Part shown: positions 1 through 64,000 of the stretch, one piece after another | Layout: each line of letters opens with the position of its first letter | Numbering within the stretch: position 1 is the stretch's first letter | DNA from: Bdellovibrionota bacterium | Lineage (GTDB): Bacteria > Bdellovibrionota_C > UBA2361 > CAKMMH01 | Assembly: GCA_050952645.1 (NCBI GenBank) | Contig: JBMNLI010000017.1 | Span: forward strand, 192,001-256,000 | DNA length: 64,000 nucleotides | Direction: 5' to 3' | Made by a program: the position numbers and the translations under genes | Notes under the pieces: model-generated | Told to the model about the DNA's origin: nothing | The model's input: only the letters and a program-made list of their open reading frames with translations | Database searches by the model: none

Positions 1-1
1 C

Positions 2-196
2 TCAAAATCTAAAGGCATTACTTATTTTCTGATACCCTTTACGGCTGGAACTTTTATTTACATTAGTGCCGTTGACCTTTTACCCGAGATTAAATCTTCG
101 AGTAAAACGAGTGAAAGGTTATTGCATATATTATATTTTCTTTTAGGAATATTTTTCATATATATTTTAATGATGCACTTTCATCATAATCATTAA
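2..196 (+). CDS. ZIP-family metal transporter, C-terminal fragment (runs off window start)
   Basis: Manual translation gives ...PFTAGTFIYISAVDLLPEI... (ZIP C-terminal motif) and ends MMHFHHNH-stop (TAA 194-196). Confidence 0.8.
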   Translation, partial: SKSKGITYFLIPFTAGTFIYISAVDLLPEIKSSSKTSERLLHILYFLLGIFFIYILMMHFHHNH

Positions 197-213
197 AATA
201 GCCATTAAAATTT

Positions 214-879
214 TTAAGATACTTTTAGCAAATTAGCGTTATCTGCATTTTTTGATTCTTTATTTAATTCTACATTTATAAAATTTTGTAAAACCTCTAT
301 AGATCTTTTCCTAATTCTTGAAATGTGGCATCTAGAATATCCTAACTCTTTAGCTACCTGCATAACTTGTTGTCCTTTAAAATATATTTTTTCGATTACG
401 CTTCTTTCTATATCATCTAATTTTAAATAAGCCTCTTTACTTAATGAATACAATTCTTCTTTTAGGATATTTTCCACTGGGCTTTTACTCGAACTTCCTA
501 TCGTAGCATCGGCAATCTCACTATTAAGGGCGTCTTGCAACTTTTCTTTTGCTAATATACTATCGCTCTTGCCAATTCTATCTAAATAAGCATCTCTATC
601 TAAGCCATTAATCGTGGCACTATGCGTTATAGCCTTTATTAAGTTGCCTTTTAAATAATAATATAAGAATGTAATAAAACTCGCATTTTTACTTTCATCA
701 AATCTACTAGCAGCTTCACAAAGTGATAAATCTGAAGTAGAAATTATCTCATCATCATCTAGATAACTCCCCCATTTTTTTAAAATGCTCTTTGCCATTT
801 TTATTGCTTGTTCTCTATGATTTAAGATTAGTTTTATTTTAGCACTATCAAAATTATTATCGATAACGTTATTAAACAT
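214..879 (-). CDS. Sigma-70 family RNA polymerase sigma factor (FliA/SigB-like, regions 2 and 4)
   Basis: LCEAASRFDESKNASFITFLYYYLKG (region 2); VAKELGYSRCHISRIRKR (region 4 HTH). Confidence 0.85.
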   Translation of the reverse strand: MFNNVIDNNFDSAKIKLILNHREQAIKMAKSILKKWGSYLDDDEIISTSDLSLCEAASRFDESKNASFITFLYYYLKGNLIKAITHSATINGLDRDAYLDRIGKSDSILAKEKLQDALNSEIADATIGSSSKSPVENILKEELYSLSKEAYLKLDDIERSVIEKIYFKGQQVMQVAKELGYSRCHISRIRKRSIEVLQNFINVELNKESKNADNANLLKVS

Positions 880-1259
880 TTTTATCCTTTTAATTTTACC
901 TTTTTAATTTATCATTTTAATTTATCATTTTAATTTATCGTTTTAATATATTTATATCATCACGTTTTTTACTTTCGATAACCTTTTAGAAACCTTTTAG
1001 CAACCTCTTAGCAACTTTTACTTTTATAACTTTTACTTTAAAAAAAACGTTTACTTTATGTGTTCATACTGTAATACTAATCTTAACTTTTAAAGTTTTG
1101 CTTCTAGGAAACTAAAGTTTTCACACAATACTTTGAAAAATCAAAGGATTTCTAGCGATAGATTTTTTCAAAAATATGGCTTTATCTTTTGAAAAATTTC
1201 TATAAAGTGTTATAATCCTTTTTTGTTAGTGGAGTTCTTAAAATTTAGGAGAAACTATT

Positions 1260-1910
1260 TTGAAATTTAAAACTAATAAAAATGGCATTATAAAAAGAAA
1301 CGAGCCTAAAGTTATCGGTATTTTTATAGATGGCGTTGAGTTAGATAGAGCTACTAGAAGAGTTAATAAAAAAATCAATGTGAAAGAACTTCTAAAAACT
1401 CTATCTCTTGGAATTGTACCTACGGTGGTAAGATATTATACACTTATTCCATATGAAGACGATTCTAGACACCGTGCTTATTTAGATGCCGTAGAAGATG
1501 CAGGATTTCAAGTAGTAGTAAAGAGGTTGCCTCCTAAGGGTGTAAATCGCCAAGTGTTAGTCGACACTGAAATGGCTTCAGATATTGTAGCATTTGCGTT
1601 TGGTTATAATAACTTTTCTTTGATAAACGATTTAGATGCTAAAGGTGAGCTTATAAGAAATCTTACTTTAGATAATAAATTAGATAACAAATTAAATAAT
1701 AAAAATGCTTCTCTAACAGACTCATCAGTTAAAAAAGTAATAAATCTTGTATGTCCTAGTAAAGAGCTAACTTACGCCATTTCGCTTGCTAACACTCAAA
1801 ACACTGAAACTATAACGGCAGATTTTGGAAAAATAAAAGCCAATCAAGATATTTTAAAATCAGCTTCTAAGTGGATCGATTTGTCAGATTCTGAAACTAT
1901 TTGGAGATAA
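1260..1910 (+). CDS. NYN/LabA-like (PIN-fold) domain protein
   Basis: IFIDG..., VRYY, VDTEMASD motifs typical of NYN domains; directly upstream of dnaB. Confidence 0.65.
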   Translation: MKFKTNKNGIIKRNEPKVIGIFIDGVELDRATRRVNKKINVKELLKTLSLGIVPTVVRYYTLIPYEDDSRHRAYLDAVEDAGFQVVVKRLPPKGVNRQVLVDTEMASDIVAFAFGYNNFSLINDLDAKGELIRNLTLDNKLDNKLNNKNASLTDSSVKKVINLVCPSKELTYAISLANTQNTETITADFGKIKANQDILKSASKWIDLSDSETIWR

Positions 1911-1919
1911 TTAAAAGTA

Positions 1920-3383
1920 ATGAATGTAGCTAGACAAGACGAATTTACCAACTCTAAAAAAAGTAAGTTTACGGAGTCTAGTAAACAACAAGTTAGCTCT
2001 AATCTAGTTAGAGTTCCGCCCCATTCCTATGAAGCAGAAGAGTCGGTGCTAGGTGGCATCTTAGTCGACAATTTTACTATTAACGCTGCGATGGAAATTT
2101 TAAAACCATCAGATTTTTATAAAAGAGCGCACTTCAAAATTTTTGAAGCTATGATTTCTCTTACTGAGAGAAGCGAACCGATTGATGCTATTACATTAAG
2201 CGAAGAGCTTAAAAGGTATAATGTGCTAGAGGAATGTGGCGGATTAGAAATGATCTCTAGGTTAGCTTCATCAGTTCCTAGCGCTGCAAACGTTGCTTAT
2301 TATTCAGATGTAGTAAAAAACTTTTCTATTAGAAGAGCTGCTATTCATGAAGCTAGTGAGGTTATAAATAATGCGTTTGATACTGAAAAAAATTTAGATG
2401 AATTTATAGATGAAACTGAACAAAGAATTTTATCTATTGCAGATGAAAAAACTGATAAGGCTTTTACGCATATTGGTGATATAGCGCAAGACGCTTTACA
2501 ACTAGTAGAAAGGTTGTATGATAAGAAAAAATCCGTTACTGGCGTTCCGTCTGGATTTAACAAACTTGATGATTTAACGGCAGGCTTTCAAAAATCTAGT
2601 TTATTTATTTTAGCTGCTCGTCCTGGCGTTGGTAAGACTGCTTTTGCTTTAACTATCGCACAAAATGTAGCATTAAGAGAAGAATTAGCGGTGGGAATTT
2701 TTTCTTTAGAGATGTCGAAAGAAGAGCTTTTTATGAGAATGTTAAGTTCAGAGGCGAGAGTTTCAAATTCAAAATTAAAAACTGGTAAATTTCCCGAATC
2801 GGATTTTCCAAAAATAGTCAATGCCGCAAGCAGATTAACCGACGCCCCTATTTATATAGATGATACGGGGGGTTTAACTATTACGGAGCTAAAAGCTAAA
2901 GCGAGAAGATTAGCTAGAGAAAAAAAACTAGGATTGATCATAGTAGATTATTTACAACTTATGAGAAGCCCGACTTACAAATATAGTAGAGAGCAAGAGA
3001 TAGCGGATATTTCACGTTCATTAAAGGGGCTTGCTAAGGAGCTTGATATACCAGTTATAGCGATTTCACAATTAAATCGTAGCGTAGAGGGAAGAGATGA
3101 AAAGCGCCCAAGGATTGCAGACTTAAGAGAGTCGGGAGCTATTGAACAAGATGCCGACATTATAGCGTTTGTATATAGAGATGAGATGTATAACCCCGAC
3201 ACTCCAGATAAGGGCATTGCAGAAATTATTTTAGGCAAACATCGCTCAGGTCCAACTGGCACTGCAAGGGTTGCTTTTTCGGGAGAGTATACTAGGTTTG
3301 ACCCTCTAGATGAGTCTGGAATAACGGAACAATTCGAGGCTCAAGATTACGAGCAAGATGATTTTGATATAGATTCTTTTTAA
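1920..3383 (+). CDS. dnaB: Replicative DNA helicase
   Basis: PPHSYEAEESVLG, AARPGVGKT, IIVDYLQLM, DLRESGAIEQDAD. Confidence 0.98.
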   Translation: MNVARQDEFTNSKKSKFTESSKQQVSSNLVRVPPHSYEAEESVLGGILVDNFTINAAMEILKPSDFYKRAHFKIFEAMISLTERSEPIDAITLSEELKRYNVLEECGGLEMISRLASSVPSAANVAYYSDVVKNFSIRRAAIHEASEVINNAFDTEKNLDEFIDETEQRILSIADEKTDKAFTHIGDIAQDALQLVERLYDKKKSVTGVPSGFNKLDDLTAGFQKSSLFILAARPGVGKTAFALTIAQNVALREELAVGIFSLEMSKEELFMRMLSSEARVSNSKLKTGKFPESDFPKIVNAASRLTDAPIYIDDTGGLTITELKAKARRLAREKKLGLIIVDYLQLMRSPTYKYSREQEIADISRSLKGLAKELDIPVIAISQLNRSVEGRDEKRPRIADLRESGAIEQDADIIAFVYRDEMYNPDTPDKGIAEIILGKHRSGPTGTARVAFSGEYTRFDPLDESGITEQFEAQDYEQDDFDIDSF

Positions 3384-3392
3384 TTAAAATCT

Positions 3393-3589
3393 GATTCTTT
3401 ATGTTTTAAGTTAGTTTAAAAGAAAATTGACTTTAGTAAAGAACTAGCTATAGTTTAAAGAAAAATTACAACTATATTTAAAGTAATTTATTTTATGTAA
3501 ATTTCTTTAAAGTCAACTTTCTTTTTGGGCCCCGTGGAGAGCGATACTAATTCTTAAGGTCTAAAACCCACCTTAAAACGTGAAGAACT
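3393..3589. mobile_element. MITE-like repeat, subfamily A
   Basis: Right end CCCACCTTAAAACGTGAAGAACT, degenerate left end, internal inverted repeat AAAAGAAAATTGACTTT/AAAGTCAACTTTCTTTT; matches the copies at 38686, 41760 and 53047. Confidence 0.8.
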
Positions 3590-3675
3590 AAATTTTTTCT
3601 TAAATTATTCCCCCTTCCAAACTCTAACATATTGAAATAACGAAACTATTTTTAAGAAAAATTTTGAGAAAAGGT

Positions 3676-3703
3676 TTGACTAATTATTTTAAAATGATAT
3701 ACT
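3676..3703 (+). promoter_or_regulatory. Sigma70 promoter of structured RNA unit 1
   Basis: TTGACT(3676-3681)-16 bp-TATACT(3698-3703), with TG at 3695-3696 (extended -10). Confidence 0.8.
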
Positions 3704-3710
3704 TTTTCTT

Positions 3711-4395
3711 TGTGGTTGAAAGCTTCATGTCAGCTAGCCATAGGGGGTGGGGGGAGAGCGAAGATAGGCAAAGTATTTACTTGAAGAGTGAACGTTGATG
3801 CCTAAGCGTAATCGCTAGCTAAAGTAAGCTCTTAGCTTGCTTTGGCTTATTTTCTGCTCTCTCCCCTAGTTTTAAAATAAATATAACAGCAACAGTAAAA
3901 CGTAGCTTAGGCTTAAAGCTTTAAGTTATTTATGTCATGGGTAGCTAGTAGCAGGTAGCTTGTGGTTTTTGCTCATCGGAGCCACAGACAGCTACTTTCT
4001 CTCGCGGCTACGGCTATTAAGTGTGTTTTACTGTTCTTTCACTCGCTTGACACAAAAGTGTCCAAGGGCGGAGGCGTTTGATGACGACTCCAAACGCCAA
4101 CCTTTGTGAGGGCGAGTGAAGAGGGAGGGGGAATGCATTCTGCGCAAAAGAAACACTACCATGGCATTTCTTCGCGTACCCCCTCCCTCGGCTTACTTTT
4201 ATAAGGTTTTTCCTTAAGGGTTTTTATCTTAAAGAAGGTTTTCTCTTAAGGGTTAAGTCTTAAGGTTTAAAATCGCATATAATGCGAAAATTGAAGATTT
4301 CGGAGCAATGATTTTGAAACAGCTAAGTTTAAAATAACGAAGTTTAAAATAGCGAAGTTCAAAGATGACGCTTCGAAATTCTTCTCCCATATTTT
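3711..4395 (+). ncRNA. Putative large structured ncRNA, unit 1 (unknown family)
   Basis: Stems 3711-3718/3735-3742, 3749-3759/3856-3866, 3891-3901/4025-4035, 4038-4048/4110-4120, 4121-4131/4179-4189; 3' hairpin about 4293-4384 then T-rich tail; no ORF. Confidence 0.65.
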
Positions 4396-4711
4396 TATAT
4401 TTTTACTTTTTCTACTTTTTTCATCTTTATACGTATTAGTACACATCCATATATCTTAATATATCTTTTATAATTTAACCTTTATAATTTACGCCTTACT
4501 CTTAGTAATTATCCTTTTTTAAAAAATATACTTCTAAAAATTCTAACATTAGCTTTAATCCTTAAAAATTATCTAAATCTTAAACTTTTCCTTGTTTTAC
4601 GTATAAAATTTAATTTTAACTTTATAACCTACTAAAAATAATTTAAGAAAAGCTTAAGACATAAAAGATAAAAAAATTTACAAATAATTTAAAAAAATTT
4701 TTCATAAACTA

Positions 4712-4739
4712 TTGACTTGATATCAAAAAGTGTTATATT
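4712..4739 (+). promoter_or_regulatory. Sigma70 promoter of structured RNA unit 2
   Basis: TTGACT(4712-4717)-16 bp-TATATT(4734-4739), TG at 4731-4732. Confidence 0.8.
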
Positions 4740-4745
4740 ACTTTT

Positions 4746-5511
4746 TCATTTAGTGACAACATCAGCAATATTTAATTGCTATAAGTATATAACGAAATAC
4801 GTAGCGACAAGTTGCTTTACAGAGTTCCTACTTGTTAGCTACGAGTTCCCATCACGAAAGAGGGCTAGGTCGTGCTAGTGCCACAATTGCGCGATCTTCT
4901 CCTTTGCTCTTTTTTAGAGCACTCTCTCTAGTGTGGGAAGCAAAGGTTTCGCCGAAGTGAAAGCTTGTTTCAGGCTCTTAAGTAGCGCCTGACTCTAAGA
5001 GTCTTACAAGTTTCACTTATCTTAGCATTTGCAAAGATTAGGGGGCTAGAGTTGGATAAAAAGCGAGAAATCGCACCTTCCTCCGCAGGCTCTAGCCCCC
5101 TACGGCGAAATCTTTAAATTAGATATAATAAAGGCTTAAACCCTTATAAGTCCCCCCTTAAAAGTTCGAAGAGATTCTATAGTAATCCGCCTAGGGGAGT
5201 CTATTCACTTTAAGGGTGGCAAACATAAAATCCTTGCTCTATGTTTTTGCTCTATATATCATTGCTTAGGTAAGCATTTTTTTTAGACGCACTTTTAGGA
5301 GCAAGGCAAAGGGGGGCGCAAGGAGGTTTCATCCTTTTTCCTCTGCGCGGCGCCCCCCCTCTTGGTTTATTTTTATAGCGTTTATTTTTATAGCGTTTTT
5401 TAAAAGGTTCTTCTCGTCTTAATGTTTAAAAACAATTAAGCGATGAGCAACTAAAAAAAGAGGACAACTTGTAAAGGGTTTCGGTAATTTACGAAGCCCT
5501 TTTCCTATTTT
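4746..5511 (+). ncRNA. Putative large structured ncRNA, unit 2 (unknown family)
   Basis: Hairpins 4800-4843 and 4846-4939; four-way junction closed by 4942-4954/5103-5115; stems 5232-5239/5299-5306 and 5311-5319/5350-5358; terminator-like hairpin about 5473-5511. Confidence 0.7.
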
Positions 5512-5682
5512 TAATTAAATTTTTAATTAAACTCGTTTCTTTAATCTTTTTTATTTTTCACATTTTAACCTAAACATTTTAACCTAAACTTTTCTCTTTT
5601 TACATATAAAATTTTTATTTTAATCGACAAACTCACTTAAAAAAATTAAAAAAATTACCTTGCACCCTTACTTACAAAAACA

Positions 5683-5710
5683 TTGACTACATACTCAAAA
5701 ATGTTATATT
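5683..5710 (+). promoter_or_regulatory. Sigma70 promoter of structured RNA unit 3
   Basis: TTGACT(5683-5688)-16 bp-TATATT(5705-5710), TG at 5702-5703. Confidence 0.8.
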
Positions 5711-5716
5711 CAATAT

Positions 5717-6046
5717 TATCGTTTATAGATGCCTTCCTTGCCAACTTGCAATTTAGGTATCTAGAAAAGTGCTTACATTTCACTCCCAATATGCAAACAA
5801 AAGTGAAAGAACATTACAATTAACCTTTTGGATCATTTCTAAAGCTCGTAATGACAAGTTTTTTTAATTAACCCTAAAAAAACTGCATGCACTTTTCAAT
5901 TACCCTTTAATTTTAACTAATTACTAAAGAGAGAAATTAGAAAAAGAAAAGGAAGGCTTTCCCATCTCTAAAAAGTTTTAACCTTGCACTCTTTCTTTTT
6001 TCTCTCTTAGGAGGTAAAAATAACAAAAGGCTTTTTGCTTTTTTTA
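5717..6046 (+). ncRNA. Putative structured ncRNA, unit 3 (AU-rich, unknown family)
   Basis: Stem 5726-5734/5755-5763; 5764-5772/5889-5897 enclosing three hairpins; 5927-5936/5999-6008; T-tract about 6038-6045. Confidence 0.55.
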
Positions 6047-6102
6047 TAAATAATATTTTAAAAAGTTTTTTGCAAAAAAAATAAAAATATTTTGCAAAAA
6101 AC

Positions 6103-6132
6103 TTGACTTGCTTTAAAAAAAGAGGTTAATAT
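6103..6132 (+). promoter_or_regulatory. Sigma70 promoter of structured RNA unit 4
   Basis: TTGACT(6103-6108); -10 less clear (TAATAT 6127-6132, 18-bp spacer); structure starts at 6139. Confidence 0.6.
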
Positions 6133-6138
6133 TGACCT

Positions 6139-7170
6139 TTGTTAGTTACTGAGACGTAGCTCACCCTACAATTTCTCATAGCTAACAATTTGCTCAATAC
6201 TTTAGCTAAGGAATTCCTTAAAGCTAGTGTCGAGCATGCTTTCGCCTTATAACAGAGAAATTTAGATATGCTTCTCGTTGAAACGTGTCTTCCTACAAAA
6301 TGCTACGTGCAGTAGGCATAGCAAATCTCTATAACATTTCCCTAGAGTTTGCTGTGGTTTCTTTGTTATGTTCAGGGAAGCGAGGAAGGTCGTCGAAAGT
6401 AGTTTAGCATTGGCTACTTTCTTAACCTTTACTTGCTTACCCTGAGGGCGAAAGTTAATTCTTGTTATTTTTAGTTTTGCAAACAACATTTTTTTTTAGC
6501 GTTCGCAATTAAAAATTGCAGTTAAAAAATCGCAGGTTAAAAAGTGTTATAAGGTATATTTATATTGGTGGTTTTAGCAAAGCACTATTTTAGAAAATAG
6601 CGATTATAAGGAAATAAAGAGATGCACTCTCCTTGGCTCCTACGCCCCTTTAGTTGATAAGGCTAACAAGCTGCAAGCCTTTCATTGGGGTAAAGCCTTT
6701 CACAAAATCAAAGGGGCGTAGGTGCTCTATTTGAGTTTACTCTTTTTCTTTTCTCGTTATTTACTATTATTATTGACGCCTGGCATCGATACATAAATAA
6801 TTATCTTGTCTATTATTTTAAGCGTCTTGCGTATTATTATTCGCATTTGCTAAAATACCACCTCTCGAGGCGGAGTGGAGGAACTTTTCTTTTCTAGCAT
6901 CTCTTATTTTCTACCCCTTGATGCTTAGAACCTCTTTGTGCGGGCAACGTGAATGTTTCGCACGGGCATTGCGCGTTGTGTTTCCCCACCACTCCACTCC
7001 GCCTCACTCTTTAACGCTTCTGTAAAAAAGGAAGCTATAAAGGTTCTTTAGAATGTTTTTATAGATGGTTTTTAAAAAATTATATATAATTTTTTCTATA
7101 AAAAGATTTTAAAGGTGGCAATAAAAAAGATTTAAAGGCTCGCCTTTAAAATCTTTTTCCCATTTTAATT
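6139..7170 (+). ncRNA. Putative large structured ncRNA, unit 4 (possibly two RNAs: 6139-6455 and 6567-7005)
   Basis: Hairpins 6139-6188 and 6191-6236; junction closed by 6238-6247/6446-6455; stems 6567-6581/6846-6862, 6639-6651/6710-6722 (13 bp perfect), 6867-6880/6992-7005 (14 bp perfect); terminator-like hairpin about 7123-7166. Confidence 0.7.
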
Positions 7171-7451
7171 CCTTACTTAATTATTATTTACTTAATTTTT
7201 TCTAATTTAATTTTCTCTAATTAAATTTTTTATTACATCTGTTAATTTTATTTTTTCAATTTCCCCCCTTTCTTTGCTTTCTTTTGCCTTGCTTTTATTT
7301 GCTTTTCCTTTTTTTTCCCTTAACTTTTTATATTTACTTTTTGATCCGTTTAAAACATTTCATTTTTTTATATTTCTTATGGTTGTTTTCTTTTACTTCA
7401 TTTTTTATAATAAAGTTTCAAACTTAAATTCTAAAATTTTAAAGGCTATTT

Positions 7452-8636
7452 ATGATAAGAGAAATTACTGAAAATATATATTCACTACGTGCTATAGATT
7501 GGAATGTAAGAGAATTCCATGGATACGAAACTAAAAGCGGTTCTACCTACAACTCATACTTTATAAAAGATAAGAAAAATGTGCTAATAGACTCTGTAAA
7601 ACATACATTTAAAGATACATTGTTAAATAATATATCTAGCGCGTTAGAAACTAGCAAGCTAGATTATATCGTTTGCAACCACGCAGAGCCAGACCACTCA
7701 AGTGCAATTAAGGATGTTATAAAAAAATATCCAAACGCTACTCTTATATGCAACCAAAGATGTAAAGATATTCTCTCTTTGTATTACAACACTACTGATT
7801 GGAAATTCCTAATTGTAAAAGATGGCGATACCATAAACTTAGGAGAAAATGAACTATATTTTTACGATACCCCAATGGTTCACTGGCCAGAATCTATGAT
7901 TACATACGTCCCTAATAAAAAACTCCTATTTTCCATGGATATTCTAGGACAACATTACGCCTCATCATTTATATTTGATTATGAAGAAAAAAAAGAAACT
8001 CTACTTTCTGAAGCAACGAAATATTATGCAAATATAGTTTTGCCCTACCCTAAACAAGTTTTAAATGCATTAGGAAAAATAAAAAAATTAGATGTCGAAA
8101 TAATCGCTAATAGCCACGGACTTATAATTAAAAAATATTTGCCTGAGATGCTCTCCTTATACGAAAATTTTGCTAATGGTATAAATAAAGAAAAAGCATT
8201 AGTAATTTACGATACAATGTGGGGAAGCACTGAAAATATAGCCTTTAGTTTAATAAGCGGCCTAAAAACTAATAAAGATTTAGAGATTAAAGTTTGCGAC
8301 CTAAAAACTACTCATAATACTATCGTTGCTAGCGAGGCAATAGATGCAAAATATATCTTAGTAGGCTCCCCTACCCTTAACTCAAATATCCTGCCTACGG
8401 TTGCTAGCACTCTTACTTACCTAGAGGGACTAAAACCATTAAATAAAACTTGCCTCTGCTTTGGCTCATATGGCTGGGCACCTGCATTTGCTAAGAAGAT
8501 AACCGAATATTTTGAAGCATTAAACTGGAATATATTTTCAGACCCTATAAGCGTTAAATACAAACCTACTAACGCTTTTTTAAATGATTGCTTTAATATT
8601 GGAAAAACTCTTAGCACTTATAATCAGCATCAATAA
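7452..8636 (+). CDS. fprA: Flavodiiron protein (FprA-type; metallo-beta-lactamase plus flavodoxin domains)
   Basis: GSTYNSY, NHAEPDHS, PMVHWPESM, YDTMWGST, FGSYGW. Confidence 0.92.
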   Translation: MIREITENIYSLRAIDWNVREFHGYETKSGSTYNSYFIKDKKNVLIDSVKHTFKDTLLNNISSALETSKLDYIVCNHAEPDHSSAIKDVIKKYPNATLICNQRCKDILSLYYNTTDWKFLIVKDGDTINLGENELYFYDTPMVHWPESMITYVPNKKLLFSMDILGQHYASSFIFDYEEKKETLLSEATKYYANIVLPYPKQVLNALGKIKKLDVEIIANSHGLIIKKYLPEMLSLYENFANGINKEKALVIYDTMWGSTENIAFSLISGLKTNKDLEIKVCDLKTTHNTIVASEAIDAKYILVGSPTLNSNILPTVASTLTYLEGLKPLNKTCLCFGSYGWAPAFAKKITEYFEALNWNIFSDPISVKYKPTNAFLNDCFNIGKTLSTYNQHQ

Positions 8637-8652
8637 TAAAAATGCGTTAGGA

Positions 8653-9348
8653 ATGAATAAAATAAAAATATTTATATTAAAAAATCTTGATTACAAACGA
8701 TGCACTAAATTCCAATACGCTTGTAGAGAAAATTTATTAAAAACTAACAGCAAAAGTTATTTAATTATCACTACTCACAATAACGTTATAACATTCGGTA
8801 AAAATAAGATTAAAACAGACTTATTAGTAAATGAAGCTTTTCTTAAAAAATTAAGTATCGATTTAGTAGATACTAAAAGAGGAGGAAAAATAACTTGCCA
8901 TGGAAATGGACAAATCGTATTTTACCCTATAATAAATATAAAAGATTTTAGTTTAAAAACTAAGGAATACGTACATATTTTAGAAAAAATTTTAATAGAC
9001 ACTCTTAAAAATTTTAATATGAACGCTAAGACTTGCGAAAATATGGAGGGAGTTTTTATAGAAAAAGATAACACCTTACAAAAAATAGGCTTTACTGGCG
9101 TTCATATAAATAAATACTGCACTATGCATGGAATATCTGTAAATATTGAAAACGATATCTTAAGAATATTTAATCTTATAAAACCTTGTGGATATGAAAA
9201 TTTAAAAGTAACTTCCGTAGAAGAAATTTTAAAAAATAAAATTTCATACGACCTATTTATAGATTGTTTTATACAAAACTTCTTAAAGCAATTTAATTTT
9301 AAAAGTATAAAAAGAATAGAAAAAAAGGATAAAAATAAATGCAAATAG
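8653..9348 (+). CDS. lipB: Lipoyl(octanoyl) transferase
   Basis: TKRGGKITCHGNGQIVFYPI, KIGFTG, TMHGISVN, IKPCG; ATG at 8653 preferred to the ORF-track start that overlaps fprA. Confidence 0.9.
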   Translation: MNKIKIFILKNLDYKRCTKFQYACRENLLKTNSKSYLIITTHNNVITFGKNKIKTDLLVNEAFLKKLSIDLVDTKRGGKITCHGNGQIVFYPIINIKDFSLKTKEYVHILEKILIDTLKNFNMNAKTCENMEGVFIEKDNTLQKIGFTGVHINKYCTMHGISVNIENDILRIFNLIKPCGYENLKVTSVEEILKNKISYDLFIDCFIQNFLKQFNFKSIKRIEKKDKNKCK

Positions 9349-9884
9349 TAGGTGGCACTAAAAAAGGACTAAAACTTTCCTCTGTAAAAGGCGATACGAC
9401 TAGACCTATACTAGATAGAGTTAAGACGGCACTTTTCGATATTATAAGAGAAGATATAAAAGAGAAAACCTTTCTAGACCTTTTTGCAGGGAGTGGCTCC
9501 GTCGGGCTAGAAGCTTTAAGTCAAGGCTCAAGGCATGCAACGTTTATCGATATAAATAAGAATGCTATAAAAACATTAAATGAAAATATTACGAAAACAA
9601 AATTCCAAAACAATTCTACTATTTATTTTAAAGACGCTTTTAAATTCTTACAAACTAACGAAGCTAATTTTGATATTATATTTATAGCCCCACCACAATA
9701 TAAAGAACTTTGGATAAAAGCACTAAAGTTAGTAGACGAAAAAATAAAAGCTCTCTCCCCTGATATGATTATCGTTCAAATAGACCCTAAAGAATATAAA
9801 GATATTCCACTTAAAAATATGATTTTAGAAAAACAAAAAAGATACGGAAACACTATTCTTCTTTTTTATAAATCTTCTTTATAA
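9339..9884 (+). CDS. rsmD: 16S rRNA m2G966 methyltransferase
   Basis: TRPILDRVKTALF, FLDLFAGSGSVGLEALSQG, FIAPPQY. Confidence 0.9.
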   Translation: MQIVGGTKKGLKLSSVKGDTTRPILDRVKTALFDIIREDIKEKTFLDLFAGSGSVGLEALSQGSRHATFIDINKNAIKTLNENITKTKFQNNSTIYFKDAFKFLQTNEANFDIIFIAPPQYKELWIKALKLVDEKIKALSPDMIIVQIDPKEYKDIPLKNMILEKQKRYGNTILLFYKSSL

Positions 9885-9942
9885 ATCTTCCTTATAAATC
9901 TTCTTTTTAATAAAACACTCACACTCTTTCTTATTAAAACTT

Positions 9943-10288
9943 TTATCCTAAAAGAGATTGAACTTTCTCTTTTAATTGATTAGCTTGCGCATCTAACGCA
10001 TTTTTAGAATTAGCTATATTTAGCGTTACCTTATTAGCTATTTTTGCTATCTCTTCAACGTCCCTTACCTCTGCTTCTGATGCTTCATAGTTAGTAGCTC
10101 TAACATCTACGATATCCCTATCTTCAAGTTCTCCTTTTACATATCCTGCCGATATTTTATCGTTAACTACAGCCTTAGAAACATCATCTTCACGTTTTCT
10201 AGATGCCGATTTTGATGTTGATTTTGATGTTGATTTTAAAGAATTAACATCTAAGCATAAATAATGCGTTTAATGATCGTATTTCCAT
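9943..10288 (-). CDS. Small protein (about 114 aa) resembling only the flagellin C-terminal segment; one apparent frameshift near the start; absent from ORF track
   Basis: GAGGTG RBS and ATG at 10288; open frame about 10255 to 9943 ends NYEASEAEVRDVEEIAKIANKVTLNIANSKNALDAQANQLKEKVQSLLG-stop. Confidence 0.7.
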
Positions 10289-10335
10289 ATACACCTCAAA
10301 CTTTTTTAATTTACCTTCCCATCCTTGTGAATAAT

Positions 10336-10362
10336 TTATCGGTATATAAGAAAAAACATTTA
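10336..10362 (-). promoter_or_regulatory. Sigma28 (FliA)-type promoter
   Basis: Minus strand TAAA-N15-ACCGATAA versus consensus TAAA-N15-GCCGATAA, upstream of the flagellin-C-like gene. Confidence 0.75.
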
Positions 10363-10389
10363 TAATTTGAAGCTTTTTAATAAAAATTT

Positions 10390-10974
10390 TTAAAAGGCTA
10401 ATAAGTATAGGATGATTGTAGCTAATAATAAACCTATGCCTAATACTAATAATAGATCTATTTTACTAAAAAAACGCACCTTAACTATTTGAGAAAACGG
10501 ACCATTTTCTAATTTTTTAAAATATTCTTCTTTCGCTTTTTCAAACTTACTTTTTCTTTTTTCCTCTAACTCTCTAAAATAATTACTACCATCTTCAGTG
10601 CTACATAAAGTCGCTTCACGTTCTCTACTAGAATTTCTAATGCTAAAATCTATCGCCTTTTTCTTTAACATATCTTGAAAATAATCATCAACGGTCTCCT
10701 CCTCACTCCAATCCCTAAAGCTTACTAACGTGCTATCGTATTCTTTTCTTTTCTGGTCGTCAGTTAACACATTGAAAGCATTAGTGATTATTTGAAAATC
10801 TTTTAAGCTATCTTCACTTTCTTGTCTTGAACCTAAAATTTCATTAAAAAAATTAGAATCTGGGTGATATATAAGCGCAATATTTTTATAGGCTTTTTTT
10901 ATAGCCTCCTTACTAGCATTATTAGTAACGCCTAAAATTTCATAATAATTTTTACCTTCAAATTTACTAGACAT
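10390..10974 (-). CDS. J-domain (DnaJ-like) protein with C-terminal membrane anchor
   Basis: NYYEILGV...IKKAYKNIALIYHPD; hydrophobic C-terminus. Confidence 0.88.
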   Translation of the reverse strand: MSSKFEGKNYYEILGVTNNASKEAIKKAYKNIALIYHPDSNFFNEILGSRQESEDSLKDFQIITNAFNVLTDDQKRKEYDSTLVSFRDWSEEETVDDYFQDMLKKKAIDFSIRNSSREREATLCSTEDGSNYFRELEEKRKSKFEKAKEEYFKKLENGPFSQIVKVRFFSKIDLLLVLGIGLLLATIILYLLAF

Positions 10975-11146
10975 ATAAAAATACCGATATCTTTTTATAA
11001 ACAAACTTATTGCTTCTTAAATATAACTTCGACATAATATACTTTTAACTTTATTAAAAAATATACTCATTTTTACAAAGAAGTATAAAAGATTAATAAT
11101 AAATGACTAACAATAAAAAAAAACTAACAATAAAAAAACTAACAAA

Positions 11147-13504
11147 ATGACTACATTATCAAACCTACAAGTAGGAAAATCTGCATACATAACTAAAATC
11201 GATTGCTCAGATAAACTCTTAAGAAGAAGAATCTTGCATATGGGATTAACACCTAAGGTAGAGGTAAAACTCGTTAAAAAAGCGCCTTTAGGAGACCCTT
11301 TACAAGTGCTTGTTAGAGGCTACGAGCTTACTATAAGGAAAGATGATGCAGAAAAAATCTTGATAGACGATATACACGATGATTATAAGTGGAATACTAC
11401 TAATTACAAAAAAGGAGCTACTAAAGAAATCGAGCACCCTAAAAAAGGCGAGTCCTCCTTAAGCGATGCTTCAAATATTAATTGCATAGCGGGAAGTTTT
11501 AATTTTGCACTAGTAGGCAACCAAAACTCTGGAAAAACTACTCTATTTAATGAGCTAACTAAAAGCAATCAACACGTAGGTAATTTCCCTGGGGTTACTG
11601 TAGAAAGAAAAGAAGGTGCTGTAAAAAGATATCCTAATATTACCATTACGGATCTTCCAGGGGTTTATACCTTATCGCCTTTTAGCAATGAAGAAATAGT
11701 AACGAGAAATTATTTAATAAACTCCACTCCAGATTTAATAATAAATATTATCGATGCTACTAACATAGAGAGAAATTTATTTTTAACACTAGAGCTAATG
11801 GAACTACAAATCCCAATGGTTATAGCGTTAAATATGATGGATGAGATAGTTAGTAATCGTGGGAAAATAGATATAAACGGCTTAGAACGAGATTTAGGAA
11901 TTCCAGTCGTGCCTATATCTGCTAGCAAGAGAGAGGGACTAGAAGAACTTCTCGAGCACTCTGTAAATATCGCAGTTAAAAAAGAGTTGCCTAAAAAGCT
12001 AGATTTTTGCAGGAATGATAATGAGAAAAATATCGTGCATAAATGCGTTCACTCAATTATGCATCTGCTTGAAAACAGGACAAAACAAAGGAATCTTCCT
12101 GTAAGGTTTGCAGCTACTAAAATTATAGAAAACGACCCCTTTATTTTAAAAGCTTTAGACTTAGACGCAAATACTCTTGAAAATTGCAAGCAAATCGTTT
12201 TACAAATGGAAGAGGAAAAAAAATTAGAAAAAGATGCAATCCTTGCAGATATGAGGTTTTCATTTATCGAAGAGCTATGTAAAGATTACGTTTGTAAACC
12301 TTGTGAAACTAAGGAGCATAAACTATCTACTAAATTAGATAAGATTTTAACTGGGCGCTATAGTGCAATCCCTATGTTTTTAGGAATTTTATCTATTATC
12401 TTTTATCTTACCTTTGGGCCTTTAGGTGGTTTTTTAGCAAAGTTAATGCAATTTGTTATAGATAAAATTACTAATATAACCGACATTACCCTTACTAATT
12501 ATGGGCTTAACGCATCCGTTCATTCACTTATTATAGATGGTGTATTTGCAGGAGTTGGAAGCGTTTTAATATTCCTACCTACCATTATAGTTTTATTTTT
12601 CTTTTTATCTATTCTAGAAGACACTGGCTACATGGCTAGGGTTGCTTTTGTGATGGATAAAATTTTAAGAAAGATAGGACTTTCAGGAAGAAGTTTCGTT
12701 CCTATGATACTTGGCTTTGGGTGCTCAGTTCCGGCCATTATGGCAACTAGAACTTTACCATCTGAAAGAGATAGAAAGATAACGATTTTCTTAACTCCAT
12801 TTATGAGTTGCTCTGCAAAACTTCCCATTTACGTTTTATTTACAGCAGTCTTTTTTAAGGAATATCAAGTCTTAGTAATTATTAGTCTATATCTTTTAGG
12901 AATTTTCGTAGGGATAATCGCTGCGCTACTTTTAAAAATTTTAGTATTTAAGGGAGAGCCAGTGCCATTTGTTATGGAGCTTCCTAATTATAGGCTGCCT
13001 ACTGCTACTAACATTTACAAGCTAATATGGAAAAAAGCGAAAGGATTTATAACTAAAGCTTTTAGTATTATTTTTATTGCTACCATAGTGATTTGGTTTT
13101 TGCAAAATTTTGATACACGTTTAAATTTAGTTAAAGATGCTCAAAATAGCTTGCTAGCATTATTAGGAAATATTTTTCTTCCTATATTTAAACCATTAGG
13201 AATGAACGATTGGAGGATAGGCACATCGCTAATTACAGGACTTATAGCTAAAGAAAGTGTTATAAGCACATTTTCAGTATTACTAAACGGTGATATATCA
13301 AAACTTTCTACTCTTTTTAATAATCTTACGGCTTTCGTATTTTTAACTTTCTCGCTATTATACACGCCTTGCGTAGCAACTATTGCGATAACAAAACAAG
13401 AGTTAGGAAAAAAGCATGCTCTATTTATCGCTTTTTTTCAATGTGCAGTAGCGTGGATAGTATCATTTATAATATACGAGTTAGGACTTATATTTATGCG
13501 ATAG
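11147..13504 (+). CDS. feoB: Ferrous iron transporter FeoB with N-terminal FeoA domain
   Basis: FeoA (RRRILHMGLTP, APLGDP); GNQNSGKTT, VGNFPGVTVE, DLPG; membrane domain GFGCSVPAIMATR. Confidence 0.95.
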   Translation: MTTLSNLQVGKSAYITKIDCSDKLLRRRILHMGLTPKVEVKLVKKAPLGDPLQVLVRGYELTIRKDDAEKILIDDIHDDYKWNTTNYKKGATKEIEHPKKGESSLSDASNINCIAGSFNFALVGNQNSGKTTLFNELTKSNQHVGNFPGVTVERKEGAVKRYPNITITDLPGVYTLSPFSNEEIVTRNYLINSTPDLIINIIDATNIERNLFLTLELMELQIPMVIALNMMDEIVSNRGKIDINGLERDLGIPVVPISASKREGLEELLEHSVNIAVKKELPKKLDFCRNDNEKNIVHKCVHSIMHLLENRTKQRNLPVRFAATKIIENDPFILKALDLDANTLENCKQIVLQMEEEKKLEKDAILADMRFSFIEELCKDYVCKPCETKEHKLSTKLDKILTGRYSAIPMFLGILSIIFYLTFGPLGGFLAKLMQFVIDKITNITDITLTNYGLNASVHSLIIDGVFAGVGSVLIFLPTIIVLFFFLSILEDTGYMARVAFVMDKILRKIGLSGRSFVPMILGFGCSVPAIMATRTLPSERDRKITIFLTPFMSCSAKLPIYVLFTAVFFKEYQVLVIISLYLLGIFVGIIAALLLKILVFKGEPVPFVMELPNYRLPTATNIYKLIWKKAKGFITKAFSIIFIATIVIWFLQNFDTRLNLVKDAQNSLLALLGNIFLPIFKPLGMNDWRIGTSLITGLIAKESVISTFSVLLNGDISKLSTLFNNLTAFVFLTFSLLYTPCVATIAITKQELGKKHALFIAFFQCAVAWIVSFIIYELGLIFMR

Positions 13505-14732
13505 CTTTAGTTTCTCCTAATGACTCCTCTTTACTAATTTCTTTATTAGCTTCTCTACTAGCTTCTTTACTAATTTCTTTACTAGCATCTTTACTAGCAT
13601 CTTTACTAGGTCTTTCGATTTCTTTACCCGTCAACTCACTATAAACATCTAAAACTTTTAAAATTACATTTTCTATTTTATATTTTTCTAACCTTTTTTC
13701 ATTTAATTTATAATTTATTCCACTTTCAAAAGAAAGTTGCAAAAAGTTTTTTATCACTTCAAAAAAATCTTCTTTAGACATGCTTTTAGCACAAAAATCA
13801 TTATTAGATAAAAGCTCGCATATCGCAGGAACTGGTCTACAAATAAAAGGAACTCCTAAAGATTGAGCATCGATAGCAGGAATATAAAACCCCTCTGCAA
13901 GAGATGGAACTAACATAGCTTTAGCATTTAAAATAAGCAAGGTAAGCCTTTTATTAGACACTGCCCCTAAAACTTTTATATTTTCCGAAATATCAAAATT
14001 TTTTATCTCTCCGCTTTCTAGCAATCTTTGAATGCCGTATCCTACTAAAACTAACTTTGGTAAATTTTGTTTAGAGAATCTTTCTTCTAGCTTCTTATAC
14101 GCCCATAAAAGGTCTTCTAGTCCTTTGTGTGGCATCGTATTAGAAAAAACTGAAATCAAGTAATTAAAAGGAAACTCAGCTTTGCTTTGCATCTCATCTT
14201 CATTTACGCTTCTTAACGATACTGCATTTGGCACTACTACTATTTTATCTTGATTTTCGTTTGCATACTTAAAATTTTTTATTAAAGCGCTTTTAGAAGC
14301 CTCGCTTACTGTAATAATTTTTGAAGCTCTTTTTAAAGTCGAGTTTATCCAAATTTTAGCTATAAACGGATAATAAAATTTTCTTGGATGCGTTATATGG
14401 ATAATATCATGCACTGTAGCTACGCTTGGAATACTTATTTTAAAAGGCAAAGTGTAATGTGGAGTATGGAAAATATCGTAATTTGAAAAATCTATTTTTT
14501 TTGATACTCTAAAACTTTCTTTAAAAGAATACGGCTTAGAGTTATCTTCAATTAAATTTACTAAATTACTCCAAGCATACTTTCCTATTTTTTCTTTATC
14601 ACCTAGAAGCGAAACCTCAATACCATGGCTCATTAATAGCCCTTCTATTAAATTCCTAAGTGAAGCTCCTATGCCTCCATCATCTATTTTTTTTGCATCG
14701 ATTAGCACTTTAAATTTATTTACATTAGACAT
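13494..14732 (-). CDS. Glycosyltransferase family 4
   Basis: GGIG, ATVHDIIH, IITVSEASK, PSLAEGFYIPAIDA; C-terminal SKEA/SKDA repeats. Confidence 0.88.
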   Translation of the reverse strand: MSNVNKFKVLIDAKKIDDGGIGASLRNLIEGLLMSHGIEVSLLGDKEKIGKYAWSNLVNLIEDNSKPYSFKESFRVSKKIDFSNYDIFHTPHYTLPFKISIPSVATVHDIIHITHPRKFYYPFIAKIWINSTLKRASKIITVSEASKSALIKNFKYANENQDKIVVVPNAVSLRSVNEDEMQSKAEFPFNYLISVFSNTMPHKGLEDLLWAYKKLEERFSKQNLPKLVLVGYGIQRLLESGEIKNFDISENIKVLGAVSNKRLTLLILNAKAMLVPSLAEGFYIPAIDAQSLGVPFICRPVPAICELLSNNDFCAKSMSKEDFFEVIKNFLQLSFESGINYKLNEKRLEKYKIENVILKVLDVYSELTGKEIERPSKDASKDASKEISKEASREANKEISKEESLGETKAIA

Positions 14733-14867
14733 ACGTATACTTTTTTAGAAAAAAAATCCTTTTCCGATTTTACTTTAGGAGAAAAGTATGATTTTTACTC
14801 ATCATATTTTTATCATCTTTTTTGTCATCTTAAAATTCTTAAAATTTAAAAAAACTACTATTAAAAT

Positions 14868-14974
14868 ACTTCTTAACTTTTAATGCCTTTGCTTCAGATT
14901 AAATTAGTATCACCAACTTAGCAAAGCCTAAAAAAAAACGATTTTTCTAACCCATCTTAAAACGTCAAAGAGCC
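14868..14974. mobile_element. Internally deleted MITE copy
   Basis: AAATTAGTATCAC and ATTTTTCTAACCCATCTTAAAACGTCAAAGAGCC match subfamily A; left boundary approximate. Confidence 0.6.
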
Positions 14975-14975
14975 A

Positions 14976-15941
14976 TTAAATTCCTCCTTTAGGAGCATAA
15001 TTAAAAACATTTCTAATTCTATAAATCTTCTTATCTTGCGACTCGTAATAAGTCCTTACTTGCATTTCTGCTATTATACCAAACACTATAAATTGAATGC
15101 CTATAATTGCGAGCATTACCGCTATTGAAAGAAGCGGTCTATTCCCCATTGGGATATGCATATAAAATCTTTGGAATGTTAAATAGATAAATAGTATAAA
15201 ACTAAATAACTCAGAGATTAACCCTAAAAGTCCAAACAGGTGGATAGGCCTTTTTGAATAACCTAGCAAAAATTTTACTAAGATTAAATCTAAAAACACT
15301 CTAGTAGCTTTAGACAATCCGTATTTAGACTTCCCATACTTTCTTTCTCTATGATTAACGGGAACTTCAACTATTTTTGCCCCCATTTCGTTTGCTAGCG
15401 CCGCTATAAATCTATGCATCTCGCCATAAAGCTTTATTCCTCTTGCAACCTCTCCCGTCATAACTTTTAATGTGCATCCGTTATCGTGTAGGTAAACTCC
15501 AGTGATTTTTGCTATTATTTTATTTCCTATTTTACTAGGGAGCGTAACCGTTAATTTTTTATCTTGTCTTTTCTTTCTCCAACCTGCCACTAAATCATAG
15601 CCCTCTTCTAGCTTTTCAACCATCATCGGAATTTCATTCGGGTCGTTTTGCAAATCTCCGTCCATAGGGATAACTATATCTCCCCTACTATTTTCAAACC
15701 CTGCTGCCATAGCGGCAGTTTGCCCAAAGTTTCTTCTAAACTCTATTATTACTAGGCGAAAATCATCTTTTGCACATTCCTTTAGCACTTTTAACGTTTC
15801 ATCTTTAGAGCCATCATCTATAAAAATAATCTCATAAGGACGCCCCATTTTTTCTAAAACTTTTTTTACCTCAGTGTAGCATTCCTTGACGCTTTCCTCT
15901 TCGTTATAAACGGGTATTACTACAGATATACTTTGTTGCAT
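14976..15941 (-). CDS. Glycosyltransferase family 2 (polyprenol-phosphate glycosyltransferase, ArnC/GtrB-like)
   Basis: VVIPVYNEEE, IDDGSKD, RNFGQTAAM, MDGDLQND; two C-terminal TM helices. Confidence 0.92.
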   Translation of the reverse strand: MQQSISVVIPVYNEEESVKECYTEVKKVLEKMGRPYEIIFIDDGSKDETLKVLKECAKDDFRLVIIEFRRNFGQTAAMAAGFENSRGDIVIPMDGDLQNDPNEIPMMVEKLEEGYDLVAGWRKKRQDKKLTVTLPSKIGNKIIAKITGVYLHDNGCTLKVMTGEVARGIKLYGEMHRFIAALANEMGAKIVEVPVNHRERKYGKSKYGLSKATRVFLDLILVKFLLGYSKRPIHLFGLLGLISELFSFILFIYLTFQRFYMHIPMGNRPLLSIAVMLAIIGIQFIVFGIIAEMQVRTYYESQDKKIYRIRNVFNYAPKGGI

Positions 15942-16217
15942 AAATAAATTTCCTAACTAAACTAAAAAATGACACTCTTTAAATTATACTTTAAAAAACT
16001 AAATTATAAAAGTTTTGAAAGCCTTATCTTATATAATTTTCTAACTCGTTTAAAATATTAACAAAATCCTTTTAATTTTAACAAACTTCTTGCATAATAG
16101 GAGTATTAGCTAGGAAAAAGGTCTTTTTATTTAAATTTTAAATTTTAAGCGTAATGCTAATAAGAGATAAAGCCATATTAAAACGCATAAAGAGCTTATT
16201 TTTTATATTGAAATATT

Positions 16218-16880
16218 ATGAAAAAAACTATTATCGCACCATCTATATTAGCTAGCAATTTAAGAAATTTTGAAGATGATATTTTATCCGTTATAGATAG
16301 TGGTGCCGATTGGCTCCACGTCGATATTATGGACGGCAGTTTCGTTCCTAGAATTACGTTTGGAGATAATATCGTAAAAGCTTTAAGAGAGTTTACGGAT
16401 ATATTTTTAGATGTTCACTTAATGGTTTCAAATCCTATGAAACTAATAGAAGCTTTTTATAATAGCAATGTCGATCAAATCACTATACATAAAGAAAGTT
16501 TTGATGATGATAAAAAGCTTTTAGATGCTATAGATTATATAAAATCATTAAATTTAAAATGCGGCCTTTCTATAAAGCCTGACACTCCTATAAGTGAAAT
16601 AGAAAATTTTTTAGAAAAACTAGACTTAGTCCTCGTTATGTCGGTAGAACCTGGGTTTGGGGGGCAAGAGTTTTTGGTCTCGTCACTAGAAAAAATAGCT
16701 TATTTAAAAAAAGTTATTAATAATTTAAAATTAAGTTGTTTGATTGAAGTAGATGGTGGGATAAATAAAGAAACCTCTAAACTTTGCATAGAGGCTGGGG
16801 CAGATGCATTAGTTGCAGGCACATTTGTTTTTAAATCTAGCGATAGAAAGTCGGCAATTAGAGCATTGCGTAATTTGTAG
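16218..16880 (+). CDS. rpe: Ribulose-phosphate 3-epimerase
   Basis: IAPSIL, HVDIMDG, DVHLM, MSVEPGFGGQ, EVDGG. Confidence 0.96.
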   Translation: MKKTIIAPSILASNLRNFEDDILSVIDSGADWLHVDIMDGSFVPRITFGDNIVKALREFTDIFLDVHLMVSNPMKLIEAFYNSNVDQITIHKESFDDDKKLLDAIDYIKSLNLKCGLSIKPDTPISEIENFLEKLDLVLVMSVEPGFGGQEFLVSSLEKIAYLKKVINNLKLSCLIEVDGGINKETSKLCIEAGADALVAGTFVFKSSDRKSAIRALRNL

Positions 16881-16960
16881 CAATTTATCATAACAATTTT
16901 TAGTAGCAATTTTTTATAGCAATTTTTAGTAATTTATAAATTCTTTATAGGATTTTATAT

Positions 16961-17563
16961 ATGGATATATTATTAAATATTTTAAGACTAATTCCTTTTT
17001 ATTTAATAGGTGCATTTCCTACGGGACTTATAATCGCAAAAATAAATGGCATAGACATAACCGTAGCTGGTAGCGGAAACGTTGGTGCTACTAATTTAGC
17101 TAGAACCATAGGAAAGAAAGCTGGAATTTACACTCTTCTTGGCGACTTAGGAAAAGGCGTTATATCGGTCTTGCTATGTTATTTTTTTATTTCTAAGGAC
17201 TTAGAGATGCTAACCTTAGTAGCGCTCGCAACCGTTTTAGGACATTGTTTTTCACTCCCAAAATTAAAGGGAGGCAAAGGCGTTGCTACAACATTTGGAG
17301 TTATACTCGTTATAGACCCTAAAATTGCCTTAGGATTGCTTCTTATCTTTATTACGATTTTTGCTATTTTTAGGATTGTATCTTTATCATCTATTACTGC
17401 CGCTTTATTCTTACCTATTTTATTTTTACTATCTTACGAAGGAAAAGAAAATAGCATACATTATATAACGTTTATAAGCACCGTCGTTATTTTAAGGCAT
17501 GCTGTAAATATAAAACGTTTATTAAAAGGTGAAGAGAAAAAATTTAGCTTTAAAAAGAAATAA
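16961..17563 (+). CDS. plsY: Glycerol-3-phosphate acyltransferase
   Basis: GSGNVGATN, GGKGVAT, RHAVNIKRL. Confidence 0.95.
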   Translation: MDILLNILRLIPFYLIGAFPTGLIIAKINGIDITVAGSGNVGATNLARTIGKKAGIYTLLGDLGKGVISVLLCYFFISKDLEMLTLVALATVLGHCFSLPKLKGGKGVATTFGVILVIDPKIALGLLLIFITIFAIFRIVSLSSITAALFLPILFLLSYEGKENSIHYITFISTVVILRHAVNIKRLLKGEEKKFSFKKK

Positions 17564-17841
17564 AATATTAAAGAAGTTTTTTTATTTTTTTAAAAAGAAT
17601 AGCTCTTCTTGTTTAATATAAAACCATATATAATTTATCTCTAAAATTTACTCTATAAATTTACCATATAAATTTACCATATAAATTTAGAAGCATTTTA
17701 GTAAAAAGTCTCGATACTATTTTTAGTTATCGTCTCGGCTGTTTATGTATCGATGCTACGTATGGCATTGAGAAACACAAGAGAATGTTTTGCTATTTAG
17801 CTTTTTAAAAAGCTAGTAGCTATAGATGGAAGGAGGACAAT

Positions 17842-18396
17842 ATGTCCTTTTTAAAACGATTTTGGAACTCCTTAGGGGAGCTCTTTGATTGGTTTGCAAT
17901 TGCTTGCTTTGCCTTGTTAGTAGTGTTTGCGTTTGCGCAAAATACTGAGATTGAGAGACTCGAAGGCCAAGTGGCACTTTCTGAATACGCAATTGCGTTA
18001 CATGGGTACACTGCGGCTCTGAAAAGCGAATTAGCATTTTACGACAAGCTTGCCGAATTGGCTAGGGAGTACAATGAAGTTGGAGAGGAAGCCGACGCAG
18101 CGGTAGGACGCCTTCGCAAACGCCTAGATGAAATCGAAGCAAGAAAGCAAGCTGCCAGCGAGCAAGGTTTGCAAGAAGCAGCACCGCAACAAGCGACAAT
18201 GCCAGAAGCGACAACGCCAGAGGCACCGCAACAAGCGACAACGCCGAAAGCAAAATCGCCTGAAGCACCGCAGGAAGCGGAAGCGCCAGAAACGGAAGCG
18301 CCGAAAGCAAAATCGCCAAATGCGACATCGCAAGCATTGCAAAACTCGCAAAAAAAGTCTGGCATCACAGTAAGGTACTACGAGCAGCACCCTTAA
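17842..18396 (+). CDS. Hypothetical membrane-anchored coiled-coil protein with Ala/Pro/Glu/Gln repeats
   Basis: AGGAGG RBS, N-terminal hydrophobic helix, APQQAT/PKAKSP repeats, visibly higher GC than the flanks. Confidence 0.7.
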   Translation: MSFLKRFWNSLGELFDWFAIACFALLVVFAFAQNTEIERLEGQVALSEYAIALHGYTAALKSELAFYDKLAELAREYNEVGEEADAAVGRLRKRLDEIEARKQAASEQGLQEAAPQQATMPEATTPEAPQQATTPKAKSPEAPQEAEAPETEAPKAKSPNATSQALQNSQKKSGITVRYYEQHP

Positions 18397-18465
18397 GTCG
18401 TTTAGAAGGTTCTAGGTCTTTTTTTAAGACCTTTTAGGTTCCTTCTAGAGACGCTAGCGACCACT

Positions 18466-18500
18466 AAGGAAGCTCTCTTTTTTGAGGGCTTCTTTCTTTT
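18466..18500 (+). terminator. Intrinsic terminator
   Basis: AAGGAAGCTCTC-loop-GAGGGCTTCTTT followed by a T-rich tail. Confidence 0.7.
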
Positions 18501-18604
18501 TATCTTTTAAAAATCTTCTCTGTCCCTCTTTTTATTTCTTATTTTTTATCCTAAACTTTTTTTATTCTAAACCCTACTCTCATTTTGCTTATGTTATATT
18601 TTTT

Positions 18605-18880
18605 GGTTCTTCACGTTTTAGGTGGGTTAGAGTCTATCTTCTAATTTAAATTGACAAAATTATTTTACAAAACTGTTGTTGTTTTATTAAAATAATAGTT
18701 AATTTTATTGGTAAAATAAATATTAGAGTTGTTAGGAAAAGTTATCCATAACTGATAGCTTGGCCCCAGCAATAAAAAGCTAAAGGTCAAGCTGTCAGGC
18801 TGTGGATAACTTTCACAAAGACTCCATTAAACAGAATGGCGTTTTGTTTCTCTAGGGGGCCATTTAAAACGTGAAGAGCT
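18605..18880. mobile_element. MITE-like repeat, subfamily B (DnaA-box hairpin)
   Basis: Ends GGTTCTTCACGTTTTA/TAAAACGTGAAGAGCT; near-identical to 47085-47350. Confidence 0.85.
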
Positions 18881-18951
18881 AAAAGTTTGGGTTTTATCTT
18901 AGGAATATCAACAAAGCTCTGTAATAGAACTAAAATTTTTAGCTAAAAAGA

Positions 18952-20097
18952 TTACTCAAAAATACAAGGAATAATTATCCTAACCGTAGTTCCTCCTAAG
19001 TCTCTATTTTGAATTTCTAGACTACCCCCATGAGCTTTTATATACTCATCGCAAATAAACAACCCTACCCCTAAGCCTTGTTGTTCTTCTATTTCCCTAT
19101 CTATTTGTGTAAATAATTTTAAAGCACTTTGCGCTTTCTTATCATCAAAACCTATTCCTCTATCTTTAATTTCGATAACCGCATTATTTAATTCCTTAAG
19201 TAAATCTATTTCTATCTTAATTTCACCATTAGAAGAAAGCAAACTCGAAAACTTAACTGCATTTTCTAACACACGCTCTATCACATCTTTAAAATATACA
19301 TCATAAATATGCACATTTACGCCACAGCTACAATCTATTATTTCGATATCTATATTTATTTTATTTTCGAGATTATTTTTAAAATCACTTACTATATCAT
19401 TTACTAAATCTTTTAAATTATATTTTTTAGATTTTTTTTCTATCTCTTTTTTATGAATTCCTATTTCGAGTTGTTGCAAAGTTAAAAAATTAGCTATCAA
19501 TCTTTCTAATCTTTCGCTTCCTTCAACCATTGAATCTAAAAGCTTACTTATTTTTGTATCATCAAAAGAGTTTCTTCTATCTATTAAAAGCTGAGAAGTG
19601 CTTTGAATAGCGTAAAGTGGTGTTCTAAACTCGTGCGACATAGTGTGTAAAATTCTTTTCTTATTTTTCTCTAAATCTTTTTCTATCGAACATCTTAAAT
19701 CGTTTACTTTTTTTAACTTGCCTTTCGTTATTGAAATAATCTCATCTGCGTTATACGGTTTTATTATTATATCATCTACGCCTAACTCTCTTAATTTATT
19801 TAACTCATCTTTATCATCTAGAGAGGTGAGCACTACTATTTGCATATCATAGTAATCTTCAGAAGATTTAACACTCTCACAAAACTTAAAACCATCTAAA
19901 ACGGGCATTAGCAAATCGCAAAATACCAAATCAAACCTTTCCTCTTTAATAAGTTCTAAAGCCATTTGCCCATTATTTGCGCAAGTTATAGATACATCTA
20001 AAGTGCTAAGCAGTTTTTTTAAACTATCTTGAACTAAAAAATTATCATCTATTAGTAATATGGACGGTTTATTATTTAACAAAATATTTTCCCTCAA
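18952..20097 (-). CDS. Hybrid response regulator / histidine kinase (REC-HisKA-HATPase)
   Basis: LLIDD, DLLMPVLDG, MSHEFRTPL, ENAVKF, DRGIG, GLGVGL. Confidence 0.92.
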   Translation of the reverse strand: MRENILLNNKPSILLIDDNFLVQDSLKKLLSTLDVSITCANNGQMALELIKEERFDLVFCDLLMPVLDGFKFCESVKSSEDYYDMQIVVLTSLDDKDELNKLRELGVDDIIIKPYNADEIISITKGKLKKVNDLRCSIEKDLEKNKKRILHTMSHEFRTPLYAIQSTSQLLIDRRNSFDDTKISKLLDSMVEGSERLERLIANFLTLQQLEIGIHKKEIEKKSKKYNLKDLVNDIVSDFKNNLENKINIDIEIIDCSCGVNVHIYDVYFKDVIERVLENAVKFSSLLSSNGEIKIEIDLLKELNNAVIEIKDRGIGFDDKKAQSALKLFTQIDREIEEQQGLGVGLFICDEYIKAHGGSLEIQNRDLGGTTVRIIIPCIFE

Positions 20098-20186
20098 GTA
20101 TAATATAATTTAAGATATAAACTATTATATGCTTTTAAAGTCGGAAAATATAAGTAAAATCTTAAGGTGAAAGCCCCCTCACAGAA

Positions 20187-21170
20187 TTATATTGAAAAAT
20201 CCCCTATATTTCTAAATTTTAAGTACCTTTTTTTAGTTAGCTCTTCGATACTTAATTTTTCTAACTCTTTTAAATTCCTAAATAATGATGATTTTAACAC
20301 TTCTGCCATTTCTTTATAATTTCTATGTGCACCCCCTAGAGGCTCTTCGACTATCTCATCTATAATGCCAAATTTCTTTAAATCCTGTGAAGTAAGTTTT
20401 AGAAGCTCTGCCGATTGCTTAATCCTATCTAAAGAAACCTCCTCTCCATCTTTTCCCCATAAAATCGAGGCGCATCCTTCAGGAGATATAACTGAATAAC
20501 AAGCATTTTGAAGCATAAGCACTCTATCTGCAACGCCTAGAGCTAAAGCACCACCACTTCCCCCTTCTCCTATTACTACCGAGATTATTCGAGTTTTTAA
20601 TGTAGACAAAATCTCTAAATTTTTAGCGATAGCTTGCGCCTGTCCCCTTTCCTCTGCCTCTATCCCTGGATAGGCTCCCGCAGTATCGATAAAATTTATA
20701 ACCGGCAAGCCAAACTTTTCTGCCATAAAAAACAATCTCTGAGATTTTCTATACCCATCGGGTTCAGCCATTCCAAAATTACGCTTTAATCTTTCTTGCA
20801 TGTCTTTTCCACGTTGATGCCCTATAACTATAACGCTTTTACCAGATAATTTTGCTAACCCTCCTACGATAGCAGGATCATCTCTAAAGCACCTATCTCC
20901 ATGAAGCTCTACAAAATCTGTAAATATAAGGTCTATATAATCTAGCGTTAACGGTCTATTTTGATGGCGTGATATTTGAACTTTTTGATATACAGAAAGC
21001 CCTTTATAAGTTTCTTTTCTTAATTTCGATACTTTCTCTTCTAACTCTGCATAATCTTTTCTTACCTCTTCATCCCCAGCATTTAAACGTTCCCCGAGTT
21101 CTGCTAGCCTAACTTCTTGCATTATTAGTTCCTTTTCAAAATCTAGTGGGTTTTTTATTACATTATTCAT
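20187..21170 (-). CDS. accA: Acetyl-CoA carboxylase carboxyltransferase alpha subunit
   Basis: ELHGDR, RNFGM, IDTAGAYPG, IGEGGSGGALA, YSVISPEGCASILW. Confidence 0.97.
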   Translation of the reverse strand: MNNVIKNPLDFEKELIMQEVRLAELGERLNAGDEEVRKDYAELEEKVSKLRKETYKGLSVYQKVQISRHQNRPLTLDYIDLIFTDFVELHGDRCFRDDPAIVGGLAKLSGKSVIVIGHQRGKDMQERLKRNFGMAEPDGYRKSQRLFFMAEKFGLPVINFIDTAGAYPGIEAEERGQAQAIAKNLEILSTLKTRIISVVIGEGGSGGALALGVADRVLMLQNACYSVISPEGCASILWGKDGEEVSLDRIKQSAELLKLTSQDLKKFGIIDEIVEEPLGGAHRNYKEMAEVLKSSLFRNLKELEKLSIEELTKKRYLKFRNIGDFSI

Positions 21171-21236
21171 TTTATTTTCAAACTCCTCTTAAAAGTCTTC
21201 ATTTCTAAAATTTTTAAGCGATGCTAAAAGCCTTTT

Positions 21237-22289
21237 TTACAACAAACACTTAGGCGATATATAAGAAAGCCTAACTCCTTTAATGCCATTTTTCATATTT
21301 GTTTTTATATCATCTACTAGTTCATTGAAAGTATAATTATATACTAGAAAATCTTTCAACGTTCCTTTTCCTACGATAGTAGAATTATCACTTAAAATCA
21401 TACTAGCTTTATTATCTTCGTATTTTGGGAAAATATCCCAACCTCTTTTTTCAGGCTCATTTCTAAAATACGTCATTTGCCTTTTAGCTAAGTTCCTAGT
21501 TCGTTTAGCTATATCTTCAATCATACCATCTTTAGAAATTTTTTGCTCTATATATTGCACAGCTTGCTTATACCCTATACTTAAAAATGGAGCTAAGTTT
21601 TTATCGTATTTTTCTAGTAGTTTTTTAGTTTCTTCTATAAGCCCTAAATCGATTAGCTTTCTAGTTCTTTCGTTAATATTATTATAAAGCTCCTCTCTTT
21701 TTTGACATATTACGTATGCTAGACAATCGTATTTTTTCTCTAAAAAACTATGTTCTTTTTGCACATCTTTTATGCTTTTATTTGATAAAATCTTAACCTC
21801 TAATGCACGAATTATTCTAGTTCTATCATTTGCACTTAAACTTTTAGAAGCCTTACCATCTAACCTTTTCAGTAGTGCATAAAGAGCGCTCGTTTCTTTT
21901 TTTTCTAATCTTTCTCTTAAATTTTTATCGCTACTTTTAAGCGTTGCTAAACCGTGAATTAGCGGCGTTATGTACATAGTAGTTCCACCTACTATTATTA
22001 CATTTTTATCTTTATCATAAATATTAGAAATAGCCTTGCGAGCAAGTTTTAAGTATTTTGCTACATCGAAATGAGAATTAGGCTCTAATACATCTAGCAA
22101 GTAGTGTTCTATTCCTTGCATTTCTTCTTTAGTAATTTTAGCACTTCCTATATTAAAGCCTTTATATACTTGCACGGAATCGATACTTACTATTTCCGCA
22201 CTTATAGCTTTCGCTAACTTTACCGCTAAGGAGCTTTTGCCACTACACGTAGCACCAGTTATTAAAATTAAAGGTTTATGATTTAACAC
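21237..22289 (-). CDS. miaA: tRNA dimethylallyltransferase
   Basis: GATCSGKS, DSVQVYKGFNIGSAK, VGGTTMY, LAKRQMTYF. Confidence 0.95.
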   Translation of the reverse strand: MLNHKPLILITGATCSGKSSLAVKLAKAISAEIVSIDSVQVYKGFNIGSAKITKEEMQGIEHYLLDVLEPNSHFDVAKYLKLARKAISNIYDKDKNVIIVGGTTMYITPLIHGLATLKSSDKNLRERLEKKETSALYALLKRLDGKASKSLSANDRTRIIRALEVKILSNKSIKDVQKEHSFLEKKYDCLAYVICQKREELYNNINERTRKLIDLGLIEETKKLLEKYDKNLAPFLSIGYKQAVQYIEQKISKDGMIEDIAKRTRNLAKRQMTYFRNEPEKRGWDIFPKYEDNKASMILSDNSTIVGKGTLKDFLVYNYTFNELVDDIKTNMKNGIKGVRLSYISPKCLL

Positions 22290-22333
22290 TTTGCCTTAAA
22301 ATATTTATATATTATTTATATATTTATGATTTT

Positions 22334-22936
22334 TTATTTATCTTTTATAAAAACTAGGTCTTCGCCGTCCTTTTCTTTAAAAATCATTTTTACTTTTTTA
22401 TTTCGTGGAATTATTATCTGTTTTCCATAATAATCTGGTCTTATCGGATATTCCCCACAATTCCTATCTACTACTACCGCTAATTTCACGATTTTAGGTC
22501 TTCCAAAATCGATAAGGGCATCTAGAGCCGCTCTTATAGTTCTTCCCGTAAAAAACACATCATCGAGCAATACTATTTTTTTACCTAAAACATTAAAATC
22601 TATTTCCGTTCCGTTTAGTATAGGGTCAGTTACTACATTTATTAAATCATCTCTATAAAGAGCGATATCGATAAAGCCCATTTCTAAATCTACGCTAGTT
22701 ATATCTTTTATCAACGCTTGCAAACGTCTAGCTACAAACTCTCCTCCGCTTTTTATACCAACTAACGCAACGCTATTATCTAAAGGATAATTATCTTCTA
22801 TTATCTGGTATGCTATTCTCGTTAGGGAAAGAGAGATCTCCGTTTTATTCATTACTTTTGCTATATTATTCTCTACCGTATTGCCTACATTATTACCTAC
22901 ATTATTACCTACATTATTTGAATTTATTTTTTCCAT
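22334..22936 (-). CDS. pyrR: Pyrimidine operon regulator / uracil phosphoribosyltransferase
   Basis: RIAYQIIE, DIALYRDD, DDVFFTGRTIRAALDA, PIRPDYYG. Confidence 0.93.
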   Translation of the reverse strand: MEKINSNNVGNNVGNNVGNTVENNIAKVMNKTEISLSLTRIAYQIIEDNYPLDNSVALVGIKSGGEFVARRLQALIKDITSVDLEMGFIDIALYRDDLINVVTDPILNGTEIDFNVLGKKIVLLDDVFFTGRTIRAALDALIDFGRPKIVKLAVVVDRNCGEYPIRPDYYGKQIIIPRNKKVKMIFKEKDGEDLVFIKDK

Positions 22937-22984
22937 TTTAAATCCTTTTTTATCATTTTAATTTTAAATTTTTTATTAGCGATT

Positions 22985-23356
22985 TTAAATCTTATTTTTA
23001 ACTTCTGCTAAAAAATTAAAAATATATAAATCATAATCTTTTTTACCAATAGTAATATAAAAAACCTCGTTATATTCTAAAGAAATTTTTATTTCATTTC
23101 TAGTCCTAGTTATAATAATATCGTCTTTTCTAGCTGGAATTTTAAGATATTTGATTTGAGCGTATAATTTTTCTTTTATTTCTATATCAGTTTTCTCATT
23201 AGTTAAATTACTGAGTTTAAACATTTGATTTTTTATTTCAAAATAGTAATAATAAAAGGGGATTACATTATAAAGCACAAAAACTATAATTAATGCTAAA
23301 CAAGAAAGCATTATATTTTTAAGTCTTGTGTATACTTTATCATTACTATAAGACAT
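22985..23356 (-). CDS. Hypothetical single-TM protein
   Basis: 123 aa ORF, N-terminal TM helix, co-oriented with pyrR. Confidence 0.65.
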   Translation of the reverse strand: MSYSNDKVYTRLKNIMLSCLALIIVFVLYNVIPFYYYYFEIKNQMFKLSNLTNEKTDIEIKEKLYAQIKYLKIPARKDDIIITRTRNEIKISLEYNEVFYITIGKKDYDLYIFNFLAEVKNKI

Positions 23357-23375
23357 TTTTTTATATTAACAAAAA

Positions 23376-23756
23376 ATGATATTACGAGAAAGACACAAAA
23401 TACAGTATTTACTATCTACTGCCATGATATTCTTAGTTCTTGGTCTAGGGAATGTGATTTATGGTCGTGTAAAATACAAAGAATATAAAAGAATTTATGA
23501 GAAAGTGATACTAGAGATCGATGAGAATTCCCCTTACGATAATTTAGAGATCAAAGGTAGCGATTTACCAAATATTTCTTTGATGCAAAACGGCAATTTA
23601 ACTGAAAAAACTCGCCATTTAAAAAGAAGTCATGGGAGAATTATATTCTACCAATTTTTCGTAAAAGGCGGAAAGATTTTTTTAGGAATTAGTTTAATTT
23701 TCTTCTTAATAGCTTTTGCCCTTTTTATTAACAAGAAAGATAAAAAAGAATTATAA
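23376..23756 (+). CDS. Hypothetical two-TM membrane protein
   Basis: 126 aa ORF with hydrophobic termini. Confidence 0.65.
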   Translation: MILRERHKIQYLLSTAMIFLVLGLGNVIYGRVKYKEYKRIYEKVILEIDENSPYDNLEIKGSDLPNISLMQNGNLTEKTRHLKRSHGRIIFYQFFVKGGKIFLGISLIFFLIAFALFINKKDKKEL

Positions 23757-23800
23757 AAATTCATTAAAGTTTTTTATAGGAAAGTTCCGATTAGATAATT

Positions 23801-24676
23801 GTGAAGCAAGATCTTGAGAATGATAACACACTAAATAATACATTAAGCATGGAAGAGGCTAATGCGCTCGTAGTAGAGAACCAAGCTTGGGCCGAGTCTA
23901 TCGCTAAATCTGTGGCTCGTGCTTGGAATTTAGACTGGAAAATCGATGGCCTAGACGGTGCTGCTCTAGAGGCTTTAATTTTTTGCTCAAGACGTTTCGA
24001 CCCGACTTTAGAGGTTCCATTTAAAGCGTATGCAAGAAAAAGAATTCATGAAGCTTCGCAGGAAGCTGCGAGAAAATCTAAAGGCTGGGCGATCTCTAGG
24101 AAAAAAGACCCAGAAGCACATAAAGCAAAAGAGGTTTCACAAGAATTATTAAAAAGATATCCAGAGTTAATGGAAGGACAGCTCGTTATTTATGAAGATG
24201 GCGAGGAAGTGGCGAAAGCTAAAAAAGTAAAAAGTCTAGAAGCTCAAAATGAGGTTAAAGAAAAAGCTACGAGACTAGTTTTAAGAGAAATGTTATTAGG
24301 TGCAGATATTATAGCGACTAGGCAAGAGCTATTACAAGAATATGTAGATCCTGATGAATTATTAGAAGCAAAAAGGATTATATGCACGATAGCTCTTTTG
24401 GAAATAATTCATCAACAACTTATATGGGCAGTTTATTGGGAAGATTTATCTCTTAGAAGCCTTGCGCAAGAATGGAAGACCGATGAGTTAAATGTTATAA
24501 GGGAGCACCGAGTCCTTTTAGATTGGTTTTCTAAAAATCCTAGTGAGCTTAAAAAAGCACTAATTCCGAAAGTGCGTCCAGGGTTGCGAGCGATAGCCCT
24601 TCAAATGAAAAAAAACAATGTAGTAGGTAAATTTACAGAGCTTATTAAAAAGATAGAGGAAGAGTATGGGAAATGA
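23801..24676 (+). CDS. Divergent sigma-70 family (FliA/WhiG-like) factor
   Basis: AALEALIFCSRRFDPTLEVPFKAYARKRIH (region 2); YWEDLSLRSLAQEW (region 4-like). Confidence 0.72.
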   Translation: MKQDLENDNTLNNTLSMEEANALVVENQAWAESIAKSVARAWNLDWKIDGLDGAALEALIFCSRRFDPTLEVPFKAYARKRIHEASQEAARKSKGWAISRKKDPEAHKAKEVSQELLKRYPELMEGQLVIYEDGEEVAKAKKVKSLEAQNEVKEKATRLVLREMLLGADIIATRQELLQEYVDPDELLEAKRIICTIALLEIIHQQLIWAVYWEDLSLRSLAQEWKTDELNVIREHRVLLDWFSKNPSELKKALIPKVRPGLRAIALQMKKNNVVGKFTELIKKIEEEYGK

Positions 24677-25013
24677 TATTAAAAATAAAAAAATAGGTGG
24701 GATAGGCAAAACTTCTAAAGCTAATGAGATAAAGAGCACGAGTGAGGTTTCTTCGGTAGATAATGTAGAAAATATTGATGGAGTTAATAGTGTTAGTGGC
24801 GTTCATAGAGTTTCAAACGTATCGGGTATAAATAGCGTTGGTGGTATAAGGGCCAATAAAACTACTAGGATTATAACGCTTGAAGAAAGAGAAGCGATTT
24901 TTAATATGATTAACGAAGAAGCGGACAGCCTCTTTGGCAAAGATTCAAAACGTGGAAAGGTAGCTAGCGATGCAGTAAAAATGGCTATCGATGCAGCGAT
25001 AGTAAAAGATTAG
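24666..25013 (+). CDS. Hypothetical protein overlapping the end of the sigma factor gene
   Basis: 115 aa, low-complexity N-terminus and helical-looking C-terminus. Confidence 0.7.
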   Translation: MGNDIKNKKIGGIGKTSKANEIKSTSEVSSVDNVENIDGVNSVSGVHRVSNVSGINSVGGIRANKTTRIITLEEREAIFNMINEEADSLFGKDSKRGKVASDAVKMAIDAAIVKD

Positions 25014-25090
25014 CTCAATTTAGAAGACTCTTCTTGCATATATTAAGTGGGTAAATTGTAATACTTAACGCTACACATTTTTAAAAAAAC

Positions 25091-25119
25091 TTGACTAACA
25101 CTTAATAAGTATCTATGCT
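25091..25119 (+). promoter_or_regulatory. Sigma70 promoter
   Basis: TTGACT(25091-25096)-17 bp-TATGCT(25114-25119). Confidence 0.6.
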
Positions 25120-25153
25120 AAATACTGGTTGTTTTTAGGTTTTTATAAGATGC

Positions 25154-25834
25154 GTGTCTTATCTTAAAAACACAGTAGACATACATGAGGTTAAAATCAT
25201 GGGCATTAATCTTCTAGGTAGATTTGGTAAAATTAGTCGAGATCAAAAATTATTATTCGGTTTCGTTGGATATCATAGGGGGACAATCTATTTAAAGCCA
25301 AAAGACCAAGACTTTGAAAAAGAAGAAGAATTGATAAACGAGGCTATAGCTTATGCAACCCTACAAGATAGAAAAGTTTTATTTACACTATACGATCCTG
25401 AAGAACGTAGATATAAACTTTACATTATTACTAAGGAAAGTACTCTTGAAGCGGTTCGAAACATGCCTAAACCATCCCCAGTAGACTTCTCCTTGATCTT
25501 AGGCTGTTCGCCTAAGCTTAAAAATTTTGAAGATTATGGGGAATATGTACTTTGTGATACAGTTCCGTATAGTCGTCTTATTGGTGATGTAATAAAAACT
25601 GCAGTAAAAGTAGCAAGAGCAATGGAAAAATGTGTTGTTTTTGAATTCCGTTGGTTTTGTATTGTGTTTCACTGTATGATTACGCCTGATAGCACCGAAC
25701 AAGAGAGCATGGATCTTTGCACAACCATTATCGAAGGTGATAGATTCCCCTATTGGAAAGGGGATTTTGAGGATGAAATGAGATGTGAGGAATCACAAAA
25801 AATTCATAACTTTTTTATAGAGTCTTTAGAATAG
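25154..25834 (+). CDS. Hypothetical protein with apparent internal duplication
   Basis: 226 aa ORF with its own promoter; start may be the ATG at 25199. Confidence 0.65.
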   Translation: MSYLKNTVDIHEVKIMGINLLGRFGKISRDQKLLFGFVGYHRGTIYLKPKDQDFEKEEELINEAIAYATLQDRKVLFTLYDPEERRYKLYIITKESTLEAVRNMPKPSPVDFSLILGCSPKLKNFEDYGEYVLCDTVPYSRLIGDVIKTAVKVARAMEKCVVFEFRWFCIVFHCMITPDSTEQESMDLCTTIIEGDRFPYWKGDFEDEMRCEESQKIHNFFIESLE

Positions 25835-25975
25835 CTCTAATGAGGGATTAGTAGCTAGAGCCTCCGCTCGACAGCCACCACTTATAGCGAATGCCTTTGC
25901 ACTTGGGCATAAGGATTTTTCAAAAATATTTCCTTTTATAATCCTTTTACAATCCGATTTAAGATCACTTTTTAG

Positions 25976-26200
25976 CTAAAATCCAACAAAACCTTTTACC
26001 TCTAATTTTAAATCTTCAGTTTCATCGTCGAAAAGAATTTTTGCTTTGTTATTATTTAAAAGAGCTTTTACTTTAGATATTTCCTTATCCATATCTAAGT
26101 CTAAACTTAAATTCATAGTTTGCTCAAATATAAATTCTTTTATTATACCTGTAAGCGCCTCATCGGATAATTTTTTATAATCTATATTTATAATCGTCAT
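25976..26200 (-). CDS. YheU-like small protein
   Basis: IDYKKLSDEALTGIIKEFI...VKALL...ILFD pattern. Confidence 0.65.
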   Translation of the reverse strand: MTIINIDYKKLSDEALTGIIKEFIFEQTMNLSLDLDMDKEISKVKALLNNNKAKILFDDETEDLKLEVKGFVGF

Positions 26201-29200
26201 AACTTATATACTTTGCCTGCCATAACAAACATTAGCACAGTATCTACATTAGCCACTTCACCATACTGCTTAACTAACGCATTTTTATATATCTCTATTT
26301 GTGGCTTATAAAAAGATAGCTTGCTTCCTACGTTTTCACTACTTACACTATCAGTCTTAAAATCTATTATCTCTATATTAGAAATTTTACCTTTTTTATA
26401 ACCTAAAACCACCCTATCTATAAAACCCTTATAAATAACATCATTTTGCTTAAACATGATCGGCTCTTCTACTAGCACCTCTATATCATCTATTTCCCAC
26501 GTATCAAAATAATACGCCTTGCTAAGCCTTTCTCTTATTTTAGGAAAAGTTAAACTATTTTTAAACTTTTCAAACATCTCGCTTAACTCACTTTCACTAA
26601 AATCATTCTGAGCATCTCTTATAATAAAATTTTTAGCCTCTACATCAACTTCATCTAACCAAGAAATATTCTCAAAAAATTTATGGTATACACTTCCCCT
26701 TTTTAAAGTCTGCTCTAAATTTATATTTAAAATATCTTTTACTAAATACTCCCCATCTCCCTCTTCGTTTGACGGACTTTTAACGCTTAAATTTTTTTCC
26801 TTTTCTTTCTTCTTAAACGATGTAAAAAGTATTTCTTTATCTTTATTCTTATCTTTATTCTTATCTTTACATTTTTTAGCTTCAGATTTTTTTTCTTCTT
26901 TTACCTTGTAAAAATCATCATCGCCTATTTTAAAAACCTCTTCGTTAGATATTTTACTTCCTAAGATTTGTAAAATAAAAGAAGCCATACTATAATAATT
27001 TTTCTTAGTTAATTTATTTTTATAATCCTTAGAAATAAAAATACTAAGAGATTGCTTTGCCCTAGTTAGTGCTACATACAAAAGACAAAAAGTTTCTTCT
27101 AATTTTATTTTTTTCTCTTGCAATGCCATTTCAGAATAAACCTCGTGCTCTTTTTCAAGAACTCTACTTACACTAGCTTTAGCCCCGAGGAGAACTCTTT
27201 TAGGCTTTTTCGTTCTATCTTCATAGTAGTGTAATATTTTATCTTGATGCTTAAATATATCATCTTCTATATTAGGAAGCACCACGGCGTCAAACTCTAG
27301 CCCCTTTGCCGCATGCATAGTCATCACTCTAACATTAGAAGAAGTTATATTTACCATAGTTTGCAAAGATACGTAATTTAAAAACTCATCTATATTTTTC
27401 TTTCCTTCTTGGTCATATAAAATACATATATCGATAAGTTGCTCTACTACTAATTTTTCTAAGCTAGATAATTTATCTTTTATATCTTTATATAAAAATG
27501 ATACTACCCCTTTAAAACCATCATCTATAAAAATTCTTTTTAATAATTGAAGCGTCTTATCTCGAACCTCATCACCAAAAAGCTCCTTTGATACGCTTTT
27601 TATCTTAAACAGGCACATCGTATCTCTTCGGTGCTCCATATATTTTAAAACGGAAAGAATAAAAATTACGCTTTTAAAATCTACTAAGCGAACCTTTCCC
27701 TCTTGACTAGCTTTAATATTGTAAGGTGGTTCATTTAAAGCAAAAATTATCTCTCCTACTAGGTTATTACTTCTACATAAAACGCCTATGGAAATTTGAG
27801 GATATTTATCTACTAACTCCTTTACTCTTTTACAAGTGCTTATTACATGAATATTATCCTCCCTATCTTCCTTATCCTCCTTAACATTCTCGTTTGTATC
27901 TTCTTTATTCTCTTCTTCTTTTTCTTTCGATATAATTTGAACTAAAACATTCCCCCTTAACTCTTTGTTATGAGCTAAATGCTCAGAAAAATTTTCATCC
28001 CATTTTTCTATTACATCTTTAAAGCATTCTTCAACATCGATGCTTTTAAAATTTTTACAAATTAAGTTTACAAAATCTATAATTACAGGGGATGAACGAT
28101 AACTTTTTGCTAACACCTCTTTTTTAACTTGAGGCCAATTATCTTTAATAGTTTTAAATATATCTGCTACCCCTCCACGCCAAGCATATATCGCCTGTTT
28201 TGGGTCTCCTACACAAAAGAAAGTCCTTTCTATGCTAGATAAAATTTCATCGACCATAGGCTTAATAATAACCCACTCTTCTCTTGAAGTATCCTGAAAC
28301 TCATCTAGTAAAATATGCCTTAAACGAGTATCTAACCTGTAATAGATTTCATTTAAATTATCTAACGAAGCGATTTTAGAAAGCGTCCATTTTAATTCTG
28401 AAAAATCTAACGCCCCGATTTTATCTCTAGTTTCTTCATAAATTTTTGAAAATTTTTTTATTAAACCATAAATAAGGTTAGTTTTATTATTTAGTTTTTC
28501 AATATTGTAAGCACAAAAAAGTTTGATAACTTTTTGTGCTATAAACTTTATATCGATAGGTATTTCTATTCGATCAAAAGTAGAAACGCCATTTATTATA
28601 TTTTGAAACAACTGAGAGGTAAGAAGATTATCAAAATTTCCATTCTCTAAATCGCTTAATAGTTGAGTTTTTACTTTTAAGTAATTTGCTTTCTCACTTC
28701 CATTTTTATTTTTAGGAACTTTAGTATTACTAATATCATTTATAAGAGAAGCGATATAATCTTTACTTAAAAGCTCTTTATCATAACTTAAACTACCCCA
28801 TGCTTCTTTTGTAGTGTTTTTAAATTCACTATAAAAACTATTAAAATGCTCAAATAAACTATCACTAACGCTTTTTATCTCATTTTTATTACTTATATCG
28901 TTTAGAAAATCATATATTTTTTTAGGTTCTTCTTCCTTAAAAAGCTTTATCATAGCCTCTGCTAAGATTCCATTTTTTACATCTTCCGATGATATATCTA
29001 TTTTCGATATAAACCCGAGTTCAGTAGAAAAGATGGTCGCAATTTTTGCGAAAAAGCTATCCATCGTAGATATCATTATTTTATGTTGAAACTTTATAAG
29101 ATTATTTAACGCTACTTTAGGAGAAAGCTTTATATTTTCCGAATTTATTTGTAAGAGTAATTCCTTTTCTTCCTCTTTATCTAAAACTGCCATTGCAAGT

Positions 29201-29379
29201 CTCTCTATTACTCTTGAAAGGATTTCGCTTGCTGCTTTTTTTGTAAAGGTAGTCGCTAGAATATTTTCTACGCTTTCACCTTCAAGGAGAAGTTTTATAT
29301 ATTCTAAAGTTAATGAAAAAGTTTTTCCTGAACCTGCGTTTGCTTCAATAAGTTTTGCCGTTGCTAAATTATTTACCAT
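26197..29379 (-). CDS. UvrD-family helicase/nuclease (AddA/RecB-like)
   Basis: ANAGSGKT, TFTKKAA, LDEFQDT, VGDPKQAIYAWRG, MHAAKGLEF, LYVALTRAK; C-terminal GFIDR...IIDFKT nuclease. Confidence 0.92.
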   Translation of the reverse strand: MVNNLATAKLIEANAGSGKTFSLTLEYIKLLLEGESVENILATTFTKKAASEILSRVIERLAMAVLDKEEEKELLLQINSENIKLSPKVALNNLIKFQHKIMISTMDSFFAKIATIFSTELGFISKIDISSEDVKNGILAEAMIKLFKEEEPKKIYDFLNDISNKNEIKSVSDSLFEHFNSFYSEFKNTTKEAWGSLSYDKELLSKDYIASLINDISNTKVPKNKNGSEKANYLKVKTQLLSDLENGNFDNLLTSQLFQNIINGVSTFDRIEIPIDIKFIAQKVIKLFCAYNIEKLNNKTNLIYGLIKKFSKIYEETRDKIGALDFSELKWTLSKIASLDNLNEIYYRLDTRLRHILLDEFQDTSREEWVIIKPMVDEILSSIERTFFCVGDPKQAIYAWRGGVADIFKTIKDNWPQVKKEVLAKSYRSSPVIIDFVNLICKNFKSIDVEECFKDVIEKWDENFSEHLAHNKELRGNVLVQIISKEKEEENKEDTNENVKEDKEDREDNIHVISTCKRVKELVDKYPQISIGVLCRSNNLVGEIIFALNEPPYNIKASQEGKVRLVDFKSVIFILSVLKYMEHRRDTMCLFKIKSVSKELFGDEVRDKTLQLLKRIFIDDGFKGVVSFLYKDIKDKLSSLEKLVVEQLIDICILYDQEGKKNIDEFLNYVSLQTMVNITSSNVRVMTMHAAKGLEFDAVVLPNIEDDIFKHQDKILHYYEDRTKKPKRVLLGAKASVSRVLEKEHEVYSEMALQEKKIKLEETFCLLYVALTRAKQSLSIFISKDYKNKLTKKNYYSMASFILQILGSKISNEEVFKIGDDDFYKVKEEKKSEAKKCKDKNKDKNKDKEILFTSFKKKEKEKNLSVKSPSNEEGDGEYLVKDILNINLEQTLKRGSVYHKFFENISWLDEVDVEAKNFIIRDAQNDFSESELSEMFEKFKNSLTFPKIRERLSKAYYFDTWEIDDIEVLVEEPIMFKQNDVIYKGFIDRVVLGYKKGKISNIEIIDFKTDSVSSENVGSKLSFYKPQIEIYKNALVKQYGEVANVDTVLMFVMAGKVYKL

Positions 29380-29420
29380 AGCTTCTAGTTTATATTTTAT
29401 CTTTACTTTTAACTAGATAT

Positions 29421-29460
29421 AAAAAAGGCTCTTTTGAAAAAACCTTACAAAAGAGCCTTT
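29421..29460 (-). terminator. Intrinsic terminator after pyk
   Basis: AAAGGCTCTTTTG/CAAAAGAGCCTTT inverted repeat, with a T-run on the minus strand. Confidence 0.7.
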
Positions 29461-29579
29461 GTATATTTTTTATTTAGTAAATTTTTATTTGCAAAATAAT
29501 TTACCAAATACTTAACTAAATACTTTATTAAATACTTTACTAAATACTTTGCTAAATAAAATTATAGCTAATTTTAAAA

Positions 29580-31061
29580 CTAAAACGGAATGATTTGAAC
29601 TGCCGTAGAGCGACGGTCATCACTTCCTTCTACGTTTATTGCACGTGTGCAAACTGCTATATCCCCTACTTCAGGTTTTAAAATCTCTCTAACTCTATCT
29701 ACTGCCACTTTTAGCGGAACTGGTGAGCCTTCCTCTAGTGTATCTATAAAAACTGGTTGCACACCAAAGAGCAAACACATTTGTCTTAACGTTAATTTAG
29801 TCGCAGTAACTCCAAATAAAGTTTGTGCTGGCCTATATTTAGCGATTAGCCTAGTAGTTCTTCCCGTATCTGAAGAAACGATAAGCGCCTTAGCTTGTAC
29901 TTTATCGGCAGCGGCGCAAGCAGCATATGCGATTGAATCTTGAACGGCCTCTCTTTCTTCATTCTCTATTTTTTCTAAATATCCTTCTTCACTTAAATAA
30001 GGCTCAATCTCTAATGCAACTTTTCTTAAATATCCTACCGCCTCTTCTGGATTATTTCCGATAGCGGTTTCCTCAGAAAGCATCACTGCATCTGCACCGT
30101 CAAAAATAGCGTTAGCAACGTCCGTCACCTCAGCTCTAGTAGGTCTAATATTAGTTACCATTGAATGAAGCATTTGAGTAGCAACTATTACAGGTTTTCC
30201 TAGTATGTTAGCTTTTGCGATAAGTTCTTTTTGAACTACGGGCAATCTTTCCATAGGGATTTCAACCCCAAGGTCGCCACGAGCTACCATAATGCCATCC
30301 GTTACTTCTAAAATTTCATCTATCTTTTTTAAAGATGTTTTACATTCAATCTTAGAAATTACTTTTAATTTTGAGTTTTTAGATTTTATATAATCCTTTA
30401 TTCTCTTAACATCCTCAGGAGTTTGAACGAATGAAAGAGCTACATAATCAAAATTTCTTTCTAATCCCCATTTTAAATCTTCTATATCTTTTTCAGTAGT
30501 TGCAGGAAGTGGAATTACATTATCAGGGAAAATTATTCCTACTCTACTTCTTAATTTACCACCTCTAGTAACTACGCAAGATACAACGCCATCTACTACA
30601 TCCACAACCTCTAGCTCTATAATACCATCTGCTAAAAGCACCCTATTGGTTTTTTGTAAAACTAACGATGGATCGAAAACGCCAACGTATAAAGTATCTA
30701 CCGAACTTTTCTCCGTTTTACTATGTTTAATTTGAATTTTATGGCCATTTTTTAACTCTGGGAACTCTTCTCCATCTAACTCGGTAATTCTTATTTTTGG
30801 GCCCGATAAATCTTGGAGCACGGCCACTGGAACTTTTAGCCTTTCACTTACGTTTCTAACTCTTTCTAAAAGAGCGCCATGTTCTTCATAAGAACCGTGC
30901 GAAAAATTTTGTCTAAATACGTTAACTCCAGCTTTGATAAGCTTTTCAATCATTTCTTCGCTACTAGATGCTGGCCCTAAAGTCGCAACAATCTTAGTTT
31001 TCCTAAACACTTGCTCGTTTGAACACGAACAACAATCACAATCAGCTTTACATTCCGTCAT
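29580..31061 (-). CDS. pyk: Pyruvate kinase
   Basis: RKTKIVATLGPAS, NFSHG, GIMVARGDLGVE, ATQML, DAVMLS. Confidence 0.97.
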   Translation of the reverse strand: MTECKADCDCCSCSNEQVFRKTKIVATLGPASSSEEMIEKLIKAGVNVFRQNFSHGSYEEHGALLERVRNVSERLKVPVAVLQDLSGPKIRITELDGEEFPELKNGHKIQIKHSKTEKSSVDTLYVGVFDPSLVLQKTNRVLLADGIIELEVVDVVDGVVSCVVTRGGKLRSRVGIIFPDNVIPLPATTEKDIEDLKWGLERNFDYVALSFVQTPEDVKRIKDYIKSKNSKLKVISKIECKTSLKKIDEILEVTDGIMVARGDLGVEIPMERLPVVQKELIAKANILGKPVIVATQMLHSMVTNIRPTRAEVTDVANAIFDGADAVMLSEETAIGNNPEEAVGYLRKVALEIEPYLSEEGYLEKIENEEREAVQDSIAYAACAAADKVQAKALIVSSDTGRTTRLIAKYRPAQTLFGVTATKLTLRQMCLLFGVQPVFIDTLEEGSPVPLKVAVDRVREILKPEVGDIAVCTRAINVEGSDDRRSTAVQIIPF

Positions 31062-31527
31062 AAATGCACCTTTCTCCTTTTATTTGATTATAATTATAAA
31101 TTTATATTCACAATATATATTACGCACATACATATCATAAATGTATTATGCGTATATAATGTTTAAAAAACGTTATACATATATAACTTTATACACATAT
31201 ATATATGATGCTAAAAAATTTAAGATGATTTTGTAAAATATCTTCTTTCTTTTTTATCTTTTATTTTTAAATTACCAAAATTTAATTATAATTTTTAAAA
31301 CAACTAAAAAATTATACTCCGATAATATTATTTTTAAAGATAAAAAGTTTAAGGCTATAAATAACACCATTTAAGCTTTTTAAAATCAACTAGTTAGATA
31401 AGGGTTTTAGAAAAAAATATTTTTTTAGATAAAACTATAAAACTAGTAAGTAAATTAACTAATAAGAAGATCAACTAATAAATAGATTAACTAATAATAG
31501 CTAATAAAAAGATTAATAATAAAAAGA

Positions 31528-33978
31528 TTAATGAGTAGATAAAGAGACACCCTCATCTTTTTCAGGATAGTTTATTTTTCCATCATTATTATCATCTTCA
31601 TATAAAAATTTATCTCTTATTTCTCTTTCTTCTTGTAATTTCTCAAAAGCCTCTTTGCTATCTATACGCAAAGCCTCAAAAAGTGCCTCATCGGCATGAG
31701 AGATAGGCACTAACTCTAAATCTTTTCTTACAGTAGCTGGTATTTCTTCTATATTCTGCTCATTTTCTTTAGGAAAAAGTATCTTTTTAATTCCCCCCCT
31801 ATGAGCTGCTAGTGCTTTTTCTTTTAAACCACCAATAGCAAGGATATTTCCTCTAAGTGTAATCTCACCAGTCATCGCTACATTTTTATCTACTGGAATT
31901 CCCGTTAATGCAGAAACGATAGTAGTAGCGATAGTTACGCCCGCAGATGGACCATCTTTAGGGATCGCCCCTTCAGGAACATGCACATGGAGGTCTATTT
32001 TATCATAAAAATATTTCGGAAGCCCTAGCATTTCAGCTTTAGAACGAACGTAGCTTAGAGCTGCCTTTGCAGACTCTTGCATCACATCTCCTAATTTTCC
32101 TGTAATTAACAAACGTCCTTTTCCAGGCAAAACCGTAGTTTCAATCGCAAGGAGTTCTCCGCCTCTTTCAGTCCAAGCAAGCCCAGTGGTCATTCCCGTT
32201 TGGTGTTGTTCTTCATGTTTTCCGTAGCTATAAATAGGTTGCCCTAAATATTTATTTATATTTTCAGCCGATACTACTACTTTATGTTTTTTATTATTTT
32301 CTACTACCTCCATAGCGGCCTTTCTACAAAGCGCAGCTATGGCTCTTTCTAAACTTCTAACTCCAGCCTCTTTCGTGTATCGCCTAATAATTTCTACGTA
32401 AGCAGAATCTTCTATAGTAATATTTTCAGGTTTTAAACCGTTTTGTTCTAACTCTTTTTTGTATAAATATTTTTTAGCGATAACTAGTTTTTCAAGCTCA
32501 GTATAACCTGATAAGCTTAATATTTCCATTCTATCCATTAAAGGTTCTGGGATTTGATGGAGTGCATTCGCCGTGCAAACGAACATCACATTCGTTAGGT
32601 CGTATTCACAATCTAAATAGTGATCACTAAAATTAACATTTTGCTCAGGGTCTAAAACCTCTAAAAGTGCAGCCGATGGGTCGCCTCTAAAGTCTGCCGA
32701 CATTTTATCTATTTCATCTAACAAAAATACTGGATTACTTTTCTTAGCTTTTTTTATAGATTGTATTATTTTCCCTGGCATCGCTCCGATGTAAGTTCTT
32801 CTATGTCCTCTAATTTCTGCCTCATCTCTTACACCACCTAAGGAAATACGCACAAACTCTCTATTAACGGCTCTTGCTATTGAGCGTCCTATCGATGTTT
32901 TACCAACCCCTGGAGGTCCTACTAGACACAAGATTGGTCCTTTTATTTTTCCTACTAATTTTTGAACTGCTAAATATTCTAAAATTCTTTCTTTTACTTT
33001 TTCTAAGCCATAATGTTCTTCTTCTAATACATCCCTTGCATGATCCATATCTATATCATCTACAGATATTTCATTCCAAGGAAGAGATAGCATCCAATCT
33101 ACGTAATTTCTTACGACCGTTGCTTCTGCCGACATAGGAGACATCATCTTTAATTTTCTTATTTCTTTTTCAGTTTTTTCACGAGCCTCATCTGGCATAT
33201 CTTTTTCTTTAAGCTTATCTTCAAGTTCTTGAACCTCGTTTCTAAAATCATCTTTATCTCCGAGTTCTTTTTGGATAGCACGCATTTGCTCATTTAAGTA
33301 ATACTCTTTTTGCGTCTTTTCCATTTGTTTTTTTACTCTATTTCGTATTCTTTTTTCTACTTGCAATATTTCTATTTCAGATTTCATAAAATCTAAAACT
33401 TTTTCGAGTCTTTCTTTTGGATCTACAGTTTCTAAGAGCGATTGCCTATCTTCAGGCTTTATATTTAATTGAATGCCGATAGTATCTGCAAGTTTAGAAG
33501 GGTCTTCTATATTTTTAACTTGCATTATCATTTCAGGACTTACTTTTTTCCCAAGATTAACGTAATTTTCAAACGATACATTTACGGAACGCATCAACGC
33601 CTTTAATTCAGTCGTAGTTTCAAACTCTGCACTTAACTCTTCTACATCTACGAGCATACAATCTTCATTATCGTGATGTTTTAATATTCTAGCTCTAGCT
33701 TTTCCTTCGATTAAAACTTTTATTGGGCCATCTGCAAGTCTAATTAGTTGAACGACTTCACCTAAAGTGCCAATCTCAAAAATATCTTCTTGAGTTGGTG
33801 AGCTAGTTCTTGCATCTTTTTGAGCAGCTAGCATTATTAGCTTTCCTTGATTTTGTGCTTCTTCTATGGCTCTAACGCTCTTTTCTCGCCCTACAAATAG
33901 TGGCACTACTTGAGCAGGAAAAACTGCTGGTTCTCTTAATGCTAACAACGGAAGAGGATTCTCAATTTTTAATTTCAT
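31528..33978 (-). CDS. lon: Lon protease
   Basis: [35 protein letters not shown]. Confidence 0.98.
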
Positions 33979-34134
33979 GAAATAACCTTACCTAATAAAA
34001 AAATATTTTCACTTTCACTATAATGAACAAATCGGAAAGTTTCAAATATTTATTAATACTTATTTTTAAATTTCTCTTTATTTATTTTTCTTTTAATTTA
34101 TTTATTTCTCTTTATTATTAATTATTACATTATA

Positions 34135-34212
34135 TCTAATTCATAGTATCTCTAATTCATAGTATCACAAATCATAGTATCACAAATCATAGTATCACAA
34201 ATTATAGTATCA
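34135..34212. repeat. Tandem repeat, about 5 copies of 15-16 bp (core ATAGTATC)
   Basis: TCTAATTCATAGTATC x2, then ACAAATCATAGTATC-type x3, in the lon/birA divergent intergenic region. Confidence 0.85.
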
Positions 34213-34528
34213 TTTTATACACTTAAAGATATATACATATATTATATAATATATAAACGTATAAGCATATAACATATAATAATAGATAATATGTAATATA
34301 TTACTAATATATAATAACTATTGCATAAAAATTCAAATAAAAATTTTTCTATATGCTTTTTTTATTAAATAAATTTATTTAACAAAATACATTTTTTAAG
34401 ATGACTTTTAAAACTAAGATGGTTGCTTTTTTTATTATTTTTATTATTTTAATAAAGTCTTTTAAAAATAAGTGCTTACGCTTTTTTAAAACAAACATTT
34501 TAAGAATATTTAAATATACCTTAATATT

Positions 34529-35260
34529 ATGGGAAAATATAACATCATTACATTTGATTTATTAGACTCTACTAACACTTATGCGCTACAAAACATAGAT
34601 GCGCTAGAGGATAGAACGTTAATTTTAGCTAACTCTCAAACTAAGGGGCGTGGAAAATTTCAAAGAGGCTGGGAATCTCAAAACACGAAAAATATTTACG
34701 CTTCATTAGTCTTAAAACCGAAAAATAATTTAGATTCCAAATTCTTTTTTGGCAATATCACGCAATTTTTATCGGTTATTATTTGCGATATATTAAAGCA
34801 ATATGGAGTTCTCCCAGAAATTAAATGGCCTAATGATATTTTAATATCTGATAAAAAAATATGTGGTATTCTTACTGAAAAAAGCACTAAAAATGCTGGG
34901 GTAGTCGTTGGCTTTGGAATAAATTTAGAACTTAAAAAAGAAGAGGCAGAAAAAATTTCTAGGAAAGCTACGTCGCTAAGTGCTGAATTAAAAGCTAAAA
35001 AAGATATCAATAAAATATCTTTTTTAAACTTACTATTAGATGCTTTTTTTATGGAATACGACTCATTTTTATTAAATGGTTTTGATTTTTTTAAAGAAAG
35101 GTATATTAAATATTCTAATTTTTTAGGAAAGGAAATTCTTATAAATAATTTTGATACTAGCATTAAAGGTATAGCTAAGAGCATTAACGATGATGGAACG
35201 CTAACTATTGAAAATGAAAACAAAAAAGAAATTAAAATTATAGCAGGAGAGATTGCATAA
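34529..35260 (+). CDS. birA: Biotin-protein ligase (no N-terminal HTH)
   Basis: DSTN, QTKGRGK, IKWPNDI, KICGILTE, GFGIN. Confidence 0.93.
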   Translation: MGKYNIITFDLLDSTNTYALQNIDALEDRTLILANSQTKGRGKFQRGWESQNTKNIYASLVLKPKNNLDSKFFFGNITQFLSVIICDILKQYGVLPEIKWPNDILISDKKICGILTEKSTKNAGVVVGFGINLELKKEEAEKISRKATSLSAELKAKKDINKISFLNLLLDAFFMEYDSFLLNGFDFFKERYIKYSNFLGKEILINNFDTSIKGIAKSINDDGTLTIENENKKEIKIIAGEIA

Positions 35261-35575
35261 AAAGCGTGATGCTTTAAAATTAAAACTAGCAAAAATATAA
35301 AATTTCAATAAAAATCTTTTAAAAAACTCTTCAAAAAAAAAATTATAGGAAAAATCAAAAGAAAATCCTCAATAAAATCAATATGTTATAAATATTTGTA
35401 AGATTTTACAAAGATCTTACAAGGTTATTACAAATCTATGACAACTCGTTTTTAAAAATAAGCTAAAACATTATCTAAATTTTTTTTGCACTATGTGTTT
35501 TACGTAAATATCGAAGTGAAATACTAAGGCAAAATATTAAAACAAAATATTAATCATATAGGAGATAAAAATAAA

Positions 35576-36244
35576 ATGGAAAATGTTTTAGTAAATAATA
35601 TTGAAAATGAAACTGTATCTTTAACCGACTTAGAGTTAATAACACTTTTGAAGCGAGAAAAAAACCAGGATGCTTTTCAGGAGATCATTAATAGGTATGC
35701 TGAAAAAATTTTTACGCTTTCATTTAGGATTACTAGAAATAAGGAAGATGCTGAAGAAGCTTTGCAAGATACGCTTATTGCGGTTTATACAAAAATAGAT
35801 TCTTTTAAAGAAGAATCTACTTTTTCTAGTTGGCTTTATAGAGTTACTAGCAATGCTGCGTTTATGGTTATTAGAAAAAGGAAAAAGACTGAGGCTATTT
35901 CGCTAACTGATACTGAGGATTTTACTACTTCGCAAATAATTACAAAAAATAATTATGAAGATATAAATTATTTAAGCACTAAGCATGAGCTTCAAGAAAA
36001 ATTAGAGTTAGCGCTTCTTAAACTTCCTAAGGATTACAGAGAGATATTTATAATGCGTGATGTAGATAAGATTTCTAATAAGAAGATTGCGCAAAAGTTT
36101 AATTTAAGTATTCCTGCTACTAAGGCTAAAATTCATCGTGCTCGACTTTTGCTTAGAAAGGAACTTAAAAACTATTATGAAGATTATACTACTAGTAAAG
36201 AGTTTATTAAAACTCCGAAAGAGTGTATCGATTTTGCTATGTAG
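35576..36244 (+). CDS. ECF sigma factor
   Basis: DAEEALQD, FSSWLYRV, KAKIHRARLLLR. Confidence 0.92.
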   Translation: MENVLVNNIENETVSLTDLELITLLKREKNQDAFQEIINRYAEKIFTLSFRITRNKEDAEEALQDTLIAVYTKIDSFKEESTFSSWLYRVTSNAAFMVIRKRKKTEAISLTDTEDFTTSQIITKNNYEDINYLSTKHELQEKLELALLKLPKDYREIFIMRDVDKISNKKIAQKFNLSIPATKAKIHRARLLLRKELKNYYEDYTTSKEFIKTPKECIDFAM

Positions 36245-36401
36245 ATATATCTAAATATGCTATGCAAAGCTTTTTAGTGGTAAAAAAACAAGAAGATAAA
36301 GGAAGATAAAAAAAGCAAAAAGGCAAGAAAACAAAAAATCTGAAGAAGAAATAAGCAGAAAACAAAAAGACAGAAAACAAATAGATAAAAAACAAATAGA
36401 T

Positions 36402-36456
36402 AAAAAAAGAGCGTAGGGGAAAACCTGAAGTGTCTCCCCTATTAAAGCTCTTTTTT
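36402..36456. terminator. Bidirectional terminator between convergent genes
   Basis: AAAAAAAGAGCGTAGGGGA...TCCCCTATTAAAGCTCTTTTTT. Confidence 0.75.
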
Positions 36457-36644
36457 AAGCTAGCGCATTTAGTTTTTCTTTTACGCTAGGGGTCTATTGT
36501 TTAAAAACCATTTTGCTAGTTCATAGTTGCTTGTGATTTTTAGTTTGCAAATTTTAACAAGCTGTAAATAAAGATAGAGTGCATTAAAAACTCTATTTTG
36601 CAGCATCTTTTTTACTTCAAGCTTTATTAGTTTTTTTAAAGCTT

Positions 36645-37295
36645 TTAGTAAAACTGTATGCCGTCAATGGTGATTTCGCATACTAGAACTATTCCATTAC
36701 CTTTTTTATTAAGCTTATCTTTAAGCGTGCTCAAAATCGCTTCTTGCTCTGCGAGAACATCTTTAGCGTCGTAGTTTTGGAAAACCTCACTAACTAAAGG
36801 CTCTAAAGTAGTCTGCAAGTAGTTGTTGATAAGAGTGTTTTTCTTATTTGACTTTGCTTGTTTAGAGTTAAGTTTAGGGTAAAGTTTAGATGGGTCTTCC
36901 GTCAAAATTTCATAATTTACCAAGAAATTAGCACCGACGTCACTTCCATCTTTAGTTTTAATATTAAAACTTTTTCTAGCCATTCCTTGCCTATCTTGAC
37001 GCATCACCCTTTCCCATGGCTTTCTAGGCTTTGGCTCTTTGTACCAAATGTTTGAAACGATGCCACCCTTAGCGATTACTACTCCATACCTATTACTCTC
37101 TAATGGGTCAATGTAAAAAGTAGAAGTGACGTTTAAGAAAACACCCACGATATACAAAACGAGAATTGCTTTTAACAATACGATGACAGGTTCTTTTGTG
37201 TGAAACAGGCGAACAGAATCTAGCTTTTTAAAAAAAGAGATAGCTAGTAATCCTAAAGCCACTACGGCATATATTGTGCAAATGGTAAAAATCAT
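36645..37295 (-). CDS. Membrane protein with an SPFH/Band-7-like domain
   Basis: Two N-terminal TMs; IKTKDGSDVGANFLVNYEI, VSEVFQNYDA...VLAEQ, GIVLVCEITI; GAAAGGGG RBS before ATG 37295. Confidence 0.55.
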   Translation of the reverse strand: MIFTICTIYAVVALGLLAISFFKKLDSVRLFHTKEPVIVLLKAILVLYIVGVFLNVTSTFYIDPLESNRYGVVIAKGGIVSNIWYKEPKPRKPWERVMRQDRQGMARKSFNIKTKDGSDVGANFLVNYEILTEDPSKLYPKLNSKQAKSNKKNTLINNYLQTTLEPLVSEVFQNYDAKDVLAEQEAILSTLKDKLNKKGNGIVLVCEITIDGIQFY

Positions 37296-37581
37296 TGTTA
37301 TTTTCCCCTTTCTATCAAGCAAAATATTTTCGCCTTAAAAAGAGTTATTGAAATTTAGAACTTGCTTTTAAAATCACAAACGCTTGTGTATTATAACAAG
37401 TTAAACAAAAAAACCGTCTTATTACTTTATTTTTTACTATTTATCTTCTACCCTTTCTTATTTCATAAAAAAAGCTCTAAGACGAGAGTGAATTTAGCCT
37501 AACTTAAGTTCTTACTCAACTTTTTTTCTAGCAAAGCTCGTCTCCTCTAATGCTTTAGCTCCGTAGTATTAAAAACTAGCC

Positions 37582-38553
37582 TTAAACTACTTTCTCTAAA
37601 AACTCTAAGAACTCTTTGTAAGTATTTATATTCATGGCTTTTACTCTAAGGTCGCTTGCTCCATCAAAGCCTGAAAAATAAGTTTTATAAAATCTTTTCA
37701 TTACTCTAAAATCTTTTTCTTCTTGCCAAAAATCATTAAACATTTTTCCATGTTTTTTTAAAATTTCCACCTTGTCTTTTAATGGCATCTTTAAAAAATA
37801 ATCCTTAGGAACATTCTTAAAAATATACGGATTAGTAATCGCTCCACGCCCTATCATAATTCCATCTACCTTAGAATATTCTTGTTTTTTAATACCATCT
37901 TCAAAAGATACGACATCGCCATTTCCAATTATTACTATATCTTTATTTATAATATTTTTTAGCTCTACAAACTTTTTTATTTCATCCCAATTAGCTTTAC
38001 TAGCAAACGTTGAACGAACAGTTCTTCCGTGAATGGTTATAGCATTTGGATTTAATAAAAACAAAAACTCTCCCCATTTTTCGGTATCATACTTTCTATA
38101 ACCTAATCTTGTTTTTATACTTATTGGTAAAACATCTTTTACCGCTTCCTTAGTAGCTAAAAAAATTTCTTTTACTAAAGTAGGATTATTGACTAACGCA
38201 CCACAAGCATTATTTTTTAATACTTTAGGAACTGAACAACCTATATTGATATCTATTCCATCGAAACCTAACTCTAAAACATCTTTAGCTACTTTATAAT
38301 AATTCAAAGGATTATTTCCCCAAAGCTGCGCTACTATCGGCTTTTCCTGTTTTTTATATTTAAGCCTATGAATCACCCCATCTTTTCCTCTCGAGCAAAG
38401 CCCATCAGTATTTACAAACTCAGTAAAAAGCACATCTGGGCACGAAAGCTCCTTTACTAAATTTCTAAACACCGTATCCGTTACGCTCTCCATGGGGGCT
38501 AGCGCAAAAAATGGCACTTTTAAATCTTTCCAAAAGTTTTTTTTACTATTCAT
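37582..38553 (-). CDS. tRNA-dihydrouridine synthase
   Basis: LAPME, IDINIGC, TIHGRT, GNGDV, GIMIGRGA. Confidence 0.93.
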   Translation of the reverse strand: MNSKKNFWKDLKVPFFALAPMESVTDTVFRNLVKELSCPDVLFTEFVNTDGLCSRGKDGVIHRLKYKKQEKPIVAQLWGNNPLNYYKVAKDVLELGFDGIDINIGCSVPKVLKNNACGALVNNPTLVKEIFLATKEAVKDVLPISIKTRLGYRKYDTEKWGEFLFLLNPNAITIHGRTVRSTFASKANWDEIKKFVELKNIINKDIVIIGNGDVVSFEDGIKKQEYSKVDGIMIGRGAITNPYIFKNVPKDYFLKMPLKDKVEILKKHGKMFNDFWQEEKDFRVMKRFYKTYFSGFDGASDLRVKAMNINTYKEFLEFLEKVV

Positions 38554-38685
38554 ATTTAAGTTAATTGTTTAAGTTAATTATCAAGACTAATTATCTATAC
38601 TAAATTATCTATATTATTATTAACAGAGCAAATTATTAAAAATATACTATCAATAAGCATTGCTTATGCGCTACTAACAAAAATT

Positions 38686-38925
38686 AGTTCTTCACGTTTT
38701 AAGTGGGGTAGGAAAAAAATTGTTTCTTTAATTAGCTTAAAAGAAAATTGGCTTTGATAGAAAACTAGCTATAAATTAAAAAAAAATGACAACTATATTA
38801 AAAGTCAATTTTCTTTTGGCCCCCGTGGTGAGTGATACTAATCTTTTAGAGTTTAAAATCACTTTGAAACGTGAGGAACGTTTTTAGTTCTTCACGTTTT
38901 AAGTGCGGTGGAAAAAAATGTTTCT
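38686..38925. mobile_element. MITE subfamily A copy (38686-38880) plus an adjacent partial end (38886 to about 38925)
   Basis: AGTTCTTCACGTTTTAAGTGGG...GAAACGTGAGGAAC, followed by a second AGTTCTTCACGTTTTAAGTG. Confidence 0.8.
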
Positions 38926-38944
38926 TTACTACGTTTAAATTTTT

Positions 38945-40366
38945 CTACCTTAAATCTTTTGCAATATTTTCTAGTAGTGGCGGTCTTAATAAAATATTTC
39001 TTGCTTCTAACGCCTGCGCGGCAAGAGATGGGAACACTCCTTCAAGTCTAGATATTTGATTTAAATGATCGGCGGTTTGAGAAATAAGTCTTGAAGCATC
39101 CCCTTCAGCTACTCCTGCAAGCCTAAGTATCGATGCAAACGATGACCAATCTTGCGAATCCATCCAAGTAGTTACAGTAATAGCAGCAGACGGCTGCACT
39201 ACTACCTCATCTCTATTCTTATTTTCATACGCTAATTTTACGTACTCTACAATTCTCGTCATCTCATCAAAATACTGTTTCTTTATAAGATTCTTTTTAA
39301 TATTTATATACGACCTATAAGAATCTCCAGCAATGCTAGCTACAAGCCCGACTAGTTCATAAGCATCTAAATCTTCAAAAAGTCCACTATCGATAGCCTC
39401 AGCGAGTTCTAAAACCAAACTCGTGCAAAGTTCTGCCGCCCAATGTCCTTTAGGAGTTAATTTTTTATCTTTTATATGTCCTAAACTTTCTAGAACTCTA
39501 ACCGTATTTTCTAATTGTAAAGATTGCCTATTTTTTAGGAGTTCCACTTCTCTTTGTCTTCTATTTATCTTCTTTCTAAATTTTTTAGCAACTTCAGTTT
39601 GAAGTGTATCTTTCTTTTCTTCATACTCTCTTTGTAATTCCTTTAGCTCCTCTTGAAGTTTGCTAGCTTCTTTTCTATCTAGAAAACCAGCAAAACTTTT
39701 TTCTACTAAAAATCTTAAATCTTCAACGGAACGAAATTTTAATAGATTAAGAACCGTTGATGGTGCTGCAAAATAAGCAGACCTTAAAGGCTCTACGGGT
39801 TTTTTTATAATATCACTTACCACTCTTGCATCTGAAAAAAGCCCTGGCGCTACTAAACAAATTCCCACCGAATCTTTTCCACGTCTTCCAGCTCGACCAG
39901 ACATTTGCTGAAACTCAGACGAGGTTAAAATTTTAAATCCATCTGCCCCTCTTTTGCTATGAGCAGTAATCACAGTCGTTCTTGCAGGAAAATCTACCCC
40001 TGCTGCCACAGTGCCAGTTGCTATCATAAGCCTAAGAACTCCTCTTACCATAAGTTCTTCTAAGAGCAATCTCCAAAGCAAAAGTTGCCCAGCGTGATGC
40101 GCCCCAGCCCCAGTTTTTATTAGTGCTTCATATTGAAGATGCCCAAAGATAACCTCTCTTTCCATGGAATATTTTTCAACAATCTTTTCAACCTCTGCTT
40201 TCAGCACTTCTTGTTCGTCTAGCGGAAGTTCAGCGCTAGGTCTTATTGAAAGTTTTTCTATATCATCATCACACTGTCTTCTCGATGTTCTAAATAATAA
40301 TGCTGGAAGTAAATTGTCTTTTTTTAATTGCATCAACATTGTATATACTGGATATTCACTTATCAT
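38945..40366 (-). CDS. Ski2/HelY-like helicase, C-terminal half (RecA2 plus C-terminal domain)
   Basis: LPALLFRTSRRQC, GAHHAG, ATGTVAAGVDFPARTT, EFQQMSGRAGRRGKD. Confidence 0.88.
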   Translation of the reverse strand: MISEYPVYTMLMQLKKDNLLPALLFRTSRRQCDDDIEKLSIRPSAELPLDEQEVLKAEVEKIVEKYSMEREVIFGHLQYEALIKTGAGAHHAGQLLLWRLLLEELMVRGVLRLMIATGTVAAGVDFPARTTVITAHSKRGADGFKILTSSEFQQMSGRAGRRGKDSVGICLVAPGLFSDARVVSDIIKKPVEPLRSAYFAAPSTVLNLLKFRSVEDLRFLVEKSFAGFLDRKEASKLQEELKELQREYEEKKDTLQTEVAKKFRKKINRRQREVELLKNRQSLQLENTVRVLESLGHIKDKKLTPKGHWAAELCTSLVLELAEAIDSGLFEDLDAYELVGLVASIAGDSYRSYINIKKNLIKKQYFDEMTRIVEYVKLAYENKNRDEVVVQPSAAITVTTWMDSQDWSSFASILRLAGVAEGDASRLISQTADHLNQISRLEGVFPSLAAQALEARNILLRPPLLENIAKDLR

Positions 40367-40525
40367 TTTACTAATTTCACCTTTTTTTATATTGCTATTA
40401 TATTACTTTATATATTACTTTAATTTATTTTTTAATTTATTCTCTACATTTTAAGATAGTTAAAACTATCTAACACATACATTTTCCCATATGCATAAAG
40501 CGTTAAAAACCCTAAAAGTTTACCT

Positions 40526-41544
40526 TTAGCGTCCTTTTATACGGCTCTTTCTCTGTTTTCCGCTTTGCGTTCCTTTTCCTTTAAAATTACTTTTAGTTCT
40601 TCTAGATGTTTTTCCTTTTCTTCGCCACCCCTCATCTCCTTTATAAGCCTTTCTAAATGAGATTCTCGTAAACTTCATTCCACTAGAATCAAGTCCTGCC
40701 TTGCCATAATAATCTAAAACATCCTTACAAACATTTCCCTTTTTATCATTTAAAGGTATAGGGCCAAAATCAGGATGTAAAAACCCATATCTTAACTCTA
40801 CAGGTCTATCATACTTATAAACTACATTACACTCTTTGCCTCTAACCTCTTTTAACCAAGCGGCTATCTCATCTGCATTTGAAATCGATGCAGAAAGCAT
40901 TAAAAGCGCCGCTTCTTTTGCACTCAAAATTATACTCTCTTCCCAAACGGCACCTCTTTGAGGGTCTGCAATATAATGAACTTCATCAAAAACTACTAAA
41001 GAATATCTTTCTTCGACTTTATATAACTCATTTCTATAAATTTCAGTCGTTGCGATTAAAATATTTGCATCAGTATCTATTTTTCTATCGCCAGTTAAAA
41101 TACCTACTTTAAATTTAGGCTCAAATATTTTTTAAACTCATTATATTTAGTATTAGAAAGTGCCTTTAAAGGCGTCGTGTAAATAGAACGCCCTCCTTGT
41201 TCGGCATTAGCTTTTATCGCCTCTAGAGCGATAAAAGTTTTTCCTGCTCCCGTCGGGGCTACTACGAGCGTATCATTTCCAAGGACTACGGATTCTATGG
41301 CTTCTTTTTGAAAATCATCTATAACAAATTCCGTATTTTCAGGAACTCCTATACCAGATAAAAACTCTTTTTTCTCTTTACTTATCCTTACCCCTCTACT
41401 ATCACCACCATTACTATTGCTACTTCTCTTCTCGATACTGTTCTTATTGCCGTTCTTATTACCATTCTTATTATTGTCATTATTCTTTTCCTTATTATTA
41501 TCCTTATTCCTATTATTTTTTTTATTATTATTTTTATAACTCAT
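40526..41544 (-). CDS. Ski2/HelY-like DEVH helicase, N-terminal half (one frameshift near 41130)
   Basis: APTGAGKT, PLKALSN; after the shift ILTGDRKI, ATTEIYRN, FDEVHY, WEESII, MLSASISN, RPVEL. Confidence 0.85.
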
Positions 41545-41759
41545 ATAAAATTTCCTTAAATCTTTTTTAAAAACTAACCTTTCTTTTAATTTATTTTATT
41601 TAAAATTTATTTTTTAAAACTTTAAAGCTCTTAATATTTTAATCTAATCTTAATTTAGAGAGCAAAAATTCTCTTTAGTATTTACACAACCGCTCTTTAA
41701 ATCCTTTAAAAAAATATCACCTTTAGACATACCTTAAAACGTCAAAGAACCTAAAAATT

Positions 41760-42043
41760 AGCTCTTCACGTTTTAAGTGGGTTAAAGTCTATCTTCTAAT
41801 AAATTGACAAAACTATTTTGTTCTTCACTTTTAAAGGTGATTTAAGACCTTAAAATTAGTATCACTCACCTCACGAAGCCCAAAAGAAAATTGACTTTAA
41901 AGGAATTGGCATAAAATAAATTAACTTTAAATATAGCTGTAATTTTTTTTTTGAAACTATAGTTAGTTTTATATAAAAGTCAATTTTCTTTTAAGCTAAC
42001 CTAAAAAACAATTTTTCTAACCCACTTAAAACGTCAAAGAACC
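41760..42043. mobile_element. Composite MITE copy, first unit of a 292-bp tandem
   Basis: AGCTCTTCAC at 41760 recurs at 42052; units separated and flanked by TAAAAATT. Confidence 0.85.
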
Positions 42044-42169
42044 TAAAAATTAGCTCTTCACATTTTAAGTGGGTTAAAGTCTATCTTCTAATAAATTGAC
42101 AAAACTATTTTGTTCTTCACTTTTAAAGGTGATTTAAGACCTTAAAATTAGTATCACTCACCCCACGAA

Positions 42170-44066
42170 ATAGGGTAGAGCGAGGGCTATACCCTCTCCC
42201 TCCCGTCGCACCGTACGTACGGGTCTCGTATACGGCGCTCCATTAATATAATATCAAGTAATACTCAGGTAATACGTCAAAGGGTCGATTAAACCAATTC
42301 GTTCCTTTGTTTTACGCCCCAATATTTTAGGGCTTAATGCATAATTCACTACGTACCACGAACTGCGTCTATACCAGCCGAGTCTGCTGTTAGCAACCTT
42401 ATAGATTTCTTCATTTCTAAAATTGCAACCAAGCATTCGGTTCAATTTCTTAAGATTTAGATAGATTCGTCTCGGCAATTTCCACTGTTTAAGTATTATA
42501 ACCCTCACTTTGTGTCTAAGCCATTGACCATATTTATCTATAAAAGTCTTAAGAGTTCCTATCTTATAATAGTTTATCCAACCTTTAATTAACCAGCTTA
42601 GCTGTTGAAATGTCGAACCTAACGTTCGTGCCATTGCCTTCCGTCTACAAAGAATTTCTCTAGTTTTATCATAGAGTTTTCGTTTGCGATCTTCAGCAGG
42701 TTTACATTTCCAAGTTTTATACCCACTCTTCCAGTAGGTAAAGCCTAAGAAAGTGCTTTCCGTCGGCCTAGAGATTTTACTCTTACTTGAATTAATTTTA
42801 AGTCGTAGCTTACGCTCCAACCAACTCGCAACGGACTTCATTACTCTATTAGCAGCCTTTTCACTTCTAACAAATATATTACAGTCATCGGCATATCTAA
42901 CAAACTTAAGTCCTCTTGCTTCCAGTTCCTTGTCGAGTCTTATCAAGGTATATGTTAGATAATACTGGGGATAATGGACCTCCTTGCGGAACTCCTTTCT
43001 CACTTACAGTAAACAATCCATCTTCCATTATACCAGCTCTTAAGAACTGTCTTATCAATCGTAGTGTCTTCGCATCTTTGATGCGTTCCCTGATTATCGA
43101 AATTAATTTGTCGTGATTAACAGTATCAAAATATTTCTCTATGTCTAGGTCTATAACCCAATCATAGCCTCTTTTCAAGTACTCAAGAGTTCTATATACT
43201 GCTAGATGGCAATTCCTTCTAGGTCTAAAGCCATAGCTACTATTACTAAAATACTTTTCGTATCCGCGTGCTAGTATTTGCGCTACCGCTTGTTGAATTA
43301 CCCTATCTACTACTGTAGGTATTCCTAAAGGTCTCATCTTACCATTAGCTTTAGGTATATACACTCTCTTAACTGGACTCGGCTTATAATTCCCTTCACG
43401 TATCTGAGATTTTATCTCTTCTCTGTGAACGGCAAAATAGTCTTCAAGCTCATCTACTGGCATATCATCTACACCAGATGCACCTTTATTTCGCTTAAAC
43501 AGCCTTTATAGCCTCATCTATATTTTTGTCTGATATAATTAGTTCAATCAATTCCACCTGTTGCTCCTCCCTCTGTTTGTAAAGCTACTAGAAAACACCC
43601 CCTCTATCTTCTGCCCCCACAGGTTACGTTCCTGTTTGTTAGGCATATCCTTCAATTTCGGACTCTTCTAGCCTTGCTTACAGTGATTCACAATATATTA
43701 ACGTTCAACCCTTCCTTGAGTGGTGTCTCAAGTACTATGGTATCAACTGACTTCCAGATATAAGCTTTATATCGCACGTGCATAGCACGCTATCTGGACC
43801 TCCCGGGGTAAGGCATAGTTCTTTCACCAGACAACCTCCAGATTTACTCGTTTGGTTTTACGTTTGTCTTTAGGGCTTCGGTTTGTAGCGCAACCTCACC
43901 CACCATTTAGCCTTGTATCTGGTTTCTGTTCGTAGGCTCCTTGGTTTTGATCCGCCACTTCCTTCACTCTAACATTACTGCTTCGAGCTTGTGGCATCAC
44001 TACACTTGGTGACAACTACCCGTGACGGGACTTTCACCCGCTAGAACTATGTCGTGCCCGGCACAC
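42170..44066 (-). mobile_element. Group II intron, class C (IIC), 1897 nt
   Basis: 5' GTGTG; domain V GAGCGCCGTATACGAGACCCGTACGTACGGTG with CGC triad; 3' end CTACCCTAT; boundaries fixed by the intact neighbouring repeat (GGGC|TTCGTG). Confidence 0.95.
42254..43557 (-). CDS. ltrA: Intron-encoded reverse transcriptase/maturase, no endonuclease domain; two apparent +1 frameshifts (about 43498 and 42937)
   Basis: GGAGG RBS and GTG at 43557; NKGASGVD, RPLGIP, SYGFRP, PQGGPLSP, RYADD, FLGF, GWINYY. Confidence 0.92.
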
Positions 44067-44239
44067 GCCCAAAAGAAAATTGACTTTAAAGGAATTTGCA
44101 TAAAATAAATTAACTTTAAATATAGCTGTAATTTTTTTTTTGAAACTATAGTTAGTTTTATATAAAAGTCAATTTTCTTTTAAGCTAACCTAAAAAAACA
44201 ATTTTCTAACCCACTTAAAACGTCAAAGAACCTAAAAAT

Positions 44240-44959
44240 TTAAATATTATATCTACAAGATATAAAATATCTTAACTCTTTATTACTAATATTTTTTATG
44301 TTTTCTTTTTTATCATCATAAATAAGCACACCATCATTTAAAGCTAATAGATGACTAACAACTGGAAAAAGTCGCCTTAAATCGTGGCTTACTATAATCA
44401 TCGTTAAGTTATATTCTTTTTGTAAATTAGATATTAACTCCATAATTACTGCGCTAGCTACTGGGTCTAGCCCACTAGTAGGGTCATCTAACAAAACTAC
44501 GCTTGGGGTAGACACTAGCGCTCTTGCTAGAGATACTCTTTTTCGCATACCACCGCTAAGCTGTCCTGGCATTTTTAAATAACTATCTTTAAGCCCTACC
44601 TTATCTAGTATATCAAATATTTTGTAAGTATAATTTTTTCTTTTTTCATCACTTAAAAGCGATAAAGAGTTTCCTCTAGTAAGTGGAAAAAGAACATTAT
44701 CAAAAACGTTCATCGAATCGAAAAGTGCTCCTTCTTGAAACATAAGTGAAACGTCGCTTTTATTTTTTATACCAAGGTCGAAAGTGCCACTATCTTGCTC
44801 ATATATTCCTGCAAGAACTTTTAGCAAAACGCTCTTTCCAGAAGCGGTAGGGCCTATTAACCCTGTAATTGTGCTAGCTTTTAAACTAAATGAAACATCT
44901 TTTAGGGCTTCAACATTGCTAAATGATTTCGTTATATTATTAACTTCTATATTTTTCAT
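44240..44959 (-). CDS. ABC transporter ATPase (MlaF/Mkl-like)
   Basis: GPTASGKS, FQEGALFDSMNV, LSGGMRKRV, DDPTSGLDP. Confidence 0.9.
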   Translation of the reverse strand: MKNIEVNNITKSFSNVEALKDVSFSLKASTITGLIGPTASGKSVLLKVLAGIYEQDSGTFDLGIKNKSDVSLMFQEGALFDSMNVFDNVLFPLTRGNSLSLLSDEKRKNYTYKIFDILDKVGLKDSYLKMPGQLSGGMRKRVSLARALVSTPSVVLLDDPTSGLDPVASAVIMELISNLQKEYNLTMIIVSHDLRRLFPVVSHLLALNDGVLIYDDKKENIKNISNKELRYFISCRYNI

Positions 44960-45063
44960 ATATATATTTTTTTTTATAATTATTCTTGCTAACTATTCAC
45001 GCTAATAATTCACGCTAATAATTTTTCGTAAAGAGAAAGTAATAACATTTTTAAAAAGTTTCT

Positions 45064-46296
45064 TTATAAAAATTCCTGTATTTTGCTATCTAGCTCTTCT
45101 ATTGAAAATGGTTTTGCTAAAAATGCCTTTGCTCCATATTCTAACATTTTATTTACTGCATCTTGTGAACTAAATCCACTTATTACTATAAACTTTACAT
45201 CGGGTCTTATGGACATTAGGTCGATAAAGAGATCTTCCCCAGAACCATCAGGCATTAACATATCTGATACTACAAGGTCGAACTGCCCTCTTTGTTTTTT
45301 AAATATATCGTATGCTTCTTTAACACCACTAGCTACATATACATCATACCCTAAAAACTTCAATCCATCAAAAAAAACCTCTCTAATTATCTCTTCATCA
45401 TCAACAAAAAGTATTTTTCCGCTTTTTTGTTTTTTCTTTTCATTATTTTGTTTCTGATTATCTTGTTTTTCAAAATTTTCATCTTTTGCTAATGGGAGTG
45501 TTATTCTAAACGAACTTCCTTTACCCTCTTTCGATGCACATTCTAATTTTCCATTAAGACTTTTTACTATTTCAAAAGTAGTGCATAAGCCTACGCCAGT
45601 TCCGTTATCTCCTTTAGTAGTAAAATAAGGCTTTAAAATATTTTCTTTTATCTTATTTGACATACCTATACCATTGTCGGTAACTGAAAATTTACAAAAT
45701 TTATCATCTATCTTTTCTAGCACGATTTGTATTTTAAGATTTTCTTTATTTTGGCATTCTTTTAAAGCGTCTACTGCGTTAACTACTAAATTTATAAGAA
45801 TTTGTGCCATGGATGCTTCAATAGCTTTTATATAAATATCATTTTCTAATTTAGTTTCAATTTCATAGATAGGAGGCACCGAGGCTCTTAATAGAAAGAT
45901 GGTATCTTTGAAAACATTCGTTAAATTTAAAACTTTTAGTTCATCATTTAATTTTAGCTTAGAAAAATTTAAAATTTGTTTTGTAAGCCCTGAAGCTTTT
46001 AAAATAGCATTTTCGATAGAAGAAATAGAATCTAATAGCTCACGGGCTTCGTCTAAGTTTTTCTTAGAGTTTTTTTCTTGGTTTTCTTCTTGGTTTTTTT
46101 CTCGGGTTTTTTCTCGGGTTTTTTCGGATTTTTTTTCTAGAGATCTTTTTATAAAAGATATATGCCCCATCATTCCAGTTAAAATATTATTAAAATCATG
46201 AGCAACCCCACTAGCTAAAACGCCTAAACTTAAAAGCCTTTGATTGTGCAGTTTTTCATTCGTTTTAAGTTTATTATCATTATTTTTTTCATTCAT
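45064..46296 (-). CDS. Hybrid histidine kinase (HisKA-HATPase-REC), no obvious sensor domain
   Basis: GVAHDFNNIL, NLVVNA, DNGIGM, FTTK, GTGVGL, C-terminal REC. Confidence 0.92.
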   Translation of the reverse strand: MNEKNNDNKLKTNEKLHNQRLLSLGVLASGVAHDFNNILTGMMGHISFIKRSLEKKSEKTREKTREKNQEENQEKNSKKNLDEARELLDSISSIENAILKASGLTKQILNFSKLKLNDELKVLNLTNVFKDTIFLLRASVPPIYEIETKLENDIYIKAIEASMAQILINLVVNAVDALKECQNKENLKIQIVLEKIDDKFCKFSVTDNGIGMSNKIKENILKPYFTTKGDNGTGVGLCTTFEIVKSLNGKLECASKEGKGSSFRITLPLAKDENFEKQDNQKQNNEKKKQKSGKILFVDDEEIIREVFFDGLKFLGYDVYVASGVKEAYDIFKKQRGQFDLVVSDMLMPDGSGEDLFIDLMSIRPDVKFIVISGFSSQDAVNKMLEYGAKAFLAKPFSIEELDSKIQEFL

Positions 46297-46698
46297 TATA
46301 AATATTACCTAAAAGATTGTTTAATGCCTCTTTGTAATCCGCTATAACTATTTGATATTATTAGACAATTTATCTTTTTAAAAAAATTATCTTTTAAAAT
46401 CAAGCATTTTCGGTATAAAATGCTATTTGAGTATTTTTGAAAGCATTTTTTAAGAGAATTAAAAAATTTAATTATTTACTCTAACTTATTTGATCTAATC
46501 ATTAAAATAATTTTAATAATAATTTAATGATAATTCAAGGTAAGAACGATGCTTTTAAAATCACTAAAGTTTAGTATATTAAATTTTATCAAATCTTAAA
46601 ATAGGAATTATAAGTCTTTAGGAGGTTTTTTGTTGACTTAAAGTTTTTTTAGGGGATGCCCTAAGGATTTCTATTTTAAATATTATGGAGTAAATTAA

Positions 46699-47001
46699 AT
46701 GGCTGATTTACAAAAGGGCATTGTAAAGTGGTTTAATGATGCTAAAGGATTTGGTTTTATACAAAGTGAGGCTGGAGAAGATGTTTTTGTTCATTATTCA
46801 GCAATAACGTCTGATGGGTTTAAAACGCTAAAAGACGGCGAAGAAGTTACTTACGAAATTGAAAAAGGCGAAAAAGGACTTCACGCTTTATGTGTAAACA
46901 GGACTAAAAAAATCGCTAAAGACAAGCTTAAAGCACCTAAAGAAAACGCTCCTAAAGAAGATGCCTTAGCCAAAACATCAAAAGAGGAGAATTTAAATTA
47001 A
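46699..47001 (+). CDS. Cold-shock domain protein
   Basis: [24 protein letters not shown]. Confidence 0.95.
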
Positions 47002-47084
47002 AGTCGATTTTCTAGTTCTTCACGTTTAAAGGGGATTAGAAAAATTGTTTTTTTAAGGCTAGTTTAAAATCTCTTAAAAAAAAT

Positions 47085-47350
47085 GGCTCTTCACGTTTTG
47101 AGTAGGTTAGAGTCTATCTTCTAATGTAAATTGACAAAATTATTTTATGAAACTGTTGTTGTTTTATTAAAATAATAGTTAATTTTATTGGGAAAAATAA
47201 ACATTAGAGTTGTTAGAAAAAGTTATCCATAACTGATAGCAAGACCTAGTAATTAAAAGCTAAAGGTCAGGCTGTGGATAACTTTCACAAAGACCCCATT
47301 AAATAGAATGGCGTTTTGTCTCTCTTAACCCACCTAAAACATGAAGAACC
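47085..47350. mobile_element. MITE subfamily B copy, preceded by a partial end at about 47014-47070
   Basis: GGCTCTTCACGTTTT...CCCACCTAAAACATGAAGAACC; near-identical to 18605-18880. Confidence 0.85.
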
Positions 47351-47583
47351 TCTTTTTATATAATTTTTCTTATTAAAAAGCATCCTTAATTTCCTTATAT
47401 AAGCCACTTAAAATAATTTAACACTTTCAACACGTTATCATAAAAATAGGCACTTTTCAAGTATTGTATTAGGCAGTTTTCAGGCTTTTCGTTAGGCACT
47501 TTTCAGGCGATTTGCTATGCAATTTTCAAGGCTATGCAATTTTCAAAAGGGGGGGAAACTAAAACTCATACGTGCCTAGGCTT

Positions 47584-48615
47584 TTAGAAGCATTTGCCTG
47601 CTAACTGTCCGCAAGCGGCTGCTATATCTTTTCCTTTTGAATAGCGAATAGTAGTCGTTATTTTAGAATTTAATAGATTATTTGCAAACTCGAAAACTAC
47701 TTTTTCATTTGGGGTTTTAAAAATATTTTCATCACACTCATTATAAGGGACTAAATTTACTTTAGCTTTTAGGGACGACACTATCTTTCTTAATCTTCCT
47801 AAATCTTCTCTAGTATCGTTTACTCCTTTTAGCATCACGTATTCTATCGTAATTTTTCTTTTACCTTTAAGTTTAACTTCTTTTAGTGCTTCGATTAACA
47901 TCTCTAATGGATATTTTTTATTTATTGGCATTAAAAAATCACGAAGCTCATTCGTTGTAGCATTTAGAGAAACTGCTAAGCTTGCTTTTATCTCCTGCTC
48001 AAAAAAATCTTTTATCCTTGGGACTATTCCACAAGTAGAAACTGTAATTTTTCTTGCACTAAAGGCATATCCGTATTCATCGTTTAAAATATCTATTGCC
48101 TTTACTACATTATCATAATTTAAAAATGGCTCTCCCATTCCCATAAAAACGATATTAGTAAAATCTTGCAAATGAGCGTTTGCATCGTAAAGCAAGAACC
48201 TAACTTGTCCTATAATTTCCGATACTTCTAAATTTCTTTTAAATCCTAATTTAGCGGTTTGACAAAATGCGCAATTCATAGCACAACCTACTTGTGAAGA
48301 AATGCAAATAGTATTTCTTTTATCTTGTTTTATAAATACAGATTCTATATATGAGCCATCACTCAATTTGAAAGAATATTTTCTTGAGCCATCTTTAGAG
48401 TTTAATTTTTTTTCTAGTGTTAATTCTGGAAAAGAAAAAGTAACCTTAAAAATTTCTCTAGTATCTCTTTTAATATCGGTCATTAAAGAAAAGTCGGTTA
48501 TCCCTCTAGCGTATACCCATTTAAAAAGCTGGTCTGCTCTAAACTTTGGAAGTTCAAATGTAGCACTTAAGTAAGAAGCTAAGTCTTGTCTAGTAAAATT
48601 AAAAAAATTTATCAT
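47584..48615 (-). CDS. rlmN: 23S rRNA/tRNA m2A methyltransferase (radical SAM)
   Basis: CISSQVGCAMNCAFC, FMGMGEP, IAAACGQL. Confidence 0.96.
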   Translation of the reverse strand: MINFFNFTRQDLASYLSATFELPKFRADQLFKWVYARGITDFSLMTDIKRDTREIFKVTFSFPELTLEKKLNSKDGSRKYSFKLSDGSYIESVFIKQDKRNTICISSQVGCAMNCAFCQTAKLGFKRNLEVSEIIGQVRFLLYDANAHLQDFTNIVFMGMGEPFLNYDNVVKAIDILNDEYGYAFSARKITVSTCGIVPRIKDFFEQEIKASLAVSLNATTNELRDFLMPINKKYPLEMLIEALKEVKLKGKRKITIEYVMLKGVNDTREDLGRLRKIVSSLKAKVNLVPYNECDENIFKTPNEKVVFEFANNLLNSKITTTIRYSKGKDIAAACGQLAGKCF

Positions 48616-48858
48616 ATAATTTATAAAGTTTTCTTAAAAGAATTTTTTAGGGGGTAGCTTTACGAGTATCTAAATACGCACTTTGTATAAGTTAATTATC
48701 TTATTTTTTAAGCTCTTTTGCACGTTTATTAAGTTTTAAGCACTAAAAACTAGCCTTATTTCTCCTTTAAAGAGAAATCTTTTAAAAGAAAATAATTTTT
48801 AAGAGCCTCTTTAAAAACGTGCGAAAGAGTAAAAAAACGCAAAAAGATTAAATTAAAC

Positions 48859-49269
48859 TTATAATTCTGGAAAGAAAAACTCGACTTCCGTTTTAGCATT
48901 TTCTATACAATCAGAGCCGTGCACAGAGTTTCTATCGATACTTTCTGCGAAGTCTGCTCTAATAGTTCCTTTTTCCGCTTTTGCTGGGTCTGTTGCTCCC
49001 ATAAGAGTTCTATTTTTAAGAACTGCGCCCTCTCCTTCGAGAACTGAAACTACCACTGGGCCACTTATCATAAATTCTACTAACTCATTATAAAAAGGCC
49101 TATCTTTATGAACTTCATAAAATTTTTGTGCTTGTTCTTTAGTTAAAGTTAGCATTTTTATTGCTATTATTTTTAAGCCGTTATTTTCAAAACGACTCAA
49201 AATATTACCTATAACACTTTTCTCCACTGCATCAGGTTTTATTATCGATAAAGTTCTTTCTATAGTCAT
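48859..49269 (-). CDS. ndk: Nucleoside diphosphate kinase
   Basis: [24 protein letters not shown]. Confidence 0.97.
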
Positions 49270-49456
49270 AAATATTATCTCCTTTTAATTAAATACAAAT
49301 TTATATTTTTATTACACTCTTAATTTATACACTCTTAACTTAGCAATTAATTTATACGCATTTTTACTTATACGCATTTTAATTTATTTTATATTTTTAT
49401 TACCTTTTTTTGTTATATGCTTTTATTTTAAGAAAAGTTTTGCTTGTATACAGAAA

Positions 49457-49705
49457 TTATGCTTCAGCTTGTTCTACTGCCTTTGGCGCTTCTTTTAATC
49501 TTTTTATTATACGTCCTTTAGTTAAATCGTAAGGCGATATTTCGACTACTACTCTATCTCCTGGAAGTACTCTAATATAGAAACGTCTCATTTTACCTGC
49601 AAGGTATGCAAGGAGTTCATGTCCGTTATCGCATTCAACTCTAAAAGTGGTATTAGGGAAACATTCCTTTACCACGCCATTTAATTCTATTGTATCTTTT
49701 GCCAT
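49457..49705 (-). CDS. infA: Translation initiation factor IF-1
   Basis: [26 protein letters not shown]. Confidence 0.97.
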
Positions 49706-50063
49706 ATATAAACTTTTTATTTTAAAATTGTTAATAAAGTTCTTTTTTAAAAGTAAACATTATTTAGGTTATTACATACTACTACACTTCTATGCTTTTT
49801 TAGTATACTTTTTATAGTATACATTTATAGCTATACTTTTATAGCTTAAAGGATGCTTTCATATTTTATGAAAAGAACTTAAGTAAAATTTAGCCTGTTT
49901 AAAAAAGATAAAAATTTTTTCTCTTTTAAAAAATCTTTTGGCTTTCTTTAAATAAACTTTTTATATGATAACATTTTTTAAGCAAAAACTGCAAAAGCTA
50001 GAATTAAAAAAGTAGCGAAAACTCCCTTACTTTCAATTTTTGATTTTACAAATTAGTTATTTA

Positions 50064-51489
50064 TCAATTAAGTTTACTAAAAACATCTTTGTGTTCTCTA
50101 AGAAAATTTATTGCCGCCGATTTAGCATCTAAGTCTTCATTTTGGTTTTTAGCTATTTGAAGCCATTTTAAAGCTTCTTTTTTATCTGTCGCTACGCCTT
50201 CTCCATTAAAATACATCATGCCGACATAAGCGGCACCTCTAGGATTCCCTTGATCTGCAGCTTTTTTAGCCCATTTAAATGCTTCTTTAAAATCTTTAGA
50301 AACTCCTTTCTCAATTATATACATATTAGTTAAAAAAAAGCTGGGCAAGTACGCTTCCACGCTCCGCACCTTTTTTATACCATTTTACAGCTTCTTGATA
50401 ATCTTGAGGAACTCCTTGACCAAGTTCATAGACAATGCCTAGGTTAGTCAATGCGTTAGCATTTTCTTTCTTAGCAGCTTTTCTATACCATTTTATCGCT
50501 TCTTTATAATCTTTTAGAACGCCTGCTCCTAACCTGTACATGCTTCCTAAATTATCTTGAGCTATAGCATCTCCTTGCTCTGCGGCTTTTTTATACCACT
50601 TAAATGCCTCTTTATTATCTTTAGGAATGCCCTCACCATTTAAATACAAAGAACCTAAATCATTTTGAGCAATAGCAAGGCCTTGCTTGGCAGCTTTTTT
50701 ATACCATTTAACAACCTCTGTATAATCCTTTGAAACACCTTGCCCATTTAAATACATCAACCCTAAATTATACTGAGCTATGGCGATTCCTTTCTCTGCG
50801 GCTTTGATATGCCATTTTGCCGCCTCTTTATAATCTTGAGAAACTCCTTGTCCTAAAAAATACATATTAGCTAAATTAAATTGAACATTCACATCGCCTT
50901 TTTCAGCAAGAGTTATGCAAGAGTTTAATTCTTCGGAGTTAAGTTTTATATCATCTACGTTAAAGTCCTTTTTATTAAACTCGATTTTCTTTTCTGTTAA
51001 AGGGCAAGCTATTTTTTTTCCGCCGCAAGAGTAGAATAGTATTAGGAGTAATACGATTGTGATTGCAGATATTTTTATAATTTTTTTATTTTTGCATTCG
51101 TTATTTTCTTTATTTATATTTTCTTTATTTATTTTTTCTTTATTTACATCGCTTTTATTTACATCTTTTTTATTATCGATAAATTTATTATCATTAAATT
51201 TATTATCGTTATTTTTATTACTTATTAAATTGCTAGTTTCTCTATCGTTTATTTCATTTTTAAAAACCTCACTAGCTTTTTTCCATAAAAAAGTTTCTAA
51301 GTTATCATCTTCTAAGCTGTTATCTAAAGTGCTACTAGCTAAAGTGCTATCATCTAAAGCACTACTATTTGAAATTAACGTATCTTTACTTATTCTACCT
51401 TTTTTAATTTTTTCTAAAATTTGAGATTTTGAAAAACCTCCTACTGGTTTTCCATCGATAAGCATATAGTAAATATTATTATTTTTCAT
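50064..51489 (-). CDS. Sel1-repeat protein with a GYF_2-like N-terminus and one TM; frameshift in the A-run near 50335
   Basis: Repeated AQxNLGxMYxxGxGVxxDYxEAxKWYxKAAExG units continue across both ORF-track pieces. Confidence 0.85.
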
Positions 51490-51554
51490 AACCTTCTTTT
51501 CCTAAAAAAGAAACACTAAATTTAATATAAAGAACTACTAGAAGTAGTATAACG

Positions 51555-52904
51555 CTACTCTTTAAAATACTTGTCTAAAAACATTCTTCCTAATTGCGAT
51601 GCGGTTTTCATAAACTTTCCATTATGAACTATTACTATAGCTACCGCAATTTGTGGGTCATTTGATGGAGCACTCGCTATAAACCAATTCGTAAGCCCTT
51701 TAGGATTATCTCCATTTAACGTGCCAGTTTTTGCCGATACTGGTATTTCAAAATTTCTAAAATATTTTTTAGAAGTCCCCGAAGTAGTCGTCTTTGCCAT
51801 CATTTTTAAAAGCTCATCGGCCGTGCCCTTATTCATAACTTCTTGCAGAACTTGCGGTTTGCTTTTATAGAGAATCTCCCCCGTTGGCGCTACGACTCTA
51901 CTTATCATATAAGGCTTTGGAATCACCCCCTTGTTAGCGACACCTGCCATAATCATCGCAGCATGAAGCGGACTTATGCGAACATCTCCAAACCCTGCAC
52001 CAGTTCGACTAAGCTCATAATCTCCCTCAGGAATATTAGCTTCACTACTAGGCTGTATCATATCAAACGGAAGCTCCTCATTAAAACCAAACCTATTTGC
52101 ATAATTCATCAAAGTCGCTTGATTTAAATATTTTAACGCCACTCTACCAAAAACAGGATTACAAGATTTTCCTAAAGCATCTGAAAGAGACATATGCCTT
52201 TTATCTAACTTACCACTAGGGGCATAATTATACTTATTTAATATATAATCGCTTCCCCTATACGCTATGCGAGAATCTGCACGCAGAACTCCAGCCTCTA
52301 AAGCTGCCGTAGCAGTAACTATCTTAAATAACGAAGCCGCAGGAAGCCCAGCATACAATTCAAAATTAGGAATATCTGAAAGCCCATCCATTGCTACAAC
52401 TCTTCCCGTCTTAGGTTCTAAAGCTACTAGTGCTACGTGTGGCACCTCTGCTTGTTCTAAAATACTCGTAGTGTAACTTTGAAGTTCTGGGTCTAACGAA
52501 AAAAACACTATATTTCCAGCACGTGAAACCGCCTTTAAAGATTTCTCCGTCTTATACAATTCTTCATCAAACGACGGAATCTTAGTTAACAAAAATGAAT
52601 TGTCTTTTAAATTTACTAAAAGCTTAACTGGAGGAAATTTCTCTAAGCTACCTAACGCCTTAATATTCATTCTAGGTTTAGGAGCTTCTTTTTTAATATT
52701 AGTTTGAACTATTAGTTTTTTTACACTATTAGATGGATTGTGAAATCCAAAATAGTAAATGGCTATAAAAGCAGGTACGAAAAAACAAGATATAAAAGCT
52801 AAATACGAAAAAATTTTTTGCTTCTTTAATTTATACCTCTTGCGTTTCTTAACAACCTGCCCCTGAAGACAACTTGGTTTATCACTTTTAAAAAAATTCA
52901 TCAT
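51555..52904 (-). CDS. Penicillin-binding protein, transpeptidase domain
   Basis: SxxK (ASLFK), SxN (KSCN), KTG motifs; one TM; the ORF-track GTG start lies inside a MITE end. Confidence 0.9.
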   Translation of the reverse strand: MMNFFKSDKPSCLQGQVVKKRKRYKLKKQKIFSYLAFISCFFVPAFIAIYYFGFHNPSNSVKKLIVQTNIKKEAPKPRMNIKALGSLEKFPPVKLLVNLKDNSFLLTKIPSFDEELYKTEKSLKAVSRAGNIVFFSLDPELQSYTTSILEQAEVPHVALVALEPKTGRVVAMDGLSDIPNFELYAGLPAASLFKIVTATAALEAGVLRADSRIAYRGSDYILNKYNYAPSGKLDKRHMSLSDALGKSCNPVFGRVALKYLNQATLMNYANRFGFNEELPFDMIQPSSEANIPEGDYELSRTGAGFGDVRISPLHAAMIMAGVANKGVIPKPYMISRVVAPTGEILYKSKPQVLQEVMNKGTADELLKMMAKTTTSGTSKKYFRNFEIPVSAKTGTLNGDNPKGLTNWFIASAPSNDPQIAVAIVIVHNGKFMKTASQLGRMFLDKYFKE

Positions 52905-53046
52905 AATTACAATAAAAAGGTAAATAAAAAAATTCTTCACGTTTTAAGGTGTTTTTAAAACCTCAAAATTAGCATCACCCTTAAAGCTCTTAAAGCACTG
53001 GCTTTAACTCTTAAAATTATCATCAATTATTTATCATCAATATTTA

Positions 53047-53271
53047 GGCTCTTCACGTTTTATGTGGGTTAAAAACCTTTAAAATTAGTATCACTCACCT
53101 CGACGAAGCCCAAAAGAAAATTGACTTTAAAGAAATTTGCATAAAATAAATTACTTTAAATATAGTTGTAATTTTTCTTTAAACTATAGATAGTTTTCTA
53201 TAAAAGCCAATTTTCTTTTAAGCTAACCCCCAATAACAATTTTTTCTAACCCACCTAAAACGTGAAGAACC
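53047..53271. mobile_element. MITE subfamily A, complete 225-bp copy
   Basis: TIRs GGCTCTTCACGTTTTATGTGGGTTA/TAACCCACCTAAAACGTGAAGAACC; flanks AATATTTA/ATTATTTA. Confidence 0.88.
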
Positions 53272-53302
53272 ATTATTTATCATCAATCGCTTATCATCTA
53301 TT

Positions 53303-54129
53303 TTACGCTATTTCTCTAATTCTTAAAAGCCTATCTATTAAGCTTGGAAATTCCTTAAGTGGCACCATATTAGGCCCATCACTTTTAGCTTTTTCTGGCT
53401 CTGGGTGAGTCTCAAAAAACAGCCCATCGCAACCTATCGCCATTGCACATCTTGCTAGAGGCTCTACTAAGCTTCTATCCCCACCTGAAGCATTTCCTAG
53501 GGCGCTCGGTTCTTGCACGCTATGCGTCGCATCGAAAATTACTGGTGCTCCAAAAGATTGCATCTTAACTACTCCCTTAAAATCGTTTACTAAGCGTCCA
53601 TAACCAAAAAAAGTTCCTCTCTCACAAATCATCACATTTTTATTCCCCGTACTATTAACCTTTTTTATAACATTTATCATATCCGTAGGTTGCATAAATT
53701 GCCCTTTCTTAATGTTTAAAGGCTTATTAGTTTTTCCTGCAGCTAAAAGCAGATCCGTTTGTCTAGCTAAAATGCTGGAATCTGAAGCACATCACAAACA
53801 TTGGCCACAATTTGAGCTTGATAGCTTTCATGAATATCTGTAATTACGGGAAGCCCCGTTTCTTTTTTAACCTTTAATAGAGCGTTTAACCCCTCTTCGA
53901 TACCTATACCACGAAAAGAATCTATGCTAGTTCTATTAGCCTTATCGAACGAGGCTTTAAATATAACATTTATATTACGAGTTTCTTTTAAATTACTTAA
54001 AACATCGGCAATTTTTAGCAAGATTTCTTCGCTCTCTATAACGCAAGGACCCGCAATCAATAATAAAGGCATGCCCTTTCCAACTTTAAAATTTGCTATA
54101 TTAACTATATTATTAGTATTTAATTCCAT
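53303..54129 (-). CDS. kdsA: KDO8P synthase (single frameshift near 53770)
   Basis: [24 protein letters not shown] / [25 protein letters not shown]. Confidence 0.95.
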
Positions 54130-54228
54130 TTTTTCACATCCTTTTAAAAATATTATCATCAATATAATATATAAAGGGTAAAATAAATAGTGAAAGTTAT
54201 TTATAATTTTTTTTAAAGGAGACTTAAA

Positions 54229-54792
54229 GTGGCATTTTGGAAAAAAGGAGATTCATCAAAAAATAATCTATCAAAAAATAATCTATCAAAAAACAATCTA
54301 TCAAAAAATGATTTAAAAAATAATTTAGAAGATAACGAGCAAGACGCATCTTCTAGCGACAATTATTCTAATAATAAATCAAACGATACTTTTGCGATTA
54401 AAATAACTAGTAGTAAAGAAGATTCAAAAGATAATTCAAAAGATAATAAATCACAAGAAATTACTACTAATGTAGTTCGTTCTGCATTAGGTGCAGGCAC
54501 AGTTATTCAAGGCAAGCTTTCTTTTGATACGCCAGTTAGCATCGATGGAAAATTAAGTGGGGAGTTATTTTCTTCCGAAACCGTTATTATAGGAAAATCA
54601 GGCGTAGTAGATGCGACTATCGACGTTCGCTCACTCGTAGTTTATGGAAAAATCAAAGGTGATATTAAAGTATCAGAAAAAGCTACCTTTTTAAATGGCG
54701 CTATAATCGATGGCTCTATTTCTACACCATCTTTAATAGTAGAAGAAGGAGCAACGATAAATTGCAAATTCGAGATGAAAAAAAAGAATTAA
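54229..54792 (+). CDS. Bactofilin (polymer-forming cytoskeletal protein)
   Basis: [13 protein letters not shown]...IDGKLSGE...[14 protein letters not shown] beta-helix pattern. Confidence 0.9.
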
Positions 54793-54987
54793 AATATAAA
54801 GAACGAAATTTTTTTCTGTAATAGCTTTAAAGAAATTCTCTAAATACTCGCTTTTATTTGCCACTATTTAAATAAAAAAAACGATCTATTTTTTTACATA
54901 AATTTTTACAGAAATCTTTACATAAATCTTGGTGTTCTTTTAAGTTGCTATCAAGCTTTAAAGATTTTAGTTTTACTTATTTTTATT

Positions 54988-55060
54988 AGTTCTTTACGTT
55001 TTGTTTTAAAATTCTCAAAATAGCACTATCCTACCTACACGCCTAAAACGTGAGAAAACC
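54988..55060. mobile_element. Short degenerate MITE remnant
   Basis: AGTTCTTTACGTTTT...CCTAAAACGTGAGAAAACC. Confidence 0.55.
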
Positions 55061-55107
55061 TTTTTATTTCTACTATTTTGATTATCTATTTTGATTATTT
55101 GTTTTGA

Positions 55108-55442
55108 TTATCTTTTCTTAATCTTAGCAGCTTTACCACGAAGGTCTCTTAGATAATAAAGTTTTGCTCTTCTTACACGTCCTTTTGAAACGACCTCTAT
55201 CTTATCTACTCTTGGGCTATGGACAAAAAAAGTTCTTTCAACTCCTATGCCACCAGCGCTAATTTACGAACTGTAAAAGTGCCACCAGCTTGAGTGCCAC
55301 CATTTCTTTTTATTACAACGCCTTCAAAAATTTGGATACGCTCTTTATTACCCTCTACGATTTTTGCATGAACTTTTACAGTATCACCAGCTCTAAAATC
55401 AGGGATATCAGTTTTTGTATAATCTAAAGCATTTGCGTTCAT
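55108..55442 (-). CDS. rplS: 50S ribosomal protein L19 (single frameshift near 55262)
   Basis: [28 protein letters not shown]; then IGVERTF...[22 protein letters not shown] in another frame. Confidence 0.95.
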
Positions 55443-55622
55443 CTTTTTTACCTTCTTTCCTTTTTTCTTTTGAAATTCAAACTACTACTTATAACTACTC
55501 ACACTTTTTAAAATGCATATCAAAATAATATAACATAACTAAAAATATAGTAAATAGGTTTACCAAATGATTTTTTATGTTAAAATGTAAAATTGTAATT
55601 TTAAAATAACTATAAAATTTTT

Positions 55623-55964
55623 ATGAATACAAAACTTAAGTATAACATAATAAAAAGAAAAAAGAAAACTTTAAGGCCTAAAGAGGATCCTAAAAAAGAA
55701 GAAATAATAAAAAAAATTTCAGATATTTTCGATGAAAATGGCTACAAAGTGCGTAGGGAAAAATTGCATCAAGGTTTCGGCTGGAAAGCGATAAGTGGTT
55801 CTTGCAGAGTTAACGATGAAAATTTAATTTTTTTAGATAGGAAGCTTGGGCAAGACGATCAAATGATTTTTCTTATGCTACAAATAAAAGAAAAAGACCT
55901 TGGCATGCCTAAAGATTTGCTTTTAGAAATACCAGATAAATTAAAAAAGATAGCTAAAATCTAG
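55623..55964 (+). CDS. Hypothetical protein
   Basis: 113 aa; VRREKL...SGSCRV...IFLD pattern. Confidence 0.7.
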   Translation: MNTKLKYNIIKRKKKTLRPKEDPKKEEIIKKISDIFDENGYKVRREKLHQGFGWKAISGSCRVNDENLIFLDRKLGQDDQMIFLMLQIKEKDLGMPKDLLLEIPDKLKKIAKI

Positions 55965-56876
55965 AGTTAAATCTCAACAAGTGTTCTTTTGCTCCATTTA
56001 GTGTATCTCTAGTTTTATTATTTTTAGTTATCACTACCCTATATCTAATAGAGTAAATCCCTTTATCCATATTTTTATGTCTATATTTAACATTAGTATG
56101 ATAAGTTAAAATCTTTTTTCCAAGTTTAAAAAATTTATCTTTTACACCATTTCTTTTTAATTTTCTTATATGTATTAAATATTTAAATCTCGCATTATTT
56201 CTTTTTTTATTCTTTCTAATGGTAGCTTTTAAAACTTTAGGAAGTTTTATAAGTAGAGCATTTCTATTTTTTAATTTTTTAATTTCTGGCCTTGGCACTT
56301 CCATTCTTGGATATGCAAGCTTTATTGCATTAGAGTTTCTAGGCGTTTTAGTTGGTGCAGCGGTAGGCGTAAAACTAGGAGTAAAAGTAGGCGTAAAAGT
56401 AGGAGTAAAAGTCTGCGTGTTTGTAGGGGTAAAAATTATCGTGCTAATAGGCTCTATGGTAGGAGTATTAGTTTTAGTAGGAGTAGATGTATAAGTAAAG
56501 CTTGGTGTGCTAGTATTTTCTGGCGTTATAATATTAGTAGGAGTGAAAGCATACGTATTAGTATTATTTAAAGTAGGAGTTGGTGTAAAAGTAGCGGTAG
56601 CTGTAAGAGTAGGAGTAAGGTTAGGAGTTTTAGTAGGCGTTAGTGTGGGAGTTAGAGTAGGAGTTGGAGTTAGAGTCCATGAGTATCCTTTAGGAGTTTC
56701 ATCGCAACCGTTTTCTAATGCATTAAATCTTTTAATGTTAAAATCTGCAAAAGGATCGTCTTCTGGTTCATCATCTACGCAATCATCTAAGCAGTTTATT
56801 ATTCCATCGCCGTCCATATCATCAGTGTTTTTATAAGTTCTACCGTAATACTGGGCTTGCTTACCGTAATAAGTAA

Positions 56877-58737
56877 CCTTAACTTTGCAAAAAAGTTCAC
56901 CTAAAATTTTTTTTGTAATTTTTTATTTATTTGAGCAGCTTTTAATCTTACCTTATCAGCATCTATATCAAACGCATTTAATATAGTTTTTTGTCTTTTG
57001 CTTACTGCATAGCTCAGCTGATATAAATCCTTACTCCCTCTTACCATTTCAATTTTTTCAAGTTCTTTTAATGCGGCAGGAACATTCATATAGTTTGGCT
57101 TTTTTGTTAGCTTAGAAAGTTCTTCATTAAGTAGAATATAAATGCGATTGCGAATTATAAGTGCTATAAACTCTATAAAAATTTTAGCAGATACTGCCTG
57201 AGATGAATGAACTCTCATACTTTTTGAGCCTAAAAAAGTCTTATCAATAGCAAAAAGTTTCTCAGTTGCGTCTCTACCCTTGTAAAGTATTATAGCTTCT
57301 TTAGCACTCATTTCTTCCGAACTAACAAGACAAAAATACCCACATAAATTAAGAGCCTTTTGAATTTCATCTGCTCTCTCTTCTACTTTTCTTAACTTTC
57401 CTTGATTGTCATAACTTAAATCAAAAAATTGCTTATACGTTTGTCCAAACTTTGTATCTTTGCCAATATGGTTTTTTAAAAATTGTTCAAACTCCTCTAA
57501 TTTAATTTCTAGTTGCTCCCTCTCAAATGCTTGCTTTTCCGCACTAAAATAAACATGAAAATAACGCTCCTTACTATCATCATCATATAATTTTGATTTC
57601 ACTGTAGTGCCATATACCTTGTATAAGCGAATACTACAGTCTCTTTTAGACTCAAATGTATTCCTGTTTTCTTCTACTAATTTAGAAACTAAAGCCTTAC
57701 ACCCTTTTACCATCAATAAAAAAGAAAAACCACTATTATCCATATATTGAATATTATATTTACTAAAATAACCACGGTCTAAAATAAATCCTATCTTTTT
57801 ATATCCATACTCTATAACCTTATCTGCCATATGAGTAAATTGAGAAACGTCTGTAATAGAACCAGGATACTCTTCGTAAAATAACGGAACTCTATTCGTT
57901 TGATCAAAGGCAATGGATAAATTAAATACTGGGAATCCTTTTTCGTCTTTCGCTTTACCAAACTCTACTAATTCAACATCACCTGCTTGACAGTTCTTAT
58001 TAGTCGAATCATATGAAACGTAAACCATTTGATTGCGATCTTTTCCCTTGTTCCAATCGTCAAGAAAGTTAATTATCTGCTCTTTGCTAACAGAAGAAAG
58101 AAAACGACTTATGGTAGAATCACTATAGATGCGCATACCTTTTGTAAAGAGTGGATGAGAAAAGGCGTAGTCTGGATAATACTGACTGACATTCTCTTCA
58201 TTTACAATAAAATAACTCGCTAAATCAAGTATAAGTTCACTACGTTCACCAAAATGTTTTTTTTAGTAAAAAAGGCAAATTAAATTCATTTGCTACTTTT
58301 TCAATCACCAAGTGGGGGACCTATACGAAGACAACAACTGCGTGAAGCGTCTGAAAATTTCTCGGGCATAGGGGCATCTGGAAAATAATTACTATAATTG
58401 TCATTAGGGTACATAATATCATCTCTACCATCAACTAATTTTCCAATAACGCTACGCTTTGGATTAGTATACTGTTTCTCTTTATTATAAGTGCGATCGT
58501 ATTCAAAAAGCACATATTTTGCTTCCCCTTTTTCTCTTATAATTATTTTATTTCTTTGCTCTGGTAATGGAACTGTTCGATTGTAATTCATAAAACCTCC
58601 TTTAGGTTAACGGTTGCACTAAAAGTATAGCATAGTAAATACACAGATGCAAGTAAAAAAAATGCATAATTTAACGATTATTTCTTATTTATTTTAATTG
58701 ATTATTTGTTTAGGTGAACTTTTTTGAAAAGTTAAGG
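56877..58737 (-). mobile_element. Insertion sequence, IS1634-like, 1861 bp
   Basis: 29-bp TIR CCTTAACTTT(G/T)CAAAAAAGTTCACCTAAA with one mismatch; 6-bp TSD AAGTAA (56871-56876 and 58738-58743). Confidence 0.92.
56901..58591 (-). CDS. DDE transposase (IS1634-like), frameshifted in the 58136-58330 segment
   Basis: YDST, FGKAKD, YPGSITD, DRGYFS, YKGRDATEKLFAIDK (Y-R-E-K signature). Confidence 0.88.
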
Positions 58738-59153
58738 AAGTAAAAGTAGCATTATCATCTAGATTAGGACATTGGTCGTAAGGGTCTAAAACTTCATCTC
58801 CATCGTGATCGTTTATATCGCAATAATTTTCAGTAAGAGTTTTACATCTATAAACTCCCTTTCCTATAACATCATAAGTAATGCCACCGATTACTATTTC
58901 GCCAGTTTTTTCCGAACACTCTTCCCCTATAAAAAAATCTTCATCGATACGACCATCGTAATCATTATCTAAACCATCACAAAGTTCAGGCTGTGGCTCA
59001 GGCGTATACGTTGCCGTGTTAGTAGGTGTATTAGTCGGCGTGTTAGTAGGTGTATTTGTTGGCACCGTCGGCGTATTTGTAGGAGTATTTGTAAAAGTAT
59101 GCGTGAATGTAGGAGTAAAGGTAGGCGTAAAGGTAGGCGTTGATGCGGCGCTA

Positions 59154-59405
59154 GATGAACTACTATGAAAAGAAGTAGTGCTACTACTGCTACTACTAGG
59201 AGTACCATTTGGTGAAGAACTACTATGAAAAGAAGTAGTGCTACTACTGCTACTACTAGGAGTACCATTTGGTGAAGAACTACTATGAAAAGAAGTAGTG
59301 CTACTACTGCTACTACTAGGAGTACCATTTGGTGAAGAACTACTATGAAAAGAAGTAGTGCTACTACTGCTACTACTAGGAGTACCATTTGGTGAAGAAC
59401 TACTA
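59154..59405. repeat. Perfect 60-bp coding tandem repeat, about 4.2 copies
   Basis: Identical sequence lines at 59161, 59221, 59281 and 59341; encodes SSSSPNGTPSSSSSSTTSFH on the minus strand. Confidence 0.97.
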
Positions 59406-61689
59406 GATTGCACATTACCTTGCGAGCTAGCACTACTACCACCTCCAAAAATAATTATACCGTCTCCATCCATATCTCCAAACCCTAAACCTTTCATCAT
59501 GCGTTTACCGTCTGAAGAAAAATCTTCATCTATTTTTCCATCACAATCATTATCTAAGCCATCATAAATTTCTAAGGTTTTCGCATCCATATTCGCTTGT
59601 GCATCACACAAAACAGGACTATCAGATATTAAACCAGCACAATAATATTTTCCATTTTCAAGGCATACTCCAAGTCCAGCAGAGCAACTTAAATTTATAG
59701 AAGAATACAAACTATCTTTACAACAAGCAGGCGTATTTGCACTACAAACTATCAGAGGCTCTTCTGTGTCTCCATTGTAGCAAGTTAGCACTCCCTCTCC
59801 TAAACATTGATTAGCTAAACCATTATCGCACTCTTTACCTAAGTTTGCATAATTCCAATGCGTAGAACAATTAGTAGGAAACATTAGAGCTTCCCCTCCT
59901 AAGAATATCTGAGTAGGCGTTTGTCTAGAAACTTTAGTGCCATCTCCAATTTGTGCTAAAGTATTATTTCCAGTGCTGTAAAGTTTTCCAACCACATTTA
60001 TTATATATAAATTATTGCTAACATTTATAATACGTTTTACATCACTAAAAATAAATTCAGGTGTTTTTTGATTAATAGTAGTATTATTCCCAATTTGTCC
60101 AAAATCATTTTTTCCAAAACAGTAAAGATTATTATCACTCGCAACTACGCAAGTAGAATTGCTAGCAAGCGACATACTATAAACACCGTCTAGGACTTTA
60201 TAAAACGGACTAGAAACGCTATCCCCTTTTCCTATTTGTCCGTAATTATTAGCGCCACTACAATAAAGCTTATTCTCGTTAGTTATAGCGCAAATATGGT
60301 ACTCTCCTATTGAAACTTGTTTTATATCATCTAAAACTTTTAATGGTGCTGAAACTTTGCTATCTTCTTTTGCGTCGATCGGCTTATAAGTAGCATTATT
60401 ATTTCCCCAACAATAAAGCGTTCCGTCTACTTTTATAGCACAAGTATTAAGGCTAGTTATACTAACATTGCGGACATTTTCAAGCACTTTCTTAGGAGTA
60501 TTCACGGAAGCGCTTAAAGTTCCGCTACCTACCTGACCAAAGCTATTTCCTCCCCAACAAAAAAGATCTCCATTAGTTTTAATAGCACAAGCGTGCGCAA
60601 CTGAAGAATTTTGCAAAGACACATAACTTACATCATCTAAAATTTTAATTGGAGATACCACTCGAGAACTAAAAGTGCCATTTCCTACATTTCCAACTTC
60701 ATTATAGCCCCAGCAATATAGCGCTCCTAAAGTAGTTATAGCACATGTAGTCCACCCTCCTACTGCCACTTGGCTTATATTAAGCTTAGGAAGTATCAAC
60801 TTAGGTGTAGTCTCGTAGGTAGTATCCCCCGAGCCTAATTGACCATAATCATTTTTTCCAAAACAATAAAGCTTGCTATCTGAAATAGCACAAGTATGAT
60901 CATAGCCTACACTAACGGCACTTACATTTGTAAGCCCCACAATTTTTTTAGGAGTCGATACGTGATAATCTTTAGATGTTATTTGACCATGTTCATTTAA
61001 CCCCAGCAGTAAAGTTCTCCACTTACAGAAATAGCGCAAGTAGTGCTCCCATTACTTGCTACCTGCTTTACGCTATCTAATATAACGCTATCTAATATAG
61101 GGGCTGATGCAAAACAAGGACTATTAGAAAATATTATGATAAATAAAAAGATAAATAAAAATAAGAAAAAATTAGAAAGAAAACTAGAGAATCTTTTTAT
61201 AGTTTCTAATGGTTTTCTACTATATATTTCCTTACTATATATCTCGTTATATACCTTATCATATATAGAGGGAAAAAAATTCAATAAGTTATGTTCTTTT
61301 ATGATAAAATTCATAAATTAAAAATAATCAAATAAATAAAAAATAAATAAATATGCCTACGCATAAAATAAAAAATAAAATAAAAAACTTTAAAATTTAC
61401 TTACTTTTTTAAAAATAAATACAAATCAATAAATCGATATTATCGATACTTTGATGTAAAAAGCGAGTTTTCGTTGCTATCACTTAAATTTTTTTTTAAT
61501 TTTTTATAATTTTTTTGATTATTTAGGCGTTTTTTTAAGAAAATTTATACTTTTTTACCTCTATTTTAGCATTTTTTTTAATTTTTATATTTTTCAGTGA
61601 ATTTCAGTGACATCTAATTATGAGCCAATAGGATGATAGCTTTAAAAACTTTAGGAAGTTTTATAAGGAAGAGCTTTTTTGTTTTTAAT

Positions 61690-62025
61690 TTATATTAACG
61701 GTTGTTTTCTTTCTTGATTTAATTTTTCAGCCGACAATCGCACGTTAGCAATATTTTCATAAACTACATCGCCCGTATCTTCTGCATCTTGTATAACGGC
61801 AGACTTTAATGCTGAATAATTAACTATGCCTAGTCTTTGATTTTCAGGAACGAATATTTCACCACATGCTTTACATTGTGCTACTACCACTATTCCAGCA
61901 AAAGTCACCTTTGAAAGGTCTGTTAAAAAATCACTATCATCGGCTCCCTTTAACCCACAATAAGGACAAGTAATCTCATCTATAAACGTTTCCGCTAAAC
62001 CTTTTAACCTAAACTTTATCGCCAT
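61690..62025 (-). CDS. Zinc-ribbon-like hypothetical protein
   Basis: CPYC and CKAC pairs. Confidence 0.75.
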   Translation of the reverse strand: MAIKFRLKGLAETFIDEITCPYCGLKGADDSDFLTDLSKVTFAGIVVVAQCKACGEIFVPENQRLGIVNYSALKSAVIQDAEDTGDVVYENIANVRLSAEKLNQERKQPLI

Positions 62026-62082
62026 ACGTAAATATTTCCTCCCTATCTTGCCTTAAGTTTAACCTAAAAAAAAATCTCTACC

Positions 62083-62433
62083 TCACACCATTTCAAACAC
62101 ATTATCTAACATAAGTAGCTTAAAAATCTCATCGACAAAACCACTAGCATCTTTTATAACTAATTTTCCGTTTTCTTCTTTTAATTTTTCATTACACGAT
62201 AGAATCTTTCCTATACCATAACTATTTATCACTTCGACTTGAGACATATCTAATACGATATTTTTCTTGCCTTTCTCAAGAAGATTACTAAAAGCTTTCG
62301 TTAAGGCCTCACCGCTTTGCTCCGAATCTAAATCCTCGGTTATCTTAATAACCGCTTCACCTCTAGGCGATATTTCCGTTAGAAACTCTAGATCTATATA
62401 CTTATTATTCATAAGTTTTATATCGGATATCAA
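62083..62433 (-). CDS. STAS-domain anti-sigma-factor antagonist
   Basis: IVLDMSQVEVINSYGIG, VDEIFKLLMLD. Confidence 0.88.
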   Translation of the reverse strand: MISDIKLMNNKYIDLEFLTEISPRGEAVIKITEDLDSEQSGEALTKAFSNLLEKGKKNIVLDMSQVEVINSYGIGKILSCNEKLKEENGKLVIKDASGFVDEIFKLLMLDNVFEMV

Positions 62434-62570
62434 CGCTTTAAACTTAATATTTTTTAATATCTTTCCTTACCATTTATTTATAATTTATTTATAATTTATT
62501 TACCGCTTATTATTTACGGTTTATTTGCTACTTATTATTACAAAATTAAAGCTAACTATATCTTTAAACT

Positions 62571-62597
62571 TAAGATTTTTCTTTATTTTCCCGAATA
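62571..62597 (+). promoter_or_regulatory. Sigma28-like promoter upstream of the HDOD gene
   Basis: TAAG-N15-CCCGAATA. Confidence 0.5.
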
Positions 62598-62692
62598 TTT
62601 ACACAAGACTTCAAGGATAAAAAACAAGGATAAAAACAAAAAAATAATGATAAATAAAAAATAAACTAAAGAATTTTCAAGGATTTTTTATT

Positions 62693-63634
62693 ATGAATGA
62701 TAACTCTTTACAAAACAGTCAAGAAAATAACCAAACGTATAACCAAGAAGAATTTAAGACTGAACATGAAATCGCCGTCGATTGGAGAGAAATCCTAACT
62801 TGGGTCGATGACTTACCACCGATGCCACACGTAGCCTCTAAAGTTATAAACTTACTAAGTTCTCCTAATACGACATCTGCCGAGCTAAATGAGTTTTTAA
62901 AAAAAGACACAGCATTAAGTAGTAAAATTTTAAAAATAGCTAACTCTGCACTATTTTCTAGACAACGAGAAATTACAGGCATAAATCAAGCCGTAATGCT
63001 AATAGGATTTCAAGCGCTAAAAGGTATCGTCGTTGCAGCAACTATAAGACAAATGAATCAGACATTAAGTTCAATACAAAAAATTATTTGGGATCACAGT
63101 ATCGCTACCGCTATGTTTTCTACTAATATTTCAAAATCTTTAAAAAAACCTTACTCAGATGAGATGTTTCTTTTCGGTATGCTCCATTCGTTAGGACATT
63201 TCGTTATTTTAAATTATAATGAGACTAAAAATCGATTTAAGGATGTTATGAACCTTATAAAAGAAAACTCTTGCGACTACTGCACGGCAGAACAAGAAAT
63301 TTTTGGATTTACACACCCTCTTATAGGTGCGCTAGTAGCTAAGAAATGGAATTTTTCAGCAGAAATTTGTCAAATAGTTCTTCATTACGCTAGCTCGCTA
63401 GAAAGTTTTAAAGAAGAAAACGTGCAAACTGAAAAAACACTTATACTAAAATTATCAGATATCTTATCTCACACTTTAAAATTAGGAAGCCCTGAAGGAT
63501 ACAAAGACTTAACTAATGATATAGTGCCAATATGTAAACTTATAGGTTTTAATAAAGATACTCTAAACGAAGACTTGCAAAATATCGTAGAACTTACCGA
63601 AAAGCAATACGAAGCTGAAAAAAGCATTTATTAA
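62693..63634 (+). CDS. HDOD-domain signal transduction protein
   Basis: LPPMP, DTALSSKILKIANSALF, WDHS, GMLHSLG, FGFTHPLIG...KWNF. Confidence 0.93.
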   Translation: MNDNSLQNSQENNQTYNQEEFKTEHEIAVDWREILTWVDDLPPMPHVASKVINLLSSPNTTSAELNEFLKKDTALSSKILKIANSALFSRQREITGINQAVMLIGFQALKGIVVAATIRQMNQTLSSIQKIIWDHSIATAMFSTNISKSLKKPYSDEMFLFGMLHSLGHFVILNYNETKNRFKDVMNLIKENSCDYCTAEQEIFGFTHPLIGALVAKKWNFSAEICQIVLHYASSLESFKEENVQTEKTLILKLSDILSHTLKLGSPEGYKDLTNDIVPICKLIGFNKDTLNEDLQNIVELTEKQYEAEKSIY

Positions 63635-63766
63635 AAATAGATTAAAAAAAATAGATTAAAAAAATTAAAGGATAACAAGAAAAATCCTTAAAGGTTTTTA
63701 TCTTATATTTTCACTTTTTATTTGCTTTTTATATTTTCACTTTGTCTTTCAATTTGTTCTAAAGTT

Positions 63767-64000
63767 TTATCGCTGAGTTTCATCGCTAGGATTTTCTTTC
63801 TCCCCTTCCTTTACCTCTTCTTCCTTAACCCACAAAGGATGTCTAGTAGAATACTTAGGATCATCAAAAATAACTTGCACGCCTTTTCTATTTCTTAAAT
63901 TTACAAACAATGGAGCTTTTAAATTTGCCGTAGTCGAACTCAACTCTTTTCTAACCGTAACTATAATTAAAATTGCGTATTCGTCATCTTCTCTAAAATC
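63767..64000 (-). CDS. fliW: Flagellar assembly factor FliW, C-terminal part (runs off window end)
   Basis: Manual translation IIVTV...TTANLKAPLFVNLRNRKGVQVIFDDPKYSTRHPL. Confidence 0.88.
   Translation of the reverse strand, partial: DFREDDEYAILIIVTVRKELSSTTANLKAPLFVNLRNRKGVQVIFDDPKYSTRHPLWVKEEEVKEGEKENPSDETQR

What the first reader, a model, noticed from the sequence alone, without database searches (positions are those of the whole stretch)
3676..7170. Tandem array of four independently promoted large structured non-coding RNA genes downstream of dnaB
Seen: about 4 kb between dnaB and fprA has no credible ORF. It repeats one layout four times on the + strand: AT-rich spacer, TTGACT promoter, 300-900 nt mostly tiled by abutting helices (many 9-14 bp, with G-U pairs in the + sense) and multi-way junctions, then a terminator-like end. 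Units 1, 2 and 4 are GC-enriched against the genome. Each closes with a strong purine-first hairpin (GAGGGAGGGGG/CCCCCTCCCTC, GGGGGGCGC/GCGCCCCCC, GAGGCGGAGTGGAG/CTCCACTCCGCCTC). The units share architecture but almost no primary sequence. Known: large structured bacterial ncRNAs exist (OLE, GOLLD, ROOL, HEARO), but I see no hallmark of rRNA, tRNA, tmRNA, RNase P, SRP or introns here. Inference: a cluster of diverged paralogous or co-functioning stable RNAs of an undescribed class.
Basis: partly seen in the sequence, partly recalled or inferred. Interest (0 to 1): 0.93.

Follow-up and report, generated by a model that had tools for sequence, protein, structure and literature searches.

The report
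Tandem array of orphan folded RNAs
A 4-kb gene-free gap in an uncultured digester bacterium holds four back-to-back, promoter-led, very tightly folding stretches that match no known RNA family and barely resemble each other, so it likely encodes a fast-evolving set of large regulatory RNAs predicted to act by pairing with ribosome-binding sites, though transcription and function are untested.

Summary
Observation confirmed. Between dnaB and fprA lie four single-copy units (about 490, 630, 330 and 870 nt). Each follows a TTGACT promoter and folds far better than shuffles (z -8.3, -10.1, -4.8, -14.1; stronger on the + strand). None reaches an Rfam cut-off. A same-genus genome has one unalignable unit at this site; a same-family genome has none. 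A second locus shows the same pattern (two units here, one in the sister genome). Paralogy is unproven: only one weak covariance-model link (E 0.013, not reciprocal). No homologue was found elsewhere, so covariation could not be tested, and no RNA run was listed. Strain variants are less destabilising than random by energy (P 0.01-0.02) but not by a pair count (P 0.29). Loops are U/C-rich and nearly lack GNRA tetraloops (1 of 45 vs 12 of 62 in controls), unlike rRNA, RNase P or an ornate RNA. Best reading: genuine RNA genes (about 0.75) with selected stems and drifting loops, most likely Hfq-independent anti-Shine-Dalgarno regulators (0.33). Rivals: protein decoys, repeat by-products. The scan noted other orphan large RNAs in Bdellovibrionota and tandem RNA units elsewhere, but not this DNA.

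The parts
3404..3600 (.). Dispersed MITE-like repeat R1 just after dnaB (context, not part of the RNA array); carries its own promoter-like site at 3427-3454
   Evidence: 37 copies of 150 nt or more in the genome
3676..3703 (+). Promoter-like site 1, TTGACT-16-TATACT with extended -10 TG
3710..4200 (+). Unit 1, predicted RNA of about 490 nt: 5' hairpin, four-way junction 3749-3866, two three-way domains, terminal 11-bp purine-first stem 4121-4131/4179-4189 that hides an SD-led 23-codon ORF (start 4133)
   Evidence: z -8.3; structure; ORF
4581..4660 (+). Left end of dispersed repeat R2 upstream of promoter 2 (about 92% like other copies)
   Evidence: 24 copies of 55 nt or more
4712..4739 (+). 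Promoter-like site 2, TTGACT-16-TATATT with TG
4746..5372 (+). Unit 2, predicted RNA of about 630 nt: perfect four-way junction 4942-5115 (no unpaired linker), exposed UCUCCUU at 4898-4904 and CCUUCC in the internal loop near 5076, terminal stem 5311-5319/5350-5358
   Evidence: z -10.1; best match of the sister-genome model R1
5473..5512 (+). Terminator-like hairpin plus T-run after unit 2 (alternative 3' end)
5585..5654 (+). Eroded left end of repeat R2 upstream of promoter 3 (about 78%)
5683..5710 (+). Promoter-like site 3, TTGACT-16-TATATT with TG; 76% like promoter 2 over 34 nt
5717..6050 (+). Unit 3, predicted RNA of about 330 nt, AT-rich and weakest fold; canonical terminator 6025-6047
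   Evidence: z -4.8
6103..6132 (+). Promoter-like site 4, TTGACT-18-TAATAT
6139..7012 (+). Unit 4, predicted RNA of about 870 nt: nested 3/4-way domain 6238-6455, domain 6567-6862, terminal 14-bp stem 6867-6880/6992-7005 with a C/U-rich loop; may run on to the hairpin at 7100-7158
   Evidence: z -14.1

Best explanation
The gap holds four promoter-led, single-copy, tightly folding units that are likely stand-alone RNA genes expanded at one site, and they are predicted to work as Hfq-independent antisense regulators whose helices would give stability while exposed C/U-rich strands would pair with ribosome-binding sites. Shown: promoter-like sites, folding, single-copy status, U/C-rich loops, a lone unit at the same site in a sister genome, Hfq not found and RNase III present. 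Inferred: transcription from each promoter; origin by tandem duplication plus rapid compensated turnover (about even odds against independent acquisition at an insertion hotspot); selection acting on stems and not on loop sequence; pairing with Shine-Dalgarno regions followed by blocked initiation or RNase III cleavage. That they are real RNA genes: about 0.75. That this is their mechanism: about 0.33.
For: Folding, promoters and junctions as in the observation check. Same-genus G001 has one promoter-led unit just upstream of fprA, z -8.0 to -9.4, single copy; same-family G002 has dnaB and fprA about 130 bp apart. Second locus: two units in this genome (C17, about 339.4-340.9 kb) where G001 has one between orthologous flanking genes; they share the promoter start and an SD plus tiny-ORF motif found only at those two places in all DNA held, so one-to-several expansion with fast divergence happens in this genus. 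A model of the G001 four-way junction scores best on unit 2's junction, 18.5 bits, E 0.013 in 95 kb; the next best was 11.7 bits, and 11.1 and 10.8 in two other sets of 100 and 56 kb. Of 29 listed strain variants in the units, 3 cost 2.5 kcal/mol or more (8.4 expected, P 0.011); mean cost 0.65 vs 1.43 (P 0.022). 12 of 71 unpaired segments pair with an SD probe at -5 kcal/mol or better, against 2 of 72 in five control RNAs (Fisher P 0.005). The G001 unit's largest loop reads CUAUCUCCUUUC, close to this genome's 16S tail CACCUCCUUUU. Hfq found in 0 of 9 genomes, RNase III in 9 of 9.
Against: The anti-SD excess is explained by loop composition: permuting the unpaired bases gives 10.3 +/- 2.6 against 12 observed (P 0.30), and unit 1 has 0 of 6. 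The spacers on this strand are themselves C>G and mostly T>A skewed, so pyrimidine loops may be mutational drift. No seed or k-mer is shared among units beyond chance. By a pair count 11 of 29 variants break a predicted pair (12.6 expected, P 0.29), no double compensatory change was seen, and by hand run X5 differs at about 1.3% of unit bases vs 0.9% of spacer bases. The 2.5 kcal threshold was chosen after seeing the pair count, one variant (-6.4) pulls the mean, and the variants come from contigs of depth 2-5. The reciprocal model does not recover the G001 junction. The units are longer than most base-pairing sRNAs (recalled). No target was tested.
Confidence: 0.33

Rival explanations
1. The RNAs are helical decoys that titrate a protein, most likely RNA polymerase, standing in for 6S RNA as Ms1 and the 516-nt, genus-restricted CoRP RNA do in Actinobacteria; RNase III or a junction-binding nucleoid protein are alternatives.
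For: Rfam 6S found in 0 of 41 genomes of this group. CoRP shows that a 500-nt RNAP-binding RNA can be confined to one genus and missed by structure searches (PMC11077062, passages). Function by shape fits conserved stems with free loops. The G001 unit has a 190-nt rod with a one-sided bubble.
Against: No unit is a 6S-like rod with a central two-sided bubble; no 6S match even at E up to 10. G002 has nothing at this site. Four different shapes are hard to fit to one binding site.
Confidence: 0.22
2. The units are by-products: nested palindromes built by repeats or template switching in a genus whose intergenic DNA is full of hairpin modules, lying behind promoters by accident or weakly kept.
For: Two MITE-like families have 37 and 24 copies here; R2 ends precede promoters 2 and 3; 18 of 29 strongly folding G001 gaps were largely made of repeated modules; no homologue outside the genus; pair-count test null.
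Against: The units are single copy and match no repeat in 382 kb of intergenic DNA from four genomes better than shuffles; no inverted termini; GC-rich in AT-rich spacers; folding favours the promoter strand in all four; energy test suggests selection.
Confidence: 0.2
3. They are translationally locked mRNAs or leaders for tiny peptides (type I toxin-like or leader-peptide RNAs).
For: Unit 1 hides an SD-led 23-codon ORF in its terminal stem and unit 4 has a weaker 11-codon one; the second-locus RNAs carry SD plus 2-7-codon ORFs with a motif kept between species.
Against: No shared or hydrophobic peptide among 40 ORFs of 20 aa or more; unit 3 and the G001 unit have no SD-led ORF on the sense strand and unit 2 only a weak GTG one; no convincing antisense promoters.
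Confidence: 0.1
4. They are ornate, tertiary-folded RNAs of the GOLLD/ROOL/OLE type that form RNA-only cages, perhaps assembling with one another.
For: Size and many multi-way junctions. ROOL is also poor in conserved nucleotides (PMC5737381, passages).
Against: GNRA in 1 of 45 hairpins vs 12 of 62 in controls (P 0.007); unpaired purine 0.34-0.53 vs 0.57-0.75; loop-loop pairings 7 vs 6.5 expected, whereas those cages rest on kissing loops and A-minor contacts (PMC12286853, passages); no tRNA island or prophage context; no phage match.
Confidence: 0.08

Closest known systems
S. aureus RNAIII and C/U-rich-loop sRNAs of Gram-positive bacteria (RsaE/RoxS, LhrC1-5; features recalled), and sibling sRNAs such as streptococcal csRNAs (PMC4211561, passages)
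   Same: Stand-alone promoter-to-terminator RNA with many hairpins and exposed C/U-rich strands; several copies, some in tandem; RNAIII is of similar size (recalled).
   Different: Siblings share recognisable sequence and seeds; these units share none. Up to 870 nt, built of tight multi-way junctions. No targets known.
CoRP RNA, Ms1 and 6S RNA (PMC11077062, passages)
   Same: Large, structured, genus-restricted intergenic RNA in a lineage without detectable 6S.
   Different: No 6S-like rod; four different units in tandem; RNAP binding untested.
GOLLD, ROOL, OLE (Rfam; PMC12286853 and PMC5737381, passages)
   Same: Length 300-900 nt, many helices and junctions, no ORF.
   Different: No Rfam match, no GNRA or kissing-loop signature, no phage or tRNA-island context, no conservation beyond one species.
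GEBRO RNA (RF02988)
   Same: A 20-nt purine-rich stretch of unit 1 resembles its consensus (16.8 bits, E 0.12).
   Different: Gathering score is 284.7; GEBRO lies between plasmid replication origins; no plasmid match.

Membership tests
Any Rfam 15 family | Score at the family's gathering cut-off | tested here: not met
   0 hits in 3380-7460; best weak hits far below cut-off; G001 unit likewise
6S RNA | About 180-nt rod with a central two-sided bubble | tested here: not met
   Predicted folds are branched; no RF00013 match
6S/Ms1/CoRP functional class | Binds RNA polymerase | not testable with these tools
   Needs RIP-seq or pull-down
GOLLD/ROOL/OLE | Family covariance-model match | tested here: not met
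GOLLD/ROOL/OLE | Kissing loops and A-rich tertiary motifs | tested here: not met
   GNRA 1 of 45 hairpins; no excess loop-loop pairing; based on predicted folds only
GOLLD/ROOL/OLE | Significant covariation across homologues | not testable with these tools
   No alignable homologue found
Anti-SD base-pairing sRNAs (RNAIII/RsaE/LhrC type) | Exposed C/U-rich strands complementary to the SD sequence | tested here: inconclusive
   12 of 71 segments vs 2 of 72 in controls (P 0.005), but not above permuted loops (P 0.30); none in unit 1
Anti-SD base-pairing sRNAs (RNAIII/RsaE/LhrC type) | Conserved seed and validated mRNA targets | not testable with these tools
   No homologues; no RNA data
Sibling sRNAs | Copies share clear sequence homology | tested here: not met
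CsrB/RsmZ sponges | Many GGA motifs in loops | tested here: not met
   1 of 20 GGA in U1-U4 is predicted open, although CsrA is present in 9 of 9 genomes
Type I toxin-antitoxin loci | Short hydrophobic ORF in each unit with an overlapping antisense RNA | tested here: not met
MITE / REP-like repeats | Multiple copies with terminal inverted repeats | tested here: not met
   Units single copy; only spacer pieces are repeats
TnpB omega/reRNA or retron-type ncRNA | Cognate nuclease or reverse transcriptase gene beside it or in the genome | tested here: not met
   No adjacent gene; PF07282 not found in G000; RT matches only in G000 as one repeated sequence and its fragments, beside group II intron RNA where checked, and in 0 of 3 relatives incl. 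G001; IscB not searched

The most novel reading that the evidence does not exclude
This genus keeps expandable arrays of large RNA genes whose sequence turns over completely between sister species while near-perfect helices and tight four-way junctions are rebuilt: a class of shape-only bacterial RNAs, invisible to covariation-based discovery, with at least six members in this genome.
Probability: 0.35. Interest if true: 0.85.

Novelty: new variant of a known kind. Interest (0 to 1): 0.62.

Why it matters
Large bacterial ncRNAs are found almost only through conservation. Here 2.3 kb of RNA-like sequence folds as well as RNase P RNA yet cannot be aligned to its counterpart in a sister species whose DnaB is 88% identical. 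If the units are expressed and functional, they show a fast-evolving, copy-number-variable RNA class that current screens miss, and they offer candidates for post-transcriptional control, or for the missing 6S function, in a lineage that lacks detectable Hfq and 6S. If they are by-products, they show how repeat-rich intergenic DNA yields promoter-led folded RNAs.

Tried and rejected
Expression: no RNA holder listed among 14 runs; this says nothing either way. Homologue searches, all empty or at chance level: whole gap vs 40 relatives (only 7 candidates scored per genome); unit 1 vs 90 other genomes of the order (two 26-nt chance hits, one inspected and coding); units 2 and 4 vs 5 relatives; unit 3 was not searched alone in whole genomes, only in 724 fetched intergenic windows; G001 unit vs 3 genomes; phages and plasmids; three exact stem patterns in viral contigs; metagenome scan with FprA returned only relatives of 49% identity or less (80 loci kept); genome scan with the upstream protein returned only the three known relatives. 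Single-sequence covariance models: R1 vs 91 genomes, self only; R2 vs 1.22 Mb of G001-G003, none; R3 vs 124 genomes, self plus one partial hit at E 0.005, about what 124 searches give by chance, not inspected. These models have low power. Conserved site downstream of dnaB across the order: in 30 of 32 loci a reading frame of 90 codons or more starts within about 350 nt. 6S by gene context: PF01812 and RNase Y not found in G000, so no anchor. Gappy AT-rich alignments of unit 1 to C2 (score 59) and of unit 3 to C12 (score 91) exceeded three shuffles each but lie on low-complexity tails and partly in coding DNA; rejected. A 19-base likeness of unit 4 to a G003 palindrome module was not above shuffles. 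A purine-rich likeness of units 1 and 4 scored 7.8 bits, not significant. A promoter-led fold at C2:43.7 kb overlaps a 557-aa ORF and folds weakly on that strand (z -2.6); rejected as a member. The ftsK-lolA RNA of another genus is GNRA-rich and unrelated. The G-U/A-C strand test had no power. The alignment was mis-oriented and the three protein searches and the last four were out of frame; none is used. Literature: searches listed no paper on such RNAs in Bdellovibrionota (listings only; the library lacks most subscription papers). Supplements of PMC5737381 (motif drawings) were not opened.
Full report
Setting. The window is C17:192001-256000 of a 1.95-Mb, 31% GC, 94% complete genome. Its three closest relatives are labelled Bdellovibrionota or Bdellovibrionales. 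Runs holding half or more of the stretch's words are from an anaerobic digester and a bioreactor. dnaB is at 1920-3383 and a flavodiiron gene (fprA) at 7452-8636.

The gap has no ORF over 75 aa and no Rfam match at cut-off. tmRNA, RNase P RNA, SRP RNA, 16S rRNA and 38 tRNAs lie elsewhere. Four TTGACT promoter-like sites lie at 3676, 4712, 5683 and 6103; of 67 such sites genome-wide, those of units 4, 1 and 2 are followed by the three most stable folds. Whole-unit z-scores on the + strand are -8.3, -10.1, -4.8 and -14.1, each stronger than on the - strand; RNase P RNA of the same genome gives -8.5. Helices of 9-14 bp with pairing probability above 0.95 abut in tight junctions, including a perfect four-way junction at 4942-5115; 8 tight junctions were counted against a mean of 1 in shuffles. 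The units are single copy. Contig pieces from 8 of 8 runs laid match the region, so it is not an assembly artefact, although no piece spans it whole. The spacers hold pieces of two dispersed repeats: R1 at 3404-3600 and left ends of R2 before promoters 2 and 3.

Relatives. In same-genus G001 (DnaB 88% identical) dnaB and fprA are 2.5 kb apart; the gap holds a VTC-domain gene, a DUF4956 gene and, just before fprA, one promoter-led unit of about 400 nt that folds at z -8.0 to -9.4 and is single copy. It cannot be aligned to any of the four units. In same-family G002 the two genes are about 130 bp apart; G003 breaks at this site. In 30 of 32 dnaB loci of the order a reading frame follows within about 350 nt. 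The array is therefore genus-level and lies at a site that also takes up foreign genes. A second locus repeats the pattern: two promoter-led folded units at C17 about 339.4-340.9 kb (z -7.2 and -5.1) stand where G001 has one (z -4.3) between orthologous genes, sharing the promoter start and an SD plus tiny-ORF motif seen nowhere else in the DNA held. This is the best indirect argument for expansion followed by fast divergence.

Are the four paralogues? Not shown. Local alignments and shared k-mers are at chance. Sequence-structure profile alignments between units score no higher than against RNase P RNA or tmRNA. A covariance model of the G001 four-way junction picks unit 2's junction as best match in 95 kb (18.5 bits, E 0.013, next 11.7; other sets reached 11.1 and 10.8), but the reciprocal model does not return the junction, and any perfect four-way junction might score so. 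Models of units 2 and 4 find no other unit significantly. Promoters 2 and 3 are 76% alike over 34 nt. I put paralogy at about even odds.

Selection. With no homologues, only strain variants were available: 29 listed differences fall inside the units (variants in spacers and repeats were left out, the tool hid 4 rows, and depths are 2-5). Fourteen are unpaired, 4 keep a pair through G-U, 11 break one (12.6 expected, P 0.29). By energy they are milder than random changes of the same type: mean 0.65 vs 1.43 kcal/mol (P 0.022) and 3 vs 8.4 costing 2.5 or more (P 0.011; threshold chosen afterwards). A hand count for run X5 shows no fewer differences in units than in spacers. This is weak support for selection on the fold and none for selection on sequence.

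What kind of RNA. Loops differ from those of tertiary-folded RNAs: 1 of 45 hairpins is GNRA against 12 of 62 in RNase P RNA, tmRNA, a group II intron piece, 16S and an ornate RNA of another genus (P 0.007), and unpaired bases are 34-53% purine against 57-75%. Loop-loop pairing is at chance, whereas GOLLD, ROOL and OLE assemblies rest on kissing loops and A-minor contacts (PMC12286853, passages). GGA motifs are buried (1 of 20 open), which excludes a CsrB-type sponge although CsrA is present in 9 of 9 genomes. TnpB was not found, and RT matches are confined to G000 and absent from G001. Twelve of 71 unpaired segments pair with a Shine-Dalgarno probe, against 2 of 72 in controls (P 0.005), and the G001 unit's 19-nt loop nearly copies the 16S tail. 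But permuting the loop bases gives the same count (P 0.30), unit 1 has none, and the spacers show a similar pyrimidine skew. Hfq was found in 0 of 9 genomes, RNase III in 9 of 9, and Rfam 6S in 0 of 41.

Mechanism. I commit to stand-alone RNA genes (about 0.75) whose stems are selected and whose loops drift, most likely acting as Hfq-independent antisense regulators in the manner of RNAIII or C/U-loop sRNAs (recalled; 0.33). Shown: promoter-like sites, folds, loop composition, gene content. Inferred: transcription, duplication, target pairing, RNase III action. Rivals: protein decoys such as a 6S substitute, for which the 516-nt genus-restricted CoRP RNA is the precedent (PMC11077062, passages; 0.22); by-products of the genus's repeat-rich intergenic DNA (0.20), countered by the lack of any match to 382 kb of such DNA; locked mRNAs for tiny peptides (0.10); ornate cages (0.08).

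Comparison and novelty. It is a member of no catalogued family. Known sibling sRNAs occur in tandem but share sequence (PMC4211561, passages); known large RNAs were found by covariation (PMC5737381, passages). Seven literature searches (listings only) showed nothing on such RNAs in Bdellovibrionota. Earlier notes of this scan report other orphan large RNAs in the phylum and tandem promoter-RNA-terminator units in other phyla, but nothing like this DNA; I located one of them and it is unrelated. Verdict: a real, undescribed, genus-restricted array of candidate large RNAs; new variant of a known kind; interest 0.62, limited by the lack of expression and covariation data.

Noticed in passing
G000 C17 about 339380-340950, minus strand (L115:7380-8950); G001 counterpart L279:14190-14573, minus: Two tandem promoter-led structured RNAs with repeated AGGAGG and SD-led 2-4-codon ORFs; G001 has one at the syntenic site sharing an SD plus tiny-ORF motif. 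Candidates for ribosome or CsrA decoys.
   Followed up: partly
L161:10657-11719 (G001): Single-copy folded unit (z -6.6) with a purine-first terminal hairpin and C/U-rich loop; no folded counterpart at the syntenic site in G000.
   Followed up: partly
G000 C7:130421-130922 and C17:374943-375373: RNase P RNA is 502 nt and tmRNA 431 nt, both enlarged by extra AT-rich helices; G002's RNase P RNA looks shorter.
   Followed up: no
41 genomes of the order; 9 genomes: No Rfam 6S match in any of 41 genomes and no Hfq in 9 of 9, while CsrA with a long open frame (104-156 aa) is in 9 of 9.
   Followed up: partly
window 3404-3600 and window about 42170-43984: MITE-like family R1 (37 long copies); copies of a group II intron, with at least seven identical RT matches in the genome, sit in or beside R1 copies at several sites, suggesting R1 is its homing target.
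   Followed up: no
window about 18550-18900 and C12:9200-9620: R1 termini enclose a different hairpin cargo containing DnaA-box-like TTATCCA words (motif recalled).
   Followed up: no
G001 loci L158, L164, L171, L174, L262, L271; G002 loci L198, L200, L209; G003 L023: Intergenic regions are mosaics of repeated GC-rich palindromic modules, different in each genus.
   Followed up: partly
G000 C16:46703-47439: CRISPR array with a palindromic GC-rich repeat.
   Followed up: no
L114:8783-12493, minus (G000 C2): 1236-aa cysteine-rich protein made of about five long near-identical repeats.
   Followed up: no
window 1260-1910: Conserved 216-aa gene directly upstream of dnaB with no Pfam match (NYN-like by eye, recalled), 61-72% identical in the family.
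   Followed up: no

Follow-up and report, generated by a model that had tools for sequence, protein, structure and literature searches.

Our reading of the sequence suggested that, in the genome of an uncultured bacterium, a 4-kb stretch without a long reading frame is likely a cluster of undescribed noncoding RNA genes. The best explanation, which we put forward tentatively from fold models, is that it holds four separate genes whose RNAs would act in trans through their shape. The stretch is located in the window (the whole 64-kb stretch of DNA that was analysed), between dnaB and a flavodiiron-type gene, which we take to be fprA (Table 1). We observed promoter motifs that are rare in the genome and match its rRNA promoter, four bodies in which no long open reading frame was read, and a tail shared by units 1 and 2. 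The genome is 1.95 Mb in size, about 69% A+T (G+C about 0.31) and 94% complete.

Table 1. Positions of the array, its promoter-like sites and its neighbours within the window
Feature	Position	Strand	Description	Evidence
dnaB	1920..3383	+	replicative helicase, left boundary gene	PF03796, PF00772
Family A repeat	3386..3610	not assigned	dispersed palindromic repeat copy, ~200 bp	genome repeat comparison
P1	3676..3703	+	promoter-like: TTGACT, 16 bp, TG, TATACT	motif match
Unit 1	3710..4270	+	~560-nt body (ends approximate), G+C 0.44	z -8.3 (3710-4200), -6.7 (3710-4270)
Unit 1 3' tail	4169..4270	+	homologous to 5342-5429 of unit 2	z 10.2
Spacer	4380..4660	+	C-rich, G-poor (C 45, G 10), weakly folding	composition, folding
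Family B repeat	from 4583	+	dispersed palindromic repeat, left half, inside the 4380..4660 spacer	repeat comparison
P2	4712..4739	+	promoter-like: TTGACT, 16 bp, TG, TATATT	motif match
Unit 2	4746..5510	+	~765-nt body, G+C 0.41	z -11.6
Four-way junction	4942..5115	+	predicted, without unpaired linker bases, unit 2	pair probabilities 0.81-0.96
Terminator-like hairpin	5473..5512	+	intrinsic type, with T tract, closing unit 2	
Spacer	5505..5680	+	C-rich, G-poor (C 29, G 3), partly like the repeat-B segment before P2	
P3	5683..5710	+	promoter-like: TTGACT, 16 bp, TG, TATATT	motif match
Unit 3	5717..6050	+	~330-nt body, G+C 0.30	z -6.3 on +, -2.0 on -
P4	6103..6132	+	promoter-like: TTGACT, 18 bp, TAATAT, no TG	motif match
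Unit 4	6139..7160	+	~1.0-kb body, G+C 0.36	z -16.3 (6139-7150), -11.7 (6139-6460)
Spacer	7150..7450	+	C/T-rich, G-poor (C 46, G 13), before fprA	composition
fprA (presumed name)	7452..8636	+	flavodiiron-type protein gene, right boundary	beta-lactamase fold and flavodoxin domains

Promoter-like sites of the array

The sequence-only reading had described an identical promoter architecture in front of each unit. For P1-P3 its coordinates and letters were correct; each has TG at -15/-14, a run of 4-5 A residues in the spacer's second half and an A/T-rich upstream flank. The identity did not extend to P4, which differs in its spacer length and -10 and has no TG. P3 and P2 share 76% identity over 34 nt. 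A/T tracts that could be UP elements lie upstream of the sites, but A/T-richness is general in this genome and some of the tracts adjoin dispersed repeats.

Promoter motifs cluster in the gap beyond chance. The strict pattern TTGACT-N13-TGN-TATAYT matched three times in the window (mean 0.00 in 100 shuffles), and the only three matches in the 1.95-Mb genome are all at the array. An untailored pattern, TTGACN-15..18-TANNNT, gave five + strand matches in the gap against 0.33 expected, which was reached by 0 of 2000 local shuffles. Promoter-like sites overall stayed at background there (19 versus 16.7). TTGACT is the commonest near-consensus -35 of the genome (13 of 19 TTGACN-16-TATANT matches), so the common -35 is no proof of descent. 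A further TTGACT-16-TATAGT at 3427-3454 was rejected as a unit promoter; it is inside the family A repeat, copies of which account for 9 of the 13 genome-wide TTGACT-16-TATANT matches.

Comparison with rRNA and tRNA promoters

The genome scan showed that random sites seldom carry the motif and that its relaxed matches include rRNA and tRNA promoters, which agrees with the link to stable-RNA genes drawn earlier. The relaxed pattern TTGACW-N13-TG-N-TANNNT had eight genome matches, namely P1-P3, the rRNA operon, tRNA-Val and three others; among the five outside the locus, one is 534 nt upstream of 16S and one is upstream of tRNA-Val. The TG-type pattern had 0 matches in three relatives of the family.

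The description as E. coli stable-RNA style did not stand. Of 34 stable-RNA genes examined in this genome, 17 had a promoter match, and for only 2 of these did the top match carry a 16-bp spacer. The TG extended -10 is absent from E. coli rRNA promoters, and the bases after the -10 of P1-P3 (TTTTCTT, ACTTTTT and CAATATT) form A/T-rich discriminators. E. coli rrn P1-type promoters have a G+C-rich discriminator with a C two bases past the -10, and they are controlled by ppGpp/DksA and the initiating NTP. P1-P3 also differ from them in leading no rRNA or tRNA, and P4 in its 18-bp spacer. In the available part of PMC5101437, E. coli rRNA promoters are without an extended -10, and the rrn P1 type shares with P1-P3 a spacer of 16 bp, hexamers close to consensus, an A/T-rich upstream region and the lack of a GGG discriminator.

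At the sequence level, P1-P3 resemble this genome's own rRNA-operon promoter rather than the E. coli type. The rRNA-operon promoter (C9:4090, - strand) and the tRNA-Val promoter (C15:50659) have TTGACT, a 16-bp spacer, TG and TANNNT as P1-P3 do. A C at the second place past the -10 is present in the rRNA promoter and, among P1-P3, only in P2. Unlike P1-P3, the rRNA promoter has no spacer A-run, and the upstream flanks resemble each other weakly (z 1.1-2.8). The G-rich strand carries the rRNA operon, which runs with the inferred replication fork, whereas the array is on the C-rich strand and head-on to the fork, a point against the RNA-gene reading. The promoter design itself is ordinary sigma-70 biology, and its value is that of a marker.

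Predicted folds and strand signal of the unit bodies

The four bodies (0.33-1.0 kb) have fold z values from -6 to -16. All four sites lead bodies with a 300-nt z of -3.4 or lower, versus 3 of 32 control sites (consensus-promoter sites elsewhere in this genome and in related ones). A z below -4 was found in 11 of 52 gap windows versus 4.6% of 3071 intergenic windows. Unit 1 is predicted to form a chain of long stems and three-way junctions, unit 3 a four-way junction with a long stem, and unit 4 several multi-branch domains. The linker-free four-way junction predicted for unit 2 was produced by 0 of 150 shuffles. Unit 3 has a weak terminator-like hairpin (6020-6047) and unit 4 has A/T-rich terminal hairpins (7046-7114 and 7123-7158); terminator-like sites were not enriched in the gap (4 found versus 4.0 expected). 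The bodies are single-copy in the genome, and three of them have a G+C of 0.36-0.44 versus about 0.31 for the genome. Raised G+C is a signal used for noncoding RNA finding in low-GC genomes (available part of PMC11109978).

In helices defined without strand bias, the 1x1 mismatches read on the + (promoter) strand were G.T in 13 cases and A.C in one. In other intergenic hairpins the mismatch bias is toward the G-rich strand (83:50), which at the array is the - strand, and the G.T excess on + runs against this local background (p 7e-5). The excess could also stem from transcription-linked mutation, and would then indicate transcription, not function. As judged from sequence and fold models, the units are quite probably structured RNAs transcribed from the + strand. 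Given such RNAs, the models slightly favour a shape-based role as scaffold or decoy.

Kinship among the units

The sequence-only reading had held that the promoters are better conserved than the transcribed bodies. This is the case for units 2 and 3, with z 4.6 upstream and z -0.5 for the bodies, but units 1 and 2 are the reverse (upstream z -0.5, bodies z 10), owing to the shared tail. In 100 global and 100 local shuffles the tail score was never matched. The homology could not be extended past the tail (z 0.6), and no other unit pair exceeded z 2.6 with global or z 2.2 with local shuffles. A search with a covariance model built from the two tails gave no further member, the best outside match having an E of 0.07.

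Relatives and strain variation

BLAST of the gap and units against 41 relatives, same genus included, found no homologue, nor did searches with unit 1 in 124 class genomes, with units 2 and 4 in 5 genomes or with the sister-species unit in 91 order genomes. Phages and plasmids gave no homologue by BLAST, with no match in 50,697 phage records, and two exact patterns had 0 matches in viral contigs. The leftovers were repeat copies in the own genome and short or A/T-rich matches only. Rfam searches at gathering and E <= 10 thresholds gave nothing credible for the gap, the sister-species unit or five further loci. Locus searches anchored on FprA recovered distant relatives only (best 49% identity) and were set aside. 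By these sequence searches, the array is without a homologue even in the same genus, unlike the conserved ornate RNAs. No description of the locus was found in the main texts of the literature, and motif lists in survey supplements could bear on its novelty. Likewise, no paper was found on a 'perfect four-way junction' in bacterial noncoding RNA, and the papers listed in one search did not mention Bdellovibrionota.

In the sister species, the same gap holds two unrelated genes and one promoter-led, strongly folding unit (z -8.8) without sequence similarity to ours. This unit also has a predicted linker-free four-way junction, and its confident pairs number 134 on the - strand versus 104 on the + strand. 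A second family member has only about 130 bp between dnaB and fprA, so the array is not universal. In another relative, repeats and the contig end lie at the gap, and the gap content is different in every relative seen.

Parts of the array recur almost without change in contigs of four runs (four studies). Among the substitutions listed (at least 24 in units and at least 4 outside), the variant test took the 24 listed inside units, from 4 of the 14 listed runs, and left out the 4 listed outside. Predicted pairs were not spared in these shallow contigs, with 9 of 24 variants breaking a pair versus 8.6 expected.

This null result and the changing gap content fit a transcribed but functionless or selfish zone, in which an insertion-prone gap gathered repeats, duplicated promoters and template-switch hairpins; palindromic repeats abound in the genome, and the gap has two of them. 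We consider such a zone rather unlikely. The bodies are single-copy, G+C-enriched and multi-branched, three of the eight genome matches of the rRNA-type promoter pattern are kept before them, the strand-specific G.T excess opposes the background, and the genome is small.

Function of the putative RNAs

In the preferred reading of four trans-acting RNA genes, each of the four head-to-tail sites would give its own transcript, of about 0.56, 0.77, 0.33 and 1.0 kb. The transcripts are predicted to fold tightly and would likely work by binding proteins or one another. RNA polymerase with the housekeeping sigma factor would fire strongly at P1-P3 and differently at P4, and P1-P3 may share the control of the rRNA promoter. 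The RNA may end at the hairpin/T-tract signals, or by Rho, which is encoded in the genome, in the C-rich, G-poor spacers. The array may have grown at least partly by duplication, followed by fast divergence with the long helices kept.

The same four RNAs could instead be regulators that pair through C/U-rich loops with the ribosome-binding sites of mRNAs, as RNAIII and 6C RNA do. This analogy is possible but unlikely. G is scarce in the hairpin loops (C 66, G 24), but equally so in the unpaired spacers, and the loop composition may be a regional bias. Several loops, including some of the sister-species unit, read as anti-Shine-Dalgarno, and fast divergence would fit. When 19 loops were tested on 1322 crudely called genes, however, the translation-start duplex beat the coding-region controls for only 8 loops and no target stood out. 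Staphylococcus aureus RNAIII resembles the units as a multi-hairpin RNA with C/U-rich loops. So does actinobacterial 6C RNA, which binds its targets via C-rich loops (available part of PMC6486639). The array differs from both in having no Rfam match, no target found for the 19 loops, four genes and rRNA-like promoters.

Type I toxin-antitoxin systems typically form tandem, folded loci. Unit 4 has a 24-codon hydrophobic reading frame at 6722 whose upstream purine-rich run is inside an 18-bp helix, as expected if the units were tandem type I loci or small-peptide mRNAs with the ribosome-binding site hidden in the fold. Such a frame is present in only one of the four units, though, and 28% of 200 shuffles have at least one. 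Nine small reading frames had no credible Pfam/NCBIfam match (one weak, E 0.056) and no antisense promoter stands out (promoter-like sites 19 versus 16.7 background), which makes this origin improbable.

Unit 4 and the sister-species unit could be long regulatory leaders of fprA-lipB-rsmD, with units 1-3 as spare copies. In both species of the genus, fprA is immediately preceded, in the same orientation, by a folded, promoter-led unit with a TAATAT -10, and the stretch from 6801 to the fprA start has no + strand site that scores at least 9/12. We regard the leader reading as very improbable, since a family member expresses fprA with a gap of about 130 bp, hairpins and a C-rich tract close unit 4, units 1-3 have no gene to lead, and Rfam gave no riboswitch match.

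An unrecognised member of a known RNP class (6S, retron or UG27-type RT template RNA, Y RNA or omega RNA) is the most doubtful possibility. 6S RNA is a rod of about 190 nt with a central bubble. It was not found in 61 of 61 genomes of the order, and a divergent 6S may exist, but RF00013 had no match at the locus even at E 10. Retron RNAs have a closing stem and a long hairpin, and some domains here look alike; the 12 RT matches in this genome (94% complete), however, map to copies of a single group II intron, and RT matches were absent from the sister genome and number 0 in three relatives. TROVE was present in 0 of 4 genomes (control positive in 2 of 14). The TnpB domain was not found in this genome; the IscB search had no match here, but none in any control either. 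RNase P, SRP and tmRNA are located elsewhere in the genome.

Comparison with known large RNAs

GOLLD, ROOL and OLE resemble the units in their 0.5-1 kb size range, predicted multi-branch pairing and lack of coding (available part of PMC12286853). The covariance models of GOLLD, ROOL, OLE and GEBRO gave no Rfam match in the array; the best near-miss was GEBRO, with 16.8 bits against a cut-off of 284.7. GOLLD and ROOL occur in phages or prophages, often near tRNAs (same part of PMC12286853), whereas the array is flanked by dnaB and core genes and the tRNA search found none in the 64-kb window. The array further differs from GOLLD, ROOL and OLE by its four dissimilar tandem units and by sequence conservation that does not reach beyond the species. 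The same source notes that ROOL is at times as abundant as 16S rRNA yet non-essential, and that the known large bacterial RNAs were found via conservation and have poorly understood functions.

A more specific version of the preferred reading, which the models make conceivable but not likely, is an operon-like bank of four large, dissimilar, fast-evolving chromosomal RNAs that would each be made at near-rRNA strength from a separate rRNA-type promoter and form an RNA-based particle or double-stranded RNA decoys. Long helices and four-way junctions without linkers would be their building blocks, and they would represent a class of abundant, lineage-specific RNA invisible to homology-based searches.

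About 2.7 kb of likely RNA genes take three of the genome's eight rRNA-type promoter motifs. If the RNAs are expressed and folded, they would be four new molecules open to in vitro synthesis and direct probing. They would also mean that sequence similarity can be lost within a genus by large RNAs whose position, promoter and helix-rich design persist.

Promoter-like sites of the array

The sequence-only reading had placed an identical stable-RNA-style promoter before each unit, with a fourth TTGACT at 6103. All of the motifs claimed at P1–P4 (3676, 4712, 5683 and 6103, + strand) were found in the sequence; the claim of identity failed at P4, where the spacer is 18 bp, the -10 reads TAATAT and TG is lacking. 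The proposed genome scan with the strict pattern TTGACT-N13-TGN-TATAYT gave three matches, all inside 2 kb here, and this count was reached in none of 100 window shuffles. The strict pattern was derived from P1–P3 themselves, and a generic pattern (TTGACN-15..18-TANNNT) was therefore added as a second test. It matched five times on the + strand of the gap between dnaB and the flavodiiron-type gene (here called fprA), against 0.33 expected (0/2000 local shuffles). One of the five matches (3427) is part of the dispersed repeat A. Two TTTTGCAAAA palindromes, 22 bp apart, lie immediately 5' of P4 (6067-6102) and are a possible regulator site.

The relaxed pattern TTGACW-N13-TG-N-TANNNT matched eight times in the whole genome. 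Besides P1–P3, the matches were located 534 nt 5' of the 16S gene start motif, upstream of tRNA-Val, ahead of a gene whose ribosome-binding site is strong, and at two more places. P1–P3 thus have a design in common with the rRNA promoter of this genome. This design is not general for its tRNAs: 17 of the 34 stable-RNA upstream regions examined had a promoter match of at least 9/12, with best spacers of 17 bp (n=9), 18 bp (n=4), 16 bp (n=2) and 15 bp (n=2). Thus "stable-RNA style" holds for the rRNA promoter of this genome but not for the E. coli design, whose traits, according to PMC5101437, include a 16-bp spacer, as in P1–P3, and the absence of an extended -10, whereas P1–P3 carry TG.

Folding and strand of the units

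The window is C17:192001-256000 of a genome of 1.95 Mb (~31% G+C, 94% complete), and the stretch occurs in DNA runs of digester, bioreactor, landfill and wastewater metagenomes. The gap of 4068 bp contains no ORF of at least 100 codons and ranks fifth in length among the 84 gaps of this kind that measure at least 800 bp.

Features of the gap and its borders (folding z from 10-30 shuffles per unit)
Feature	Position	Strand	z, + strand	z, - strand	G+C	Remark
dnaB	1920-3383					left border of gap
Unit 1	~3710-4270	+	-8.3 (3710-4200)	-6.6 (3710-4200)	0.44	ends estimated
Unit 2	~4746-5510	+	-11.6	-6.6	0.41	ends estimated
Unit 3	~5717-6050	+	-6.3	-2.0	0.30	ends estimated
Unit 4	~6139-7160	+	-16.3	-8.6	0.36	ends estimated
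Flavodiiron-type gene	7452-8636					right border of gap

The predicted folds pair about 63-72% of the bases, with helices of up to 25 bp when small bulges are allowed, and G+C is enriched in the bodies of units 1, 2 and 4. In the genome-wide scan, z was below -4 in 11 of 52 gap windows versus 4.6% of 3071 intergenic windows. The first 300 nt reached z <= -3.4 after all four sites versus 3 of 32 control promoter sites. The inter-unit tracts fold weakly and are much richer in C than in G (45:10, 29:3 and 46:13), and in this they resemble Rho loading sites; the genome encodes Rho. A terminator was found by scan at the end of unit 2 only, and terminator-like sites were not enriched (4 seen versus 4.0 expected).

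Helices were also recovered from both strands with G.U pairs disallowed, and their single mismatches on the + strand were 13 G.T versus 1 A.C (p 0.002). In 186 other hairpin regions the background ratio, 83:50, leaned towards the G-rich strand. The + strand of the array is the C-rich one, so the background would give an A.C excess here (array against background, Fisher p 7e-5). This result suggests that the + strand either folds as a single strand or serves as the non-template strand while the region is actively transcribed.

The GC skew of contig C17 changes sign near 350 kb, consistent with a replication origin near C17:350 kb; dnaB, like the array, is on the lagging strand. The skew implies that array transcription is head-on to the fork and the rRNA operon co-directional, which argues against rRNA-level output of the array.

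Kinship among units and relatives

Units 1 and 2 have a ~100-nt 3' tail in common (z 10.2; 0/100 global and 0/100 local shuffles), and their similarity stops upstream of it (z 0.6). The stretches upstream of P2 and P3 also resemble each other (z 4.6), mostly through the dispersed palindromic repeat B, which has ~20 other matches. The remaining unit pairs gave no convincing relationship, so duplication is supported only in part.

Repeat B (~130-230 bp, e.g. C17:75039 and C12:276456) is MITE-like with terminal inverted repeats; its left half alone lies before P2 (4583-4660). Repeat A is a ~200-bp palindromic element (3386-3610) with its own TTGACT-16-TATAGT and many genome copies, four in tandem at C9:43005-43775. 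It is the usual insertion site of a group II intron with about ten near-identical copies. One, at 42170-43984 (-; Rfam RF02001 and RF00029), lies between repeat A copies, and its RT is split over two ORFs.

The family comprises four genomes. In the sister species, the gap of ~2.5 kb holds a VTC-domain and a DUF4956 gene on the opposite strand. These are followed by TTGACA-17-TAATAT, which leads a ~560-nt body (z -8.8) immediately 5' of fprA. This body did not align to units 1–4. A four-way junction without linker bases was predicted in both unit 2 and the sister body, and in 0/150 shuffles of either; this predicted feature is a common design, not proof of descent. Another family genome has a gap of ~130 bp, and in a third relative the gap is broken between contigs. 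Two loci of other genomes stood out as well: L026:2250-3059 (genome G003), 3' of dnaB, has direct repeats and REP-like G+C-rich palindromes to the contig end, and L242 (G001:C28:54540, -) has a consensus promoter and then a folded 300-nt stretch (z -4.8) without Rfam match.

In four runs, each from a different study, contigs extend over much of the array and show 0-9 differences apiece, although no single one covers all of it; the array is therefore not an assembly artefact. Among the 24 listed unit variants, 9 broke predicted pairs versus 8.6 expected, giving no selection signal in these shallow data. That the array is a transcribed neutral or selfish zone is unlikely in our ranking, behind a scaffold or decoy role and slightly behind pairing regulators.

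Known classes and possible role

The array matched no Rfam family and no phage or plasmid record. RNase P, SRP and tmRNA were rejected as identities because their genes were found elsewhere in the genome, and a reverse-transcriptase-linked RNA because all RT matches were in group II intron copies. Neither TROVE (four genomes searched) nor TnpB (this genome) was found. 6S RNA gave no match at E <= 0.1 under strict filters in this and 60 other genomes of the order; its 6S may have diverged or be absent. The array resembles the large ornate RNAs (PMC12286853) solely in size and predicted fold, and belongs to none of these classes. RNase P RNA (C7:130421-130922) spans 502 nt versus 367 in the model and tmRNA (C17:374943-375373) spans 431 nt; the stable RNAs of this genome appear expanded.

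The array contains one hydrophobic small ORF, which is at chance level. Its hairpin loops are C/U-rich, but when 19 of them were compared with 1322 genes, translation starts were not clearly favoured; pairing regulators are an unlikely reading, ranked behind a scaffold or decoy. In conclusion, the array probably consists of four independent ncRNA genes. The absence of ORFs, of targets and of genes downstream of units 1–3, together with the long helices and compact junctions, leads us to prefer, tentatively, RNAs that would act in trans through their shape, as scaffold or decoy.

Follow-up and report, generated by a model that had tools for sequence, protein, structure and literature searches.

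What does a genome of 1.95 Mb and 31% GC keep in 4068 bp without a long open reading frame? In this Bdellovibrionota genome (G000) such a gap lies at 3384-7451, with dnaB on its left and an FprA-like gene on its right; positions are those of the window, the whole stretch of 64,000 nucleotides that was analysed. Outside its repeats the gap is single copy and consists of five units; in every one of them a promoter-like site stands ahead of DNA that is richer in GC and folds strongly. The first of these, unit 1, has a GC content of 46%. Contigs of five of eight sequencing runs compared (X2, X3, X5, X7 and X8) cover long parts of it, with 0-9 differences, and it is therefore real DNA and no assembly artefact. 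The evidence presented here makes unit 1 a strong candidate for an undescribed RNA gene, in an array of five units with unrelated folds; it is not a discovery.

The units are listed below together with the domains of unit 1. They are unrelated by sequence, no pair in the gap aligning above a z of 2, and the weak likeness among them is confined to the promoter regions of units 1-4. The four-way junction of unit 2 (4954-5103) leaves 0 nt unpaired, and unit 4 holds a nested three-/four-way junction domain (6238-6456) and a long hairpin (6608-6752). At 6722-6796 on the plus strand, a stretch termed unit 4b, a hydrophobic 24-codon GTG frame lies behind a paired G-rich site; the frame has no family match, and T-rich DNA readily yields such frames.

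Table. Features of the dnaB-fprA gap, its flanks and the predicted domains of unit 1 (positions in the window).
Feature	Position	Strand	Evidence
dnaB, replicative helicase, left flank of the gap	1920..3383	+	TIGR00665 above cut-off
Dispersed ~200-bp repeat copy, MITE-like, outside unit 1	3404..3610		>40 other copies in the genome
P1, sigma-70-type promoter TTGACT-16-TATACT, extended -10 TG	3676..3703	+	predicted start ~3710
Weak 5' hairpin, strain-variable	3711..3742	+	z -1.3; 3 changes in run X5, each of which breaks a pair
D1, four-way junction: closing stem and three hairpins, 2 unpaired junction nt	3749..3866	+	z -7.4
Third hairpin of D1 and U-rich run, possible internal intrinsic terminator	3817..3853	+	-18.1 kcal/mol
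D2, three-way junction with perfect 11-bp closing helix	3891..4035	+	z -3.6
D3, long stem enclosing the hairpin GGCGTTTG/CAAACGCC	4038..4120	+	z -4.3
GGAGG and ATG at 4081, 12-codon frame	4070..4119	+	site partly hidden, AUG in loop
D4, 11-bp GC-rich stem and bulged hairpin	4121..4189	+	z -6.0
Second GGAGG (fully paired) and ATG at 4133 (unpaired), 23-codon frame	4124..4204	+	non-hydrophobic
Tail of degenerate tandem repeats	4196..4395		14-, 15- and 32-nt repeats; z -3.6 (+), -4.2 (-)
Second dispersed repeat, fragment	4577..4660		further fragment 5577-5657
Unit 2, strict promoter 4712-4739 and folded region	4712..5360	+	z -9.5 for 4745-5170
Unit 3, strict promoter 5683-5710 and folded region	5683..6030	+	z -5.2
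Unit 4, weaker promoter 6103-6132 and folded region	6103..6752	+	z -8.2, -5.0
Unit 5, promoter-like site 6773-6801 and folded region	6773..7005	+	z -6.2
FprA/flavorubredoxin-like gene, right flank of the gap	7452..8636	+	NCBIfam match below cut-off; synteny

An earlier sequence-only reading had described unit 1 as five structured domains in 3711-4395 and had proposed a folding prediction as a check. The predicted fold exceeds chance by far: 3711-4195 folds at -193.3 kcal/mol compared with -145.8 ± 6.3 for 100 shuffles, none of which was as stable (z -7.5). The minus strand folds well too (-160.5, z -6.6). The z scores of the single domains also rest on 100 shuffles each. The helices named for D2, D3 and D4 are all perfect reverse complements in the sequence, namely the closing helix AACAGTAAAAC/GTTTTACTGTT of D2 (3891-3901/4025-4035), GACAC/GTGTC (4049-4053/4058-4062) and GGCGTTTG/CAAACGCC (4073-4080/4091-4098) of D3, and the 11-bp stem of D4 (4121-4131/4179-4189). 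GACAC/GTGTC, however, pairs in the minimum-energy fold only and is absent from the centroid and MEA folds. Other parts of the description had to be revised. The stretch 3749-3866, taken for a long irregular rod, is instead the four-way junction of D1. The 5' hairpin at its predicted place is weak, and in one strain three changes disrupt its predicted pairing. The structured unit holds for 3711-4195, but the remainder to 4395 is largely tandem repeats, and this tail probably lies outside the selected fold. In the model, D4 is the likely 3' domain of the putative RNA. The internal hairpin of D1 with its U-run could yield a shorter form of ~140 nt, although the count of intrinsic terminators across the region equals chance (4 vs 4.0).

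The short linkers between the last three domains had been read as a sign of coaxial stacking in a folded RNA rather than of chance palindromes. They are indeed as short as claimed, 2 nt (4036-4037) and 0 nt. Shuffling unit 1 40 times, however, gave 20 linkers between large folded domains, 12 of which likewise measured at most 2 nt, so that short predicted linkers are no sign of coaxial stacking. Tight multibranch junctions are the rarer feature, with 5 of 137 in shuffles of unit 1. The case for a folded RNA is thus argued not by the linkers but by the folding energy, the rank of the fold in the genome, the promoter, the GC content and the G-U pairs, which make up 21 of the 146 confident pairs.

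For the rank we folded 364 stretches of 480 nt, of which 359 were placed blind in single-copy intergenic DNA and 5 by hand, with three shuffles each and a pooled deviation. The hand-placed stretch over unit 1 ranked first of all 364 (z -7.9). Among the six top blind ones, five fall inside the dnaB-fprA gap; those over unit 1 scored -5.9 and -5.8, compared with -5.0 for RNase P, -1.9 for tmRNA and a median of -0.9. The gap is the most structured single-copy intergenic DNA of the genome. When the scan used 150-nt stretches, which cut the domains, a z of -3 was passed by 9 of 44 in the gap and by 119 of 2311 elsewhere; one of these nine lies in unit 1. Tight four-way junctions with a probability of 0.5 or more were predicted at 10 loci in 1501 scanned stretches. 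RNase P is one of these loci, and three are in the gap, in unit 2 (0.97), unit 4 (0.96) and unit 1 (0.58). A second promoter-led structured cluster lies outside the window, on the minus strand at G000:C17:339200-341450 (z -6.0); it contains 6 GGAGG motifs where 0.7 are expected, and two open frames of 2 and 4 codons.

As to transcription, the start of unit 1 had been placed at a predicted start site, and P1, judged by its sequence, predicts nearly the same position, ~3710; the transcript itself remains putative. The strict promoter pattern, which was drawn up after these sites had been seen, has 7 matches in the genome, 3 of which head units 1-3, and its reversed control has 2. Looser patterns placed 4 of 47 and 5 of 143 matches in the gap, one of these inside a repeat, and a loose promoter scan of the region stays at chance level (19 vs 16.7). 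In G001, the sister genome of the same genus, the strict pattern precedes what we take to be the 16S gene of an rRNA operon and an S15-like gene. No canonical terminator follows D4. Since Rho is present in the genome and the DNA beyond the tail of unit 1 is C-rich and G-poor, we infer a 3' end made by Rho. On the minus strand, a promoter-like site at 4732-4759, opposite to the overlapping promoter P2 and with a -10 element lacking its last T, would point towards the 3' end of unit 1.

The two ribosome-binding motifs near the 3' end suggest a different reading, in which unit 1 is the mRNA of very short frames, comparable to type I toxin-antitoxin mRNAs, and the fold serves to hide two strong ribosome sites. 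In this scheme, a ribosome reaching the end of the 12-codon frame, the stop codon of which immediately precedes D4, would unfold D4 and so initiate on the 23-codon frame. The predicted structure agrees with this, as both AUGs are unpaired, the ribosome sites are partly or fully paired, and the second site is partly open in nascent chains. Each of the two GGAGG motifs of unit 1 is followed by an ATG at a distance of 4-9 nt, where 0.035 such cases are expected (P 0.0007, 1500 shuffles), and a near-identical ribosome-site context occurs in the structured cluster outside the window. The pattern was, however, noticed first and tested afterwards. As 17 of 114 GGAGG in single-copy gaps carry such an ATG, two of two amounts to a chance of about 2%. 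The signal is absent from units 2-5 and from the unit found in G001, and only 32 of 1256 long ORFs have GGAGG before their first ATG. The peptides of the 12- and 23-codon frames are not hydrophobic, with a maximum 15-residue hydropathy of 0.35, the 23-aa peptide matches nothing in Pfam or PHROGs, and no good antisense promoter was found near unit 1, the minus-strand promoter-like sites being weak and >500 nt downstream. The passages cited for type I toxin-antitoxin mRNAs (PMC8594479) describe a strong fold, a sequestered Shine-Dalgarno sequence and a short frame, all of which unit 1 shares; its 23-codon frame has such a sequestered site and falls within the range of 20-60 aa. According to the same passages (PMC8594479) those mRNAs measure 150-400 nt. 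Unit 1 differs from them in being longer, in its non-hydrophobic peptide without a family match and in having no antisense gene that we could find. On balance we consider the mRNA reading unlikely.

The gap was compared with the corresponding junction of three relatives. In G002 dnaB and fprA are ~130 bp apart and the junction is empty. In G003 it holds a long inverted repeat of a high-copy REP-like family (L023:3025-3759 and the end of L148), with 48 matches in G003, 34 in G002 and none in G000 or G001. In G001 it holds two genes and one promoter-led folded unit of ~370 nt (z -7.6). Folded from its predicted start, the G001 unit forms a four-way junction with 0 nt unpaired. This junction was missed in a scan with fixed boundaries, where upstream DNA altered the fold; the four-way-junction feature is therefore context-dependent. 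None of units 1-5 aligns with the G001 unit.

No homologue of unit 1 was found in any collection searched. With 3600-4400 as query, blastn found none in the 60 other genomes, the only match in all 61 being one of 27 nt in the promoter region. Units 2-5 and the G001 unit gave short weak matches alone in 91 genomes. Single-sequence covariance models of D1 and D3-D4 found only themselves and weak hairpins in 99 kb, and no homologue in four family genomes (the three relatives and G000 itself). Phage and plasmid records contained no homologue of unit 1, exact-pattern searches of viral and genome contigs gave a single chance match, within a coding region, and the metagenome scans gave no close relative, the best match having 49% identity. 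As a control, G000 and G001 share 83-85% identity in RNase P and 80% in tmRNA, in a comparison that covered 2.07 of the ~2.3 Mb of G001 (91% complete). Because these RNAs were easily matched and unit 1 was not, unit 1 must be young, fast-evolving or imported. The lack of a homologue is also why there is no covariation for unit 1.

Two other loci came to light in these comparisons. One is a stretch 74% identical between G000 and G001 (G000:C10:201800-202160 and L264:16170-16520, both minus strand), with shared hairpins, a C-rich single-stranded block and no Rfam match; as an unknown RNA conserved within the genus it is the better candidate. The other is a second variable site behind a rarA-like gene (L276:16776-18131, L134:1501-1815 and G000:C17:73476-77088). 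In G001 this site carries abutting long hairpins round an orphan frame of 60 aa, rich in Arg and Lys, whose ribosome site is hidden. G002 has a fold of ~285 nt there, led by a promoter and closed by a stem, and G000 has other short orphan frames.

A further idea is that unit 1, or one of its domains, represents a 6S RNA in highly diverged form, which would bind sigma-70 RNA polymerase. In 91 genomes from the order the Rfam model of 6S RNA (RF00013) finds nothing, the loci of RNase P, SRP and tmRNA are elsewhere in this genome, and the promoter of unit 1 is strong; the RNase P RNA of this genome, ~100 nt longer than those of relatives, is a further point on this side. On the other hand, no domain is a rod with a central bubble, RF00013 has no match in the gap at an E of 10, the gap holds five unrelated units, and a housekeeping RNA, which one would expect to detect in the sister genome, was not detected there. 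We regard a 6S RNA as very improbable. The long RNase P RNA (G000:C7:130421-130922, L019) has 502 nt compared with 391-401 in three family relatives, and carries AT-rich helical insertions.

A junction so variable could also be a hotspot where debris accumulates, unit 1 then being, transcribed or silent, a product of decayed repeats, local duplications and foreign GC-richer DNA without a selected function. The differences among G001, G002 and G003 fit this, as do the MITE pieces beside units 1-3 and the slippage repeats in the tail of unit 1. Unit 1 is, however, single copy and unlike any repeat of the genome, it folds better than RNase P with many G-U pairs, tight junctions and no simple inverted repeats, and near-consensus promoters and 46% GC have been kept in a genome of 31% GC.

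Strain variation speaks on both sides. The differences were taken from low-depth contigs, and four changes were left out of the pair tests. Over whole units, 12 of 29 changes break predicted pairs, with 11.9 expected, so that no protection is seen and the result is neutral, as debris would predict; 3 of these 12 are in the 5' hairpin. When the test was limited to the core domains, which were chosen afterwards, only 1 of 36 changes breaks a pair of probability 0.9 or more, compared with 5.8 expected (P 0.01), and this sparing of high-confidence pairs argues against debris. At a threshold of 0.5 the core numbers were 5 and 7.4 (P 0.18). The density of changes in the core is not lowered (15 vs 16.2), the sole change in D2 turns an A-U into a G-U pair, and no compensatory pairs were found among the strain changes. 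The core pattern hints, if weakly, that selection acts on the helices more than on the letters. Debris we think rather unlikely.

Tests for known families gave little. Rfam 15 has only two matches in the 64-kb window, both to a group II intron far from unit 1 (RF02001 and RF00029; 42170-43984, minus strand), whose ORF region is apparently split into two frames. At E values up to 10, the region 3300-7500 gave 7 sub-threshold matches and nothing at the gathering threshold, and no riboswitch model matches in the gap. An apparent likeness between D1 and the c-di-GMP-I riboswitch was dropped, and so was one between the minus strand and HEARO, as Rfam gave no match to either at an E of 10. A sponge of the CsrB/RsmY type was rejected: CsrA is present in 4 of 4 genomes, yet 4 of the 5 GGA motifs in unit 1 are fully paired. 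So was an Hfq-dependent base-pairing sRNA, with Hfq in 0 of 4 genomes and no excess of matches to mRNA starts for 4 of the 5 loops; the remaining loop beats all 12 shuffles. The best loop-loop duplex (-6.6) does not exceed its null of -8.5 (P 0.83) in a crude single-sequence test. Among the matches listed for 108 CRISPR spacers, none that would indicate self-targeting goes beyond chance length. In the literature searched, mostly outside subscription journals, we came across no account of unit 1 or of other non-coding RNAs from this lineage.

Several of these tests address the possibility that unit 1 is a non-autonomous mobile element or a single-stranded DNA structure (REPIN-like, GEBRO-like or an intron without ORF), with hairpins that serve mobility or replication. 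Such an element would account for islands of folded, GC-enriched DNA set between AT-rich tracts beside dnaB; a REP-like element does occupy the same junction in G003, the genome carries group II introns, and GEBRO (RF02988) has a partial match. This match is weak, however, with 16.8 bits (E 0.12) where the threshold is 284.7; a GEBRO search was empty in all 5 genomes, and unit 1 is chromosomal whereas GEBRO is defined as lying between plasmid replication origins. A MITE or REPIN was rejected because unit 1 is single copy and no Y1 transposase was found in G000, nor was one in G001. An ORF-less group II intron (domain V/VI) fails as well, the intron models matching only the intron at 42170-43984 and nothing in the gap. 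Descent of unit 4 shared with the G003 repeat was dropped, their likeness ranking only 15th and 119th of 4348 segments. Finally, the promoter stands exactly at the start of the fold. A mobile element is in our judgement quite improbable. Elsewhere in the genome, a 1.6-kb array (G000:C11:44451-46059) holds, by eye, about two dozen copies of a 16-bp palindrome, which we take to resemble parS, and at G000:C17:346179-351882 the sequence resembles, again by eye, parA, parB and rep genes with frameshifts, which reflect either the decay of a replicon of plasmid type or errors of assembly.

The reading we prefer, with somewhat less than even confidence, takes unit 1 as a gene in its own right, for an RNA of ~490 nt that would be abundant, stable and specific to the species and would act through its shape, as a protein decoy or scaffold. 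A shape-based RNA is favoured because the readings as a pairing RNA, a CsrA sponge and a mobile element fail their tests, because structure seems to have been kept over sequence, and because tight junctions recur in unrelated units. The unit would have arrived at an insertion hotspot with rapid turnover. Transcription would start at ~3710, and the 3' end would lie near D4 at ~4200, made by Rho and trimmed or left by weak termination. The RNA would be abundant and stable, its helices would be under selection more than its letters, and shape, rather than base pairing or coding, would be its mode of action. In this model the tight branched junctions may bind some nucleic-acid-binding protein. That five tandem units are kept in a genome of 1.95 Mb hints at function. 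A bolder version, which we offer as a long shot, makes the dnaB-fprA junction an island of non-coding DNA, with an array of unrelated RNAs that turns over fast. These RNAs would be highly expressed, would converge on tight four-way junctions, would serve as shape decoys for branch-recognising proteins of host or phage, and would be swapped between species like defence genes.

Almost all known large bacterial RNAs came to light through conservation. If the preferred reading of unit 1 as a shape-based RNA is true, it would reveal a class of RNA invisible to covariation screens: unit 1 is absent even from the sister genome, yet it has a predicted ~490-nt fold better than that of RNase P and a promoter of the type that precedes the G001 rRNA operon. 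It would provide a test case for the origin and turnover of complex RNAs.

By analogy, the nearest precedent for unit 1 is merRNA of Bdellovibrio. The parts of the source cited here (PMC3627812) describe attack-phase sRNAs of Bdellovibrio bacteriovorus that are intergenic, structured, 98-655 nt long and without a homologue outside the species; merRNA, at 445 nt, is extremely abundant, is a proposed sponge and holds a c-di-GMP riboswitch. Like these RNAs (PMC3627812), unit 1 would be a stand-alone, intergenic, structured and species-specific RNA, and it comes from the same phylum. The attack-phase sRNAs are dispersed and shown by RNA-seq, as far as that account goes (PMC3627812), whereas unit 1 is predicted and is one of five tandem units; merRNA has a c-di-GMP riboswitch (PMC3627812), and unit 1 has no riboswitch match.

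With ROOL, GOLLD and OLE, as presented in the sections cited (PMC5737381, PMC12286853), unit 1 shares its size, several multistem junctions and the lack of a long ORF: its ~490 nt are predicted to hold a four-way junction and one or more three-way junctions. The function of these RNAs is mostly unknown according to those sections (PMC5737381, PMC12286853), which report their conservation between species or phyla together with covariation, pseudoknots and kissing loops, and place ROOL and GOLLD often near tRNAs or in prophages. For unit 1, in contrast, no homologue was found, its predicted loop-loop pairing does not rise above chance, and the window holds no tRNA.

Sibling sRNAs such as PrrF1/2, OmrA/B and AbcR1/2 resemble the gap in being promoter-led non-coding units side by side; in the cited passages (PMC4211561) they are short and defined by high sequence identity. 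The gap units differ, with no mutual alignment, lengths of 200-600 nt and no Hfq in the genome. Comparable in setting are the species-specific sRNAs of rearranged intergenic regions, which in the portion of the work cited (PMC4350180) are likewise lineage-specific, have a sigma-70 promoter and lie in a region that differs between relatives. In our own judgement, however, unit 1 has far more length and structure than one would expect of a newborn sRNA, and in this gap the pattern repeats five times.

Follow-up and report, generated by a model that had tools for sequence, protein, structure and literature searches.

The stretch of Bdellovibrionota DNA analysed here (the window, 64,000 nt of contig JBMNLI010000017.1) contains a gap of 4,068 bases between a gene which we take, by recognition of its sequence and not from a family scan, to encode a DnaB-type replicative helicase, and a gene encoding an FprA-type flavodiiron protein. 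No credible long ORF was found in the gap (one 75-codon frame lies on the - strand), nor any ORF for a transposase, integrase or reverse transcriptase, and the RNase P, SRP and tmRNA genes are located elsewhere, as is ruvB, which lies on contig C12. The gap is occupied by four promoter-led folded units arranged in tandem, all on the + strand (Table 1). In a genome of ~31% GC, five of the six folded blocks reach 40-51% GC and alternate with AT-rich spacers of 18-24% GC; unit 3 is the exception at 30%, and unit GC otherwise exceeds that of RNase P RNA (32%) and tmRNA (35%). Long intergenic regions of high GC are recognised as a signature of structured RNAs (PMC8632094).

Table 1. Features between and including the genes that flank the gap (window coordinates; z, folding z-score of a unit taken as a transcript)
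Feature	Position	Strand	Remarks
dnaB-type replicative helicase gene (presumed)	1920..3383	+	left flank
promoter-like site, unit 1	3676..3703	+	TTGACT
unit 1, putative ~490-nt RNA, 46% GC	3709..4195	+	z -7.5
promoter-like site, unit 2	4712..4739	+	sigma-70-type: TTGACT, 16 nt, TATATT
unit 2, putative ~640-nt non-coding RNA, 42% GC	4745..5385	+	z -8.4
single-stranded UCUCCUUU (predicted), unit 2	4898..4905	+	complement of common Shine-Dalgarno AAAGGA/AAGGAG
perfect four-way junction domain (predicted)	4942..5115	+	central domain of unit 2
3' hairpin (5311-5358, GC-rich) and T-rich tail	5311..5400	+	15-nt tandem repeat; putative 3' end of unit 2
promoter-like site, unit 3	5683..5710	+	TTGACT
unit 3, putative ~335-nt RNA, 30% GC	5716..6050	+	z -6.0
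promoter-like site, unit 4	6103..6132	+	TTGACT, 18 nt, TAATAT
unit 4, one or more putative RNAs	6138..7010	+	z -11.5
fprA-type flavodiiron protein gene	7452..8636	+	right flank; metallo-beta-lactamase-like and flavodoxin domains

Several other elements lie in or near the gap. Window positions 3410-3600 hold a dispersed repeat of ~190 bp that occurs in dozens of copies genome-wide, five of them in tandem at C9:43005-43775. Many of its matches break near position 140-148, and several copies are adjoined by GC-rich blocks of ~570 nt that include group II intron domains, which suggests that the repeat is a target of the intron; the window itself contains group II intron domains (RF00029, RF02001) at 42170-43984 (- strand). 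An AT-rich dispersed repeat of ~80 bp, with roughly 20 copies in the genome, sits at 4575-4660 and 5577-5656, just upstream of the promoter-like sites of units 2 and 3. The conserved 216-aa ORF that precedes dnaB (1260-1910) has no Pfam match and, judged by eye, may adopt an NYN/LabA-type fold, while a long intergenic hairpin at 18738-18813 reached a z-score of about -9 in a crude scan.

Each of the four TTGACT promoter-like sites directly precedes a folded block on the same strand. Transcription of unit 2 would probably proceed from its own site, which carries TG before the second hexamer and would place the start near 4745. The number of promoter-like sites in the gap (13, with 11.1 expected in shuffles) is by itself not above chance, and aligning the promoter regions yielded no information outside the hexamers. 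When a strict promoter pattern, derived from these gap sites themselves, was applied to the genome, the two most stable 300-nt downstream stretches among its 34 matches were those of units 1 and 2 (-104.2 and -93.8; next best -82.6). A relaxed scan gave 11 matches, with units 1, 2 and 4 being three of the four most stable and a CRISPR-like array the other. Two different CRISPR-like repeat arrays are present in the genome (C16, near 47000 and near 32700), and no spacer of theirs matched the units. We infer that each of the four units is an RNA gene with a transcript of its own.

The predicted fold of unit 2 is multi-domain, with paired 5' and 3' ends, and its middle domain is the perfect four-way junction to which the original prediction had drawn attention. 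That part of the prediction was borne out in full: all eight strands were recovered, with zero unpaired bases between the four helices. The closing stem (4942-4954/5103-5115) comprises 13 pairs, 12 of them Watson-Crick and one G.U, and the arms that it encloses, 4955-5018 (64 nt), 5019-5038 (20 nt) and 5039-5102 (64 nt), render the domain symmetric in length. The first arm contains no interruption other than a bulge and a 3x1 loop, and it does not neighbour the 6x7 loop of the third arm, which is capped by a GAAA loop. The minimum free energy of 4942-5115 is -82.7 kcal/mol (z -8.62), and none of 200 dinucleotide shuffles was as stable. In the full 641-nt unit, the pairs at the joints have probabilities of 0.96, 0.88, 0.81 and 0.86. 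All four are present at the same time in 584 of 1000 samples, the designation of the junction as perfect being valid for about 58% of the predicted ensemble; the four helices, counted from two pairs in from the joint, are present in 997 of 1000 samples.

Such a structure is rarely obtained by chance. No perfect four-way junction appeared in 150 shuffles of unit 2, and only 2 of 704 shuffle multiloops were perfect in any form. A scan of the whole contig (C17; 403,525 bases), with 1,989 candidates from the two strands, returned this junction in either orientation and just one further, weak junction (-40.9). In intergenic regions of the remaining contigs, none of the 2,670 candidates checked (all 2,239 in one orientation and 431 of 1,820 in the other) was confirmed. 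Contigs of the independent runs X2, X3, X5, X6 and X10 match the DNA of the locus almost letter for letter, and the DNA is thus not an assembly artefact. The sequencing runs that carry locus DNA derive from digesters, bioreactors, landfill and wastewater, and no RNA dataset was listed among them.

The junction of unit 2 has counterparts in its neighbours. A tight junction is defined here as one with at most 3 unpaired bases and helices of at least 4 pairs. In unit 1 the pair 3766/3848 is predicted to close a four-way junction in which 2 bases are unpaired. Unit 4, which consists of the folded blocks 6138-6450, 6625-6735 and 6865-7010, has one in its first block, closed by 6261/6357, with 3 unpaired bases. 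Unit 3 forms a loose four-way junction with 15 unpaired bases, and its 3' end is a hairpin followed by a T-run. In pairwise alignment the units do not align with one another; the best + strand score between them (z 3.0) is due to the 3' hairpin and T-tail that units 1 and 2 have in common, and the bases that cross the junctions, as well as the lengths of the arms, vary from unit to unit. Among the 43 predicted hairpin loops only one is of the GNRA/UNCG type, and a search for kissing loops of at least 6 pairs gave three self-complementary segments and no pair between different loops.

A further counterpart lies at the same place in the only other genome of the genus (G001), whose FprA and DnaB are 72% and 88% identical to those described here. 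There, the gap contains two inserted genes (VTC domain, DUF4956) and a single GC-rich unit of ~420 nt directly before fprA, which sits behind a TTGACA promoter-like site with the same spacing as that of unit 4 (z -8.7). This unit begins with a perfect four-way junction with arms of 42, 48 and 36 nt, found in 631 of 1000 samples, and it is the most stable of 5 promoter-plus-structure matches in 1,782,492 bases, about three quarters of that genome. It does not align with any of the four units of the present genome, in contrast to RNase P RNA, for which the two genomes give a good alignment. In both of them fprA follows the last unit at a distance of 270-440 bases, with the same orientation. A genome of the same family (G002) has a gap of 128 bases without such an element, and in another relative (G003) the gap is interrupted by a contig end and contains REP-like repeats. 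A tight four-way junction is thus predicted in four of five promoter-led units (three of the four here and the G001 unit; 0, 0, 2 and 3 unpaired bases), and shuffles yielded one in 0/60, 1/60, 2/100, 2/100 and 7/100 cases (0-7%). On these predictions, the junction is a recurring trait of the elements at the dnaB-fprA locus, not a one-off.

The searches returned no homolog of these elements. In Rfam scans of the window and of the gap (4,227 families), nothing matched the gap at the gathering score, and nothing relevant was among five matches at E up to 5. DNA searches found no homolog in 40 relatives, where the best other match was of 28 nt (E 4e-4), or in 123 other genomes of the class, with two candidates scored per genome; for the G001 unit, none was found in 90 other genomes. 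Neither 50,697 phage nor 72,556 plasmid records matched the units, and of two patterns run on viral contigs one gave 0 matches and the other 11 without extended likeness, while the 5 matches of a pattern run on genome contigs did not extend. An FprA-anchored scan of metagenomes revealed no close kin, its best 80 loci being just 30-49% identical. A single-sequence covariance model of the junction matched itself alone in 89 kb and 91 genomes and picked up neither the other units nor the junction of G001. The literature search returned nothing on the locus or the lineage; subscription journals lay mostly outside its scope, and supplementary motif lists could still hold an entry.

Individual RNA classes were considered separately. 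For 6S RNA (RF00013), a rod of ~190 nt with a central bubble, there was no model match, and the units are branched and longer; none of the 41 genomes searched in the order, this one included, gave a 6S RNA, a result not specific to the locus (the control search found it in 5 of 14 reference genomes). A type I toxin mRNA fits poorly, as no hydrophobic ORF of 18-50 residues with a sequestered Shine-Dalgarno sequence is common to the units. Riboswitches built on four-way junctions, such as NiCo and yybP-ykoY, likewise fit poorly, given that no Rfam aptamer matched and unit 2 lies 2 kb from the next gene.

Strain variation at the locus was compared with the predicted pairing. Eight runs provided 36 distinct substitutions, of which five were set aside, four because they lie in spacers and one because it lies just beyond unit 1. 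The 31 that were scored, which come from contigs of depth 2-5 and may include errors, comprise 16 at unpaired positions, 4 that keep a pair and 11 that break one, where 13.3 +/- 2.2 breaks were expected (P 0.21). The breaks include pairs of 0.99-1.0 probability, at 5157 and 5215, and in the junction domain only position 4964 varies, with its pair retained as U.G. The original prediction had seen in the junction strong evidence of selection on RNA or ssDNA structure. The fold does exceed chance and the tight junction does recur in four of five units that cannot be aligned, but the word strong has to be given up, since variants break pairs about as often as random changes would. Selection on structure is suggested by recurrence and GC content, not by variation. 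As to the kind of molecule, RNA is favoured through the promoter-like sites, while folding is neutral: z-scores are alike on both strands and single out neither, although G.U counts and minimum free energy favour the + strand in most units, as they do in the RNase P and tmRNA controls.

The junction is likely the central domain of a stand-alone non-coding RNA of ~640 nt. Our preferred reading, to which a probability of about 0.45 is assigned, is that the unit 2 RNA would serve as a rigid four-helix scaffold recognised by a protein through its shape rather than its sequence. In perfect junctions, with the hairpin ribozyme (PMC8216279) as an example, the four helices stack as two coaxial pairs, and such stacking would fix the geometry of the two 64-nt arms; the RNA would bind a protein that recognises nucleic acids by their structure, or act as a decoy for it. 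Sequence is conserved in catalytic RNAs, riboswitches and seed-based sRNAs, whereas the five units have in common no catalytic core, no ligand pocket and no seed sequence; a protein-binding or decoy function therefore fits best. The recurrence of a tight junction in units that cannot be aligned points to selection on structure. The array may have originated when one RNA gene arrived at the dnaB-fprA gap in this genus and was locally duplicated to four units, the sequence then drifting past alignment with the long helices, the raised GC and the tight four-way junction retained. Common descent of the units would follow from position and architecture only, and the units are probably fast-evolving, stand-alone RNAs, probably protein-binding. 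A more far-reaching version, for which the odds appear long, holds that such RNA genes inherit architecture only: amplified in tandem and led by promoters, they would turn over their sequence completely within a genus and keep the tight junction, acting as Holliday-junction-shaped decoys for the recombination or replication factors of the cell itself, or for those of phages or prey.

That the units are large base-pairing regulatory RNAs, whose helices and junctions expose C/U-rich strands that block ribosome-binding sites without Hfq, is an unlikely but substantial competitor. UCUCCUU, which complements the common Shine-Dalgarno hexamers of the genome, is predicted to be unpaired (0.78-0.98) in unit 2, in block 4b (6625-6735) and in the G001 unit, and Hfq was not found in any of four genomes. 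Of 1,246 start regions, 50 can pair perfectly over at least 8 bases with strand 4892-4910 of unit 2 (shuffled mean 18, maximum 43) and 23 with block 4b (shuffled mean 2.5, maximum 15), the best matches being 11-12 nt long; the best-matching genes include some whose products resemble a flagellar rod protein, EF-Tu and flagellin. The motif was, however, chosen after the fact (at a background of 0.154 per kb, ~0.6 occurrences are expected and 3 were seen), it is missing from units 1 and 3 and block 4a, and any anti-Shine-Dalgarno motif matches many genes. Of the five other segments tested, four did not exceed shuffles and one only equalled the shuffle maximum, and base pairing of this kind leaves the junction unexplained. 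Doubtful to a similar degree is a present or past role at the DNA level, or a relic, with the structures being single-stranded ends of a decayed mobile element, or hairpins that accumulated by fold-back mutation where insertions are frequent, and with selection now weak. The same junction forms on both strands: the reverse strand of 4942-5115 gives its mirror image (-75.1, z -7.31), and with DNA parameters the 174-nt junction has an energy of -46.3 on either strand. Inserts in the gap differ by relative (the VTC/DUF4956 genes of G001, the REP-like repeats of G003, the dispersed 190-bp repeat here), strain variants do not significantly spare pairs, and long added hairpins occur in the RNase P RNA of this genome as well. 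Against this reading, the genome contains no second copy of the units, the gap has no mobile-element ORF, and phage and plasmid records gave no match; every unit begins a few bases behind a promoter-like site on its own strand, and AT-biased drift would not yield a GC content above that of RNase P RNA and tmRNA.

It is quite improbable that the units are cis-acting leaders or mRNAs of mini-ORFs, that is, elements that regulate the fprA operon in the manner of riboswitches, or type I toxin-like messages whose ribosome-binding sites are concealed. The position of the last unit upstream of fprA in both genomes would agree with a leader. Unit 1 contains GGAGG followed by ATG and a polar frame of 12 codons within a hairpin, beside a motif, GGAGGCGT..GACTC (4070-4090), that is common with a second folded locus. 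Two more promoter-like sites and terminator-like hairpins, however, intervene between unit 2 and fprA, G002 possesses the same operon without a leader, no Rfam riboswitch was matched, and the units do not share any small ORF that has a ribosome-binding site. Least credible of all is a junction acting as the scaffold of a hairpin-class self-cleaving ribozyme, a comparison made in the original prediction. The hairpin ribozyme carries the Rfam numbers RF00173, RF04190 and RF04191, and the hammerhead core and loop B motifs were used as search patterns; neither motif was found, and RF04190 matched nowhere in the genome at E up to 10. The likeness is limited to the (here predicted) four-way helical junction that natural hairpin ribozymes possess; these also have loops A and B on adjacent arms with the invariant G8, A38, G+1 and C25 (PMC8216279). 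The junction of unit 2 has no docking loops A/B and no such core, and it is encoded in chromosomal DNA rather than in a circular RNA, so that the comparison does not hold.

Among known systems, the closest are the large orphan RNAs OLE, ROOL and GOLLD (PMC12286853) and the raiA motif RNA, which are alike in their length of several hundred bases, long helices, multi-way junctions, lack of an ORF and likely own promoter. OLE, ROOL and GOLLD show wide conservation and covarying pairs, and they have kissing loops as well as A-minor bridges, whereas the units described here have no alignable homolog, no kissing loops and no tetraloop enrichment, and form a tandem of four unlike members. Covariance models of these four RNAs gave no match, the best large-RNA match being GEBRO with 16.8 bits against a cut-off of 284.7. 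C/U-rich anti-Shine-Dalgarno strands are known from Listeria LhrC1-4 and staphylococcal RNAIII. Further examples are the sibling sRNAs of Neisseria (PMC5362039) and the mycobacterial 6C RNA (PMC6486639). The present units resemble such siblings in their tandem layout, in promoter-like sites of their own, in the lack of a detected Hfq and, for three blocks, in a predicted exposed anti-Shine-Dalgarno-like motif, but they are much longer than most of them, lack the motif in three blocks and, unlike the siblings, do not resemble one another. The merRNA of Bdellovibrio bacteriovorus (PMC3627812) is a lineage-restricted RNA of 445 nt without an ORF and is a proposed sponge; it contains a c-di-GMP riboswitch, and none was detected here by Rfam scans.

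Other structured RNA loci of the two genomes are of interest in their own right. The second folded locus (C17:339500-340943, outside the window; L132:14190-14574 in G001) has kept a TTGACT promoter in both species, while its GC-rich folded RNA or RNAs cannot be aligned between them except for the motif GGAGGCGT..GACTC, which occurs once more in the present genome, in unit 1, before the 12-codon frame. It is missing from two genomes of the sister genus. Its copy in the present genome contains several AGGAGG motifs, two of which stand before an ATG whose frame ends at a stop within 2-4 codons; together with the presence of CsrA in four of four genomes, this makes a CsrA-sponge or ribosome-decoy reading of that locus possible. 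RNase P RNA (C7:130421-130922 in the present genome) has 502 nt and 32% GC, with long hairpins added in comparison to G001, and the tmRNA of this genome has 431 nt.

The predicted junction is real in the sequence and probably functional, and it belongs to an undescribed and genus-restricted array of putative RNA genes. The distribution of such units is narrow, with one genus and two genomes. Two species with flanking proteins 72-88% identical carry, at the same spot, a four-way-junction element that cannot be aligned between them and that would have been amplified to four in one. The symmetric 174-nt junction of unit 2 is small and self-contained enough for structure probing, cryo-EM and pull-down. 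If architecture-only inheritance were true, such RNAs would be invisible to covariation screens. If expressed, the units would constitute an orphan RNA set that homology-based RNA discovery misses, and would offer a natural test of selection acting on RNA shape alone.
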